Part shown: positions 1 through 59,172 of the stretch, piece after piece
Position numbering within the stretch: position 1 is the first letter of the stretch
Layout: each line of letters opens with the position of its first letter
The notes under the pieces: generated by a model
Told to the model about the DNA's origin: nothing
Seen by the model: only the letters and a program-made list of their open reading frames with translations
Databases searched by the model: none
Translations under genes and position numbers: made by a program
NCBI GenBank assembly: GCA_052387335.1
Contig: JBQTJH010000080.1
Location: forward strand, 1 to 59,172
Length of the DNA stretch: 59,172 bases
Direction: 5' to 3'
From: Panacagrimonas sp.
GTDB taxonomy: Bacteria > Pseudomonadota > Gammaproteobacteria > Nevskiales > Nevskiaceae

Positions 1-206
1 GGAGCGCGATGTACTCGATGTACATGAGCGACGACTGACGCAGCGACGCGCAAAAGCGGCCCCGCCCCTTCGGGTTGCGGCCAGAATTTCGCCATGCGGC
101 GTTGCTCCCTCCTCATTTGGACTAACCAAACCTCGGCGGTCGCGCCTTGCCTGGCGAAATTCTGGACTCGCAACGCAGCGACCATTCATATGTCAACAGA
201 CCCTAG
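1..206. mobile_element. Right part of a MITE-like structured intergenic repeat, truncated by the window edge
   Basis: Perfect 14-bp inverted repeat CCAGAATTTCGCCA (81-94)/TGGCGAAATTCTGG (152-165). Inner hairpins ATGTAC-TCGAT-GTACAT (9-25) and TTTGG-ACTAA-CCAAA (116-130). Ends in GTCAACAGACCC-TAG (192-206), which I recall as the terminus of proteobacterial repeats bounded by TAGGGTCTGTTGAC. Confidence 0.55.
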
Positions 207-299
207 TCGCTTTCAACCCGCCATCCATCGAAAACGCTGGACGTGCGGGAGCGCTCCGGCTACGGTCGCGGCCCCCTGAGGGTCCATACGCCTACGCCC

Positions 300-1646
300 A
301 TGGCCGATACCGGAGCCGAACAACGTGTCCGTCGCCTGCGCGCCGCACTGGAAAGCGGCCGTTGGGCGCCCGTGCGCCGGCAACTGGCCTCGCTCAATCC
401 GGCGGAGGTCGCCAACCTGCTGGCCGCACTACCCGAGCGCGAGCGCAATCTGGTCTGGGAGATGGTCGACCCGGCCGAAGACGGCGAGGTGCTGCTGCAC
501 CTGCCCGAGGATGTGCGTGACGACCTGATCCGGCAGATGGACGCCGCCGAGCTGGTTGCGGCGGCCGAAGAACTGGACATCGACGACCTTGCCGACTTCG
601 TCGATTCCCTGCCCGAAACCGTCACGCGGCAGGTCATGCAGGCGCTGTCCGATGCTGACCGCGCGCGCCTTGAAGCGGTGCTCGTTTACGAGCCCGACAC
701 GGCCGGCGGTCTGATGAACACCGATACGGTGACCGTGCGGCCGGACGTCTCACTGGAAGTGGTGATGCGCTACCTGCGCATGCGCGGCGAACTGCCGACG
801 CACACCGATGCGCTGTTCGTGGTGGATCGCTACGGCGCCTATCTGGGCTGCCTGCCGCTGGACCGCATCCTGACTCGCGATCCGGAGGACAGCGTCAACA
901 ACGTGATGGATCGCGAGCTCGAAGCACTGCCGGTGGCCCTGCCCGCGCGCGAAGTGGCGCAGCGGTTTCAGAGTTCGGATCTGGTGTCCGCGCCGGTGGT
1001 GGGCTCCAACCAGAAGCTACTCGGCCGCATTACGGTGGACGATGTCATGGACGTGATCCGCGCCGACGCTGAGCACAATTTGTTGTCGATGGCCGGCGTC
1101 GACGAAGACGAGGATTTGTTCGCACCCGTGCATCGGGCCGCTCGCCGTCGCGCGCTGTGGCTGGGCATCAACCTGGCCACCGCATTTTTGGCAGCGGGCA
1201 TGGTCGGCATGTTCGAGGCCAGCATCGAGCAGGTGGTGGCGCTGGCTGTGCTGATGCCCATCGTCGCCAGCATGGGCGGTATTGCGGCCAATCAGATCGT
1301 GGCGCTGATGGTGCGCGGTATCGCGCTCGGCCAGGTCGGCGCGGGCAACACAGCGGCGCTGCTGCGCAAGGAATTGCTGGTGTCGGTGATCAATGGCCTG
1401 TTGTGGGGCCTGACGGTTGCCGCGCTGACCCTGTGGTGGTTCGAATCGCCGGCGCTGGGCTTGGTCATTGGACTTGCGCTGATGCTCAATCTGCTGCTCG
1501 CCGCCACCGCAGGACTGCTGGTACCGCTGCTGCTGCGCCGGATCGGTCTGGACCCGGCGCTCGCGGCCAGCGTGATCGTCACCACCATCACCGACGTCAT
1601 GGGCTTCTTCCTGTTCCTGGGCCTGGGGACCTTGATCCTGATGTAG
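300..1646 (+). CDS. mgtE: Magnesium transporter MgtE
   Basis: MgtE N-domain, CBS pair (YEPDTAGGLMNTD, GRITVDD), TM domain with MPIVASMGG and DPALAAS..TTITDVMGF. ATG at 300 chosen. Confidence 0.95.
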   Translation: MADTGAEQRVRRLRAALESGRWAPVRRQLASLNPAEVANLLAALPERERNLVWEMVDPAEDGEVLLHLPEDVRDDLIRQMDAAELVAAAEELDIDDLADFVDSLPETVTRQVMQALSDADRARLEAVLVYEPDTAGGLMNTDTVTVRPDVSLEVVMRYLRMRGELPTHTDALFVVDRYGAYLGCLPLDRILTRDPEDSVNNVMDRELEALPVALPAREVAQRFQSSDLVSAPVVGSNQKLLGRITVDDVMDVIRADAEHNLLSMAGVDEDEDLFAPVHRAARRRALWLGINLATAFLAAGMVGMFEASIEQVVALAVLMPIVASMGGIAANQIVALMVRGIALGQVGAGNTAALLRKELLVSVINGLLWGLTVAALTLWWFESPALGLVIGLALMLNLLLAATAGLLVPLLLRRIGLDPALAASVIVTTITDVMGFFLFLGLGTLILM

Positions 1647-1732
1647 CCGCGGCGCACAAGCCGCGCGGTCGCCAGCACGCTCGCTCCTGCTTCTGTTCCG
1701 TCGCATCATTGCGGATCAGACGAGGACAGCGG

Positions 1733-2794
1733 ATGGACAAGCAGAAGCAATTTTCCGGCACCGACGCGGTGCGCGAGCAGCATCGCTTCGACGAGTCGCG
1801 CCTGCTGGCGTGGATGAACGCCAATGTCGAGGGCTTCAAGGGGCCGCTGACGGTCCAGCAGTTCAAGGGCGGGCAATCCAACCCGACGTACAAGCTGATC
1901 ACGCCGGCACGAAATTACGTCATGCGGCGCAAACCACCCGGACAGTTGCTGGCTTCGGCACACGCGGTGGATCGCGAATACCGTGTCATCACCGCGTTGC
2001 ACGGCGCCGGTTTTCCGGTGGCGAAGACCTACGGTCTATGCACCGACGAATCCGTGATTGGCACCTGGTTCTATGTCATGGACTGTATCGATGGCCGCGT
2101 GATCTGGGATACGAGCTTTCCCGACGTGCCACGCGAGCAGCGCCGCGCCTACTTTGATGCCATGAACGCCACCCTGGCGCACTTGCACACGCTGGACTAC
2201 GCCAAGCTTGGCCTTGCGGATTACGGCAAGACCGGCAATTACTTCGAACGCCAGATCGTCCGCTGGTCCAAGCAATACCTGGCCGACGAAGCCGCAGGTC
2301 GCGTGGCGGCGATGGATCGCATGGTCGAGTGGCTGCCGGAACATATCCCGCCCGGTGACGAATCGACCCTGGTGCATGGCGACTACCGCAGTGACAACAT
2401 GATTTTTCATCCCAGCGAACCGCGCGTGCTGGCGGTGCTGGACTGGGAGCTGTCCACACTCGGCCACCCGCTCGGCGACTTTGCCTATCACCTGATGATG
2501 TACCGCATGCCGCCGGGTGTGACCGCAGGACTGGTGGGCACCGACCTGAGCGCGATGGATATTCCGACCGAGGCCGAGTATGTCGCCGCGTACTGCGCCC
2601 GCACCGGACGCGCGCGCATCGATCAGCTGGACTTCTACATCGCGTTCAACCTGTTCCGGCTGGCGGCGATCATTCACGGCATTCGCGGTCGCGTGGTGCG
2701 TGGCACCGCGGCCAGCGCGCATGCCAAGCAGATGGCGGCGTTTGTGGAGCCGCTGGCGGATCTGGCCTGGAAGCAGGCGCAGGCTGCAGGCTAG
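1733..2794 (+). CDS. APH-family phosphotransferase (ACAD10/11 N-terminal-like)
   Basis: QFKGGQSNPTY, SAHAVDREYRV, LVHGDYRSDN, VLDWELSTLGHP. GAGG RBS before ATG 1733. Confidence 0.9.
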   Translation: MDKQKQFSGTDAVREQHRFDESRLLAWMNANVEGFKGPLTVQQFKGGQSNPTYKLITPARNYVMRRKPPGQLLASAHAVDREYRVITALHGAGFPVAKTYGLCTDESVIGTWFYVMDCIDGRVIWDTSFPDVPREQRRAYFDAMNATLAHLHTLDYAKLGLADYGKTGNYFERQIVRWSKQYLADEAAGRVAAMDRMVEWLPEHIPPGDESTLVHGDYRSDNMIFHPSEPRVLAVLDWELSTLGHPLGDFAYHLMMYRMPPGVTAGLVGTDLSAMDIPTEAEYVAAYCARTGRARIDQLDFYIAFNLFRLAAIIHGIRGRVVRGTAASAHAKQMAAFVEPLADLAWKQAQAAG

Positions 2795-2797
2795 AAA

Positions 2798-3298
2798 TTA
2801 ATTGCCGAGCGGCGCCACGGCGCCGCAATCTGCCGATAACCAGCGGCCGTTCAAGGTTCCGTTGGTGTACAGCGGAATGCCTTCCTGGGTGTTGCCTTGG
2901 AACGAAGTGGTGCCGGAATACCGCTGCGCGTCGAGCAGTTGAATCTGGACCTGGCCGCGGCCCTGCAACCAGCCATTGCAGGCCAGGTCACCGTTCAGCA
3001 CATCGCCGTTGCGGCGCAGGTTGGTGGCAACGCAGCCGCTGGACTCATCCTGGAGATCCAGAAACCGGTTCTGAGAAACCTGTTCCTGGGTCAAGCAGAT
3101 TTGATGACGCTGCGGTGCCGGCTTCGGCACTTCAAGCCCGCCGAATCCAAATTGTTCGAGCAGCTCGGGATCAAGTTCCGGCATCTGCGCCAGCAGCAAT
3201 TCCACCGACCACAGGCCAGCACGCGGCGCCACCGCGGCCGAAGTGTTCAGCGACAGCGACGCCAAGGCGGCGGCCGCGATAAAGACATAGCGATTCAT
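2798..3298 (-). CDS. Secreted DUF3617-like protein
   Basis: Signal peptide, GLWSV, four spaced Cys, C-terminal GRWLSADCG. Confidence 0.7.
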   Translation of the reverse strand: MNRYVFIAAAALASLSLNTSAAVAPRAGLWSVELLLAQMPELDPELLEQFGFGGLEVPKPAPQRHQICLTQEQVSQNRFLDLQDESSGCVATNLRRNGDVLNGDLACNGWLQGRGQVQIQLLDAQRYSGTTSFQGNTQEGIPLYTNGTLNGRWLSADCGAVAPLGN

Positions 3299-3336
3299 GA
3301 AAAGCTCGGGTGGCCAAGAACAAAAAAGGCCGCAGC

Positions 3337-4686
3337 TCAGTTGTCACCGGCGATGGTCATGCGACCCACCAGCACCGAACCGCAGCGGATGCCGGATCGT
3401 GCATCCACGTCCCCGCCTACAGCCTGAATATCGCGGTACATCTCCAGCAGATTGCCGGCGATGGTCACGCCCTCAACCGGTGCGCCAAGGCGGCCGTTCT
3501 CCACCCAGAAACCGGCGGCGCCGCGCGAGTAATCACCGGTCAGGCCGTTGACGCCCTGGCCCATCAACTCCGTCACCAGCAGGCCGGTGCCCATTTCGCG
3601 CATCAGCGCGGCCTGATCCAGCGGCCCGGGCTGCACGATCAGATTGAACACGCCGCCGGCATTGCCGGTGGTTTCCAGACCGAGCTTGCGTGCCGAATAG
3701 CTGCCCAACAGCCAGCCCTGCAACACGCCGTCGCGCACCAATTCGCGTTCCAGCGTGGTTACACCTTCGTGATCGAACGCGGCGCTGGATGCGGCCTGCA
3801 TCAGATGCGGCTGCTGGCGCAGTTGCACCCGCGGCGAGAACACCGGCTGGCCCAGCTTGTCGAGCAGGAAGCTGGCCTTGCGATACAGCGCGCCGCCGGA
3901 AATGGCGGAGATGAAATGTCCGAACAGCCCGCGCGCCACCTCGGGCACAAACAGCACCGGCGCCTGTCGCGTGCTGAGCGTACGCGCACCGAGTCGCGCC
4001 ACCGTGCGCTCGCCGGCACGACGACCGATGGATTCGGGCGAATCGAGTCGCGCTGGGTTACGACCGCCGTCCCACCAGTAATCGCGCTGCATGCTGGCGC
4101 CGTCGACCGCCACAACCGCACAGCTCAAGCTGTGCTGCGTGCCGCGACGGTGTCCGAAGAAGCCGTGCGAATTGGCGTACAGAGACACCCCGCGCGTGGT
4201 CGACAAGCCCGCGCCCTCGCTCTGTTGAATGCGCGCGTCTACCGCAAGTGCAGCAGCCTCGCAGGCGCGCGCGCGCTCGATGGCCGCTTCGGGGCTCAAC
4301 TCCCAGGGATGATCCAGCGCAAGGTCCGGCTGCTCCCTGGCCATCAGCGCCGCATCTGCGAGGCCCGAGCAATCGTCCTTCTCGGTCACGCGCGCAATCG
4401 TCGCGGCGGCCTCCACACATTCGCGCAGACCCTTGTCGCTCAGATCACCGGTGGACGCGTTGCCACGGTGCTGGCCGAAATACACCGTCACGCCCAGGCT
4501 GCGGTCGCGCTGGAATTCCAGGCTCTCGACCTCGCTGTTGCGCACGCTCACCGAAAAGCCGCGCGAATGGCTCAGGCTCAGTTCGGATTGAGTGGCGCCG
4601 ATGTCGCGGCTCATCTGCAACACGCGCTCGGCCAGGGCTCGCAGATCAGCTTCGACCGGCAAGGAGGCGGATTCTGGCTTGTTCAT
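3337..4686 (-). CDS. pmbA: Metalloprotease PmbA (TldE)
   Basis: ISGGALYRKASFL, FDHEGV, TGNAGG, MGQGVNGLTGDYSRGAAGFWVENG, TIAGNL. Confidence 0.95.
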   Translation of the reverse strand: MNKPESASLPVEADLRALAERVLQMSRDIGATQSELSLSHSRGFSVSVRNSEVESLEFQRDRSLGVTVYFGQHRGNASTGDLSDKGLRECVEAAATIARVTEKDDCSGLADAALMAREQPDLALDHPWELSPEAAIERARACEAAALAVDARIQQSEGAGLSTTRGVSLYANSHGFFGHRRGTQHSLSCAVVAVDGASMQRDYWWDGGRNPARLDSPESIGRRAGERTVARLGARTLSTRQAPVLFVPEVARGLFGHFISAISGGALYRKASFLLDKLGQPVFSPRVQLRQQPHLMQAASSAAFDHEGVTTLERELVRDGVLQGWLLGSYSARKLGLETTGNAGGVFNLIVQPGPLDQAALMREMGTGLLVTELMGQGVNGLTGDYSRGAAGFWVENGRLGAPVEGVTIAGNLLEMYRDIQAVGGDVDARSGIRCGSVLVGRMTIAGDN

Positions 4687-4722
4687 CCGTTTTGATCGGG
4701 AAGAATCATCGTGGGGCACTCC

Positions 4723-6072
4723 TCAAGTCTCGAGCAAATGGATCAGCAGTTTCTGATGAATGCCGCCGAAGTCGCCATTACTCATGATCAGTACCCGATC
4801 TCCGGCCCGCGCCTGTGCCGCGACGCTGCGGACCAGGGTGTCGATCTCATGCTCCACGCTCAGCTTGCCGCCGAGGCCGGCGAGCGCAGCGTGCACATCC
4901 CAATCCAGGTCGGGTCGCACGAATACAAAACTGTGATCGGCATCACAAAGAGCCTGCTCCAGCTCAGCGGCATGCGAGCCCAGTCGCATGGTGTTGGAGC
5001 GCGGCTCCAGCACCGCAACGATGCGTCCGCCGGGTTGCCGGCGCAGCGCATCGACGGTGACGGCAATCGCGGTCGGGTGATGGGCGAAGTCGTCGTACAC
5101 CGTCACGCCACGCGCTTCGCCGATTTTTTCCAAACGTCGGCGCACGCTCTGAAAGGTCTGCAGCGCCGCAATCGATATTTGTATTGGCACGCCGACATGC
5201 GCAGCGGCGGCAAATGCGGCGAGCGTGTTGGATCGATTGTGCAGGCCTGCCAGCGGCGTCTTCACCTGCCCTTGTGACTGGCCTTGCACGACCAGTTCAA
5301 ACTCCTGCTCGGCATCGCGCGCCGACCAGCCGGCGATGTCATCGAAGCGATCAAGTTGACTCCACGCGCCCATGTTCAGCACGCGCGCAAGATTGGCATC
5401 GGCACCGTTGACGATCAGGCGACCACTGCTCGGTACCGTGCGGATCAGATGATGAAACTGACGCTCAATGGCGGCGAGGTCCGGAAAGATATCGGCGTGG
5501 TCGTATTCCAGGTTGTTGAGCACGCAGGTGCGCGGTCGGTAATGCACGAACTTGCTGCGCTTGTCGAAGAATGCGGTGTCGTATTCGTCGGCCTCGATCA
5601 CGAAATACTTGCCCTGGCCCAAACGCGCCGACACGCCGAAATTCAGCGGCACGCCGCCGACCAGAAAGCCGGGCGCAAGACCGGCCTGATCCAGCAGCCA
5701 GGCGAGCAAGGACGTCGTGGTGGTCTTGCCGTGCGTGCCGGCCACTGCGAGCACATGCCGACCATGCAGCACGTTTTCCGCGAGCCATTGCGGACCCGAG
5801 ACATACGGCAGGCCCGCGTCCAGCACGTATTCCATCGCCGGAAATTTCGCGCCGCGCGTGACCACATTGCCCACCACCACTACATCGGGAGCAGGATCGA
5901 GATGCGCGGCGTCGTAGCCCTGCATCACCGTGATGCCAAGCTGTTCCAGCTGCGTCGACATCGGCGGCCAGGCGTTGGCGTCCGAGCCCGTGACCTGATG
6001 CCCGGCCTCGCGCGCCAGCGCCGCGATACCTGCCATGAAGGTGCCGCAAATCCCCAGAATGTGCAGGTGCAT
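4723..6072 (-). CDS. mpl: Murein peptide ligase Mpl
   Basis: MHLHILGICGTFM, VAGTHGKTTT, EADEYDTAFFDKRSKF, DDFAHHPTAI, EPRSNTM. Confidence 0.97.
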   Translation of the reverse strand: MHLHILGICGTFMAGIAALAREAGHQVTGSDANAWPPMSTQLEQLGITVMQGYDAAHLDPAPDVVVVGNVVTRGAKFPAMEYVLDAGLPYVSGPQWLAENVLHGRHVLAVAGTHGKTTTTSLLAWLLDQAGLAPGFLVGGVPLNFGVSARLGQGKYFVIEADEYDTAFFDKRSKFVHYRPRTCVLNNLEYDHADIFPDLAAIERQFHHLIRTVPSSGRLIVNGADANLARVLNMGAWSQLDRFDDIAGWSARDAEQEFELVVQGQSQGQVKTPLAGLHNRSNTLAAFAAAAHVGVPIQISIAALQTFQSVRRRLEKIGEARGVTVYDDFAHHPTAIAVTVDALRRQPGGRIVAVLEPRSNTMRLGSHAAELEQALCDADHSFVFVRPDLDWDVHAALAGLGGKLSVEHEIDTLVRSVAAQARAGDRVLIMSNGDFGGIHQKLLIHLLET

Positions 6073-6081
6073 AGACGCGGC

Positions 6082-6672
6082 TCAGCGGGCGCCGCCGCTG
6101 AACATCTCCAGCACGGCGGAAGCAAAGGTGGCGAAGAACAAGACAAACATCAGCACCGCCATCGCGACCAACATCGCCACCAGCAGGCCGCCGCCAAAAC
6201 CGAAATTGGCCGAGCGACGAAAGATGTGCGCGTTGACCACAAAATTCCAGATGTTGAGCGCGTTCATCAGCAGCGCCGCCCAGCTCGAAACCTTGAGCTC
6301 GGCGCCGGCCTCGATCGCTTCCGGATTGCGTGATAGCTCCTGCAACTGCGGCGCGATCTCCGAGAACGGCAGCCACAGCCCCAGGGTCAGCACGCTGTTG
6401 ACGGCCAGCAGTGAGTGGAAGGTCTGCAAGAAGCGCGGCTCCACGCCGCGGATGCGCAGCAAGCTGCGCGTGGCAAGCCCAGTCGCCACCACGACGGCCA
6501 TGGCCATGGCCATGGCCAGCAGCGGCGGCAGCGCCTGCACCAGCAGCGCGTAGTTGATCAGTGCGGCCAGCGGCACCAACACGCGCGTCAGTGCCGGCGC
6601 ATACGGAAAATCCTCGGGTCCGGCGCGGAACAACAGCAGGTTGAGTGTGGTGCTGGCAACAATGGAAAACAT
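6082..6672 (-). CDS. Hypothetical multi-pass membrane protein
   Basis: About five hydrophobic segments and an LLFRAGPEDFPY N-terminus; 9 nt upstream of mpl. Confidence 0.75.
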   Translation of the reverse strand: MFSIVASTTLNLLLFRAGPEDFPYAPALTRVLVPLAALINYALLVQALPPLLAMAMAMAVVVATGLATRSLLRIRGVEPRFLQTFHSLLAVNSVLTLGLWLPFSEIAPQLQELSRNPEAIEAGAELKVSSWAALLMNALNIWNFVVNAHIFRRSANFGFGGGLLVAMLVAMAVLMFVLFFATFASAVLEMFSGGAR

Positions 6673-6744
6673 GCGCGGGAAATCGCAATGAGCAGTGAAC
6701 GGCTATTGTAGAGCCTGCAACCCGCTGACTCCCGCTGCCGCCTC

Positions 6745-7839
6745 GTGCCTTCCTCCGTCATCGCTGATCCCGCTGTTCTTGCCGACCATCTTGCGCAATG
6801 GCGCGAGGCCCCGTTCCTTGCGCTGGACACCGAGTTCATCCGCGAGCAGACCTACTACCCGCAGCTGTGCCTGATTCAGGTGGGCGACGGTCGCAGCAGT
6901 CAGTGCATCGACCCCCTCGCCGGCCTGGATCTGGCCGACCTGCTCGAACTGCTGCACACGCCGAGCATGGTGAGCGTGTTTCACGCCGCCGGACAGGATC
7001 TGGAAATCTTCGTGCAGCTCACCGGCCGCTGCCCGCAGCCACTGTTTGACACGCAAGTGGCGGCCGCCATGCTCGGGTACGGCGAGCAGCTGGGCTATGC
7101 CGGCCTGGTGGACAAGATGCTCGGCATCAAGCTGGACAAAAGTCTGTCGCGAACCAACTGGGCGCGCCGTCCGCTCAACGACAAGGAAATCGCGTACGCC
7201 GCCGACGATGTGCGCCACCTGGCCACTCTCTACCCGCGTCTGCATCAGGAACTGGAGGCGCGCGGTCGCCTGGCCTGGCTGCAGGAAGACTGTGCGCAGA
7301 TGTGCGATCCGACGCGCTACCGCATGTCGCCTGAAACGGAGTGGAAGCGGCTCAAGGGATTGTCGCGCCTGGGGCCGCGGGCACAGCATCTGGCGGCACG
7401 GCTTGCGGCCTGGCGTGAAGTGATTGCAGAAAACAAAGACCGGCCACGGCGCTGGATTCTGTCCGACGAGGCGCTGTACGCCATCGCCGAACGTCAACCG
7501 ACGAACCTCGCTCAGCTCGGTGAGCTGCAGGTCTTGCCGCCCAAGAGTCTGGAACGCCAGGGCGACGCCTTGATGGATCTGCTCTCCGCGCCGATTCCCC
7601 AGGACGTCCCGGCGCTGGTCAGCGACGCGCGCCCCAGCGAGGCGGAAAAAGCCCGCATCAAGCGCGTGCTGGAACGTGCCCGCGCCCTGGCCGACGCGCT
7701 GCAGATTCCGGCGTCGCTGCTGGCACCGCGCGCGGATATTGAAGCCCTGGCCCTCCAGGGCGCTGCCGCTGATGTCGCCTTGCTGCGCGGTTGGCGCCGC
7801 GAGTGCGCGGGCGAGGAACTGCTTAAGCTGGTGAGCTGA
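6745..7839 (+). CDS. rnd: Ribonuclease D
   Basis: ALDTEFIREQTYYPQLCLIQ, FHAAGQDLE, FDTQVAA, YAADDV, HRDC domain. Confidence 0.95.
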   Translation: MPSSVIADPAVLADHLAQWREAPFLALDTEFIREQTYYPQLCLIQVGDGRSSQCIDPLAGLDLADLLELLHTPSMVSVFHAAGQDLEIFVQLTGRCPQPLFDTQVAAAMLGYGEQLGYAGLVDKMLGIKLDKSLSRTNWARRPLNDKEIAYAADDVRHLATLYPRLHQELEARGRLAWLQEDCAQMCDPTRYRMSPETEWKRLKGLSRLGPRAQHLAARLAAWREVIAENKDRPRRWILSDEALYAIAERQPTNLAQLGELQVLPPKSLERQGDALMDLLSAPIPQDVPALVSDARPSEAEKARIKRVLERARALADALQIPASLLAPRADIEALALQGAAADVALLRGWRRECAGEELLKLVS

Positions 7840-7861
7840 GCGCGCCAGCGCGTGAATGAGG

Positions 7862-9676
7862 CTAAAGCCGGACCTCCGCCTTCTGGATGCGCGCGAACAG
7901 CGACGGAGTGATCGGCTCGTAACCGCGATCCGAATCGATCAGCGCGTACAACGGCTCGCTGACCTTGGCCGGGTCAAAACCTTCCTGCTTGACCTCGACC
8001 TTGCGGAACTTGAACGTGCCGGTGAGCTCTTGCTCGGGCCGCAGGCGGATGAACAAGGGCACGGCGTACGCCGGCAGGCTGGCCTTGAGCATCTGCGCCA
8101 GCCCCGCGCCGTCGAACGCCCCATCCTTCCAGGTCAGCGAAGCCATGCCCGCGCGGCCATCGCATCCCGGCACCTCGACGCCGTAGACCACGGCCTGTTC
8201 CACCGACGGGTGCTGATTGAGTGCGCCCTCGACCTGGGTGGTCGCCACGTTTTCGCCCTTCCAGCGAAACGTGTCGCCGACGCGATCCACGAAGGCGATG
8301 TGGCGGTAGCCCTGATCGCGTACCAGATCGCCGCTGTTGAACCAGCAGTCTCCCGGCTCGAACACATCGCGAAATAATTTTTTCTGGCTGGCTTTCTCGT
8401 CGGTGTAGCCGTCGAAGGGCGTCTTGTCGCTGACCTCGGTGATCAGCAGACCGACGCCGCCCTTGGCAACTTTTTGCATGAAGCCGTCTTCGTCGCGCAG
8501 CGGCATTTCGGTTTCGGCGTCGAACTCGACGATGGCGAACGGCAGCGGGCAAAACCCGGCCGTCTTGGTCAGACCAAAACCGTTGACAAAGGCGACATTG
8601 GATTCGCTGGCGCCGTAGAACTCGGCGATCCGGTCAATCCCGAAACGCTGCTGGAACGAGTCCCAGATTTCTGGACGCAGGCCATTGCCGCAGATCACCC
8701 GCACCCGGTGCTCGCGATCCGTCTGCTGCGGCGGCTGGTTGAGCAGATACCGGCAGATTTCGCCGATGTAGCAGAACGCAGTGGCCTGATGCTGGCGAAT
8801 CTCGTCCCAGAAGCGGCTCGCGCTGAACTTGCGGCCCAGCGCCAGAGTGGCACCGGCGCTGAGCACGGCGCCCCAGGACACCGTCAGCGCGTTGTTGTGA
8901 TACAGCGGCAGCGCGCAATAAAAAATATCGTCCCCACGCATGCGCAGCGACATCTGCCCGAGCCCTGCCATACCCTTGAGCCAGCGGTAGTGACTCATCA
9001 CCGAGGCCTTGGGCAATCCGGTGGTCCCCGAAGTAAAGATGTAGAAGGCCGCCCGCTTGGCTGCGATGGCCTGAGTCTCTTCCAGATTGTGCGAGGGCGC
9101 GTTGAGCAGTTCGCTGCGCAGATTCAGATAGCCGAAGGGTGCGCCGCCCGCGCCGTCCCAGAGAAAGCTGATGCCTGCGCCCAGCGTGCTCTTGGGCGCG
9201 TAGCCGCTGGAGGTCAGTGCCTCCACGCATTCATCACCGGCAATCACCACGCGCGCCTTGGTCAGTTGCAGACTGTGCGCCAGCACTTCACCGCGCTGAT
9301 TGTGATTGAGCATGCCAGCGACCGCGCCGAGCTTGACCACGGCGGCGACGCAGGCCAACACCTCGGGGCGGTTTTCCATGAGGATCGCCACCGAATCACC
9401 GGCTACCACACCGCGAGCACGCAGCACGTGGGCAATGCGATTGGCCCAGCCGTTGAACTCGGCATAGCTCCAGCGCCGGTCCTCGAACAGCAGCGCGGTG
9501 CGGCGCGGATGGCGGCGCGTGAGCCGCTCCAGATGCAGGCCGATGGACGCCCGTGATTCCGGCTTGAGCGTGGCCAGATTGAACAAGCCGCGCTGCGCCG
9601 TGAGGGCGTCGGGCAGGCTCTTGATCAGGCCGCGTGCCAGATCACGGATGCGGATGGTGTCGCCTTGCTCGCCCAT
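7862..9676 (-). CDS. Long-chain acyl-CoA synthetase (FATP-like)
   Basis: YIFTSGTTGLPKA, YGASE, DRVGDTFRWKGENVAT, TGTFKFRK. Confidence 0.92.
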   Translation of the reverse strand: MGEQGDTIRIRDLARGLIKSLPDALTAQRGLFNLATLKPESRASIGLHLERLTRRHPRRTALLFEDRRWSYAEFNGWANRIAHVLRARGVVAGDSVAILMENRPEVLACVAAVVKLGAVAGMLNHNQRGEVLAHSLQLTKARVVIAGDECVEALTSSGYAPKSTLGAGISFLWDGAGGAPFGYLNLRSELLNAPSHNLEETQAIAAKRAAFYIFTSGTTGLPKASVMSHYRWLKGMAGLGQMSLRMRGDDIFYCALPLYHNNALTVSWGAVLSAGATLALGRKFSASRFWDEIRQHQATAFCYIGEICRYLLNQPPQQTDREHRVRVICGNGLRPEIWDSFQQRFGIDRIAEFYGASESNVAFVNGFGLTKTAGFCPLPFAIVEFDAETEMPLRDEDGFMQKVAKGGVGLLITEVSDKTPFDGYTDEKASQKKLFRDVFEPGDCWFNSGDLVRDQGYRHIAFVDRVGDTFRWKGENVATTQVEGALNQHPSVEQAVVYGVEVPGCDGRAGMASLTWKDGAFDGAGLAQMLKASLPAYAVPLFIRLRPEQELTGTFKFRKVEVKQEGFDPAKVSEPLYALIDSDRGYEPITPSLFARIQKAEVRL

Positions 9677-9823
9677 GTCGTCCTTGTCGATTTGCCGCCG
9701 CGATAAATGCGGAGCGTAGCCTTGGCCCTGGGGCGCGGCTAGGTATGCGCCCTGGCGCCAGAAGTCGCTGGCCCTTCGGCAGCAAAGTCGTCATGTCAGA
9801 CCGATAAACTCCGCGCCCGGAGA

Positions 9824-10576
9824 ATGCCCGTGCTCGAGCTCTATACCTTTCGCATGTCGCACTTCAGCGAAAAGATTCGCTGGAGTCTGGACGCTGCGGG
9901 TATCGAATACCGGGAAATCTGCTGGACGCCGTTCTTCCACGTGCTGCCAGCGCTGCGACACGGTCGCATTGGCACCACCGTACCCATCCTCAGGCATGGC
10001 GGCGGCTATGTGCAGGACAGCACCCGCATCCTGATGTGGCTGGACCACAACATGCCCGGCTTTAATCTGCTGCCGCGGGATGCGGACCGGCGCCGACAGG
10101 TGCTGGAGCTGGAAGCCCGCTTCGACCGCGTGGGCGCGCACGTCATCCGATACGCCTACAGCGGCATCCTCGACGACGCCGAAGCGGTGACACGGCTATG
10201 GACACTGGACGCCAACCCGGTGCAAACGCGCGTCATCCGCAGCGCGTTTCCGCTGCTGCGCGCGGTGTTCCGCCGCAAGTTCGGTTTTGATCCCACGCGG
10301 GTGGCGCGTTCGCGCCAGGCCATCGCGGAGACGCTGGATGTTCTGGAGACGCATCTGGCCGACGGCCGTGAGTTTCTGGTCGGCGACAGCCTCAGCGTTG
10401 CCGACATCACCGCCTGCGCCCTTCTGGCGCCATTGGTTGGGCCGGATCAACACGAGGTCTATTCGCGCGAGGATTTTCGCGCTGCGTTGGCGCCACAGGT
10501 GTCGGACTGGTTGCACAGACCCGCAGCGCAATGGCTGCGTCGGCGCTATCAGACGCGACACGAAGTCCCAGCGTAG
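9824..10576 (+). CDS. Glutathione S-transferase family protein
   Basis: SHFSEKIRWSLD, TVPIL, QDSTRI, FLVGDSLSVADIT. Confidence 0.88.
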   Translation: MPVLELYTFRMSHFSEKIRWSLDAAGIEYREICWTPFFHVLPALRHGRIGTTVPILRHGGGYVQDSTRILMWLDHNMPGFNLLPRDADRRRQVLELEARFDRVGAHVIRYAYSGILDDAEAVTRLWTLDANPVQTRVIRSAFPLLRAVFRRKFGFDPTRVARSRQAIAETLDVLETHLADGREFLVGDSLSVADITACALLAPLVGPDQHEVYSREDFRAALAPQVSDWLHRPAAQWLRRRYQTRHEVPA

Positions 10577-10624
10577 GCCTGCGCGTGACAGCGCCTTAAT
10601 GCGCCCCGTCTTTCCGGATCGACT

Positions 10625-11878
10625 TCAGCCCGGCTCGCGGATCCAGCGCAGCAGCTGCTGATACACCTCGGGATGATTGAGCAGGCGCAGGTGGTCGAGC
10701 TGCGCGCGCATGGCGCCCTCGGCACCGGCCACGTCCAGCGCCAGGCTGCTGCTCAGCGGCACCAGCCCATCGCCCAAGCTGCGACTCACCGGATGCTGCG
10801 GGTCCTGCATCAGACAGGTACCCAGAAAGCGATACCGCACGCCGGGCAAGGGCGCGGACTGCAGACGATCCTGGGTCCAGAACGCGTCGGGATCGCGATG
10901 CTTCCACTCGGCGCGCTGGGTGTAGCCCCAGCGCAGATCCTTGATGCCGCGGCTGCGTGAATCGAGCAGACGCGCGATCGGCCGCGACAGCGGCAAGCGC
11001 TGCATCAGATGCGTGGCCAGGTGCACACCGCGCTCCAGCGGCGCGCCCAGATGCGGCGTCCCCAAGCAGACGATCTGACGCAGCGATGCGATCCAGGGTG
11101 CCGCGCGAGTCGCACCGATATCGGCTGCGGAGCGCGCCACCAGACCGCCCATGCTGTGTCCGATCAGCACAATCTCCCGCAGCGGCACCGGCCAGTTCGC
11201 CTGCAGTTGATCGAGCATCCGTGCACAGGCGCGGCCATTGATGGAGACGTGCAGCCCGCTGTTGTAGCGCAGGTAGATCGGCGTGTAGCCGGCGTCCTGA
11301 AACAGTCGTGAGCCATAGGGCTGCGTCTGCGCGTCATTCGGCTGCGCATACAGCTTCCACACGCGCTCGTTGCCGCACAGGCCGTGCAGGAACACCGCGA
11401 CTCTCGCCGTGGCCTGCGGGAAACCCGCAGCCAGACTCGCCGCGTCCGGACGCAGGCGTCGGCCGTCCTGATAAATCCCGAAGCGCACCGCCAAGGGATT
11501 GCGCCGCGTGGCCATGTGATCACCCACAAACCCGCTCAGGATCGACACCGCGTCATCAGCAGCACCTGCAGCGCCCGCCCGCGGCAGCGCGATGGGCCGT
11601 GCCCGCTCGACATGGCGCAGCGCGGTGTCGGCCGCCGCAAAGATCAGCCGGCCGGTCTGGCGAACCGAGGCATACACGCCATCGGTCACCCCATCGTGCA
11701 CCACGCGCGTCGCCTCACTGCCGCTGCGCACACCCGGAATCACGCGCAAGGTCTTGAAGGGCAGATTGGAGATGGCGCGATGGAACTCATGGACGCGCGC
11801 CGTCAGGTGATCAAAGGCCTCGGCTGCCAGCATCAAGCCTCCGCGTGCGCGTGCGCTCAGGGCGGTAAAGCGGGACAT
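10625..11878 (-). CDS. Alpha/beta hydrolase (lipase/PGAP1-like)
   Basis: FLHGLC, GHSMGG nucleophile elbow, LGTPHLGAPLE, GDGLVP, C-terminal His. GGAG RBS before ATG 11878. Confidence 0.88.
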   Translation of the reverse strand: MSRFTALSARARGGLMLAAEAFDHLTARVHEFHRAISNLPFKTLRVIPGVRSGSEATRVVHDGVTDGVYASVRQTGRLIFAAADTALRHVERARPIALPRAGAAGAADDAVSILSGFVGDHMATRRNPLAVRFGIYQDGRRLRPDAASLAAGFPQATARVAVFLHGLCGNERVWKLYAQPNDAQTQPYGSRLFQDAGYTPIYLRYNSGLHVSINGRACARMLDQLQANWPVPLREIVLIGHSMGGLVARSAADIGATRAAPWIASLRQIVCLGTPHLGAPLERGVHLATHLMQRLPLSRPIARLLDSRSRGIKDLRWGYTQRAEWKHRDPDAFWTQDRLQSAPLPGVRYRFLGTCLMQDPQHPVSRSLGDGLVPLSSSLALDVAGAEGAMRAQLDHLRLLNHPEVYQQLLRWIREPG

Positions 11879-11976
11879 GCGGATCTCCGGTTTCTGACAA
11901 CCAATGCTGCGCGGTCGCTGCCCTCCCTGCCAGTGCCCGGCCGCCAGCGCGCTTGGTCTGTACTGCGCGATCCGGT

Positions 11977-14900
11977 TCAGCGCGCCGCTTCGCCCTGCTG
12001 CACCAACCAGCGCGGCACTTGCTCTGCCGGAATCGGCGCGACGAAGGCCGTGCCCGCACCCAGACGACAACCCTGCGTGGTCAGCCATTCACGTGCATCC
12101 GCGCTGATGACGCCGCTGGCCATCACCGGCACGCCCATACCCTTGGCACTGAGCAGCGCCAGGCGCGTGCGCTCGGTGGCTTGCTCGTCCTGCGGCAGAC
12201 CCGCTAATTCCTCACCGTCCAGGACCACCAGATCCAGCGGCATCCCTTCGGCGCGATTCAGTGCAGTGAATACCGACTGGGCCGAGCCGCGCAGCGCAAA
12301 GCGAATACCGCGCTCCAGCAGCCGACGCGTGAGCGCAAGCGGTGCATCGCGTGCCTCGCCCAGACCTTCACTGCTGAGCGCAAACATCAGCCGCCGCGGC
12401 GGCACTTGATGACGCTCCATCAGTTCGAACACGTGCAGGCTGAAATCCGGGTCCTTGAGCTGCCAGCCGGAAATCTGCACCAGCACGGGTATCGGAGGAG
12501 CGTCTAAAGCTCCGACGGGAGCGTCTGCAGCACCGCGATCCGTCTCGACCGCTGTGTTCGGCGGCAGCAGGCTGCAGGCGCGATACACCAGCCACAGCTC
12601 CAGGTCAGACAGCATCCCGGCACGGCCAGCGGCGGCGAGCACCTCGCCCCCTGCAATCCGACCCTGCCGCGGGTGCTGCCAGAAGAAATCCAGCAACAGC
12701 GCGCCGAGTTGCTGCCCGCTCATGTCGAAGGCCGGTAGCGCCGCAACTTCAAACTGCTGCATCGCCAGCGCCGACTGCAAGCTGCGTTCAAGTTCGAGCC
12801 GACGCCGCTTCTCCGGCGGCACCTCAACGCTGTACACGCGATACTGCCCCGGCCCGGACTGCTTGGCCTGATACATCGCCGCGTCGGCATGACGCAGCAG
12901 GCCTTCGGCATCGCTTTCGTCCAGCGGATACAGCGCCACACCCACGCTGGGCGTGATGCGCAGCTCGTGCTCGGGAATCTCGAAGCGCGCCTCGAAGACC
13001 TGCAGGATCTTGCGCGCCAGGCCCTCAGCGTCATCCAGACCGCGCAGACCCTGTGCCACGATCACAAACTCGTCGCCACCGAGTCGCGCCACCGTATCGA
13101 TTTCGCGCAACACACCGGCCAGACGTCGCGAGGCCAGCTCCAGCACCACGTCGCCGACCTCGTGGCCATAGGTATCGTTGATCTGCTTGAAGCGATCCAG
13201 GTCCACAAAGAACACCGCTACCAAGCGGTTGGAGCGGCTGGCGCCGAGCAGCGCCTGACGCAAGCGGTCGAGCAGGGTGGCGCGATTGGGCAGACCGGTC
13301 AGCGGATCGTGATGCGCCAGGTAGCGCAGTTGATCTTCCTGCGCCTGGCGCTCGGTGATGTCTACGGCGATGGCCATGAACATCGGCGGTTCTTCATCGC
13401 GTGAAAAATTCAGCCGTACTTCCACCGGATAACGACTACCGTCGGCCCGCACATGCTTGCAGCGATAGGTAATGTGGTCGCGCTCGCCGCCGCGCAGGCT
13501 GGCGAGGTAGCTCAGATAGGTCTCGGGCTCAAGCTCCTGACTGATAGCCAGCGGCGTCAGGCGGTTGATGTCGTTGGCGGCGTACCCCAGATTGCGCCGC
13601 GCGCCGCGATTGACCTCGACGAAGTACAGCGACTGCGCGTCGAAGATGTAGACCTCCTCGGCCGCCGCGTCGAGCAAACGCCCCAAGCGCTGCGACAGGT
13701 TGTCGGTGCGCGTGCGCTCGGTGATGTCGCGCGCAATGACCACCAGGCCGTCCGCGCCCTCTGCGGTCATGGGCTGTACCACCAGCTCGACCGGAAAGGT
13801 GGTGGCGTCCTTGCGCCAGCCCACGACTTTGGGCAAACGGCTTTGATGACGCCCGCCTATATAGTCGGTCAGGTGCAGACCAGGCGTGTTGAGAAACGGC
13901 ACCGGCATTAGCCGAGTCAGGCTGACCCCGTCGAGCTCGTCGCGGGCATAGCCAAACATGCGCAGCGCACGCGCATTGGCAAAGCGGATCACGCCCGCGG
14001 TATCGGTGGTGAGCACGCCTTCGACCAGATGATCGATCACGCTCAAGGACAAGCGCGACTGGCGCTTGAGCTGATCGATCAGCTCGCGTCGATCATCGAT
14101 GATGTGGAACACCATGGCCGCGCCGTTGGCTGGCGCGCCGGCGCGGTCACGCAAGCGCGCGGCCATGACTTCGATGGCGTACACGGCGCCGGAGCGCGAA
14201 CGCACCCAGAGTTCGGCCGGTTCGTATTCGCGGTTCTCGCGCAGGCTGGTTTCCGCCGGCGTGATCAGCGGCGAGCGCTGATCATCCAGCGGATGAAACA
14301 CCGAATACACCAGGCGACCGCGCGCATCGTCGACCGACCAGCCGGTGATCTCGGCCGCGGTGCGGTTCATGAAGCGCACGCGAGCGTCGCGATCGACCAC
14401 GATCAGCGCACGCTTGAGCGAATCCAGGGCATGCACGCCGTGCTCGCGCAGCGACTCGACGATCTCGGTTTCCTCTATGTCGTCCGCAGCATCCGGCTCG
14501 TCGCGCTCGATCAGGGTCTGGCCGCGCGCCAGCAGGCGCGGATCGGCTTCCACCGGCCGTCGCGACACCAGATACCCAAGCGCGCCGAAGCTGGGCAGCG
14601 CCAACAGCAGCCCCAGCCAGCCGGCCAGACGCAGCTCACTGAGCGCGCTTTCACGCACGTCCTTGGCCAGACGCGGCGACACCGCGTACTGAACCTGGCC
14701 AATGCGGGCGCCGGACCGCGCCAGCGGCAAGCTACCCGGCTCGCTGGTGAACCGATACAGCCAGCCGCGCAGCTGCTGGCGCGCGAGCGTGGACAACAGC
14801 GGCACAGCCAGACGCTCGAATCGACCGTCCACCGCCAGGGTGGTGCCGGCCGCATCGGTGACCGCCAGATAGGTCAGACCCAGGTCGGCGTCGCGGACCA

Positions 14901-15132
14901 AGCGGCGCACCTGGCGCACCAAGGCCTCGCCGCCACCGGCCGCCACCAACGGCGCCAGGACCTGCTCGGCCGTACCCAGTGCATGGCCGCGATTGAGTTG
15001 ATGCTGAAGATCACCGGCCTTGATCAGCGCCCGCACCGACAGGACGCCGAGCAGCGCCGCGGCCAGCAGGCCGAGCGCCAGCGCGAGGGTCTTCGGATCA
15101 ATTCCTACTTTTTCTTGTGGCACCAGCGGCAA
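11977..15132 (-). CDS. Membrane-anchored PAS-PAS-PAS-GGDEF diguanylate cyclase with degenerate EAL domain
   Basis: Two TM segments, three PAS-like repeats, HDPLTGLPNR, DLDRFKQIND, REID-TVARL-GGDEF. C-terminal EAL-like region lacks EAL and DDFGTG. Start uncertain (TTG 15132 or GTG 15123). Confidence 0.88.
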   Translation of the reverse strand: MPLVPQEKVGIDPKTLALALGLLAAALLGVLSVRALIKAGDLQHQLNRGHALGTAEQVLAPLVAAGGGEALVRQVRRLVRDADLGLTYLAVTDAAGTTLAVDGRFERLAVPLLSTLARQQLRGWLYRFTSEPGSLPLARSGARIGQVQYAVSPRLAKDVRESALSELRLAGWLGLLLALPSFGALGYLVSRRPVEADPRLLARGQTLIERDEPDAADDIEETEIVESLREHGVHALDSLKRALIVVDRDARVRFMNRTAAEITGWSVDDARGRLVYSVFHPLDDQRSPLITPAETSLRENREYEPAELWVRSRSGAVYAIEVMAARLRDRAGAPANGAAMVFHIIDDRRELIDQLKRQSRLSLSVIDHLVEGVLTTDTAGVIRFANARALRMFGYARDELDGVSLTRLMPVPFLNTPGLHLTDYIGGRHQSRLPKVVGWRKDATTFPVELVVQPMTAEGADGLVVIARDITERTRTDNLSQRLGRLLDAAAEEVYIFDAQSLYFVEVNRGARRNLGYAANDINRLTPLAISQELEPETYLSYLASLRGGERDHITYRCKHVRADGSRYPVEVRLNFSRDEEPPMFMAIAVDITERQAQEDQLRYLAHHDPLTGLPNRATLLDRLRQALLGASRSNRLVAVFFVDLDRFKQINDTYGHEVGDVVLELASRRLAGVLREIDTVARLGGDEFVIVAQGLRGLDDAEGLARKILQVFEARFEIPEHELRITPSVGVALYPLDESDAEGLLRHADAAMYQAKQSGPGQYRVYSVEVPPEKRRRLELERSLQSALAMQQFEVAALPAFDMSGQQLGALLLDFFWQHPRQGRIAGGEVLAAAGRAGMLSDLELWLVYRACSLLPPNTAVETDRGAADAPVGALDAPPIPVLVQISGWQLKDPDFSLHVFELMERHQVPPRRLMFALSSEGLGEARDAPLALTRRLLERGIRFALRGSAQSVFTALNRAEGMPLDLVVLDGEELAGLPQDEQATERTRLALLSAKGMGVPVMASGVISADAREWLTTQGCRLGAGTAFVAPIPAEQVPRWLVQQGEAAR

Positions 15133-15162
15133 CCCCTGGTCGCGCCGCGGTCGCGCGTTTGA

Positions 15163-15176
15163 TTGATTCTAGTCAA
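15163..15176. promoter_or_regulatory. CRP/FNR-like palindrome in the divergent DGC/tadE intergenic region
   Basis: TTGAT-TCTA-GTCAA, one mismatch to TTGAT-N4-ATCAA, within GATTGA-N6-TCAATC. Confidence 0.35.
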
Positions 15177-15340
15177 TCCCTGCCGTCAGGGATCAATTTC
15201 GACGCCTGCTGTAGCGCGAGCAAGCGCGATGAGCGGTAGCCTTACCGCGGATGATCGGCATAAAGTTTTTACGAGCATCCGTTATCGTCTCAACGGGTCG
15301 ATCCACCCGAGTTCCAACAGGCCCTCAGGCAAGCCCACGG

Positions 15341-15898
15341 ATGAGCGTCAGCAAAAAAAATGGCAGCCCCGGCATGCAGCGCCAGCAAGGCGGTGCGTAT
15401 GCGGTGGAGTACGCCATCGTCTTCCCGATTTTTTTCATGCTGCTGTACGGCACGCTGGCCTACGGCACCATCTTCACCATGCGCCTGGGTCTGCAACACG
15501 CGGCCGAAGAAGGTGCGCGAGCAGCGCTGCGCTATCAGCCTCAACCTGCTGACGCAGAGCCTGACGCGCCGCTCATTCCGCAGATCACGCTGAGGGAAAA
15601 TGCAGCCGAGGTGGTGGCTCGCGTCCGCGCGAGCTGGATCAATGACCTCGGCACCTTGGATGTTAAAAAAGACATCTGCCCAACTACACCTGGCACTGAC
15701 TGCCTGCCCCCATCGGGCACGTTGCTGAACGACAACCTTGACTGCGGGGACACGGGCTGCCAAGTCATCGTGACCGTGACCTATCCGTATTCGACTCACC
15801 CGGTATTTCCGTCCATCCCCGGCTTCGGGCTGTTATTTCCGGAGCAGCTACAGGGCCGCGCCAGAGCCTTGATCGATGGTCGGGCGCTAGACCTATGA
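15341..15898 (+). CDS. tadE: TadE-like pseudopilin
   Basis: GAYAVEYAIVFP (G/xxxxE pilin motif), TM helix, AAEEGARAA. Alternative start at 15374. Confidence 0.85.
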   Translation: MSVSKKNGSPGMQRQQGGAYAVEYAIVFPIFFMLLYGTLAYGTIFTMRLGLQHAAEEGARAALRYQPQPADAEPDAPLIPQITLRENAAEVVARVRASWINDLGTLDVKKDICPTTPGTDCLPPSGTLLNDNLDCGDTGCQVIVTVTYPYSTHPVFPSIPGFGLLFPEQLQGRARALIDGRALDL

Positions 15899-16404
15899 GA
15901 TCTCACTCGCAACGCGTTACCGAAGCTGGCGCGGCAGCTATGGAATTTGCGCTGGTATTTCCGGTGGTCTTCCTCATGCTCTACGGGCTGATCACCTTTG
16001 GCGCGGTGCTCTATACCCAGATGGCTGTGGCGCGTGCAGTAACCGATGGCGCACGAGCAGTGCAACTTCTGCCAGCACTAACCGATGCCGTGGCCAGAAA
16101 AACTAGCATCGAGGATGAGATCATCGAATCGCTCGCGGCCTCGGCCATTGCCCCGTCCAATGTAAATCAGACACTGGAGTCGCGTCGTGGATGGATGGCA
16201 GCCAACGTGCGCTCGCGCATCACCGTGACCGAGGCCGGCTGTGTCGGGGATATTGTCGGCACCTGCGCCACCATTACTCTGGCTTTCCCATACGGCGACG
16301 CTGACGGTACGCGTATTTTTCCTTCGATTACGTTTCCCGGAATCGGTGGCACTGAAACCTGGATTCCGGATTCTTTAGTCTCCAAAGCGACCGTGCGGCT
16401 CTGA
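15895..16404 (+). CDS. TadE/TadF-like pseudopilin
   Basis: GAAAMEFALVFP, AVTDGARA. ATGA overlap with the upstream gene. Confidence 0.85.
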   Translation: MRSHSQRVTEAGAAAMEFALVFPVVFLMLYGLITFGAVLYTQMAVARAVTDGARAVQLLPALTDAVARKTSIEDEIIESLAASAIAPSNVNQTLESRRGWMAANVRSRITVTEAGCVGDIVGTCATITLAFPYGDADGTRIFPSITFPGIGGTETWIPDSLVSKATVRL

Positions 16405-16409
16405 CTCCC

Positions 16410-18431
16410 ATGATTCCTCAAGTCCAAGTCGTCCCGCGTTCGCGTCAGTGCGGCTCCGTTCTGGTCAATGTCGCGGCGGGAATGTCAGCAATGGTCGTTC
16501 TACTTTCAGTGATCGACCTTGGGTTTCTTTACTTCCATCAGCGCGAGTACCAGAAGGCAGCGGACCTCGGCGCGCTCGCTGGCGCGCAGCTACTGAGCAT
16601 CAATTGCGATGACGCGAAGGCGAGCGCTGAAGACAACGTGGATCAGAATCTGCTGGGGCGCGCTGCCACCGTCAATCTCCTGGAGTGCGGCACGTGGAGC
16701 CCGACGACCACGCCCTTCTTCACCCAAGGCGATGAAGGCGCGAACGCCATTCGGGTCACTGTTCTGGGTAGCGCGCCGCGTTTTCTGCCATTTATTGGTG
16801 ACCGCCAATTGAGTGCTAACGCCACCGCCGTGCTCGGCGATCCGGTCGCCGCGTTCTCGGTGGGGACTCGGACTGCGCGATCCGACGGAGGCATTCTCGG
16901 CTCGGTACTCGCGGTTCCCGGTCTGAATCTCTCCGGCACCACTTTGTTGGCCTATGACGGGCTGGCCGACGTCGCGATCACTCCCGGAGGACTGCTAGAG
17001 GAACTTGGCATCCCGGTGGCAGGCGATATCGGAATCGGCGATTTCAACAACCTGCTCGCCGCTGAAAATGTCAGTCTCGGTGAGCTGCTCGATGCCACGG
17101 TTCGTGCGGCGGGCCAGGACGGATTGCTGGCCACCAATACCAGTCTGTTGAGCCAGCTGGCTTTGACACCTGGTCTGGAGAATTTAGCGGTGCAGCTGGG
17201 TTCGGAGTCGGGCGGTGGCGGACTCTTTGCCGAAGTGATCGCGTCCGGAAACAACCTGCAATCGGCTCTCGACGTCGGCATTAGCGCGCTAGACATCATC
17301 AGCACCGGGATTGCGGTGGCGACTGGTCAGCGCGCCATCGACGTGCCGAGCCTGAATCTCAACCTGTTGGGTCTGGCCACGGTCACCACGCAGGTGGGGC
17401 TAGTGGAACCGCCATCAATTGCGATCGGTGGGTTGGGCACCAACGCGATCTGCGACATAGATGAAGACTGCCCCACCGCTTATTCCGCACAGGTACGGAC
17501 CTACATCCGGGTGCGGACCAACCCCGGTCTGCTTGGTTCCTTGCTCAAGCTCGACCTGCCCATCGTGCTCGATCTGACCTCGGCAACGGGGCAGCTCGAG
17601 CGCCTGTGCGGAGCCCTACCACCGGAGCCAGACGGGCTCGACCGCGGCCGGGTTGCGGTTAACTCTGCGGTGGTCAAGGGATGCGTCGGGCAGATTGCCC
17701 CAGCTGACCTCTTCTCTAAGGCGCGTGCCTGCGACGAAAACCTGCAGCCGATGGAACTGCTCAATGTCGCGGGATTGATCACCCTGCCCAACAACTCGCT
17801 GCAGCTTGACGGCCTTACCGGCTCTGGCTCGCCGGAGCTCGCCGTCGGACAAACCGAAACGGTGGGGACTGAGCTTGATGTGGGAACGCTGACCTCGGAG
17901 CTGGTGGACGAACTCAGCGGCCTGCTGTTTGATGGTGGCATGCCGACACCCAGTGGTGCCGATGTCACGGCAACCGCAACCGCAATTTTTAATGACACTG
18001 CTTCGATCTGCAGCGCAGATACCCGGGCTTGCCGCGAGCAGCGCCTTGCTGCCGCTGAAGATCGCATCACGGACGCAGGCGCCAACAGTGGACTGGTTTC
18101 AGGTCTGCTTAATGGCGTCACGAGCTTGCTCACCAATCTCCTTTCCGGCAACGGCTGCACTTCCAGCGGCCTTCTCGGACTTGGGCCAGGGAGCAACGCA
18201 GGCTGTATCACCCTGCTGGCAGACGCGCTGGATAATCAAAGTACCAGCGCGGATGGTGGACTGCTCTCGAACACGCTAGCGGTACTCGTGGGCATCCTTC
18301 AGCCGGTGCTCGATGCCTTGGGGTCTCTAGTCCTGCAACCCCTGTTGACCCAGTTGGGTTTGTTCGTGGGCGAAACCGACGTCAACATGCTGGCAATCGA
18401 CTGCGGCGGCGCACCCACCCTCGTCGACTAG
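16410..18431 (+). CDS. tadG: TadG-like pilus assembly/adhesin protein
   Basis: N-terminal TM with IDLG....REYQKAADLGALAGA Tad motif, NAIRVTV, long Leu/Gly-rich Cys-containing C-terminus. Confidence 0.82.
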   Translation: MIPQVQVVPRSRQCGSVLVNVAAGMSAMVVLLSVIDLGFLYFHQREYQKAADLGALAGAQLLSINCDDAKASAEDNVDQNLLGRAATVNLLECGTWSPTTTPFFTQGDEGANAIRVTVLGSAPRFLPFIGDRQLSANATAVLGDPVAAFSVGTRTARSDGGILGSVLAVPGLNLSGTTLLAYDGLADVAITPGGLLEELGIPVAGDIGIGDFNNLLAAENVSLGELLDATVRAAGQDGLLATNTSLLSQLALTPGLENLAVQLGSESGGGGLFAEVIASGNNLQSALDVGISALDIISTGIAVATGQRAIDVPSLNLNLLGLATVTTQVGLVEPPSIAIGGLGTNAICDIDEDCPTAYSAQVRTYIRVRTNPGLLGSLLKLDLPIVLDLTSATGQLERLCGALPPEPDGLDRGRVAVNSAVVKGCVGQIAPADLFSKARACDENLQPMELLNVAGLITLPNNSLQLDGLTGSGSPELAVGQTETVGTELDVGTLTSELVDELSGLLFDGGMPTPSGADVTATATAIFNDTASICSADTRACREQRLAAAEDRITDAGANSGLVSGLLNGVTSLLTNLLSGNGCTSSGLLGLGPGSNAGCITLLADALDNQSTSADGGLLSNTLAVLVGILQPVLDALGSLVLQPLLTQLGLFVGETDVNMLAIDCGGAPTLVD

Positions 18432-18651
18432 ACCCTGGGCAGCGAGCTAGCGGCTCGATCATGCGAATCATCCCTAGCGCCACAGCTACCGAGCAGCGGG
18501 GGCTACAGCTGACTGAGTCCGCGTCCTTCAGAAACAATTCTCATTGTTCGATCTGCGCCAAGTCGCGAGACGCAGTGACTGGAGAACCACATGGCGTGAC
18601 CCTCGTGTACCAAGCCCGGGTGCACCCCGGGCCAACCCTGCGCCGATCCAA

Positions 18652-18945
18652 CTATCGGCCACCAAACAGTTCGGCATGCGTGCCGGTGCGGACCCAGACG
18701 ATTTCATCGCCGCGCTCGATGTAGATCAGCAGCCAATCGGCGGCGAGGTGGCACTCCATATGGCCTCGCCAATCAACCCGGCCGACACCAAGCGGGTGGG
18801 GACTCCACGCAGCGGGCAGCGGCTCACCGGCAAGGAAGAGGTCTGCGGCGTAATCCAAGGTCTCGAAGTTGAAGTCAGGGCCGATTCTTCGCGGCAATCC
18901 CTTCATATCGCGACGAAACGAGTCGCGCAGCCGAACCGATTTCAC
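18652..18945 (-). CDS. yafQ: YafQ/RelE-family mRNA interferase toxin
   Basis: SFRRDMK, HPL, ECHLAADWLLIY, RTGTHAELF (YafQ His/Asp/Phe residues). Confidence 0.88.
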   Translation of the reverse strand: MKSVRLRDSFRRDMKGLPRRIGPDFNFETLDYAADLFLAGEPLPAAWSPHPLGVGRVDWRGHMECHLAADWLLIYIERGDEIVWVRTGTHAELFGGR

Positions 18946-19166
18946 ACCAAGGTTCGCAGATGCGCCTTTAATTTAGCGGGATCGATGAACACTCGATCAC
19001 CCTGAGTTCCCTTGCGCGCAATAGCGCGTCGAGTCTTCGCATTGGGGATCGACGTGGCGGCATGCTCGATTAGGGCATCAACGGCCGCTCTGGTGGTGGG
19101 CTGTCCGGTGGCCTGGCGCAGTGCCCTTCCCTGCTCTTTATCGATAACGACCGTAACGGTTTCCAT
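18942..19166 (-). CDS. Putative antitoxin
   Basis: 74 aa, GTGA overlap with the toxin start, GAGG RBS, beta-helix-helix-like N-terminus and DinJ/RelB-like PNAKTRRAI. Confidence 0.75.
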   Translation of the reverse strand: METVTVVIDKEQGRALRQATGQPTTRAAVDALIEHAATSIPNAKTRRAIARKGTQGDRVFIDPAKLKAHLRTLV

Positions 19167-19339
19167 TGATGCACCTCAAAACCTCGCGTTTGATCAATTG
19201 TAGCGAACGCGCCAGTTATCGAGATTTCTGGTCCAGCGTTGCCCAGGTGCAGCGCAGGTTGCACCTGGACTATAGCCACTTGATCTGACGCCCGTCTGGG
19301 CCTGCGTCGGCGATCAAACCCCATCAATGAAACCGCTAC

Positions 19340-19630
19340 TTACTCGCCGCCACCACCCGAAAGAAAGCCCTCACGCCCCAGCTCGTTCGGGATCGGCGTG
19401 CTGAAGCTGTTGGCGTAACGCTCGTAGCTGCGGTCGGCAATCTCGCCCGGCAGCGGTCGTGGCGTCGGCGATGCGGCCGTGCCGCTCTTCTGCAGTTCAA
19501 GCCAGGCTTCGGCCGCGCTGGTCGATTTGGGTTCGGGCGTCGATTCCTGCGCGCCCACCAGCGTCACCGCGCCGAAGCTCAGACCTAGTGCCAGCAGTGA
19601 CTTGGACAAGGAGATGGACTTGATCATCAA
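19340..19630 (-). CDS. DUF3613-like Tad-associated secreted protein
   Basis: Signal peptide, WLELQKSG.AAS, YERYANSFSTPIP; last gene of the tad operon. Confidence 0.8.
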   Translation of the reverse strand: MMIKSISLSKSLLALGLSFGAVTLVGAQESTPEPKSTSAAEAWLELQKSGTAASPTPRPLPGEIADRSYERYANSFSTPIPNELGREGFLSGGGGE

Positions 19631-19650
19631 TGTTCTCCGCGAAATGCGCT

Positions 19651-20439
19651 TCAGGAACTTTGCCGTGAGACGGGTTGGGTGACCGGCTTCGGCATGGTGG
19701 GTTTGGGCTGGGGCTTGGCGACTGCTTTTGGCGGCGAGATCGCGGGCACCGGCTTCTTCAAAGTCTGCGCGCGTCGGCGCAATCCGGCCAGGGCTTCAGC
19801 CAACATGCCCGACTGCTGTACCAGTCGCTGCACCGCCGCCTCGTCACCGCGCACCAGCATCAGCAGGATCAGGTTGGTGCGCGCCTTGGCGCTGCCGGTT
19901 CCGGCCTCCAGTTCTACTGCTGTTGCCAGCTCCGGCAGGGATTCGGCATAGCGCCCTGACAGCATCAGTGCATAGCCTAGGTCGTTGCGCATCTCGGCAT
20001 CCGTGGGCCGACGCTGCACGGCCTGCTGCAACTGCCAGACGGCAGTTCGCAGATCGCTGGTGACGCTGAGCCGACCCAGGCCGGGATACGCGTCGGCGGC
20101 GTAACGGGTCTTGAGCAGCTCGCGGTAGATCGCACGGGCGGGCTCTGTCTGGCCGAGCTTGCGGCGAGCCTGGCCCTCCAGCAGGCGCAGCTCGTCGGTC
20201 GAACCGGTTTCCCGCACCTGCGCCTGCACGTGCGCCAACGCGGCGTAGTACTGCTGCTGGTCCAGCATCTTGCGAATCAGATCAAGGTGAACGCGTCGCC
20301 GGCTCTCCGGCGTGTCCGTCGGAATCTCGCCAGCCACCGCACTGTCGACGGCACGGCGTGATTCGGTGACACAGGCGCTGGTCCATGCCAGCAGCAGCGA
20401 ACAGGCCAGCACGCGACCACAGGCAAGCGCTGCATTCAC
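19651..20439 (-). CDS. tadD: TadD-like TPR lipoprotein (pilotin)
   Basis: Lipobox-like TSAC, YYAALAH, RNDLGYALM TPR, Pro/Lys-rich tail. Confidence 0.82.
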   Translation of the reverse strand: MNAALACGRVLACSLLLAWTSACVTESRRAVDSAVAGEIPTDTPESRRRVHLDLIRKMLDQQQYYAALAHVQAQVRETGSTDELRLLEGQARRKLGQTEPARAIYRELLKTRYAADAYPGLGRLSVTSDLRTAVWQLQQAVQRRPTDAEMRNDLGYALMLSGRYAESLPELATAVELEAGTGSAKARTNLILLMLVRGDEAAVQRLVQQSGMLAEALAGLRRRAQTLKKPVPAISPPKAVAKPQPKPTMPKPVTQPVSRQSS

Positions 20440-21374
20440 TTGGTGACGTTGCCCAGCGCAGTGATCACAGACAGGAAGGCCGGACCCGCGACGAAGATCA
20501 GCAGCGCGGGAAAAAAGAACATCACCATCACCACGGTCATGCGACCGGACAGCAGATTCACCAGCTCGCGCATATCCAGCGAACGCCGCTCCTCAATCAC
20601 CTTGAGTGCTTCCAGCAGCGGCTCGCGCACTTCACCGCCGTATCGATCCACCTGCCGGAGTAAGGCCAGCACATTGCCCAGGTCTTCCAATGCGATGGCC
20701 TTGGACAGGTTATCCAGCAGCTCCGAGGTTTCACCACCGGCTTCCATCTGGCGCAGGATGAGGTCGAACTCGCGGCCGAGCTCCGGCAACACACCGCTGC
20801 CCTCGCGAACGAGGCTGGCAAAGGCCTGGCGCGTGGACAGGCCGGCCTCAAACAGAAGAATCAGCAGATGCACAAACAGCGGCACCTCGCGCTTGATGCG
20901 CTGCACCCGCCCATTGGCGATGGACCGCAGCACCATTTTGGGCAGCAATAAACCCAGCATCACACCAGCAAGCGGAATGACGATTGCCAGCATGGGCTTG
21001 CTGAATTTTTCCGGATTTGCCGAGATGACTAGCAGCGACAAACCCAGTAGCGCCAGCGGCGTGATCACCTGCGAGGCGTAATACATCACGCGTTGCTGCG
21101 GTGTACGCCAGCCCGCCTGCAGCAGCATGCGGACACTTTCCTTATTGGTGTCGACCAGAGCTTCCAGCTTCTTGCCGCGCGTGGCGATGGATTGGAGCAA
21201 CTCGCTACCACCGGCGTCGCCAAATTCACCCACCTCCACGCCATCGGGGTTCAATCGGCGCTGCAGGCGCGAGGACTCGCGCGACTGCCAGATCAGCACC
21301 GCCACGCCCAGTACTGCCACACCGGCCAGCACGATGCCGCCAGCCACCAGGGCTGCGAACAGTCCGGCGCTCAT
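20436..21374 (-). CDS. tadC: TadC (T2SS F family)
   Basis: LLQAGWR, LLFEAGLS, QVDRYGG, MTVVMVMFFFPALLIFVAGP. Confidence 0.9.
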   Translation of the reverse strand: MSAGLFAALVAGGIVLAGVAVLGVAVLIWQSRESSRLQRRLNPDGVEVGEFGDAGGSELLQSIATRGKKLEALVDTNKESVRMLLQAGWRTPQQRVMYYASQVITPLALLGLSLLVISANPEKFSKPMLAIVIPLAGVMLGLLLPKMVLRSIANGRVQRIKREVPLFVHLLILLFEAGLSTRQAFASLVREGSGVLPELGREFDLILRQMEAGGETSELLDNLSKAIALEDLGNVLALLRQVDRYGGEVREPLLEALKVIEERRSLDMRELVNLLSGRMTVVMVMFFFPALLIFVAGPAFLSVITALGNVTK

Positions 21375-21417
21375 TCGGAGGCCCCGCGAACCAACGGTTC
21401 AATTCTCGCGGTGCACA

Positions 21418-22337
21418 TCAGTCGTTGTCCTCGGTGGCAGCCATCATGCGGTAGATCACCACCACGCCCATGACCTGCAGCAGTACCGCACCGATCAGCA
21501 CGATGCGGCCACCGGGCGATTCCCACATCTGCGCGTAGTACTGACGGTTCTGCAGGTAGATGTACACCGTCAGGAATGAGGGAATGATGGCCAGCACCAG
21601 CGCCGAGAAGCGCGTCTCGGCAGTGAGCGCACGCAACTCGCGCGCGGCGGCATCACGCGAGCGGATTGCCGCAATCAAGCTGCGAAACACATTGCGAAGA
21701 GAACCGCCGTACTTGCGGTTGATGGACGCGGCGAGCGCGATCACCTTGATGTCGCGGATACGATGGATCTCGGCCGACTCACTGAGCACCTGATCAAGCG
21801 GCGCACCCAGCCGTACCTGCCGTCCCACAGACAGGAACAGCGGCCGCAAGGGTTCCGGACTTTCCGCGGCGGCCGTCGCCAGCGATTCCTCCAAAGTATT
21901 GCCCGCCTGCAGCACACGTAATCCTGCTTCGAGAAAAGCGGGCAACTGTTCCACAATCTTGGCGCGGCGCCGCGCAGCCTGCTGGCGCAACACACCATAG
22001 CCAAAGGCGAGCACGAAGCCGATGACAATGCTGCCGCCAAAGAATCCGAAAATCAGCAGGGTGACCGGCACCAGTGCCGCCAGAATCCACAGGATCTTGG
22101 CAACGGTAGCGGGTTCGACCTCGGAGCCGGTGCGCCAGATGATGAAGCAGGCCGTGCGCAGCAGCGGGTTGCGCAGTTGCGCTTCGCGCGTCGCCAGAAT
22201 CTGCGCGCCGGCTTCTTCGCCCGCACGCAGACGCACCAGCAAGTCATCACGGCGCGAGCGGCTGTCGGCGTACATGAACAGCCAGATGGCCAGTCCCGCC
22301 ATCGCCAGTGCCAGCACAAAATACAGAATGGCTGAGG

Positions 22338-22341
<4 letters not shown>
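21418..22341 (-). CDS. tadB: TadB (T2SS F family)
   Basis: QLPAFLE...LQAG, INRKYGG, ELRALTAETRFSA. Confidence 0.9.
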
Positions 22342-23558
<1,217 letters not shown>

Positions 23559-23580
23559 GCGGGCCTGGACCTACATCGGT

Positions 23581-24774
23581 TCAACTGAACAGCTTGCCCA
23601 GCAAGCCGGCAGCACCCGCTGGTTTTGTCGCCGCGAGTGGCTCGCCGGCAAGCAGCGCCGAGGCCAGCTGGCGCACGCCAGCGCAGTATTCATCCTTGGG
23701 CGCACACGCGAATAGTGGCTCGCCCTGGTTCATCGACTGAGTGCGATTGGCCACCTGCGTGCTCAGGGTTGCCGTCACCGGCAGATCGAGCAGCTCCGCC
23801 AGATTCTGCGGTTCCAGGCCGATGCGCCGCCGGTAGTTGTCGACCACTAGGCCCGTGCGGTCGAGCGCACATTCCTCCAGCCGCAGCGCACGTAGCAGGT
23901 ACTTGCTGTGACGCGAGCGCAGGATGGACTGATCGGTGATGAGCAAGCTGCGTTCGCAAGCGCCGATCAGACCGCGCAACACGTCGATGGACAGATGGCC
24001 GTCGAAGGCCACCACGATGCAACCAAACAGGCCGCGCAGCACAGTGAGCAGCTTGACCAGCTCGTCACCGTCAATCGGCGGACGGCCGATCACATCTTCC
24101 GGCAGGCTCAGCACATACAAGCCACTCCCGTGACGGGCGAAGGCCGTTTCCACCAAGGTGGCGTCACAACGACTGCCATCGTTGATGGCATCGAGCACGC
24201 CGTAACTCTGGTTGAGATTCAGAAAAATGCTGCTGGCACCGGCAGGCACCGCCACGTCCACCAGCAGAGCACGCTCGCCCTTGGCCAGACGCTCGGCACA
24301 GGCCAGCGCCAGGTGCTCGGCCAGGAAGGCGATGTCCTCGCCCGGCAGCGCGCCCAGCACACCGAACAGACGTCCGAGCTTGCGACCACCGGCCTGCACC
24401 GGCACCGCGCGTCGCAGCAGTCGACCAATCAGGGCGGCCACGTTGGCGTCATCACGGCGCAGGACGAAGAAGTCGCGTGCTCCCGCGCGCATGGCGGCCA
24501 GCATCAGATTGGCGTCACCATCCTGTCCCAGGCCAGCCACCGCCATATCTGGCATGCGTTCAAGCAGGCGCTCGACCAGCACCGCGCGCTGCGCCGAAGA
24601 CTCCGGCGCAAATTCGAAGAACACCACATCGACACGACCGACTGCATCGATGCGTTCGAGCAAATCTTCCACGTCGAGTGGGCGCGCCAGGGAAAATTCG
24701 GCGCCGGGAGCCGCGTTCTGCAGCCAGCTCAGGAACACCGGATCGTCAGCGACCACCAGGGCCTGCGTCTTCAC
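23581..24774 (-). CDS. cpaE: CpaE/TadZ pilus localisation protein
   Basis: Receiver-like N-domain (LAAMRAGARDFF) plus degenerate MinD-like domain; GTG start. Confidence 0.88.
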   Translation of the reverse strand: MKTQALVVADDPVFLSWLQNAAPGAEFSLARPLDVEDLLERIDAVGRVDVVFFEFAPESSAQRAVLVERLLERMPDMAVAGLGQDGDANLMLAAMRAGARDFFVLRRDDANVAALIGRLLRRAVPVQAGGRKLGRLFGVLGALPGEDIAFLAEHLALACAERLAKGERALLVDVAVPAGASSIFLNLNQSYGVLDAINDGSRCDATLVETAFARHGSGLYVLSLPEDVIGRPPIDGDELVKLLTVLRGLFGCIVVAFDGHLSIDVLRGLIGACERSLLITDQSILRSRHSKYLLRALRLEECALDRTGLVVDNYRRRIGLEPQNLAELLDLPVTATLSTQVANRTQSMNQGEPLFACAPKDEYCAGVRQLASALLAGEPLAATKPAGAAGLLGKLFS

Positions 24775-24832
24775 ACTCTCTCCCGCACCGTATTTTGATT
24801 TTTTATGAGATCAAGCGCGCTCGCGTTCGGCC

Positions 24833-26170
24833 TTAATTGGTGAATCCGTAGGCGTCGGTATCGAACTCACCGGTCTCCTCCAGAATCAGGCCGCCGAATC
24901 CAGGCCGGTAGTTGTCCAGCTTCTGGCCCGGTAAGGGTGGCAGCTTGGCCTCGCGCGCAATGGGCCGCACCAGATGCGGCGTGACGATCATGATCAGTTC
25001 CTTCTCCGAGCGGTCGTAACGCACCGACTTGAAGAACGCACCGATGATGGGGATATCGGCCAGGCCCGGCACCTTGTCGACATTGGCGATCAGATTGTTG
25101 CTGACCAAGCCGGATATGACGAAGCTTTCGCCGTCACCCAGTTCAACCATGGTCTCGGTGCGGCGCACGGTCAGCGCCGGAACCGAAACACCGCCGATCT
25201 GAATGCCGGCAGAGAAATCCAGATCACTGACCTCGGGCGCCACCTTGAGCGCGATACGGTCCTTGGACAGCACCGTGGGCGTCAGCGGCAGCCGTACGCC
25301 GAATTCCTTGAACTCGATGGTGATGGCCGCGTTACCCCCACCGCCCGATCCGGACTGATTCACCGGCACCGGGAACTCGCCGCCGGCGAGAAAGGAGGCC
25401 GTCTGGCCGCTCATGACGGTGAGGCTGGGCTCGGCCAGAATCCGCACCACACCGCGGCTCTCCAGGATGCTCAGCATGCCGCCAATGGTTTCGTTGTTGC
25501 CGATGTTGGTGGGGCTGACCAGCAGATTGAACGCGCCGGTGATCAGGTCGGTGGACACCTGCGGCGAGGAGAACGACACGTTGCCGTCGTTACCGATACG
25601 TGAATAGTTCAAATTCAGGCCATACCTCTTGGCCGTCGTGCGGTTGACCTCGGCGATCTTGATCTGGGTCATGACCTGGAAGTCGCCTTCCACCATGCTC
25701 TGATCGCTTAGCTTCTCTGGCGGCGTGGCCGCCTGCTTGGCGCGGCGATACGCCAGCATATTGGGCAGCTTGCCGCTCAGGCTGGCGCCGCGCTCGATGT
25801 TTGCGCCTACCAGTTCCGGATCGGGCTTGGCCTGCTTGGTCGGGTCCTTCACCGCGCCGACGCGCACGCGGAATTCCTTGGGCCGCGCGCTAGTTTTGGG
25901 CCAGACCAGCAGGCTGGTGACGCCCAACTTCTTACCGGCGACCAGCAGCTCGCGCCCGTTGATGACATTGACGTCGGCAATGCTCGGATCACCGACCGCC
26001 AGACGCTGAATACCGGCGGTTTCGCGGATCAGCTTGTGCGTGCCGACTTCGACCTCGATCAGGTTTTCCAGCGGTGCCGTCGCCGCGCTGGCGCCGGTTC
26101 CGGCCAGCAGCACCATCAAGGGGATACTCAAACTCTGCAGCCACGTCCGGATGCCGTTCTTCGAGTTCAT
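24833..26170 (-). CDS. rcpA: Secretin RcpA/CpaC
   Basis: AVGDPSIADV, LAEPSL..SGQTASFLAGGEFPVP, KVAPEVSDLD, ELIMIVTPHLV. Confidence 0.93.
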   Translation of the reverse strand: MNSKNGIRTWLQSLSIPLMVLLAGTGASAATAPLENLIEVEVGTHKLIRETAGIQRLAVGDPSIADVNVINGRELLVAGKKLGVTSLLVWPKTSARPKEFRVRVGAVKDPTKQAKPDPELVGANIERGASLSGKLPNMLAYRRAKQAATPPEKLSDQSMVEGDFQVMTQIKIAEVNRTTAKRYGLNLNYSRIGNDGNVSFSSPQVSTDLITGAFNLLVSPTNIGNNETIGGMLSILESRGVVRILAEPSLTVMSGQTASFLAGGEFPVPVNQSGSGGGGNAAITIEFKEFGVRLPLTPTVLSKDRIALKVAPEVSDLDFSAGIQIGGVSVPALTVRRTETMVELGDGESFVISGLVSNNLIANVDKVPGLADIPIIGAFFKSVRYDRSEKELIMIVTPHLVRPIAREAKLPPLPGQKLDNYRPGFGGLILEETGEFDTDAYGFTN

Positions 26171-26275
26171 GTGCGGCTGCCTTGTCCCTGATTCGCGCTA
26201 CTCATTATGTTTCCGCGTTGTCACCGTTCGCCACGCGAAGGATGACCGTTAGTGGAGCCCTTGTGACGTCTGCTG

Positions 26276-27223
26276 CTATGGCGTGACCACCTGAATCTCG
26301 GACGCCCGGTAGATAAATATTTTCGGCGGCTGCCTCTGCTTCTGCGCGGGCGGCGGCTCAACTTGCGACAACTGCCGTGCGGTGTAGGCCAGATCCGGCA
26401 CCTTCTTGGCCGCTTCGGCCTTGAGCGCGTCCTCGCTCATGGGCAGCGCGTTGGCCGCGGTCAGCGTTGCCGCCGAAGTGTCCGCGCCGCGATCCGCGCC
26501 CGCCACGTTGGTCGCGGTGCCATGCAGGGCCAGACGCAGCTCGCCCATGCTGGCGCCCAACATCAACCGGGTGGTGTCGGCCTCAGGCACCGCCAGCACC
26601 GCGGTGCGTTGACGGCGTCCGGAGCGCTCTGATCCTTCCTGTTCCTTCAGGCCTTCCGGCCGGTCCACCAGCAGCTCGTGGTAGGCCAGCACGCGGGTGT
26701 CCTTGAGCAGAACGCGGGCCTGGGTGCTCTCCACCTCGCCGGCGCTGCGCAGATAGATCAGCACGTCGACGATATCGCCGGGGCGGACGAAACCGCCGAC
26801 GCCGATGACGTCGCTGACTTCAACCGAAATCGCCTTGAAGCCGACCGGGACCGACTTCGCCAACACATTGCCTTCGGCGAAATAGCGCTTGGTAACTGGT
26901 GCGCCCTGGTCCACATCGACCAGCGGCTGCTTGCCGACCACGTCCTCCAGGCTGGTGTAGTAATCACGCGGCGCCACGGTGATTTCGGCCAGGACCACGT
27001 CGTCCTTGGCGATGGCCTTGTAGGCCGCCAAGGGCTTGACCGCGACCACCGCCAGAATCTTGGGGGTTTCGTCGCTTTTCTGCGTCTTGGCCTGCGCCTG
27101 AGTCTGCGCACGCTCCGCGTTTTCGGCGTACTGACGGCTGACGCGATAACCGACAAACGCCAGAACCACCGTCAGCACGATGGCGACCACGGCGACTAGT
27201 TTGGCGGCGTTACTGCTGATCAT
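26276..27223 (-). CDS. cpaB: CpaB/RcpC pilus assembly protein
   Basis: SAF domain, VGGFVRPGDIVDV, GELRLAL. Confidence 0.92.
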   Translation of the reverse strand: MISSNAAKLVAVVAIVLTVVLAFVGYRVSRQYAENAERAQTQAQAKTQKSDETPKILAVVAVKPLAAYKAIAKDDVVLAEITVAPRDYYTSLEDVVGKQPLVDVDQGAPVTKRYFAEGNVLAKSVPVGFKAISVEVSDVIGVGGFVRPGDIVDVLIYLRSAGEVESTQARVLLKDTRVLAYHELLVDRPEGLKEQEGSERSGRRQRTAVLAVPEADTTRLMLGASMGELRLALHGTATNVAGADRGADTSAATLTAANALPMSEDALKAEAAKKVPDLAYTARQLSQVEPPPAQKQRQPPKIFIYRASEIQVVTP

Positions 27224-27362
27224 GCGTCGAGCCCCTAGGATAAGAATTCCGAGTCAGCAGCCTGTGACTCCCCATAAGCCGCAGTGGATACACTGACATA
27301 ACACGACTCAATCGTGGTGCATCAAAAGCCCAAAAAATTGCAGCCCGGGTGCGATTCGATCA

Positions 27363-27406
27363 CGCAGTGACGACCACTTGATCAATTAGCAAGGGACGTC
27401 ACTGCG
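27363..27406 (-). terminator. Stem-loop downstream of flp (attenuator or mRNA stabiliser)
   Basis: CGCAGTGACG (27363-72)/CGTCACTGCG (27397-406) perfect 10-bp stem with further inner pairing, 25 nt after the flp stop; no clear U-tract. Confidence 0.5.
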
Positions 27407-27431
27407 GTTGGAGCCCGAGACCCGTCTACGG

Positions 27432-27641
27432 TTAGCCGCCAGCAGGAACCGCACCCTTCAGCTCAGACGATGCTTCGCTAAAGATCGACTCTAGGTCCCC
27501 GCCGATGGTTATAAGGATGCCGACAATAACCACAGCGATCAGTCCAAGAATCAGACCATACTCAACCGCGCTTGCACCTTCCTGCTTGCGATTCAGACTC
27601 ACGGCGGCAGCATAGGCGCGGAAAAACATTTCATTCAACAT
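27432..27641 (-). CDS. flp: Flp type IVb pilin
   Basis: EGASAVEYGLILGLIAVV Flp motif; GGAG RBS before ATG 27641. Confidence 0.92.
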   Translation of the reverse strand: MLNEMFFRAYAAAVSLNRKQEGASAVEYGLILGLIAVVIVGILITIGGDLESIFSEASSELKGAVPAGG

Positions 27642-27802
27642 GACAGGACTCCGATTTAGGACTGGCTCCAGCTCGGCCAGCGCAGTCACTATGATGTTCG
27701 TGTCAGGGGGTGTCAAAGCTGCACAGGGCGTGGTTTTCTACCGCTCGTCGGCCTCACGCTAAAGTTCACATCGCTCGCTCCGCGTCGTCTGAAAACCACT
27801 CG

Positions 27803-28630
27803 ATGCCCACCTATGCAATTGGAGATGTACAGGGCTGCCATCAGGAGTTGCTGGCGCTGCTTGAACTGATCCAGTTCGATCGCGCTCGCGACCGCGTCGT
27901 TTTCGTCGGAGATCTGGTCAATCGGGGCCCCGACTCCCTGGCGGTGCTGCGCCTGGTTAAAGATTTAGGCGACGCGGCGGTAACCGTCCTCGGTAATCAC
28001 GATCTACACCTGCTGGCCGTATCCCAGGGCGGGAAGCTGGGCGGGCGAGACACTCTTGCCGAGGTGCTCTGTGCCCCGGACTGCGATGCATTGCTGGATT
28101 GGTTGATGCGGCAGCCCCTGGCATGGTGCCATCCGGAGTCGGACACCTTGCTGGTTCATGCGGGGCTTCCCCCGCAATGGAGCGTACAACTTGCGCTTGA
28201 TCTGGCTGCTGAAGCGGGGGCGCTGATCGCAGGTCCCAAAGGAGGCGGCTTTCTGAGGCGGATGTACGGTGATGAACCGTCCCTGTGGTCACCACGACTC
28301 AGAGGGTTGGACCGCACGAGGTTCGTGGTCAACTGCCTGACACGGATGCGCTACTGCGATGTCGACGGGCGTCTAGATCTGCGTCAGAAGGGGGTGCCGG
28401 GCTCGCAACCATCGCATCTGCTTCCCTGGTTCCAGGTACCGGGGCGCTTGAGCGAAGGCGCGTCGGCGGTCTTCGGTCACTGGTCCACTCTAGGCAAGAC
28501 GCATTGGCCCGAAGCGCGAGTACACGGTCTGGATACCGGTTGCGTCTGGGGCGGTCGCTTGACCAGCCTGTGCCTGGACGATGGTCGGCTGCAGTCTGTC
28601 GCCGGCCGCGCTTACAGCTTGATCGACTGA
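27803..28630 (+). CDS. apaH: Symmetrical Ap4A hydrolase ApaH
   Basis: YAIGDVQGC, GDLVNRGPDS, LGNHDLHLL, TRMRYC, FGHWSTLG, LDTGCVWGG. Confidence 0.95.
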   Translation: MPTYAIGDVQGCHQELLALLELIQFDRARDRVVFVGDLVNRGPDSLAVLRLVKDLGDAAVTVLGNHDLHLLAVSQGGKLGGRDTLAEVLCAPDCDALLDWLMRQPLAWCHPESDTLLVHAGLPPQWSVQLALDLAAEAGALIAGPKGGGFLRRMYGDEPSLWSPRLRGLDRTRFVVNCLTRMRYCDVDGRLDLRQKGVPGSQPSHLLPWFQVPGRLSEGASAVFGHWSTLGKTHWPEARVHGLDTGCVWGGRLTSLCLDDGRLQSVAGRAYSLID

Positions 28631-28644
28631 ATATCCGGGCTTGA

Positions 28645-29781
28645 ATGGAACAGCCTTCTTCTCGCGAAACGATCCTGAGCGGCCGGGGGCCATCGTCTGA
28701 AACGGCTGTTGTCGGCAGCCAGAGAGTCGGGCAAGACTGCTTCAAGAAGCTGGCTCTTGAGCTGGCGCTTTACCTTGGGATGGTTGCGACGTACGCGGGA
28801 TCGGCATTACTGGTCGCGGAGTATGCGCAGCTAGATAACGCCATCGCGTTTCGCCTGTACTCGCATGGACTGTTTGTGATGCTCAGTGCCACCGCGGTCT
28901 GCATGCTGGTTGGATATCTGCTGCACGTCCTTATTGTGCGCCGCCCCGATTATCCGCTGCGCTACGTGCGGGATGACCTGCGGTCGCACCTGCATCTACG
29001 CGAACGTCTGCTGCTCGGCATTCCCTTGATGCTGCTGCTTTCGATCTTCATGAGCGCGTTCTCGTCATGGAAGGTCATGATTCCAGATCTACAGCCCTTC
29101 TCCTGGGATGCCAGCTTCGCCGAGTGGGACCGCGTGCTGCACGGCGGTACCGCGCCTTGGCAATGGTTGCATCCGGTGCTCGGACAGCCTTGGATCAGCT
29201 CGTCGATCAACTTTGTCTACAACGCATGGCTGCTCCTGCTGTACTTCGTCCTGATATGGCAGGCGTTTACGATCCGGAATCGGACGCTACGGATGCAGTT
29301 CTATATCAGCTTTTTTTTGAGCTGGAGCCTGCTCGGCAGCGTCACGGCCACCGCGCTTTCTTCAGCGGGCCCTTGTTATTTTGAGTACCTGACTCAGGGA
29401 GAAAATCCGTTTGCGCCACTCATGGCCTATCTGCGCCAGAGCAGCGCTCAGGTGCCGCTGTGGTCTCTGGACGTGCAGCAAGAGCTCTGGCTCAGCTATT
29501 CCAACCGCGCACTGGAGATTGGCCGCGGAATTTCTGCGATGCCCAGCATGCATGTTTCTAGTGCCCTGTTGATGACACTCGTCGCATGGCGCGTACACCG
29601 CGGCCTCGGATGGGCCTTCTGCATTTTCCTGATCGTGATCCTGCTCGGGTCGATACACCTGGGTTGGCATTACGCGATCGACGGCTACGTCTCATTGATT
29701 GCCACGGTGGCGCTGTGGAAGCTCGCCGGGCTTGTGGTTCGACATCGACTTTTCCGCGGCTCGGGCCCCGAGGAAGCATGA
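28645..29781 (+). CDS. PAP2_3 / Aur1(IPC synthase)-like membrane phosphotransferase
   Basis: SAGPCY, ISAMPSMH, GSIHLGWHYAIDG, multiple TM helices. Confidence 0.85.
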   Translation: MEQPSSRETILSGRGPSSETAVVGSQRVGQDCFKKLALELALYLGMVATYAGSALLVAEYAQLDNAIAFRLYSHGLFVMLSATAVCMLVGYLLHVLIVRRPDYPLRYVRDDLRSHLHLRERLLLGIPLMLLLSIFMSAFSSWKVMIPDLQPFSWDASFAEWDRVLHGGTAPWQWLHPVLGQPWISSSINFVYNAWLLLLYFVLIWQAFTIRNRTLRMQFYISFFLSWSLLGSVTATALSSAGPCYFEYLTQGENPFAPLMAYLRQSSAQVPLWSLDVQQELWLSYSNRALEIGRGISAMPSMHVSSALLMTLVAWRVHRGLGWAFCIFLIVILLGSIHLGWHYAIDGYVSLIATVALWKLAGLVVRHRLFRGSGPEEA

Positions 29782-29787
29782 CGTCGA

Positions 29788-29822
29788 AAAAGAAAGCCCA
29801 GCGAATAGCCGGGCTTTCTTTT
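29788..29822. terminator. Bidirectional intrinsic terminator
   Basis: AAAAGAAAGCCC...GGGCTTTCTTTT between convergent genes. Confidence 0.8.
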
Positions 29823-29837
29823 CCACCAAGCTCGACC

Positions 29838-32726
29838 TCAGTGCCTCGGCTTGAACTCTGCTACTTCGCCCGGCGCCAGTTCACGCTCCTTGAGGATGAA
29901 CGAGGCAATAGCCGGCAGGATCAAGATGGCGCCAAACATGTTGCCGGTGAACATGAACACCAGCAGTGCGCCCATGTCCCGCTGGAACTGCAAGCCTGAC
30001 CACAACCAGGTTGCGACACCGAAGCCCAGCGTCACTCCGGTGAACACCACCGCCTTGCCGGTCATCTTGAGCGTCTTGTAGTAGGCATCCTTGGGCTTGA
30101 AGCCGCCTGCAAGCGCATCGGCGTAAGTGGCATAGATGTAAATGCCGTAGTCCACACCGATACCCACCGCAAGGGCCACCACCGGCAGGGTCGCCACTTT
30201 CATTCCAATACCCAGGATCGCCATGACGGCGTAGGCCATCCACGAGATCAGTGATAGCGGCAGCATGATCGAGACGATGGACTGCCATTCAAAGAACGAC
30301 AGGTAGACGCAGATCACGATGGCGATATAGACATAGAGCAAGATCGGCTTTTCGAGGCGGTGCACTTCCTCATTTGTTGCTGCCATAACGCCGACATTGG
30401 CAGTTGCCAAGGCAAAATTCACCGGACATAGCTTGTCGAAGCTGGCGAGCTTGGTCTCGGCCTCGGTGATCTTGGCGGTGGCTGCGACAACAGACGGCTG
30501 GTTCGGAATTTCCAGTTCTGGAATGTCCGGGTTGTCCTTCTTGAGCTTGTCGACCACCTTCTGTCTTTCGTGCTTGAGATTGCCTACCGCCCTTCGAGCA
30601 GAGAGCTTGTCCTCGCAGTATTTGGTGTTGACGTCGGTGTGCGTCTCGAAGAAGGCCGCTGCGTTCTCAGCGTTGAAGTCCTTGGTTTCTTGAACCACCC
30701 GCTCGATAGTCGACGCCTTGTGATCCTTCATGAACACGAAGATCGCCATTGCCGAACAGTTGGGATTGAGCAGGCCCGATGACGTCGGAATTGGCGTGAT
30801 CGACTGCACCATCGTGTACTGGTTTCGCGGCAATACCTTGAAGCGCGGATTGGCCTCCGAGAACGCGGAGTTCACCGTCTTGGCAACCTGCGGCAATGAC
30901 AGTGTGGACTGCACGCCCACCGTGTTGTCCATGGTCCAGGCGAAGCGGTCGATCTGCTCCATCACCTCGTATTTCACGCAGGCTTCCGGATCGGTCTCGG
31001 CCACGACCTTGAAGATGTCCAGGCCGATGGCGAAATTTGCTACCACCTCGGCGGTATCCAGGTTGTAGCGCGACTCCGGCAGCAGTTCCGGCACGCCGGC
31101 CTGACTGTCACCCACCTGCAGCGCCTTGCCCTGCCAGAAGCTCCATCCAAACAGAACGCCCATGGTCAGGATCGCGACCACGGCGGGCACAGGATTCACC
31201 ATGTTGGACAGCAAGCGCCAGAGTGGATCAAAGATGCTGTCGCGACGTTCCTGCTTGGCAACGAAATCGTCGATGTCCTTGATTTCGATCCACGTCAACA
31301 TGATCGGCATCATGATCTTGTTGGTCAGGATGATCGCCGCCATTCCAAGACAGGCATTGATCGCCATCTCACGCACGATATCAATCGGAATCAAGCCAAT
31401 CATGGCGAAGCCCGCCACGTCGGTCATGATCGCCATCGTTCCGTAGATCGCGAGGCGCCGCCAAGTAAACAGCGAGGCATCGAAACTGTTACGCCGATTT
31501 TCCGCAATCTCGCCAACCCAGGCGTTGACGTATTGCACGCCGTGCGACACCGACACCGCCAGAATGAGAAAAGGCACCAGGATTGCGAACGGATCCAGGC
31601 CAAATCCGAGTATGTGCAGCAGGCCGAATTCCCAGATGACGGCTACGATCGAGCACACCAGCGGCAACATGCTGAGCTTGAAGTCACCGACATACAGCCA
31701 CAACAGAATGCCGGTGAACACCAAGGTCACGCCGAAGAAACCGACCACGGCGAAGATCTCGTCGATGATGTCACCAACGACTTTGGCAAAGCCGATGATG
31801 TGGATGTTGATGTTGGGGTTGTATTGCGGGTTGTCCACCTCTTCGAAGCTGGTCTTGCCGCCCTTGATCGGAACCAGTTCAACCTTGCCCTCTTCGATCG
31901 GATAACCGTAGTCGAAGGTGGTGATGTGAATCTTCAGGCCCAGATCGACAAAGCCTTCTCCGACGACGGTGCCGGCCTTGATCGTGACGTCCTTGCCTGA
32001 CGACAGGGTGACGGTCTGATCCTCTTTGAGCTTGTAGATGCGCTTCTTGGCCTTGGTGAAGCGACCGCGCAGCTTGTCTTCCAGGTCATTGGCTACGCGT
32101 CCGTAATCGAGCTTTTCGCCGGTCACCGGATCAATTTCAAGCAACTCGGAGAAGATCAGCGCACCGGTCTGATCGGTGGTGGTGTAGCGACCGACATGGC
32201 CGCCCTTGCTGACATTGGCCTTGACCAGGTCATACATCTCCTGGGTAGGCGCATATTCCGCAGGAATGACATTTCCACCCTTGAACCCACCTTCGACGAC
32301 CTCGATATACCGAACATCGGGCGTGAACAACGATGAGACACGCGAACGATCCACGCCCTTGAGAAAGAACACCTCGTCGGTCGCCTGCTTGATACTGAGC
32401 AGGGTCTTTTCGTTGTAGATCTCTCCGACGCCTTCCTTGTTCATGATGGCAACCAGCACCGTGTTGGCCCCACCGAAATCCGCCATGTACTGCTTGAGCA
32501 CCTGCATATAGGGATGCTCAAGCGGCACTGACTTGTCGAAACCGGCGTCGGGCTTGATCAGCAGCATTTGCCAGAACAGGATCAGCGTGATGACGCTGAG
32601 GATCGTCATGGTCAGCTTGCGTCGGGCGAAAATTATCGGCTCGATCGCGCTGAGAATCTTGTGGGCCGTGCTCACCGCGCCGCTCGCGTACTCGTTGTTG
32701 TCGCGTGCGACGTCTTTCTCACTCAT
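29838..32726 (-). CDS. MMPL/RND family transporter
   Basis: Two-repeat RND topology; FGGANTV, LDPFAILVPFLILAVSVSHGVQ, KVATLPV..VGIGVDYGIY. Confidence 0.9.
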   Translation of the reverse strand: MSEKDVARDNNEYASGAVSTAHKILSAIEPIIFARRKLTMTILSVITLILFWQMLLIKPDAGFDKSVPLEHPYMQVLKQYMADFGGANTVLVAIMNKEGVGEIYNEKTLLSIKQATDEVFFLKGVDRSRVSSLFTPDVRYIEVVEGGFKGGNVIPAEYAPTQEMYDLVKANVSKGGHVGRYTTTDQTGALIFSELLEIDPVTGEKLDYGRVANDLEDKLRGRFTKAKKRIYKLKEDQTVTLSSGKDVTIKAGTVVGEGFVDLGLKIHITTFDYGYPIEEGKVELVPIKGGKTSFEEVDNPQYNPNINIHIIGFAKVVGDIIDEIFAVVGFFGVTLVFTGILLWLYVGDFKLSMLPLVCSIVAVIWEFGLLHILGFGLDPFAILVPFLILAVSVSHGVQYVNAWVGEIAENRRNSFDASLFTWRRLAIYGTMAIMTDVAGFAMIGLIPIDIVREMAINACLGMAAIILTNKIMMPIMLTWIEIKDIDDFVAKQERRDSIFDPLWRLLSNMVNPVPAVVAILTMGVLFGWSFWQGKALQVGDSQAGVPELLPESRYNLDTAEVVANFAIGLDIFKVVAETDPEACVKYEVMEQIDRFAWTMDNTVGVQSTLSLPQVAKTVNSAFSEANPRFKVLPRNQYTMVQSITPIPTSSGLLNPNCSAMAIFVFMKDHKASTIERVVQETKDFNAENAAAFFETHTDVNTKYCEDKLSARRAVGNLKHERQKVVDKLKKDNPDIPELEIPNQPSVVAATAKITEAETKLASFDKLCPVNFALATANVGVMAATNEEVHRLEKPILLYVYIAIVICVYLSFFEWQSIVSIMLPLSLISWMAYAVMAILGIGMKVATLPVVALAVGIGVDYGIYIYATYADALAGGFKPKDAYYKTLKMTGKAVVFTGVTLGFGVATWLWSGLQFQRDMGALLVFMFTGNMFGAILILPAIASFILKERELAPGEVAEFKPRH

Positions 32727-32784
32727 GTTCGCTCCCTGATCCCTTCGCGATGTGCTGTCGGCGATGTTCTGATTTCAAAGCTGC

Positions 32785-33810
32785 TTACAACTCGACGGTA
32801 CTGACCCCCAGTTCGCCCACCGCAAGCACACCGTTCTTCCAGGGAATGGCGCCCGACAAAGTGCCCGCGCCGGTGACGCCGGCCACAGCGTCGATCTTGG
32901 TGTTCTTGACCTGGCCGCTGGGTGACAAGATGGCAACCTCCCCCGCCAAGCCCACCAATGCGACATCGCCTGAAGGCAGCGCCGTACCGCCGAAGAACGA
33001 CGCCACGGTGCCTGTGTCGATCTGCGTCCACTGCCCGGAGCGCACATTGTCCGTGGTGTAAACATTGCCGCGCAGGCCAAATATCACCGCGCCGCTGTCA
33101 CCCCGCGGGAGAGCGCCATACAGCGAACCCTCGTAAGGCGCGGTCAGGCGTTCCCAGGTCTGACCATCAGACGACACGCCCATCATTCCGGTTTCTCCGA
33201 CTAGAAAGAAATCACCGTTACCGAGCCGCGTCAGCGCGTTGAAATGCAATTCCTCTTCTCGAATCGGCGGCGCGTCGAGTTCGGTCCACGTCGCACCACC
33301 ATCTTCGGTGGTCATGAACAGACCGTAGGCGCCAATGGCCATGCCACGGCTGGCATCCATAAACAGGACATCGAGGAAGGGCTTTTCCAGCTCCGGCGCA
33401 AAATTCTGCAGCTGCCAGGTACGCCCACCGTCCTTGCTGTGCAGGATCGACGCGTCATGGCCCACCGCCCAACCGAGGCTCTCATCGACGAACTCGACGG
33501 CCGTCAAAGTGGCCCGCACCGGCACTTCGACCTGCGCCCAGTTGGCACCGTCGTTGGATGCCACGATATTGCCGCGATCACCGACGGCGATCAGGTGTTT
33601 GCCAGAGTTGGCGATGCCGAGCAGCAGGGTGCGTGAGGCTAGCGGCGCGATCTCAGCGGATCGGGGCTTGACCGCCACGACCGCCTCTTCAGCGCTCTCG
33701 CTAGCGGCGTCGTCAGTCGCTTCATCGTCCTGCGCCGTGGCCAAGCCGCCGACTGCGCAGCACGCGCCAAGCGCAAGGATCCACAGTTTCCGCCGAATGG
33801 AATGAGTCAT
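32785..33810 (-). CDS. YCF48-like (BNR/Asp-box) periplasmic beta-propeller protein
   Basis: Signal peptide, AVGDRG, S.DG..W repeats, GWAVGHD, IGAYG, FGLRG. Confidence 0.88.
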   Translation of the reverse strand: MTHSIRRKLWILALGACCAVGGLATAQDDEATDDAASESAEEAVVAVKPRSAEIAPLASRTLLLGIANSGKHLIAVGDRGNIVASNDGANWAQVEVPVRATLTAVEFVDESLGWAVGHDASILHSKDGGRTWQLQNFAPELEKPFLDVLFMDASRGMAIGAYGLFMTTEDGGATWTELDAPPIREEELHFNALTRLGNGDFFLVGETGMMGVSSDGQTWERLTAPYEGSLYGALPRGDSGAVIFGLRGNVYTTDNVRSGQWTQIDTGTVASFFGGTALPSGDVALVGLAGEVAILSPSGQVKNTKIDAVAGVTGAGTLSGAIPWKNGVLAVGELGVSTVEL

Positions 33811-34098
33811 GGAATACACCTGCTGGAACACTTCAGGGAACACTGCGGCGCAGAGCGCCCAGCGCATTTAAGAAGAAATCCGAGCTTGAGTCCGCAGCGC
33901 CTGCAATCGGGAGTAAAGGCCGCGGCAGCACCGTGCAAAACCATGGCTCCCCCTGGCCCGATCCGCCGCACATCCTCCACCTCGCCATTGCCGCCCGTGC
34001 GGCTTATTTATAGATCGTACGGCCGCGTACGCGACGCCGTGCAAGTGCGAAGTCTTGTAGCAGAGGGCCCTACGTCACGCAATGTCGTCGTGATCGGC

Positions 34099-34851
34099 TC
34101 ACGAAGTCAGCCAGATCAATGCCCCCATACGCCCACACCGACCCTGCCGTCGATACGAAAAGAACAGCTCGGGCTCTGACACGGTGCAGCGATCACCGCC
34201 GTGCACCCTGGTGACGCCACACCTGGTCAGGCGCATGCGCGCCAGGGCGTAGAGGTCCGCCAGATAGCGCCCGCCCTCGCTGCGGCCGAAAGCGGCGGCC
34301 GCTGCCGCATCTTCTGCACAAAACGCGGCGCGAACCTCTTCGCCCACTTCAAAGGCATGGCGTCCAATTGCCGGTCCCATCCAGACGCTGAGAGCAGTCG
34401 GTGCAACTGGCAGCCGCGCGATTGTTGCCTCCAGCACCCCAGCGAGCAGCCCGCGCCAACCCGCATGCGCCGCCGCCACGTATCGCCCGCTGTCATCGGC
34501 GAACAACACAGGCAGGCAATCGGCGCTCATGACGACGCAGGCGTGTCCCGGCGCTCCGGTCCACGACGCATCTGCGCAAATAGGAGCTGAGTGACTCGTC
34601 AGCTGCACGACTTCGGTGCCATGGACTTGATCAAGCCAAGCTGGCTCGTGCTCGAGTTGGAGTGCCACGCGCAGATCGTGCCGGTTCGCCGCAACGGCGC
34701 TCGGATCATCACCCACATGATGGGCAAGGTTGAAACCCGCATACGGCCCTAGGCTATGCCCACCGACTCGGGTGGTGAAGCAGGCCGCCACGCGTGGATG
34801 CCGCGGCCAATCGGGATGAATCAGCGTCGGCGTCTTCACATCCAGCCGCAT
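34099..34851 (-). CDS. pgeF: Peptidoglycan editing factor PgeF (YfiH)
   Basis: TTRVGG.S, FNLAHHVGD, QVHG, ADCLPV, HAGWRGL, FFSYRR. Confidence 0.93.
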   Translation of the reverse strand: MRLDVKTPTLIHPDWPRHPRVAACFTTRVGGHSLGPYAGFNLAHHVGDDPSAVAANRHDLRVALQLEHEPAWLDQVHGTEVVQLTSHSAPICADASWTGAPGHACVVMSADCLPVLFADDSGRYVAAAHAGWRGLLAGVLEATIARLPVAPTALSVWMGPAIGRHAFEVGEEVRAAFCAEDAAAAAAFGRSEGGRYLADLYALARMRLTRCGVTRVHGGDRCTVSEPELFFSYRRQGRCGRMGALIWLTS

Positions 34852-34871
34852 GCAATCTCCGAGTTCGGATC

Positions 34872-36137
34872 TCAGTGGCGGCGACGTCCACCTCGCGGCG
34901 GCGCGCTGCCACCCCGACGGGGCGGACCGCTGCGGGGTCGCCGTGGTAGCGGCGGCGGTTTGACGAAGTCCTGCGGCATCCACTCTGCGGGAAAGTGTTC
35001 AGTGGGCAAGCGCGCGCCAATGTAGCGCTCGATATCTGGCAGGGAATACACCCAGGTCTCGCAGCACAGGGAGATCGCGTCACCGCTGGTCCCCGCCCGC
35101 GCAGTTCGGCCGATGCGGTGTACGTAATCTTCGGCGTCCTGCGGCAGGTCGTAATTGATGACGTGGCTCACCGCGGGAATGTGCAGACCACGTGCCGCCA
35201 CGTCGGTTGCCACCAGAATCGGCAACTTGCCGTCCTTGAATTCTTCCAGCAGTCGCAGACGCTTGTTCTGCGGCACGTCACCGGAAATCGTGTGTGCTTC
35301 GAATCCATTGGCGCGCAGCGCGTTCTCCACTTCTTCCGCGCCGCGCTTGGTGTTGATGAAGATCAAGGTACGCAGCGGATCGTGATGCCGCAGCAGCCCA
35401 ACCAGTACCTTGAGTTTGTCGTCGTTGGCCACGTGGATCAGCGTCTGGCGAACACGCTCGGCAGTGACCTGCTCAGGTTCAATCGATACCTGATGCGGGT
35501 CGTTCATGTGCTCGAACGCCAGTTCCAGCACACGCTGCGACAGGGTGGCGGAGAACAGATAATTGCGTCGCAGCGCCGGCGCCGGCATACGCCGCAGCAC
35601 GTAGCGGATGTCGTCGATGAAGCCGAGATCGAACATGCGGTCGGCCTCATCGAGCACCACCACTTCGATGTGCTTGAGCGTGTAGATGTCCTGCTTGAAG
35701 TAGTCGATCAGCCGCCCGGGTGTGCCGATCAAAATGTCCACGCCGGCCTGTATGGCCAGGCGCTGTGATTCATAGCCCGTGCCGCCGTAGCACACGGCCA
35801 GACGCAGACCGGTGTTGCCGCGCAACTGCATCGCATCGTCGTAGATCTGCACGGCCAACTCGCGCGTCGGCGCCAGGATGAACGCGCGCGGCTGACCGTC
35901 CGGCCCGGTTGCAGGCTTGGTCAGCAGTTGATTCATCGTTGCAAGCAGAAAGGCGGCGGTCTTGCCGGTTCCTGTTTGTGCTTGTCCGGCAAGGTCGCGG
36001 CCTTCAAGTGCCAGTGGCAGGGTCTGCGCCTGAATCGGCGTGCACCGGTCGAATCCTCGCTGAGCAATCGCGGCCAGAAGCCCTGGATGAAGCGGAAGAC
36101 TGTCGAAACGGATATTGGATAAATGATCTGCTTGCAT
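34872..36137 (-). CDS. rhlB: DEAD-box RNA helicase RhlB
   Basis: AQTGTGKT, PTRELA, DEADRMFDLGFI, VAARGLHIP, HRIGRTARAG; divergent from trxA-rho. Confidence 0.92.
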   Translation of the reverse strand: MQADHLSNIRFDSLPLHPGLLAAIAQRGFDRCTPIQAQTLPLALEGRDLAGQAQTGTGKTAAFLLATMNQLLTKPATGPDGQPRAFILAPTRELAVQIYDDAMQLRGNTGLRLAVCYGGTGYESQRLAIQAGVDILIGTPGRLIDYFKQDIYTLKHIEVVVLDEADRMFDLGFIDDIRYVLRRMPAPALRRNYLFSATLSQRVLELAFEHMNDPHQVSIEPEQVTAERVRQTLIHVANDDKLKVLVGLLRHHDPLRTLIFINTKRGAEEVENALRANGFEAHTISGDVPQNKRLRLLEEFKDGKLPILVATDVAARGLHIPAVSHVINYDLPQDAEDYVHRIGRTARAGTSGDAISLCCETWVYSLPDIERYIGARLPTEHFPAEWMPQDFVKPPPLPRRPRSGPPRRGGSAPPRGGRRRH

Positions 36138-36392
36138 GGATTGAATGCGATGTGGGCGCTTGCAAGGCCCAAGGGAATCGGCTCAAATACGAGCACTTCG
36201 GAAGTCGAGGGTACCTGCGAAAGGTCCTTGGCGCTTCCGCTCCAGCTAAATCCCCCGCAGCAACAGATCCATCATAACCGTCCGGTCTCGCCGATGCGCG
36301 GCACCGTCACAGGGTCTTGAGCCGGGTTCAGCCTGACCCCATCTTTATCGACGCGCGCAACTCGTCGCGTTCATGACACCCGAGGGCTTTCC

Positions 36393-36728
36393 ATGAGCGA
36401 ACACATCTCCCCCGTCACCGACGCATCCTTCGAACAGGATGTTCTCAAGTCAGATGTCCCCGTGCTGGTGGACTTCTGGGCCGAGTGGTGCGGGCCCTGC
36501 CGCATGATCGCGCCGATCCTGGAACAGGTCGCGGCAGAGAACGTCGGCAAGCTCAAGGTTGTAAAACTCAACGTGGACGAGAACCCGGGCACGCCCCCGA
36601 AGTTCGGCATCCGCGGCATCCCCACGCTGATCCTGTTCAAGGATGGACAGGCAGCGGCCACCCAGGTCGGCGCCGCTCACAAGGCACAGCTGACTGCTTT
36701 CGTCACTCCGCATGTCACAACCGCCTAA
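36393..36728 (+). CDS. trxA: Thioredoxin
   Basis: [18 protein letters not shown]. Confidence 0.97.
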
Positions 36729-38304
36729 ACCCCCCCGCATGATGAAGCACCGTCGTCGTCACAACGGTCCGCGCAACAACAACAATAACCAGCAGCGCGG
36801 CGGTGGCGGTGGCGGTAACCAGCTAGAAGGCCTCCCGGTCGATATGACCGAGGAGGAGTTTGACGCTGAGATGGCACAGGCCGCAGCCGCGGCTCAGGCC
36901 CAGGCGGCTGATGGCTCGCTGACCGTTCCGCAGTCCATGAACGGGCTTGACGGACTGCCGGAAGACAACGACAACGGCGTTCCTACCCCGCAGGCGCCGC
37001 GCCCGCCGCAGGAATACCGCGCGCCGGGCGAGCCGCCCAAGATCGTGCGCATTCCCGATATCAAGAAGCAGAGCGCGGCGGCGCTGCTGGAGCTTGCCGA
37101 ATCGCAGGGCCTGGAGAACATTGCGCGCGCGCGCAAACAGGATCTGGTGTTCAACCTGCTCAAGGCCGCCGCGCGGCGTGGCGAACACATCATGGCCGAC
37201 GGCGTGCTGGAAACCATGCCCGATGGCTACGGCTTTCTGCGCGGTCCGGACAGCTCTTACCTAGCGGGTCCGGACGACGTTTACATCTCGCCCTCGCAGA
37301 TCCGCCGCTTCAGCCTGCGCACCGGTGACACCGTCTCGGGTCGCGTGCGCAGCCCCAAGGACAACGAGCGTTACTTCTCGCTGCTCAAGGTCGACTCGAT
37401 CAACTACGAGGCGCCCGAGGTCAGCAAGAAGAAGGTCAATTTCGAGAACCTCACACCGCTGTTCGCAGATGAGCAGTTCAAGATGGAGCGCGGCAACGGC
37501 ACCACCGAAGACATCACGGCGCGCGTCATCGACATCGTGGCGCCCTTCGGCAAAGGTCAGCGTGGTCTGATCGTCAGCCCGCCGAAAGCCGGCAAGACGA
37601 TGATGCTGCAGAACATCGCGCAGTCCATCGCCGCCAATTATCCGGACGTGTATCTGATCGTGCTGCTGATCGACGAGCGTCCAGAGGAAGTCACCGACAT
37701 GCAGCGCACCGTGCGCGGCGAAGTCGTGGCCTCAACCTTTGACGAACCGGCAGCACGTCACGTGCAGGTCACCGAGATGGTGATCGAAAAGGCCCGTCGA
37801 CTGGTCGAACACAAGCGTGACGTGGTGATCCTGCTGGACTCGATCACGCGTCTGGCGCGTGCCTACAACACGGTTGCGCCTTCATCCGGCAAGGTGCTGT
37901 CGGGCGGTGTGGACGCCAATGCACTGCAGAAACCCAAGCGCTTCTTTGGCGCGGCGCGCAACATCGAGGAAGGCGGGTCGCTGACCATCATCGCAACGGC
38001 GCTGATCGAGACCGGCTCGAAGATGGATGAGGTGATCTACGAAGAGTTCAAGGGCACCGGCAACATGGAAGAGCACCTGGAACGACGCATCGCCGAGAAG
38101 CGTATCTTCCCCGCCATCAACATCAATCGCTCCGGCACACGCAAGGAAGAGTTGATGATGAACGAGAAGGATCTGCAGAAGGTCTGGATCCTGCGCAAGC
38201 TGCTGCATCAGATGGACGAGCTGGCGGCGATGGAGTTGTTGCTCGATCGCATGAAGATGTCCAAGACCAACGAGTTGTTTTTCGAGTCAATGAAGCGGAA
38301 TTGA
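36712..38304 (+). CDS. rho: Transcription termination factor Rho with N-terminal extension
   Basis: [53 protein letters not shown]. Start uncertain (36712, 36739 or 36742). Confidence 0.96.
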
Positions 38305-38323
38305 AGCGCCAGGCGCGTCAATC

Positions 38324-38350
38324 AAAAAAGCCGGCATTGCCGGCTTTTTT
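38324..38350. terminator. Bidirectional intrinsic terminator (rho/purD)
   Basis: AAAAAAGCCGGC-ATT-GCCGGCTTTTTT. Confidence 0.9.
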
Positions 38351-38376
38351 GTTGCACCGGAGGCTGGCCGCTCAGT

Positions 38377-39651
38377 TCAACGACCGATCGCCCGATAGCC
38401 GATGTCCTTGCGGTACTGCACGCCGTCCCAGTCGATGCGACTAACACCAGCGTACGCCGCCGTCTGCGCAGCGGCCACATCGGCACCACGTGCCACCACG
38501 CACAGTACGCGGCCACCCGACGTCACCACCTGACCATTGTTGAGCGCGGTCCCGGCGTGAAAGGCCTTGGCCGCACCCAGATCGGCGTCGAGCCCGCGAA
38601 TGACGTCGTGCTTGCGCACCGTACCGGGATAGCCGTACGCGGCCATCACCACACCCAGCGCGGGCTGCGCGCTCCATCGAACGTCGACGCGATCCAGCTT
38701 GGCGTCCAGCGCGCCTTCGAGCAGCTCAAGCAGATCGGAGTCGAGCCGGAACAGGATCGGCTGCGTCTCTGGATCGCCCATGCGCGTGTTGAATTCCAGC
38801 ACCTTGATACCGCCATGGCGATCAATCATCAGGCCGGCGTACAGAAATCCTCCAAAGGGACTGCCCTCAGCCGCCATGCCCGCCAGCGTGGGCTCGATCA
38901 CGTCGCGGCAAACCCGCGCGTGAATCTCCGGCGTCACCACCGGTGCGGGAGAGTACGCCCCCATCCCGCCGGTATTGGGCCCCTGATCGGCGTCGAAGAT
39001 GCGCTTGTGATCCTGACTCGTGGCCAAGGTCACGTACTGGCGTTCATTGGCCACCACGATGAAGCTGGCCTCCTCGCCGTCGAGAAATTCCTCGATCACC
39101 ACACGCGAACCGGCAGCGCCGAGTGCGTTGCCCGACAGCATGTCCTGCACGGCCGCACGCGCCTCGTCCAGCGACATGGCCACGACCACGCCCTTGCCGG
39201 CGGCCAGACCGTCTGCCTTGATCACGATGGGCGCGCCGCGCGCATTCAGATAGGCCAATGCAGGGCCGACCTCGGTGAACACAGCGTATTCGGCAGTGGG
39301 AATCTGGTGACGCGCCAGAAAATCCTTGGTGAAGGCCTTGGAGCTCTCCAGCCTCGCCGCACTGCGCGTGGGCCCGAAAATGCGCAGCCCGGCATTGCGG
39401 AACGTGTCGACGATCCCCAGCGAAAGCGGTCCCTCCGGACCCACCACGGTCAGATCCACCTTCTCGCTCTGCGCCAGTCGCAGCAAGCCAGCGATGTCTT
39501 CAGCGGCAATCTCGACATTGCGGCAACCGGCTTCGGTGGCGGTGCCGGCGTTGCCGGGTGCCACCAGCACTTCGCGCACGCGTGTCGAGGCCGCCAGCTT
39601 CCAGGCCAGAGCGTGCTCGCGACCGCCACTGCCTACCACCAGAATTTTCAT
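38377..39651 (-). CDS. purD: Phosphoribosylamine-glycine ligase
   Basis: MKILVVGSGGREHAL, KADGLAAGKGV, SQDHKR, GPNTGGMGAYSP, EFNTRMGDPETQ. Confidence 0.97.
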   Translation of the reverse strand: MKILVVGSGGREHALAWKLAASTRVREVLVAPGNAGTATEAGCRNVEIAAEDIAGLLRLAQSEKVDLTVVGPEGPLSLGIVDTFRNAGLRIFGPTRSAARLESSKAFTKDFLARHQIPTAEYAVFTEVGPALAYLNARGAPIVIKADGLAAGKGVVVAMSLDEARAAVQDMLSGNALGAAGSRVVIEEFLDGEEASFIVVANERQYVTLATSQDHKRIFDADQGPNTGGMGAYSPAPVVTPEIHARVCRDVIEPTLAGMAAEGSPFGGFLYAGLMIDRHGGIKVLEFNTRMGDPETQPILFRLDSDLLELLEGALDAKLDRVDVRWSAQPALGVVMAAYGYPGTVRKHDVIRGLDADLGAAKAFHAGTALNNGQVVTSGGRVLCVVARGADVAAAQTAAYAGVSRIDWDGVQYRKDIGYRAIGR

Positions 39652-39782
39652 TGTCTTGTCCACAGTTGCGGCACGCTGATTCAAGGGGGCGCATGGTCTA
39701 CAAGCCTGCGAGCCGACGCAAGCGCAGGTCGGATCGGCAAGCGGCAGTATCATGATGCTTCGTCTGCCTATCCGCCCTCCCG

Positions 39783-40670
39783 ATGACGGCTCCGTTGTTT
39801 GAAACCCAGCTCTCCAGCCTGCCCCTGGTCCATCGCGGCAAGGTGCGCGACATCTATGCCGTAGGCGCGCAGCATCTGTTGATTGTCACCACTGATCGTC
39901 TGTCGGCCTTTGACGTGATCCTGTCTCGACCGATCCCGGGCAAGGGCGCCGTCTTGACCCGCCTCACCGAGTTCTGGATGCAGCGGTTTGCAACGCGCGT
40001 CCCCAACCAGTTGGCGCCGGAGATGCGCCTGGAAGACTGGCTCACACCGGCCGAGCTGGCGCCGCTGGCAGGGCGTGCGGTGATCGTGAAAAAGCTCAAA
40101 GCCATTCCGGTGGAGTGCGTGGCGCGCGGCTATTTGATCGGCTCCGGCTGGAAGGATTACCAGAAGACCGCTGCGGTCTGCGGCATCAAGCTGCCCGCGG
40201 GTCTGCGCATGGCCGATCGCCTGCCCGAACCGATCTTCACCCCTGCCGACAAGGCGCCGGTGGGCCAGCACGACGAGAACATCAGCTTTGCCGACGTCGA
40301 GACCCGCCTCGGCCCGGAACTGGCCCAGACGCTGCGCGAACTGACCTTGGAGATCTATCGAGAGGCCAGCACCTACGCATTGGCGCGCGGGATCATCGTG
40401 GCCGACACCAAGTTCGAGTTCGGCCTGGACGACGCGGGCCGCGTGCATTTGATCGACGAAGTGCTCACCCCGGACTCCTCGCGATTCTGGCCGGCGGACA
40501 CCTGGCAGCCCGGCATCAGCCCCCCCAGCTTCGACAAGCAGATCGTGCGCGACTGGCTGGAGGCTCAGCCCTGGGACAAGACCGCGCCGGGCCCCTGGCT
40601 ACCCGACGCAATCGCCGAGCGGACGGCTGCGCGTTACGCCGAGGCGCAACAGAAGCTGATGGCGGCGTAA
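39783..40670 (+). CDS. purC: SAICAR synthase
   Basis: [42 protein letters not shown]. Confidence 0.97.
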
Positions 40671-40713
40671 CAGCGATCCGCTACTCTCACACTCTCAACC
40701 TGGGGAGACCGCC

Positions 40714-41016
40714 GTGCAGATCAAGATCGAAATCGACGTCAAGCCTGAAGAGTTGCGCCGCTTTCTCGGCCTGCCCGATGTGGCGGGTATTCAGGACGAC
40801 ATCGTTCAGTTCCTGCGCGAGAAGGTTGGGCAGGTCAACGAGACGTTCAATGCATCCGACTTCGTCAAGGGCAACCTGGAACAGCTCAAGCAATCACCTG
40901 CACTCAAGCGCCTGCTGACGCGGATCAATCTAAGTACGGATTCAGAGCCAGCGCCAGAACCGCCGGCCAAGGCCGCGCGCAAGTCGAGCCCAAGGAAGTC
41001 CAGGCGCGGCAAATGA
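40714..41016 (+). CDS. DUF6489-like small protein
   Basis: IKIEIDVKPEELRRFLGLPDV; GGGAG RBS before GTG. Confidence 0.7.
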   Translation: MQIKIEIDVKPEELRRFLGLPDVAGIQDDIVQFLREKVGQVNETFNASDFVKGNLEQLKQSPALKRLLTRINLSTDSEPAPEPPAKAARKSSPRKSRRGK

Positions 41017-41051
41017 GCGACGACGCACGTCCGGTTCAGGCGCGCGGACAC

Positions 41052-41084
41052 AAAAAAAGCCGGGGCATAGACCCCGGCTTTTTT
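41052..41084. terminator. Bidirectional intrinsic terminator
   Basis: AAAAAAAGCCGGGG-CATAGA-CCCCGGCTTTTTT. Confidence 0.9.
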
Positions 41085-41113
41085 GCGCCCCAACCTCAGA
41101 GCGCGGATGTCAC

Positions 41114-41572
41114 TCAGACCTTCTTGGCGGCCTTGGCAACCTTTTTCACGGTCTTCTTGGCGGCGGTCTTGGCCTTGACCACGACCGGGCTGGAACCGCT
41201 GAGCTTGGCGCTGACATCGCCGTAGCCCTTCTTGACCACGCTGACCAGATCTTCGCCGGTCTTGGTGACGATGGTCAGGGATTCCTTGTACGCGGCGAGC
41301 ACCACGTCCTTGCCGGCCGGCAGATACTCGACTGGCTTGGCGGCCACGGCCTTGATGCCGTCGGTACGCACCTTCTCGAAGCTGGTCTGCGCGGCGGAAA
41401 ACAGGTCCTTGCCGGCGCCGACATTGGTTTTGACCAGACCTTGCACGCCCTCGACCACGATCACATTGGCCTGCTTCAGCGTCTCGAAGGACAGGGTCAC
41501 AACGTCCTGGCCCTTGGCCACGTACGGCTCGACCGCACCCTTGACGTCGCTCACAATGGTTTCGACATTCAT
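41114..41572 (-). CDS. Phasin-like PHA granule protein with Ala/Lys-rich tail
   Basis: Amphipathic helical 152-aa protein, histone-like KTAAKKTVKKVAKAAKKV tail, GGGAG RBS, PhaR-like boxes upstream. Confidence 0.7.
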   Translation of the reverse strand: MNVETIVSDVKGAVEPYVAKGQDVVTLSFETLKQANVIVVEGVQGLVKTNVGAGKDLFSAAQTSFEKVRTDGIKAVAAKPVEYLPAGKDVVLAAYKESLTIVTKTGEDLVSVVKKGYGDVSAKLSGSSPVVVKAKTAAKKTVKKVAKAAKKV

Positions 41573-41622
41573 GCTGGAACTCCCGTGTAAACAATTGAAA
41601 GAATTAATTAGGTCACCGCATC

Positions 41623-41671
41623 TGCTGCAGTGCAACAACCGACCGTCGCATCGTATTGTTGCAATGCAGCA
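41623..41671. promoter_or_regulatory. Pair of PhaR-like operator boxes
   Basis: TGCTGCAGTGCAACAA (41623-38) and TTGTTGCAATGCAGCA (41656-71) are inverted copies (15/16) containing TGC-N3-GCA. Confidence 0.65.
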
Positions 41672-41779
41672 TTGTCAACGATTGGTCCAAGGATTCCAGA
41701 ACCGTTTGTCGGATCGCCGCGAGTATCCATCTGCATTCGCGGCGGTGATTGCACGACCAGGCCGTCTACACTTAGCCGC

Positions 41780-43096
41780 ATGCTGCCGACCTCCTGGCCC
41801 CAGAAACTACGCGCCCGTCTGTGGGAAGAGCGCGTTGCCCTTTCGCGAACCGAAGCGGCACTGATCCGCGCCGGTCGTCATCTGTTCGCCCTCGGGCGCG
41901 ATCTCATCGACGGCCAGCTGTCGATGCGCGCCATGAGCCTGGTCTACACCACGCTGCTCTCCCTGGTGCCGTTTCTGGCGCTGGGGTTTTCGGTGCTCAA
42001 AGCCCTCGGCGTCCACAACACGCTGGAGCCGGTGCTGTACGAATTCCTGCGTCCGCTAGGGCCGCAGGCGGGCGAGATCACGTCCAGCGTGATCGGGTTT
42101 GTGGAGAAGATTCAGGTCGGATTACTCGGCTCAGTCGGCATCGCGCTGCTGTTCTACACCGCGATCTCCCTGATCCAGAAGGTGGAATCGAGCTTCAATT
42201 TCATCTGGCGTATCGAGCGTCCGCGCCCGTTCGCGCAGCGCGTGGGCGAGTATCTGAGCGTGCTCATGGTGGGGCCGGTCGTGGTGTTCCTGGCCCTGGG
42301 CATCACCGCCTCGGTGCTCAACAGCCAGATCGTCGGGAGCATCAAGGACATCGAACCCTTCGGCTTCTTGCTGTACGGACTGACCCGGCTGCTGCCCTAC
42401 GCCATGATCGTGGGCATGTTCAGCTTCCTGTACGCGTACATGCCCAACACCCGGGTGAGCCTTAAAGCCGCGGCGATCGGCGGCTTGGCGGCGGGCGTGT
42501 TATGGCAGTCCGCGAGTCTGGGTTTTGCCTCGTTCGTGGCAGCGGCCACCACCTACGACGCGATCTATTCCAGCTTCGCGGTCGTGATCCTGCTGCTGAT
42601 CTGGCTCTATGTGGGCTGGCTGATCCTGCTGATCGGCTGCGACCTGACGTTCTATGTGCAGCACCCGGCGCACATGAAACCGCATCGCAATGTGCCGTTA
42701 CCGGCCAGCCGCCAGGCGGAATATCTGAGCCTGCTGATCATGGGTCACGCCGGGCTGCGCTTCATTGCCGGCAAGCCCGGGCTGACGCAGGAGGAATTTG
42801 CACGCGATCTGGGGGCGCCCACGGAGCACGTGGCGCGCGCGATCGAGACGCTGATCCAGCATGGCTTTCTGACCGAAGCCGGTCGTGATCGCACGCAACT
42901 GGTGCCGGCTCGCGATCTGGATTCGGTCACCGTGGGCGAGCTATGGCGCAGCGTGCGGTCCGACCTTGGCCAGATCCGCCCCAGTGACGCGCTGGGACGG
43001 CAGGTGGTCGACATGATCGACGCTGCCGAAACCCGTTTCGTCGAACAGAACGCCGGCCTGAGCTTGCGAGCCTGGTTGCAGCTGCGGCCGGCTTAG
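41780..43096 (+). CDS. YihY/BrkB membrane protein with C-terminal winged-helix-like domain
   Basis: RAMSLVYTTLLSLVP, VESSFNFIWR, YMPNTRV, IYSSFA..LLIWLYVGW. Confidence 0.88.
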   Translation: MLPTSWPQKLRARLWEERVALSRTEAALIRAGRHLFALGRDLIDGQLSMRAMSLVYTTLLSLVPFLALGFSVLKALGVHNTLEPVLYEFLRPLGPQAGEITSSVIGFVEKIQVGLLGSVGIALLFYTAISLIQKVESSFNFIWRIERPRPFAQRVGEYLSVLMVGPVVVFLALGITASVLNSQIVGSIKDIEPFGFLLYGLTRLLPYAMIVGMFSFLYAYMPNTRVSLKAAAIGGLAAGVLWQSASLGFASFVAAATTYDAIYSSFAVVILLLIWLYVGWLILLIGCDLTFYVQHPAHMKPHRNVPLPASRQAEYLSLLIMGHAGLRFIAGKPGLTQEEFARDLGAPTEHVARAIETLIQHGFLTEAGRDRTQLVPARDLDSVTVGELWRSVRSDLGQIRPSDALGRQVVDMIDAAETRFVEQNAGLSLRAWLQLRPA

Positions 43097-43121
43097 CCGG
43101 CGCTTCGGAGATAGCAAGACG

Positions 43122-43403
43122 CTAGTTGCCGCGCTCCGGCAGGGTGATATTCATTTCCAGCACTTCCAGGCCGGACTCGCGCTGCACGTTGACCTGCACC
43201 GCGCTGTCCGGAACCGACACGTACTTGCGCACCACCGCCAACAACTCTTCGCGCAAGGCCGGCAGGTAGGATGCGGCCGCCTCACCCTGGGTTGAGCGTC
43301 GACCATCCTGGTCGCGCTGGATCGCCACCACCATCATCAGACGATCACGCGCGGTATTTGCCGAAGGTGGCTTCTTGCTTCTGAAAAATCCGAGCAAGTC
43401 CAT
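43122..43403 (-). CDS. minE: Cell division topological specificity factor MinE
   Basis: SANTARDRL, YLPALREELLAVVRKYV, VLEMNITLP. Confidence 0.95.
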   Translation of the reverse strand: MDLLGFFRSKKPPSANTARDRLMMVVAIQRDQDGRRSTQGEAAASYLPALREELLAVVRKYVSVPDSAVQVNVQRESGLEVLEMNITLPERGN

Positions 43404-43405
43404 CT

Positions 43406-44215
43406 TCAGCCTCCGAACAGCTTGCTGAACAAGCCCTTCTTCTGCGCCTCGATGAATCGGTGCGGACGCTCTTCACCCAGAAAGCGCGCGACCAAGTCGT
43501 CATAAGCCTGGCCGGCCTCGTTGGTCTGATCCAGGATCACCGGCGAGCCGGAGTTGGACGAGCTGAGCACCGCAGTGGACTCGGGCACCACCCCCAGCAA
43601 CGGCACGGCGAGGATGTCCTGCACGTCCTTGACCGAGAGCATCTCGCCCTTCTCCACCCGCGCCGGGTTGTAGCGCGTCAGCACCAGATGTTCCTTGACG
43701 CGGCCGGCATTGTTTTCACTCTTGCGGGTCTTGCTCGACAGCAAGCCCAGCACGCGATCAGAGTCGCGCACTGAGGACACTTCCGGATTGGTGACGACCA
43801 AGGCCTCGTCGGCGAAATACATCGCCAGATGGGCGCCGCGCTCGATGCCGGCGGGCGAGTCACAGACGATGTACTCGAAGTCATTGGCCAGTTCGTTGAG
43901 CACGCGCTCCACGCCCTCCTGGCTCAGCGCGTCCTTGTCACGTGTCTGGCTAGCGGCCAGGATCGACAGGTTCTCGTGGGTCTTGTCCTTGATCAGCGCC
44001 TGGCGCAGGTTGGCCTCGCCCTGGATGACGTTGACGAAGTCGAACACCACGCGACGTTCGCAACCCATGATCAAGTCGAGGTTGCGCAGGCCGACGTCGA
44101 AGTCGATGACCACGGTTTTTTTGCCGCGAGTTGCGAGGCCGGTTGCAAACGAGGCGCTGGTGGTGGTCTTGCCCACGCCGCCCTTGCCCGAGGTGACCAC
44201 AATGATCTTTGCCAA
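43406..44215 (-). CDS. minD: Septum site-determining protein MinD
   Basis: TTG start, VTSGKGGVGKTT, DVGLRNLDL, DSPAGIE, amphipathic KKGLFSKLFGG. Confidence 0.97.
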   Translation of the reverse strand: MAKIIVVTSGKGGVGKTTTSASFATGLATRGKKTVVIDFDVGLRNLDLIMGCERRVVFDFVNVIQGEANLRQALIKDKTHENLSILAASQTRDKDALSQEGVERVLNELANDFEYIVCDSPAGIERGAHLAMYFADEALVVTNPEVSSVRDSDRVLGLLSSKTRKSENNAGRVKEHLVLTRYNPARVEKGEMLSVKDVQDILAVPLLGVVPESTAVLSSSNSGSPVILDQTNEAGQAYDDLVARFLGEERPHRFIEAQKKGLFSKLFGG

Positions 44216-44298
44216 GTGAAAAACCCTCTCGAAATTTTCAGGCCCGCTCGCACGGGCCCTGTCCCCAGAATTCGCCGTCCCGCTCGGGACGCGCGGCG

Positions 44299-45021
44299 CT
44301 ACACGTCCAGCTTGTCTATCTTGAGCGTGCCATTGGCCAGGTAGGCCTGCACCGCCTGACCGCGCAGCGCGCCCTGCATCTGATCGGCGACAGCATAGAC
44401 ACCTGCCACCGCCAGCAACTCGGCTTCCATGCGCCGGCAAAACACCCGGGCCTGCTCATCGCCACGCGCTCCGGCGATCGCGCGTCCGCGCAGCGAGCCG
44501 TAGACATGCACGCAGCCGTCGGCAATGACCTCGGCTCCCGGGCTGACGGTGTTCATGATCACCAGATCAGCGTTGTCGGCGTAGATCTGCTGGCCGGAGC
44601 GAATCGGTTCCATCACCACGCGCGTCGGCTTGCGGCTGCCGGCGGCGACGATGGGCGCCGGGGCCGCCGACGCTGCGGGTTCGGCGGCAGGCCGCGCGGT
44701 CGCGCTACGGCTGCCGGCATCGGAAAACAGGTCGTCGCTGAGCACCGCCAAACCCAGTTCACGTCCGGCACGCGTTAGGGCGCCGTCGACCACGGCGATC
44801 GGCTGAACGCCGACGGCGCGCATCGCACTGAGTACCGGGCCCAGAGCAACGGCCTGCTCCGCATCCAGCAATAACGGCAGCCCGGCAGCGGCTTCACCGA
44901 GCGAACGGACGAAGGTTTTGAGCTGGGCTTCGATCGCTGTTGGATCAGTGTCGAGGATCCGGACCCGGGTCAGCGACAACATGCGGCCCTTGAATTCGAG
45001 AGCGGGTCTGGACTTGGCCAT
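44299..45021 (-). CDS. minC: Septum site-determining protein MinC
   Basis: IRSGQQIYA, GAEVIADG.VHVYGSLRGRAIAG. Confidence 0.95.
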   Translation of the reverse strand: MAKSRPALEFKGRMLSLTRVRILDTDPTAIEAQLKTFVRSLGEAAAGLPLLLDAEQAVALGPVLSAMRAVGVQPIAVVDGALTRAGRELGLAVLSDDLFSDAGSRSATARPAAEPAASAAPAPIVAAGSRKPTRVVMEPIRSGQQIYADNADLVIMNTVSPGAEVIADGCVHVYGSLRGRAIAGARGDEQARVFCRRMEAELLAVAGVYAVADQMQGALRGQAVQAYLANGTLKIDKLDV

Positions 45022-45127
45022 GAGCGGGACCTTTGAGTTGCGCGAGTTTACCCCGCTGGCCTGTGTTTTGCGTGGCCAATCCGGTAGCTTTGAACAACAT
45101 CAGAAAACTAGAGCCTGCCCCGGATTC

Positions 45128-46642
45128 ATGGCCATCGACTGGCAGCAATATCGCTGCGAAGCGTTTTACGACGAATTGTTCCAGGCCCCGGGTCAGCCGC
45201 GCGACGCGGCGCGACGACTGGCGGACTACTTGGACGATCTCGGCAATCCGGAACTGGCGGAGCGTCGGCTGGCGGCCGAGCTGGCGATCAAGGTCATGGG
45301 CATCAGCTTTACGGTCTACAGCGAGGGCAAGAATGTAGACCGGGCCTGGCCCTTCGACGTCATTCCGCGCGTGATCCCCAGACGCGAGTGGGAAAAGACC
45401 GAATCCGGCCTCAAGCAACGCGTGGCCGCGCTCAACTGCTTCATCGAAGACATCTACAACGACCAGAAGATCATCAAGGACAAGGTCTTCCCGGCTGAGC
45501 TGCTGGAAGAATCGGTGAACTTCCGCAAGCAGTGCGTGGGCATGCGTCCCAAGGGCGGCGTCTGGGCCCATATCTGCGGCAGCGACCTGGTGCGCGACAA
45601 GGACGGCACCCTGTACGTACTGGAAGACAATCTGCGCGTGCCCAGCGGTGTGAGCTACATGGTCGAGAACCGCATGGTAATGAAGCGCGTGTTCCCGGAG
45701 CTGTTCGAGAACACCACGATTCTTCCGGTCGACGATTACCCGTCCCAGCTCTACGACATGCTCGCCGCCATGTCACCGCGTCCGCTGGATCAACCCAACA
45801 TCGTGCTGCTGACGCCGGGCATCTACAACAGCGCCTACTTCGAGCACGCCTGGCTGGCACAGCAGATGGGCATCGAGCTGGTGGAGGGCACGGACCTGTT
45901 CGTTGCCGAGGATGACTGCTGCTACATGAGCACCATCTACGGCCCCAAGCGCGTGGATGTGATTTACCGGCGCATCGACGACCTGTTCCTGGATCCGGAA
46001 GTGTTCCGCGAGGACTCCATCCTTGGCACCAAGGGTCTGATGCGAGCCTGGCTCAAGGGCAAACTGGGCCTTGCCAATGCACCGGGCGCCGGCGTGGCGG
46101 ACGACAAGGTCGTGTACGCCTTCGTGCCGCAGATGATCAAGTATTACCTGGGCGAGGACGCGATCCTGCCGAATGTGCCGAGCTGGCTGTGCATGAACGA
46201 GAAGGATCGAGGGCACGTCATCGCCAATCTCGACAAGCTGGTGGTCAAGCCGGCCAACGAATCCGGCGGCTACGGCATGCTGATCGGGCCACGCGCTACG
46301 GCTGAAGAGCGCGACAAGTTCCGCGAGCTGATCCTGGGCAACCCACGCAACTACATGGCGCAACCCACGCTGTCGCTGTCCACCGCGCCCACCCTGATGA
46401 ACGATCACACGGTGGAACCGCGCCATCTGGACCTGCGGCCGTTCATCCTGTCCAGAGGCGATTCCACCTATGTGACCACCGGCGGCCTGACTCGTGTGGC
46501 CATGACCCGCGGCTCGCTGGTGGTGAACTCCTCCCAAGGCGGTGGTGCCAAGGACACCTGGGTGGTGGATACCGAGGCCGACGGTGCCGGCGTGCAAAGC
46601 CAGACTCAGAGCCAGTCAGCTTCAAACCGGGGAGCGCGCTAA
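45128..46642 (+). CDS. Circularly permuted type 2 ATP-grasp protein
   Basis: WPFDVIPR, VLEDNLRVPSGVSY, LTPGIYNSAYFEH, YRRIDD, GGLTRVA..GSLVVNSSQGGGAKDTWV. Confidence 0.92.
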   Translation: MAIDWQQYRCEAFYDELFQAPGQPRDAARRLADYLDDLGNPELAERRLAAELAIKVMGISFTVYSEGKNVDRAWPFDVIPRVIPRREWEKTESGLKQRVAALNCFIEDIYNDQKIIKDKVFPAELLEESVNFRKQCVGMRPKGGVWAHICGSDLVRDKDGTLYVLEDNLRVPSGVSYMVENRMVMKRVFPELFENTTILPVDDYPSQLYDMLAAMSPRPLDQPNIVLLTPGIYNSAYFEHAWLAQQMGIELVEGTDLFVAEDDCCYMSTIYGPKRVDVIYRRIDDLFLDPEVFREDSILGTKGLMRAWLKGKLGLANAPGAGVADDKVVYAFVPQMIKYYLGEDAILPNVPSWLCMNEKDRGHVIANLDKLVVKPANESGGYGMLIGPRATAEERDKFRELILGNPRNYMAQPTLSLSTAPTLMNDHTVEPRHLDLRPFILSRGDSTYVTTGGLTRVAMTRGSLVVNSSQGGGAKDTWVVDTEADGAGVQSQTQSQSASNRGAR

Positions 46643-47571
46643 TGCTCTCGCGCGTTGCCGACAATCTCTACTGGTTCGGACGCTATCTGCAACGCGCAGA
46701 AAACACCGCGCGCCTGATCAATGTTCACGCCAACCTGCTGCTCGATCTGCCCAAGGGCATGGTGTTCGGCTGGGAAGCACTGGTGCAGATTGTGGGTGCG
46801 GAAGAAACCTACCGCGAGATTTATCAGGACAGCTCGGAAAGCAATGTGCTGCGCTTCCTGATGCTGGATCCGCGCAATGAGGGATCGATCATCTCCTCGC
46901 TTCATCAGGCGCGCGAGATCCTGCGCACCGTGCGTGACTCGATGCCGCGCGAAGTGTGGGAGAAACTCAATGACCTGCACTACTTCGTGCAGGAACGCGG
47001 CGAGATGGTGACCTCACGCACGCGGCGTCAGGACTTCCTGCAACGCGTGATTGACGGTTCGGTATTGGTCAACGGCACCCTGGTCGCCAATATGAGCCGC
47101 GACGTCGGCTTCCAGTTCCTGCGCATCGGCACCAGCATCGAACAGGCCGACATGACCACGCGCATCCTCGATGTGCGGTCCACATCGCTGATTGAAAGCG
47201 GCTCGCGCCAAGAGTTGGCGCCGTTCTACAACATCCAGTGGATGAGCGTGCTGCGCTCGCTGACCGCCTACCAGATGTACCGCCGCCACGTACGCGCGCG
47301 CGTCAACCGCACCGGCGTGCTGCGCTTCCTGCTGCAGAACCGCGAATTCCCACGCAGCGTCATGTTCTGTTTGGCGCTGATCGGCGCCTCGCTGCCGCAC
47401 CTGCCGCAGAACCGCAATGTGGAACGCAGCCTCGCGCGGGTGCGAGCGGTGGTGCAGGACACCAGCATCCCGCACCTGGTAGAGGGCGGGCTGTCCGATT
47501 TCATCGACGAACTTCAGATCGGGCTCGGCGAGATCCACGCCGCATTTGCTCAGGCGTACTTTCGTAGCTGA
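46642..47571 (+). CDS. Alpha-E domain protein (DUF403)
   Basis: MLSRVADNLYWFGRYLQRAENTAR, E.ADMTTRILDV, FPRSV; 1-nt overlap with the ATP-grasp gene. Confidence 0.92.
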   Translation: MLSRVADNLYWFGRYLQRAENTARLINVHANLLLDLPKGMVFGWEALVQIVGAEETYREIYQDSSESNVLRFLMLDPRNEGSIISSLHQAREILRTVRDSMPREVWEKLNDLHYFVQERGEMVTSRTRRQDFLQRVIDGSVLVNGTLVANMSRDVGFQFLRIGTSIEQADMTTRILDVRSTSLIESGSRQELAPFYNIQWMSVLRSLTAYQMYRRHVRARVNRTGVLRFLLQNREFPRSVMFCLALIGASLPHLPQNRNVERSLARVRAVVQDTSIPHLVEGGLSDFIDELQIGLGEIHAAFAQAYFRS

Positions 47572-47649
47572 TGCCCGAATCCGCCGATCCTTCGTCAGGC
47601 GGACGCCGTCGAGCGCGTTCATCGTGCCAATTTATAAAATAATGTTTGC

Positions 47650-47668
47650 TTCTGAATTGACATCAGAA
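47650..47668 (+). promoter_or_regulatory. Inverted-repeat operator embracing a perfect -35 hexamer upstream of the HNH gene
   Basis: TTCTGA-A-TTGACA-TCAGAA, preceded by an AT-rich UP-like tract (TTTATAAAATAAT). Confidence 0.5.
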
Positions 47669-47772
47669 CAGACTGTCTTGAAGCCTCCACACGAAGCAGG
47701 CAGATTTCATAGCTGATTGAGAGAGTCCCGACACCAACGCGAGGCAAAGTCTGCGCTTCTCTGGCTAAGACC

Positions 47773-48336
47773 ATGATTCCGTCCATTCTCAAGCTCGACG
47801 CCGGCGGTCAGCCGGTCGCCTGGATCCGATGGCAGTCCGCCGTCACGCTCTACGCGCGCGATCGAGTGTGCTGGGAAGCAGGAGAAGAACGCTTCCGCAT
47901 TCTCGGTGGCGTCTGCGCCCGCACCGGCACCCGCTCCAGCTTCGAGATCGGATCGATCATCGCGGTAGCTGACAAGTCCAGAAAGTTCGCCAGTGGCATC
48001 CCGCTGCTGACCAACCGCACGCTGTTTCAACGTGACCACAACCTGTGCCTGTATTGCGGGCGCCAATTCCAGATCTCGGCGCTGACGCGTGACCACGTCA
48101 TCCCCGCCTCGCGCGGCGGCGAAAGTGCTTGGGAAAATTGCGTGACCGCCTGTGAACGCTGCAATCATCGCAAGGCAGATCGCACGCCCGAAGAAGCGAA
48201 CATGAAGCTGCTCGCGGTGCCGTACACGCCAAATCTGGCCGAGTATCTGATTCTGTCGAACCGAAAAATTCTGGCTGATCAGATGGAGTTCTTGCTGGCG
48301 TTCGCGGGCAAGAAGCAGCGCGCTCGCGCGCAGTAA
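47773..48336 (+). CDS. HNH endonuclease (McrA-like, Zn-binding)
   Basis: RDHNLCLYCG, TRDHVIPASRGG, WENCVTACERCNHRK. Confidence 0.92.
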   Translation: MIPSILKLDAGGQPVAWIRWQSAVTLYARDRVCWEAGEERFRILGGVCARTGTRSSFEIGSIIAVADKSRKFASGIPLLTNRTLFQRDHNLCLYCGRQFQISALTRDHVIPASRGGESAWENCVTACERCNHRKADRTPEEANMKLLAVPYTPNLAEYLILSNRKILADQMEFLLAFAGKKQRARAQ

Positions 48337-48398
48337 GTCTTTGGCTGTATCTCCCGACGGCCTCGCCAACATCGCAATCCATCATCGAGAAGATCTGC

Positions 48399-48851
48399 AT
48401 GAAACTCGAAACTATTGTGCTGCCCATGGGCGGCAACCCTGCTCCCAACCTGATCACCGGCGGCCAGCCAAGTGCGGCGGACTTCGAGGCCATGGCCAAG
48501 GCCGGCCTCAAGCACATCGTGAACCTGCGTCCGGAAACCGAAGACGCCGGCTTCGACGAACGCGCGCTCGCCGCGAAACTCGGCTTGAGCTACACCGTGG
48601 TGCCGATCAGCGGTGCGGGCGACTTCGATCTCGCGCGCGCCAGGGCGCTGGACGAGGCGATGGCCAAGACCGGCGGCGAACCCACGCTCGTTCACTGCGC
48701 GAGCAGCAATAGGGTCGGTGGCCTGCTCGCGCTGCGCGCGGCCTGGGTGCAGGGACAGTCGAAGGACGATGCGATGGCCTTCGGCCGCGCCGGTGGCCTG
48801 ACCAAGATGGAAGGCGCGGTGCAGGCGCTGCTGGATCGCGGGCCGGCCTGA
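48399..48851 (+). CDS. DUF442-type sulfurtransferase/phosphatase-fold protein
   Basis: GGQP, IVNLRP..E, LVHCASSNRVG. Confidence 0.8.
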   Translation: MKLETIVLPMGGNPAPNLITGGQPSAADFEAMAKAGLKHIVNLRPETEDAGFDERALAAKLGLSYTVVPISGAGDFDLARARALDEAMAKTGGEPTLVHCASSNRVGGLLALRAAWVQGQSKDDAMAFGRAGGLTKMEGAVQALLDRGPA

Positions 48852-48855
48852 GACC

Positions 48856-49926
48856 CTAAGCGAGCAGCGACGCCGCCTTCACCTGCGCCCACACCTCGCG
48901 TCCGGGTTCCAGTTGCAGGGCGGCGCAGGAGCGTCGCGTGATGCGGGCGAGCAAGGTTGCGCCGCCCGCATCGAGTCGCACCAGCATCTGCGCCGGATGC
49001 GTGCCCGCGGCGAGTTCGGTGACGCGCGCAGGCAGCAGGTTGAGGATGCTGCTGTGCGCCGGGCGTTCCAGCGCCAGGCTCACGTCGCGCGCCTGCACGC
49101 GGGCGCGCAGCGCGGTGCCGATTTTTTCTGCGCGCAGCGGCACCCACAGGCTGCCGCCGGAAAAATCCAGCCGCGTGAGCTGATCGCTCGCATCGTGCTC
49201 GGCGATCACGGTGTCGATCAGCGCGCCGGGGTCGTCGGCGAACGCGCCGGCCAGATCGAGCCGCGCCATCAGCGACGCGGCCGGCCCGCTTGCCAGCACC
49301 TTGCCAGCGTCGAGCAGCACAAGGTGATCGGCCAGGCGCGCGACTTCCTCGATCGCGTGGCTGACATAGATCGCCGGGATTTCCAGTTGCGCGTGCAGGC
49401 GTTCGAGGTAGGGCAGGATCTCGGCCTTGCGCGCGGCATCGAGGCTGGCGAGCGGTTCGTCGAGCAGCAGCAGGCGCGGATCGGCGAGCAGCGCGCGGGC
49501 AATCGCGACGCGCTGCTTCTCGCCGCCGGACAAGCCTTCTGGCATGCGATCCAGCAGCGCACGGATGCCGAGCAAATCCACGATGCCGCCGAAGCTCACG
49601 CCGGTCGGTCGACCCGCGCGCTTCCAGCCGAACGCCAGGTTCTGCCGCACGCGCAAGTGCGGAAACAGATTGGCGTCCTGAAACACGTAGCCGATTGCGC
49701 GGCGGTGCGCGGGCACAAACGTGGCGTCGTCCTGCCACACCGCGTTCTGCACGCGCACCTTGGCACCGCTCACGCGCTCAAGCCCCGCGATCACGCGCAA
49801 GCAAGTCGTCTTGCCGGAACCGGAGGGACCGAACAGCGCGGTGATGCCTTGTGCCGGCAACGCAAGATCAACATCCAGCGCAAAGCCGGGACGCGACAGC
49901 GCGGCGCGCAGCGCGACCCCGCTCAT
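48856..49926 (-). CDS. modC: Molybdate ABC transporter ATPase ModC
   Basis: [34 protein letters not shown] domain SSILNLL/AQVKA. Confidence 0.95.
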
Positions 49927-50603
49927 CGCAGCCCCCGCACTCTCGGGTTGAACCAGTACAGCGCGAGCAGCACGACAAAGGAGAACACCAGCAACACCGC
50001 GGCCAGCGCGTGCGCCTGCGCGTAGTCGAAGGCCTCGACGTGATCGTAGATCTGCACCGATACCACGCGCGTTTCACCCGGAATGCTGCCGCCGATCATC
50101 AGCACCACGCCGAACTCGCCCACGGTGTGTACGAAGCCGAGCACCGTCGCGGTGAGAAATCCCGGCCGTGCCAGCGGCATCACCACGCTGAAGAAGCGAT
50201 CCAGCGGCGCGGCGCGCAAGGTGGCTGCGGCTTCGAGCGTGCGCTCGTCTATGGCCTCGAAAGCGTTCTGCAACGGCTGCACCACGAAGGGCAGCGAGTA
50301 CAGCATGGAGGCGACGACGAGGCCGCCGAAGGTGAACGGCAGCAGGCCCAGGCCGAGCGCCTGCGTGAGCTGGCCGAGCGGACCGTTGGGACCAAACGCG
50401 ATCAGCAGGTAGAAACCCAGCACGGTCGGCGGCAACACCAGCGGCAGCGCGATGATGGCCGCAACCGGCCGCTTCCACGCGCCGCGTGCGCGTGCAAGGC
50501 CCCACGCGAGCGGCGTGCCGATCAGCAGCAGGAGCAGGGTGACGACGGTCGCGAGCTTGACCGTCAGCCACAGCGCGGCGAGGTCCGCATCCGAGAGCGT
50601 CAT
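49923..50603 (-). CDS. modB: Molybdate ABC transporter permease ModB
   Basis: [41 protein letters not shown]. Confidence 0.96.
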
Positions 50604-50612
50604 CCGCGCATG

Positions 50613-51377
50613 CTACTGCGCAGCCGGCAGCGTGTAGCCGTGACGCTCGATGATCGCGCGCGCCGCGGCGGTGTCGAGCAGCGCGGCGAATGCTCGGCCC
50701 AGCGGCTTGTCCGCACCGATCTTGGTGACGACGAAGGCCTGGTCCAGCGGGGCATGCAGGGCGTCATCGACCAATGCGTATCCGCCGCGCTGTGACAGCT
50801 CCGGGTCCAGCGCCTGCGCCAGCGCGATGAAGCCGATCTGCGCGTTGCCGGTCTGCACGAACTGCGCGGCCTGCGCGATGTTCTCGCCGAACACGAGTCT
50901 GGATTCGACCTTCTCCCACATCGCGCTGGCGCGCAGCGCTTCCTCGGCGCGTGCGCCGTAGGGCGCGGTGCGTGGATTGGCCAACGCGATCTTCGTGAAA
51001 CGCTCCTGCGCGAGGTCCGCCAGCTTCACCGTGCTCGCATCCACGCTCGCGCTCCACAGCGCGAGACGGCCACGCGCGTAGATCTTCGGCGGAGTCGCAG
51101 CGTGGCCGGATTTCTCCAGCGCCTGCGGAAACTCGACATCCGCCGAGAAGAACAGGTCGAAGGGCGCGCCCTCGCGGATCTGCGCGCTGAGCTTTCCCGA
51201 GGAGCCGAAAGTCGCGTCGACCTTAGCGTCGGCGTGATCCTTCGTGAACAGCGCGATCAGCTCTTCCCTCGCCGGTTTGAAGTTGGCCGCGGTGGCGATC
51301 AGCAATCGATCCTGTGCGGACGCGTGGGGCAGCGCCGCGAGCCACACGGTCAGTGCAAGAAATATCCGAATCATCAT
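50613..51377 (-). CDS. modA: Molybdate-binding protein ModA
   Basis: Signal peptide, AAN, GSSG, GAPFDLFFSAD, ANP.TAPYG, GENIAQ. Confidence 0.93.
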   Translation of the reverse strand: MMIRIFLALTVWLAALPHASAQDRLLIATAANFKPAREELIALFTKDHADAKVDATFGSSGKLSAQIREGAPFDLFFSADVEFPQALEKSGHAATPPKIYARGRLALWSASVDASTVKLADLAQERFTKIALANPRTAPYGARAEEALRASAMWEKVESRLVFGENIAQAAQFVQTGNAQIGFIALAQALDPELSQRGGYALVDDALHAPLDQAFVVTKIGADKPLGRAFAALLDTAAARAIIERHGYTLPAAQ

Positions 51378-51381
51378 GGCC

Positions 51382-51882
51382 TCACGGTCTCATATCGATC
51401 AGCTCGATGCGTTCAAGCTGCCGCACCCAGCGCGCGCCGCGCGCCTCATCTGCCACCACCAGCCGCAGCGGCCCCTCATCAGCCCCCAGTGGCTTCCCGT
51501 CGCGGCGATCCGCAAGCAGGATCGGGCGCTCGCGGAAGCCGGGATCGAGCTCGGCGAGCGCGAACACCGCGACATAGCCATCGCGCGCAATCACCCGCAG
51601 CGCCAAGGCCATCTTCTCGCCGCGCAGCACCTTGCCCAGCGGCATGCCCGCGCGCTGCAAAAGATCACGCATCCACACGCCTTCAAACTGCGCCGGGTGA
51701 CCATGATCCAGCGCCTCGATCTGCCGCCGGGGCAGCGAGTCGAGCAGCGTGGCATCCACCTCCAAGGCCGCGATGCCGGCTCCCGACAGCCGCAGGAGCG
51801 CCGGCTCTGTCGCGGCCGCCAAGCCCCAAGCGAGCGACAGCACCAGCGCACACAGGACTCTCAATCTTGCGCAGCGTTTCAT
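51382..51882 (-). CDS. Secreted protein with sulfite-oxidase-like molybdopterin-binding fold fragment
   Basis: Signal peptide; FEGV...LL, ARDGY, EGPLRLVV....GARWVRQL..I resemble Oxidored_molyb motifs; no Cys in the mature part. Confidence 0.7.
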   Translation of the reverse strand: MKRCARLRVLCALVLSLAWGLAAATEPALLRLSGAGIAALEVDATLLDSLPRRQIEALDHGHPAQFEGVWMRDLLQRAGMPLGKVLRGEKMALALRVIARDGYVAVFALAELDPGFRERPILLADRRDGKPLGADEGPLRLVVADEARGARWVRQLERIELIDMRP

Positions 51883-51891
51883 GAGGCGATC

Positions 51892-53919
51892 TCAGTACCG
51901 GTAGTCGAGCTGCGCGAGCCAGGTGCGGCCGGGCTCGAAGAAGCCTTCCTGGTAGGCATACAGCTCGTCGAACAGATTGCGCCCGCCCAGTTCCAGCCCC
52001 AGGTGCTGAATCGGCTCGAAGCGCACGAAAGCGTGGACGAGCGTGAAGTCATCGGCCACCCGCACGCCGTCGGTCGTGCTGTAGCGCTTCGTCTCGTGCT
52101 GAGCATCGGTCTTCAGGGTCCAGCGCTGCACCGGCCTCCACGCGAGTGCGAGCCGGTATTTCTGCTCCGGCGTATCGATCTGCCGCAGCTCCGGCCGCGA
52201 GCGGTTCTCGCGGTCCAGCACCGAGACCTGCGCGTCGACTTTGAGCGTCGTGAGCGGTTTCCACACCGCGCCCAGTTCCACGCCGCGATTGCGCTGCTCG
52301 CCGATGTTCTGTTGCTGGAAGCAGGTCGGATTCGGCGTGGTGCACTGGTCGTTGGGGATGGTGACGTTCTCGATCGCATCGTCGAGATCGGCCTGGAACA
52401 CGGCAAAACGAAGGTCGAGTCCGGGCAGGCGTCGCACCATGCCGATCTCCAGATGCACCGCGCGCTCCGGCTGCAAGCCCGGGTTGGGGACCGCGCTGCC
52501 AAGGCGGAAGGAGAAGCGATCCTTGATGGTCGGGAAGCGCGTCTTGCGGCTGATGCCGGCAAGCAGGTCCAAATCCGGCGTCACTGCCCAGTTCATCGCG
52601 AGCTGGGCGTTGTGCGCGTCCGCCCTGTCCACCGGTTGCGCCACCACGACACCGTTCTGGTTGTTCTCCGCCTCGCGGCCGTCCTGCACGGTGTACGCGT
52701 AGCCGGGTGTCAGGGTCACGGTGTCGTTGGTGCGCCATTCGTGTTCCAGCGCGAGCGCCCACGAACGATCCTCGTAGCGCTCCTCGGGTGCGCCGGTGTT
52801 GTCGATCTCGCGATGCACGTCCTGCTTCCAGTGCAGGGCCACGCGTGATGCCTGCGCCAGCTGCCAGCGCCACTCGAAGTCTGCGTTGCCGCCGATCGTG
52901 TAGTCGTCGTACTCGCTGCCCAGGAACAAGGATGCGGTGCGTGCTGCGTTGTTCCAGCCATTGAGCGCGTTGCGGAACTGGTCCCAGTACGCGCGCCAGC
53001 GCAAGGTGCCTTGCGACCCGACGCCGTTACGCGCGGTGAGATACACGCTCTGCTTATCCCAGTACGGCCACTCCCAGAAGCGTGCCTGCACGCCGGCCGC
53101 GCTGCCGGCGTAGGGCGGAGAGTTCTTCTCGCCGTCCTGCCGGTAGTAGCTCAGCGCGTACTCGTCGCCGTTGTCGGGCAGAAAGCCGACCTTGGCGCTG
53201 AACACCTGGTCCTGGCTGTCCGCGTTCTCGCGCGCGCCACCATTCTCGGCGGCAACGGCATCAAAATCGTCTGGCAGGGCGTAGCCCTCGGAGTCCACGT
53301 AAGAGCCGGTGAGCAAGCCGTACCACTGCCCGCGCAGGCCACCGACCGAAGCGGAGTAGCGCTGCTCCAGGGAATTGCTGCTCTCGCCGATCTCGCTGCC
53401 GATCTCGAACCCCGTCTCCAGCGACGCGGTCGGCTTGCGGCTGCCCACGTTGATCGCACCGCCAAGAATATTGGGGCCGTAGAGCACCGAGGCGAACCCC
53501 TTGCTGACCTTGATCTCGGACACGTAGTCCACGCCGAAGCGCGAAAGATCCACGTTGCCGTCGTAGGGCACGTACACCGGCACGCCATCGATGAACAGCG
53601 GCACCTGACGGCTGCTGAAGCCGCGCACCGACACCAGACGCTCACGGCGCTGGCCGACGTTCTGCAAGGTCACGCCCGGCAGCAGGTCCAGCGCCTCGGA
53701 CAGATCGTCGCGGTGCAACACCGAAAGGGTTTCCGCATCCACCGTCTCCACCGCGAGTGCTGCGCTGTCGGCGGGATGCTGGCCGATGACCTCGATCACG
53801 CCGAGCGTGAACGTTGGGTCCGGAGACGGGGCTGGGTCCGGCTCCGCGCCCATCGCGGGCGCGCAGAGCGCCAGCGACAACAAGGCCGCGGCCGGACAGT
53901 CGAACGCAACTCCACGCAT
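51892..53919 (-). CDS. TonB-dependent receptor
   Basis: Signal peptide, TonB-box-like LGVIEVIG, plug LPGV/VRGF/IDGVP/SVLYGPNILGGAIN, NPGLQPE, NLFDELY, C-terminal DYRY. GGGAG RBS before ATG 53919. Confidence 0.93.
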   Translation of the reverse strand: MRGVAFDCPAAALLSLALCAPAMGAEPDPAPSPDPTFTLGVIEVIGQHPADSAALAVETVDAETLSVLHRDDLSEALDLLPGVTLQNVGQRRERLVSVRGFSSRQVPLFIDGVPVYVPYDGNVDLSRFGVDYVSEIKVSKGFASVLYGPNILGGAINVGSRKPTASLETGFEIGSEIGESSNSLEQRYSASVGGLRGQWYGLLTGSYVDSEGYALPDDFDAVAAENGGARENADSQDQVFSAKVGFLPDNGDEYALSYYRQDGEKNSPPYAGSAAGVQARFWEWPYWDKQSVYLTARNGVGSQGTLRWRAYWDQFRNALNGWNNAARTASLFLGSEYDDYTIGGNADFEWRWQLAQASRVALHWKQDVHREIDNTGAPEERYEDRSWALALEHEWRTNDTVTLTPGYAYTVQDGREAENNQNGVVVAQPVDRADAHNAQLAMNWAVTPDLDLLAGISRKTRFPTIKDRFSFRLGSAVPNPGLQPERAVHLEIGMVRRLPGLDLRFAVFQADLDDAIENVTIPNDQCTTPNPTCFQQQNIGEQRNRGVELGAVWKPLTTLKVDAQVSVLDRENRSRPELRQIDTPEQKYRLALAWRPVQRWTLKTDAQHETKRYSTTDGVRVADDFTLVHAFVRFEPIQHLGLELGGRNLFDELYAYQEGFFEPGRTWLAQLDYRY

Positions 53920-53990
53920 CGTGCGCTCCCAAGGTCGTAATGCGGCTGGCGACGGCCTGCGCAACGGCGTCGCCAGTCTCGGCAACGCAT

Positions 53991-54014
53991 CGCTATGTAC
54001 ATAAGTATATAGCG
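53991..54014. promoter_or_regulatory. ModE binding site
   Basis: CGCTATGTA-CATAAG-TATATAGCG matches the ModE consensus CGxTATATA-N6-TATATAxCG; lies between modE and the receptor gene. Confidence 0.85.
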
Positions 54015-54050
54015 CACGACGCGCGCTTTGCCGCTCGTTCCGCTGCGGAC

Positions 54051-54860
54051 TCAGCCAGCTACGCCGAGAATCACGCTGGACGCCTTGAAGATCGCGGTGG
54101 CCGGCGTGCCGGGTTTCAGGCCCAGCGCCTTGATCGACGCATGGGTCACGATGGCCACCACCGACTGCCCGCCGCGCAGCGCCAGCACCACCTCGGTGTT
54201 CACCGCACCCGGAGTCAGCGCCTGTACCGTACCGCGCAACTGGTTGCGTGCAGACAGCTTCATCGCCTGCGCATCGCCCGCGGCGAGCAGGATCCAAGAG
54301 GCCTTGATCAGCGCAACCGCCTCCGCGCCCTTCTTGAGACCCAGGGTCTGCGTGCTCTCGCGCGTGATGGTGGCGACGATGCGGTCGCCGCCCGGCAATT
54401 GCAGTTCCACCTCGTCGTTGACCGCGCCGCGCGTCACGCGCGTGACAGTGCCGGCAAAGTGGTTGCGCGCGCTGGTGATCATGGTCATGCGACCCAGGGT
54501 GGCGAGATCGGTCTTGCTCTTCACTCGTCGATTCACGCGCTCGACGAAACGCTCGCTCTCCGCGCGCACCGTGCGGAACGTGGCCACCAGCTCGCGGCCC
54601 TGCTTGGTGAGTTGCGCGCCGCCGCCGCCCTTGCCGCCCACGCTGCGCTCCACCAGCAGGTGGCCTGCCAGATTGTTCATGGTGGCAATCGCGTCCCATG
54701 CCGCCTTGTAGCTCAGGCCCACGGCCTTGGCCGCGGCGGTGATCGAGGGCTGCGTTTCGAGACTCGCGAGCAATTCCATCCAGCGCTGGCGGAACGGCGC
54801 GCTGCCCGCGCCCGTGCGCAGGCTGAGCTGGCTTTCGACTTTCGGCGCGCTGCGTGCCAC
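54051..54860 (-). CDS. modE: Molybdenum-responsive regulator ModE
   Basis: HTH SITAAAKAVGLSYKAAWDAI, GGKGGGGA, two TOBE/Mop domains (TSARN, LSARNQL). Confidence 0.95.
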   Translation of the reverse strand: MARSAPKVESQLSLRTGAGSAPFRQRWMELLASLETQPSITAAAKAVGLSYKAAWDAIATMNNLAGHLLVERSVGGKGGGGAQLTKQGRELVATFRTVRAESERFVERVNRRVKSKTDLATLGRMTMITSARNHFAGTVTRVTRGAVNDEVELQLPGGDRIVATITRESTQTLGLKKGAEAVALIKASWILLAAGDAQAMKLSARNQLRGTVQALTPGAVNTEVVLALRGGQSVVAIVTHASIKALGLKPGTPATAIFKASSVILGVAG

Positions 54861-54861
54861 C

Positions 54862-55479
54862 TCAGGCCGGCACAGCCACGCCGCGCGTCACGTACACCAC
54901 CGGCTTCGGACCCCAGAGATAGCTTTCCTCGATCTCGGTCGGTTTGAAGCCGCCGTCGCGCAGCATGTCGCGCACCGAGCGATTGAGGTGACAGCCACCC
55001 GCGATCGGCTTCCAGTACGGCGTCAGCCGGTCCTGCCACTTGTGCACGTGCGGCTCCGGCGACTGGCCGTGCTCGCAGAACAGCAACTGCCCACCCGGCT
55101 TGAGCACTCTGCGCATTTCCTTGAGCGCCTTGATCGGATCAGGAATCGTGCACAAGGTGAACGTGCAGACCACCGTGTCGTAGGTCGCGTCGGCGGCGGG
55201 AATCTCCTCGGCCGACAGGGTGATCAGTTCCACGTCCAGCCCTGCCTTTCGGGCGCGCTCGGTCGCCTTGTCGTTCATCTGGTCGGCCGGGTCCAGGCCA
55301 TGCAGCGCGCTGAGCTTGGCGCGATCGTAGAACTCCAAATTGCGGCCGGTGCCGATACCAATTTCCAGCACCTTACCGGTTGCGCGAGGCAGCAGCTTGG
55401 CGCGCTCCTTCTGGATATCGCCCATGCCGCACAAGGTGTCGATCAGCAGCGGCATCACGTAACGGTCGTACAGGTTCAT
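54862..55479 (-). CDS. Class I SAM methyltransferase (METTL7/PmtA-like)
   Basis: VLEIGIGTG, FTLCTIPD, LKPGG, FCEHG, GGCHLNR. Confidence 0.88.
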   Translation of the reverse strand: MNLYDRYVMPLLIDTLCGMGDIQKERAKLLPRATGKVLEIGIGTGRNLEFYDRAKLSALHGLDPADQMNDKATERARKAGLDVELITLSAEEIPAADATYDTVVCTFTLCTIPDPIKALKEMRRVLKPGGQLLFCEHGQSPEPHVHKWQDRLTPYWKPIAGGCHLNRSVRDMLRDGGFKPTEIEESYLWGPKPVVYVTRGVAVPA

Positions 55480-55507
55480 CTAGATACTCCCCGGGGGAGC
55501 GCAAATT

Positions 55508-56521
55508 CTACGCCGTCGCTCCTCCGCAGGAACTGCCCGCGCCCGCGGTGCAGCCCAGGCAATGCGCGCCGAAGCGGATCGGGCGCGTCAGCACACGCTC
55601 GATATCGAAGTCGAAGATGCTCAGCGCCGCGCCGCTGGCGTCGCGTGCATCCAGTTCCAGCATCTGGTTGAAGTCGCAGTCGTAGATGCGCCCGTCGTGG
55701 CTGACTGAGATCAGGTTCCGGCACATCACGTTCTCCGCCGCCGCCGGATTGAATGCGCCGAGCAGCTTGTCCATGTAGCTCTCGTACTGCCCAGACTTGC
55801 GCAGGTGCAACGCGAAGCGGTGGATCGGCATGTTGGTGATGGTGAACAGGCCGTTGAAGTGCAGGCCGAACCTGGCCAGTAGCTCGCGCTTGTAATCGGC
55901 TTCCAGACTCGCCTGCGCGGCCGGCAGGTAAGGGCCGACCGGGTTGTAGACCAGGTTCAGCATCAGCCCCGTGCCGTCCATGCCAAAGCCGACCTCGTTG
56001 AGGCGCTTGAGCGCGGCCATGCTCTTGCCGAATACACCCTTGCCGCGCTGGGCGTCAGTGAAGAACTCGGCGTAGTACGGCAGCGAGGACACCACCTCCA
56101 CGCGCTGCTCGGCGAAGAACTCGGGCAGCTGCGACTTGCCCTCGCCCGTGACTGGATGTCCGTCGAACTGCACCGTGAGGTTGTGCCGAACCATGACGTG
56201 CTTGCCGAGTTCGCGAGCGCGGATCACGAACTCGGCGAAGCGCGGATGCAGTTCCGGCGCACCGCCGGTGAGATCGAGCGTCTTGATCTGAGGATGCGCG
56301 GCGAGAATCTCCAGGCACTTGTCCACGCCGGCGTCCGACAGAGCTTCCTTGCGCGCGGGCGAGGCATCCACGTGGCAATGCCGGCAGGCCTGGTTGCAGG
56401 TTTTGGTCAGATTGATCTGCAAGGTGTCGATGCCGCGCACCGGCAGGCTCAGGCTGTGCGCGGCTAGCAGCGCGTCAAAGTCGTACTTCGCGCGCAGCGG
56501 GGATGGGGTCGGCGCGTTCAT
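55508..56521 (-). CDS. arsS: Arsenosugar-biosynthesis-type radical SAM protein (ArsS family)
   Basis: TLQINL..CNQACRHCHV, DLTGGAPELHP, LVYNPVG, NMPI.RF, MCR, YDCDFNQM, HCLGCTAGAGSSCGG; directly downstream of arsM. Confidence 0.88.
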   Translation of the reverse strand: MNAPTPSPLRAKYDFDALLAAHSLSLPVRGIDTLQINLTKTCNQACRHCHVDASPARKEALSDAGVDKCLEILAAHPQIKTLDLTGGAPELHPRFAEFVIRARELGKHVMVRHNLTVQFDGHPVTGEGKSQLPEFFAEQRVEVVSSLPYYAEFFTDAQRGKGVFGKSMAALKRLNEVGFGMDGTGLMLNLVYNPVGPYLPAAQASLEADYKRELLARFGLHFNGLFTITNMPIHRFALHLRKSGQYESYMDKLLGAFNPAAAENVMCRNLISVSHDGRIYDCDFNQMLELDARDASGAALSIFDFDIERVLTRPIRFGAHCLGCTAGAGSSCGGATA

Positions 56522-56538
56522 CGGCGCAACACCATCTG

Positions 56539-56640
56539 GCCACGGATTTCGCGGATAGACGCCGATAAAACCGATAACTCCGAGGCGACATGAACCACCT
56601 GTTTCAGCCTTGATCCGCGTTCATCCGCGAAATCCGTGGC
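56539..56640. repeat. Inverted-repeat element, copy 1 (102 bp)
   Basis: 28-bp arms GCCACGGATTTCGCGGATAGACGCCGAT / ATCCGCGTTCATCCGCGAAATCCGTGGC (25/28 complementary), 46-bp spacer. Confidence 0.85.
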
Positions 56641-56660
56641 GAATATTTTCTCTCTTTCCA

Positions 56661-57710
56661 TCAGCAGCATCCCGCCTTGGCGCCCGCTTCCGAAGTCTGC
56701 ACCAGCGCGTTCGGGCCGCAGTCGAACAAGCCGAAGTGCGTGTTCTTGTCGCCGCTCAGGCGGAAGTGCGCGGCGTAGCGCGTGCCGCTGAGCATGTCGG
56801 CGGTGTTGCCGCAGACCAGCATCGGGCGGCCTGTTTCGAAGCGGTGATGGTCGTCGAGCACGAAGGCGTGCGGGTTGTGCGGCTCGCTGCCGAGGTAGGT
56901 CGCGACCTGGCCGAAGTCCTCGCAGCGATCTTCCAGCGCGAGCTTGAACGCGCGCACGGTCATGGAGAAGAAGCGGATATTGCCGGTCTTCGCCGCGATG
57001 TCCGGATTGTTGATCGCCAGCGGCGAGGACGACACCACTCGCGCATCCAGGCAACCGACCTTGGCCATCTCGCGACGAAAGTCCTCGATATACAGCGCGC
57101 CGCCCAGGCACTCGCCGAGCAACACCGGGTCGGTGGCCAGCGCGCGCGGGATGCGGCGATCGGCGAACACGTCGGAGAAATACAGCTCGCCGCCCGGCTT
57201 GAGCACACGGAAGATTTCCGCAAAGCAACGCGCCTTGTCGGGCGACAGGTTCAGCACGCAGTTGGAGATCACCAAGTCCACGCTCGCATCTGTGATGCCG
57301 GCGGCGGCGAGGTCCTCGATGTAGCCGGTGCGGAATTCCACGTTCGCGTGACCGAGCCGTTCGGCGTGCCAAGCGAGGTGCTTGCGTGCCACGGCGAGTT
57401 GCTCATCGGTCATGTCCACGCCGATCACCTTGCCGTGCGGCCCGACCAGCTTGGACAGCACATAGCAATCGCGGCCCGAACCACTGCCGAGGTCCAGCAC
57501 TGTGGCTCCTTCAAGCGCCGGCGGGATCGGCGAGCCGCAGCCGTAGAAGCGATCGAGCACTTCCGTATGTACGTCCTTGAGCGCCTCGCGCACGTGCAGG
57601 GGCAAGGTCTCGGCCAGGCAGCAGGCGCTGGTCTGCAAATCGGCGGAGGACTTCAGCACTTGTCCGTAGTAGTCCTGGATGGAAGCGTGTGCGTTGAAAT
57701 CGCCGTTCAT
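56661..57710 (-). CDS. arsM: Arsenite S-adenosylmethionine methyltransferase (AS3MT-like long form)
   Basis: YYG..L..S.DL.TSACC, FYGCG, VLDLGSGSGRD, ISNCVLN, GECLGGA, EDRCEDFGQ, VCGNT, C-terminal CC. Confidence 0.88.
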   Translation of the reverse strand: MNGDFNAHASIQDYYGQVLKSSADLQTSACCLAETLPLHVREALKDVHTEVLDRFYGCGSPIPPALEGATVLDLGSGSGRDCYVLSKLVGPHGKVIGVDMTDEQLAVARKHLAWHAERLGHANVEFRTGYIEDLAAAGITDASVDLVISNCVLNLSPDKARCFAEIFRVLKPGGELYFSDVFADRRIPRALATDPVLLGECLGGALYIEDFRREMAKVGCLDARVVSSSPLAINNPDIAAKTGNIRFFSMTVRAFKLALEDRCEDFGQVATYLGSEPHNPHAFVLDDHHRFETGRPMLVCGNTADMLSGTRYAAHFRLSGDKNTHFGLFDCGPNALVQTSEAGAKAGCC

Positions 57711-57740
57711 GGTTTGTCGTCGTCAGCGTGAGTAGGAACA

Positions 57741-58544
57741 TCAGCCGCTGATGCCGCGCACATACGCGGCGGTCAGCGGGTGTCGCGGATTCTCGAAGAT
57801 GTCCTGCGCGGTACCGAACTCGATCAGCCGGCCGCTGCCGTCCTGCACCCAGAACACGCCGCAGAGATCGGCGATGCGCCGCGCCTGCGCCAGATTGTGC
57901 GTCACCACCAGCACGGTGTAGCGCGATTTCAGGCGCAGGATCAGGGCCTCGACCACCGCGCTGGAAATCGGATCGAGCGCCGAGCAGGGCTCGTCCATCA
58001 GCAGCACCTCGGGTTCCAGCGCGATGGCGCGTGCGATGCACAGGCGCTGCTTCTGCCCGCCGGACAGCGCCATCGCAGGCGCATCGAGTCGCTCGCGCAC
58101 CTCGTCCCACAGGCCCGCATCGCGCAGCGCCTGCTCGACTCTCGACGCGCGTTCGCCGCGCGGATAGCCGTGTTCGACCAGTGCGAGTTCCACGTTGCGG
58201 CGGATCGACAGCGGGAAGGGATTGGGCTTCTGGAAAATCATGCCGACGCGCTTGCGCAGCGCCAGCAGGTCCAGCCCCGGCGTGTGCGTGTCCAGCCCGC
58301 TCAGCAGCATCTGCCCGCTCATGTGACAGCCCGGCACCAGCTCGCACAGGCGGTTCATGCAGTTGAGCAAGGAGGTCTTGCCGCAGCCGGACGGACCGAT
58401 CAGCGCGGTGATCGAGCCGCGCGGTGCGATCAGCGACACATCGCGCACCACGCAGTGCTCGCCGTACCACACGCCGACTTCGCGCAGCTCGAGCATCGGC
58501 GCGAGTTCAGTCGGGATCGTTGGCGCGTCTTTCATCGAAGTCAA
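57741..58544 (-). CDS. pstB: PstB-like oxyanion ABC ATPase
   Basis: GPSGCGKT..LNCMNRL, VGMIFQKPNPFP, LSGGQKQRLCIARA, MDEPCSALDP, VTHNLAQA. Start TTG 58544 or ATG 58535. Confidence 0.88.
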   Translation of the reverse strand: MTSMKDAPTIPTELAPMLELREVGVWYGEHCVVRDVSLIAPRGSITALIGPSGCGKTSLLNCMNRLCELVPGCHMSGQMLLSGLDTHTPGLDLLALRKRVGMIFQKPNPFPLSIRRNVELALVEHGYPRGERASRVEQALRDAGLWDEVRERLDAPAMALSGGQKQRLCIARAIALEPEVLLMDEPCSALDPISSAVVEALILRLKSRYTVLVVTHNLAQARRIADLCGVFWVQDGSGRLIEFGTAQDIFENPRHPLTAAYVRGISG

Positions 58545-58553
58545 AAAGCATCA

Positions 58554-58648
58554 GCCACGGATTTCGCGGATACACGCGGATATAGGGCGAACATGAATTC
58601 CATGCACCAACTCGAATGGAATCCGCGTTCATCCGCGAAATCCGCGGC
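58554..58648. repeat. Inverted-repeat element, copy 2 (95 bp)
   Basis: 28-bp arms GCCACGGATTTCGCGGATACACGCGGAT / ATCCGCGTTCATCCGCGAAATCCGCGGC (25/28), 39-bp spacer; same orientation as copy 1. Confidence 0.85.
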
Positions 58649-58665
58649 CAATTGCCTTGTCGGAC

Positions 58666-59172
58666 TCATGCGCCCTGCACCTTGCGCGCCAGCCAAAGCC
58701 GCGCCAGGCCCGCGGCCGCGAGGTTGATGAGCAGCAGCAAGGCCACCAGCACCAGCGCGGTGCCATAGGCGTTGCGTTCGCCGCCGGGGATGTTCATGGC
58801 CAGATCGTAGATGTGAATGCTCATCGCGCGCCCGGAATCCATCAGCGAGGACGGCATGCGATCCACGTAACCGCTGGTGAAGATCAGCGCCGCGGTCTCG
58901 GCGAGCGCGCGGCCAATGCCCAGCACCAGGCCCGCAAGCAGGCCCGGCACCGCGGCCGGCAGCAGCACCTGCACGGTCACGGTCCAGCGCGACACGCCGA
59001 GCGCGGCGGCAGCTTGCCGATAGTCGTCCGGCACCGCGCGCAGGCCCTGCTCGGTGGCGCGGATCAGCAGCGGCAGTGCCATGCACGCGAGCGTCAGACC
59101 GCCGGACAGAATCGAGAAGCCCATGCCGAGCATCACGCAGAACAGCGCGTTGCCGAACAGGCCGAACACGAT
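58666..59172 (-). CDS. pstA: PstA-like permease (5' end outside the window)
   Basis: FGLFG, LTLA.M.LP.LIR.TE..LRAVP, ALG, GRALAETAALIFT, AYGTALVL. Confidence 0.85.
   Translation of the reverse strand: MVFGLFGNALFCVMLGMGFSILSGGLTLACMALPLLIRATEQGLRAVPDDYRQAAAALGVSRWTVTVQVLLPAAVPGLLAGLVLGIGRALAETAALIFTSGYVDRMPSSLMDSGRAMSIHIYDLAMNIPGGERNAYGTALVLVALLLLINLAAAGLARLWLARKVQGA

What the first reader, a model, noticed from the sequence alone, without database searches (positions are those of the whole stretch)
48856..54860. ModE-controlled TonB receptor plus secreted molybdopterin-fold protein plus ModABC: candidate Moco/molybdophore scavenging system
Seen: a near-perfect ModE box (53991-54014) precedes a tight operon of TBDR, a 166-aa secreted protein, and modA-modB-modC (gaps 9, 4, 9 nt, then an overlap). 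Established: free molybdate normally reaches ModA without an energised outer-membrane receptor, whereas TBDRs import complexes such as siderophores, heme and B12. The small protein carries sulfite-oxidase/MsrP-like pterin-domain motifs (DGY, GPLRLVV, RWVR) but has no Cys in its mature sequence to ligate Mo catalytically. Inference: under Mo starvation this unit may import Mo bound to an organic ligand (molybdopterin or a molybdophore), with the small protein receiving or stripping it in the periplasm for ModA.
Basis: partly seen in the sequence, partly recalled or inferred. Interest (0 to 1): 0.8.

Follow-up and report, generated by a model that had tools for sequence, protein, structure and literature searches.

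The report
Molybdenum-starvation outer-membrane uptake operon
A near-consensus site for the molybdate sensor ModE sits in front of five linked genes (an outer-membrane TonB receptor, a small sulfite-oxidase-fold protein predicted to be exported, and the molybdate pump ModABC), which likely let the cell actively pull scarce molybdenum across its outer membrane, a step usually assumed to be passive.

Summary
The ModE-type palindrome matches 17 of 20 E. coli consensus positions and is the only two-strand match in the genome; gene order and gaps are as described.

The receptor belongs to an uncharacterised TonB family with such boxes directly upstream in 16 of 28 related genome loci (background 8 of 3000). 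The small protein has a truncated, Cys-less sulfite-oxidase fold like PruR but fails PruR's defining features; 43 of 80 homologue loci carry molybdate-uptake genes.

The pairing is modular: the small protein sits beside the receptor in 1 of 28 loci. Elsewhere a di-haem enzyme module or a type II ABC importer replaces it.

Best reading: a Mo-starvation, TonB-energised uptake unit (about 0.8). The cargo is open: Mo chelate about 0.45, bare molybdate 0.25, Moco or pterin-Mo 0.2. Moco scavenging is possible but not favoured.

My ten paper searches found no Mo-importing TonB receptor. This scan noted the same kind of module before on other DNA; one such note partly fell on later checking. Nothing here is experimentally tested.

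The parts
54051..54860 (-). modE: winged-helix domain plus two Mop/TOBE domains, each with the SARN molybdate motif; the only modE found in the genome
   Evidence: below the curated cut-off of the enterobacterial model NF007957 (184 vs 369 bits)
53989..54016 (.). ModE-type operator (core 53991-54014), 71 nt before the receptor start; a -10-like hexamer lies inside it on the - strand
   Evidence: no full sigma-70 promoter was called here
51892..53919 (-). TonB-dependent receptor (plug and barrel) of an uncharacterised ModE-boxed family that includes the E. coli receptor beside modD
51382..51882 (-). 166-aa protein with predicted signal peptide and a truncated, Cys-less sulfite-oxidase (PF00174) fold; conserved D59-H60, D101-G-Y103, R140, R148, R151-W152-x-R154
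50613..51377 (-). modA, periplasmic molybdate-binding protein; the only one found in the genome
   Evidence: TIGR01256 186 bits, cut-off 62.5
49923..50603 (-). modB permease
   Evidence: TIGR02141 242 bits, cut-off 182.6
48856..49926 (-). modC ATPase
   Evidence: TIGR02142 441 bits, cut-off 285

Best explanation
This is a five-gene operon behind a ModE-type operator that likely switches on when molybdenum is scarce, likely pulls Mo across the outer membrane through its TonB receptor (most likely as Mo(VI) on a small organic chelator), likely catches it in the periplasm on the sulfite-oxidase-fold protein, and would pass molybdate to ModABC. Shown by sequence: operator, gene order, family identities, fold (as a model), recurrence of the operator with this receptor family, and recurrence of the small protein with Mo-ion genes. 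From established knowledge: ModE-molybdate represses modABC and ModABC imports molybdate. Inferred: repression here, TonB-driven Mo import, the cargo, and the small protein's role as a non-catalytic trap that uses the vestigial Moco-phosphate pocket (R140, R151, R154) with Y103 and W152. The periplasmic step is a swappable module. I put the core claim (Mo/W-starvation outer-membrane uptake) at about 0.8 and, given that, the chelate cargo at about 0.45-0.5.
For: Operator: 17 of 20 consensus positions, only two-strand match in the genome. Receptor family: a box within 400 nt upstream in 11 of 18 loci from the order and 5 of 10 from an even phylum sample, against 8 of 3000 random windows; also before the homologues in P. 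aeruginosa, Methylorubrum and at the head of the E. coli modD operon. modE-like genes lie in 12 of 28 loci and ModA-family genes in 4 of 28. Small protein: 43 of 80 loci carry modA, modB, a TOBE/Mop gene or a ModE-like gene within up to 7 kb, across Acidobacteriota, Pseudomonadota, Gemmatimonadota and other phyla; a ModA-like fusion exists (P0249); it lies inside a Deinococcus modA-TOBE-modB string; more distant relatives lie beside NifQ in Burkholderia and Caballeronia. For a complexed cargo: the other partners are FecCD/BtuCD-type importers (7 of 10 phylum loci, 5 with a methyltransferase) or a di-haem enzyme (14 of 18 order loci), and the receptor conserves Arg/Lys with Trp/Tyr, and no Cys or Met, in 37 rows. 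The genome has Mo demand (4 PF00384 and 1 xanthine-dehydrogenase-type matches) and TonB proteins.
Against: No binding, transport or expression data. 37 of 80 small-protein loci have no Mo-uptake gene, and 0 of 4 homologues from the even phylum sample do, so the family is not always Mo-linked; many of the 80 are related soil genomes. 12 of 28 receptor loci have no box directly upstream (2 are cut by contig ends, 4 follow modE directly, up to 5 have a match at or near the operon head), and two of the phylum-type loci with matches are AT-rich, where chance is higher. The exact collinear five-gene order was seen only in close strains, not in other species. In those strains the 212 nt holding the operator and signal peptide are replaced by 200 unlike letters, and I could not see whether a box is kept. 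H. influenzae MolBC-A is a type II importer of bare molybdate (PMC4031551), which weakens the chelate argument. No NRPS condensation domain was found in this 97%-complete genome, so a chelator would have to be foreign or non-NRPS. I could not see model coordinates, so pocket geometry and which receptor residues face the lumen are untested.
Confidence: 0.5

Rival explanations
1. Same operon and control, but the receptor concentrates bare molybdate or tungstate (or polyoxo species), and the small protein is a periplasmic oxyanion buffer.
For: The small protein's neighbours are Mo-ion proteins (ModA 28 of 80, TOBE 29 of 80, NifQ). It has an Arg cluster. TonB receptors for Mn2+ and Cu2+ are reported. 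MolBC-A carries bare molybdate. Porin genes replace the receptor near 5 of 80 small-protein loci.
Against: Does not explain the di-haem enzyme or methyltransferase partners, nor the invariant Trp cluster of the receptor or Y103/W152 of the small protein.
Confidence: 0.22
2. One reading: the receptor salvages Moco, molybdopterin or a Mo-bearing breakdown product, and the small protein binds the phosphorylated pterin and frees the metal for ModA.
For: The small protein keeps basic residues at the two positions where sulfite oxidases have Arg and Lys and PruR has aromatic residues (R140 in 98 of 114, R154 in 113 of 114); that these contact the Moco phosphate is recalled, not confirmed in my searches. 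The Tyr that stacks on pterin in PruR is invariant. The P. aeruginosa partner keeps a Cys near the hairpin and lies next to moaA and nar. A cofactor-importing receptor exists (PqqU with PQQ, PDB 9c4o).
Against: Cys hairpin deleted; Cys in those columns in 4 of 137 rows. PruR's similar site is described as too short for Moco. The receptor is beside this protein in 1 of 28 loci, and the label is not clustered on the receptor tree (5 changes, 173 of 500 shuffles as low). The genome has moaA, moaC and moeA. Free Moco is oxygen-labile (recalled).
Confidence: 0.17
3. The receptor is Mo-repressed but carries something else (tungsten for exclusion or use, iron complexes as proposed for the E. coli cluster, or a plain pterin), and the small protein is a PruR-like pterin binder only loosely tied to modABC.
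For: The E. coli prrA-modD-yc73-fepC cluster was proposed to serve iron uptake (PMC1890555, one passage). PruR structures are the top Foldseek hits. 0 of 4 evenly sampled homologues are Mo-linked.
Against: ModE-type boxes recur before this receptor family far above background. No GGDEF/EAL gene among 79 downstream neighbours. PruR's PW motif and W160 are missing.
Confidence: 0.11

Closest known systems
E. coli ModE-modABC regulon
   Same: Full-length ModE, a near-consensus operator and ModABC passing curated cut-offs.
   Different: Two extra genes lead the operon, an energised outer-membrane receptor and a periplasmic sulfite-oxidase-fold protein.
PruR periplasmic pterin-binding proteins (Agrobacterium; PDB 7kos, 7rkb, 7kom, 7kp2)
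   Same: About 170 aa, N-terminal signal, truncated Cys-less SUOX fold (Z 15-17, rmsd 1.8-2.7 A, 20-23% identity), Tyr104 kept.
   Different: No PW motif, W160 is Arg, N102 is Asp, no dcpA or sensor-kinase gene downstream; neighbours are Mo-uptake genes.
Sulfite oxidase / MsrP (YedY) Moco domain
   Same: Fold (Z 18.0, rmsd 1.8 A over 132 residues to chicken sulfite oxidase) and basic residues at the Arg and Lys positions.
   Different: The Mo-ligating Cys and its hairpin are missing; single small domain; predicted non-catalytic.
E. coli prrA-modD-yc73-fepC cluster
   Same: The receptor beside modD in E. coli is a 32% homologue, and that operon has a ModE-type box at its head. That this is the named cluster is inferred from gene content.
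   Different: It uses a type II ABC importer, methyltransferase and ModD instead of the small protein and ModABC, and was proposed to serve iron uptake.
P. aeruginosa T6SS-secreted ModA with IcmP
   Same: A reported protein-assisted route for molybdate across the outer membrane (review passages).
   Different: No TonB receptor; relies on secreted ModA.
H. influenzae MolBC-A
   Same: Molybdate-repressed importer; the permease beside the receptor in locus L174 has MolB (HI1471) as best PDB match.
   Different: Not present in this window; the binding proteins beside the receptor match MolA only weakly.

Membership tests
ModE regulon | Operator matching the E. coli ModE consensus before the first gene | tested here: met
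   17 of 20 positions, 71 nt before the start
ModE regulon | ModE with DNA-binding and Mop domains and the SARN motif | tested here: met
   HTH plus two TOBE/Mop domains, two SARN motifs; below the NF007957 cut-off
ModE regulon | Molybdate-dependent binding and repression | not testable with these tools
   needs EMSA or expression data
ModABC molybdate importer | ModA, ModB, ModC pass curated models | tested here: met
TonB-dependent receptors | Plug domain plus beta-barrel | tested here: met
   PF07715 and PF00593; model pLDDT 86; TonB proteins in genome
Characterised TonB subfamilies (BtuB, PqqU, CirA, haem, siderophore) | Score above the curated cut-off, or a close solved structure | tested here: not met
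   all 25 shown models far below cut-off; best structures 15-19% identical and tied
PruR pterin-binding proteins | Truncated SUOX fold without the Mo-ligating Cys | tested here: met
PruR pterin-binding proteins | N-terminal secretion signal | tested here: inconclusive
   basic then hydrophobic N-terminus here, and a hydrophobic stretch in 122 of 137 rows, by a crude hydropathy test only
PruR pterin-binding proteins | PW motif (W70) in the shortened hairpin | tested here: not met
   D59-H60-G61 instead
PruR pterin-binding proteins | Pterin site N102, Y104, W160 | tested here: not met
   Y kept (114 of 114); N is Asp (114 of 114); W160 is Arg in 113 of 114. The 2026 review notes Asp102 in two PruR groups
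PruR pterin-binding proteins | Operon with a downstream DcpA or DTB regulator | tested here: not met
   modA follows here; no GGDEF, EAL or sensor-kinase domain among 79 downstream neighbours
PruR pterin-binding proteins | Binds reduced pterins | not testable with these tools
   needs a binding assay
Catalytic sulfite oxidase family (SO, SorA, MsrP) | Cys ligand to Mo on a long beta-hairpin | tested here: not met
   no Cys in the mature chain; hairpin deleted against MsrP-like rows
Catalytic sulfite oxidase family (SO, SorA, MsrP) | Arg and Lys at the Moco-phosphate positions | tested here: inconclusive
   R140 and R154 align with them; their role is recalled, and the pocket could not be inspected

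The most novel reading that the evidence does not exclude
This receptor family is the missing molybdenum TonB transporter, importing a Mo-pterin (Moco, molybdopterin or a phosphorylated breakdown product) or an undescribed molybdophore, and the small protein founds a class of periplasmic Mo-cofactor-fold receivers. Bacteria, including some 40% of complete E. coli genomes, would then actively compete for organically bound Mo.
Probability: 0.3. Interest if true: 0.88.

Novelty: new variant of a known kind. Interest (0 to 1): 0.66.

Why it matters
How molybdenum crosses the outer membrane at nanomolar levels, and how chelated Mo is taken up, had no named TonB receptor in the papers I could search. 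This locus names a candidate receptor family, a regulator and alternative periplasmic partners, so the question becomes testable with an EMSA, a binding assay and an uptake assay. It would also re-label an operon found in 2140 of 5426 complete E. coli genomes that is annotated as iron transport, and give a function to a large family (918 clusters at E below 1e-30) mis-named 'molybdopterin-dependent oxidoreductase'.

Tried and rejected
Complex prediction of ModA with the small protein gave no answer (score 0.00); it is no evidence either way. No RNA holder was listed for the region, so expression is untested. No Rfam family, including the Moco riboswitch, at gathering score in 48000-56000. The promoter scan found no sigma-70 site at the operator. 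Receptor sequence and fold searches gave no close solved relative and no cargo clue. Laying four runs could not show the replaced promoter of related strains. Boxes were found with a short consensus pattern (exact, or one mismatch on both strands), not a weight matrix, so weak boxes may be missed (none seen in L128, L130, L131, L133, L111, L020, L022, L086, L121, L171). tblastn with the window's ModA missed the divergent ModA in L174; counts use the profile search. Rejected: the 935-aa ORF as the real receptor gene; PruR membership; a catalytic MsrP/SO role; mis-assembly (an independent contig runs from within modB to modE at about 94% identity); orthology of the E. coli binding protein with MolA (weak match). 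The small protein was not found in 60 relatives, apart from weak MsrP-like and PruR-like matches. No nitrogenase found. Two searches failed to confirm the Moco-phosphate residues. Studholme and Pau 2003, the ModE-site survey most likely to have noted such receptors, was not held.
Full report
1. Observation. ModA, ModB and ModC pass their curated models, and ModE has a helix-turn-helix and two Mop domains with SARN motifs; each is the only copy found in the genome. The palindrome at 53989-54016 matches 17 of 20 specified positions of the E. coli consensus printed in PMC545781 (passages). A core pattern matches it on both strands; 3 window matches stand against 0.21 expected. It is the only two-strand match in 2.89 Mb, and none of the other 13 TonB barrels lies on a contig with a match. 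An independent contig from a related strain runs from within modB to modE in the same order. Named best hits of the receptor (Sinimarinibacterium, Nevskia, Solimonas) suggest a Nevskiaceae host; this is inference.

2. The receptor. It has a plug and barrel but reaches no curated subfamily cut-off and no solved structure above 19% identity. It was found in 19 of 187 genomes of the order and 11 of 401 of an even phylum sample, both counts including this genome (only 6 and 2 candidates per genome were scored, so these are lower bounds). I fetched all 18 and all 10 other loci. A box lies within 400 nt upstream in 11 of 18 and 5 of 10, against 8 of 3000 random windows of this genome. Of the 12 without one, 2 are cut by contig ends, 4 follow modE directly, up to 5 have a match at or near the operon head (two of them AT-rich) and 1 has nothing. 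Kin are not independent, and low-GC loci inflate matches. Boxes also precede homologues in P. aeruginosa and Methylorubrum and head the E. coli modD operon. Across 37 rows the receptor conserves Arg/Lys (91, 99, 265, 461, 468), Trp (282, 284, 287), Tyr (116, 337), D367 and H369, with no conserved Cys or Met. Which of these face the lumen I could not see.

3. The small protein. It passes PF00174 and folds confidently (pLDDT 91). Foldseek ranks PruR structures first; the second aligner ties PruR and sulfite oxidases at Z 15-18. It is neither. The Cys hairpin of MsrP-like proteins is deleted. Against PruR (PMC11194511, parts 2-4 of 8 read; sequences) it lacks the PW motif, has Asp for N102 and Arg for W160, and keeps Y104. 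No DcpA-type gene is among 79 downstream neighbours. R140 and R154 align with the Arg and Lys of sulfite oxidases, which I recall as Moco-phosphate ligands; two searches did not confirm this. With R148, R151 and H60 this suggests an anion site that could hold a phosphorylated pterin, a Mo chelate or molybdate itself. A wider set (136 of 146 new representatives, the 10 longer than 240 aa dropped) shows the same residues.

4. Its neighbours. Of 136 confirmed genome loci the tool kept the best 80. 43 of 80 carry modA (28), a TOBE/Mop gene (29), modB (11) or a ModE-like gene (6) within up to 7 kb; 35 of 59 near-full-length loci do. Genes were called by my own ORF heuristic. A ModA-like fusion, a Deinococcus modA-TOBE-modB string without a receptor and NifQ operons of more distant relatives point the same way. 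Against this, 37 of 80 have no such gene, many of the 80 are related soil genomes, and 0 of 4 homologues from the even phylum sample are Mo-linked.

5. The pair is modular. This receptor family lies directly before the small protein in 3 of 80 small-protein loci and 1 of 28 receptor loci, plus L113 and a distant form in P. aeruginosa. On a quick tree of 37 receptors the small-protein label needs 5 changes and is not clustered (173 of 500 shuffles as low); the window's nearest relatives carry an unnamed 180-aa protein and a di-haem enzyme instead (the careful tree did not finish, and split or partial genes were left out). Seven of 10 phylum loci use a FecCD/BtuCD-type importer, and L174 holds both that and a modA set with modD. 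So the constant is receptor plus ModE control; the periplasmic step varies.

6. Mechanism. Shown: operator, order, families, recurrence. Established: ModE-molybdate represses modABC (PMC9171197, PMC11672702, passages). Inferred: at low Mo the operon is made, TonB energises import, the small protein holds the Mo species in the periplasm, and ModABC imports molybdate for a genome that has Moco synthesis genes and at least five matches to Mo-enzyme domains (some PF00384 matches may be NuoG-type). I give the core 0.8. For cargo I favour a Mo chelate, because the alternative partners are complex-type importers and a redox enzyme and the receptor conserves aromatic with basic residues. Bare molybdate is close behind: TonB receptors for Mn2+ and Cu2+ are reported (PMC8602904, passages) and MolBC-A carries bare molybdate (PMC4031551, passages). 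Moco salvage is third: the retained basic residues and the P. aeruginosa Cys favour it; the short hairpin, own Moco synthesis and the loose pairing do not.

7. Print and prior notes. Seven searches on TonB, ModE, modD and molybdophore terms (listings and abstract starts, plus passages of PMC7759655, PMC4965479 and those named above) showed no TonB receptor for Mo. The nearest items are T6SS ModA-IcmP and the E. coli prrA-modD cluster, proposed for iron (PMC1890555, one passage). The 2026 pterin review (PMC13259868, passages and part 3) does not mention TonB or modA. The library lacks most subscription papers; Studholme and Pau 2003, RegPrecise and the PruR paper's supplements were not seen and could hold an earlier prediction. 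This scan noted the same kind of module in other genomes, after I had stated my reading; these are unchecked AI notes, and for e1-2994641 a later check says part of it fell, without saying which.

8. Verdict. A real, well-supported candidate for energised outer-membrane molybdenum uptake: a new variant of the receptor-binding protein-ABC scheme with an unreported metal and an undescribed binding-protein subfamily. Interest 0.66. The Moco or molybdophore reading is not excluded (0.3) and would deserve 0.88.

Noticed in passing
L127:8763-10626 and 11 more of 18 order loci: The receptor's usual partners are an unnamed 180-aa exported protein (no Pfam family; Atlas clusters without a family) and a di-haem PF06537 enzyme; L140, L141, L178 and Azospirillum use a solute-binding protein plus the di-haem enzyme.
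   Followed up: partly
L174:7077-16000: One same-strand string holds a type II ABC importer, methyltransferase, modA, a Mo-type permease and ATPase, modD, a 158-aa membrane protein and the receptor.
   Followed up: partly
L120:2371-8842: E. coli 'iron ABC'-methyltransferase-modD-receptor operon with a ModE-type box at its head; present in 2140 of 5426 complete genomes.
   Followed up: partly
L119:6828-10383: P. aeruginosa strain with box, receptor and a sulfite-oxidase-fold partner that keeps a Cys near the hairpin, converging on moaA and narGHJI.
   Followed up: partly
L157:5872-7376; L158:4517-7320: Caballeronia and Burkholderia relatives of that partner lie in an operon with NifQ and a ModE-like HTH gene.
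   Followed up: no
L010, L016, L021, L025, L029, L032, L042, L083; L054, L059, L078, L085, L087: Unrelated outer-membrane transporters lie near the small protein: an acidobacterial barrel family in 8 of 80 loci and a porin-like family in 5 of 80.
   Followed up: partly
window 53824-54035: In close strains from four runs this stretch (operator and signal peptide) is replaced by 200 unlike letters while the flanks stay about 94-97% identical.
   Followed up: partly
window 54862-59169: modE ends a same-strand string of a Pst-like ABC ATPase and permease, an arsenite methyltransferase, the arsenosugar radical SAM enzyme ArsS (above cut-off) and a methyltransferase: an oxyanion cluster.
   Followed up: no
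window 48399-48851: A TIGR01244-like sulfur transferase gene converges on modC, 4 nt from its stop.
   Followed up: no
P0249; P0278: Fusions: ModA-like domain plus two small-protein domains; RTX and Ig repeats plus one domain.
   Followed up: no
L006:23-2085: A true PruR homologue upstream of a sensor-kinase-like gene in an order-level relative; used as the PruR control.
   Followed up: yes
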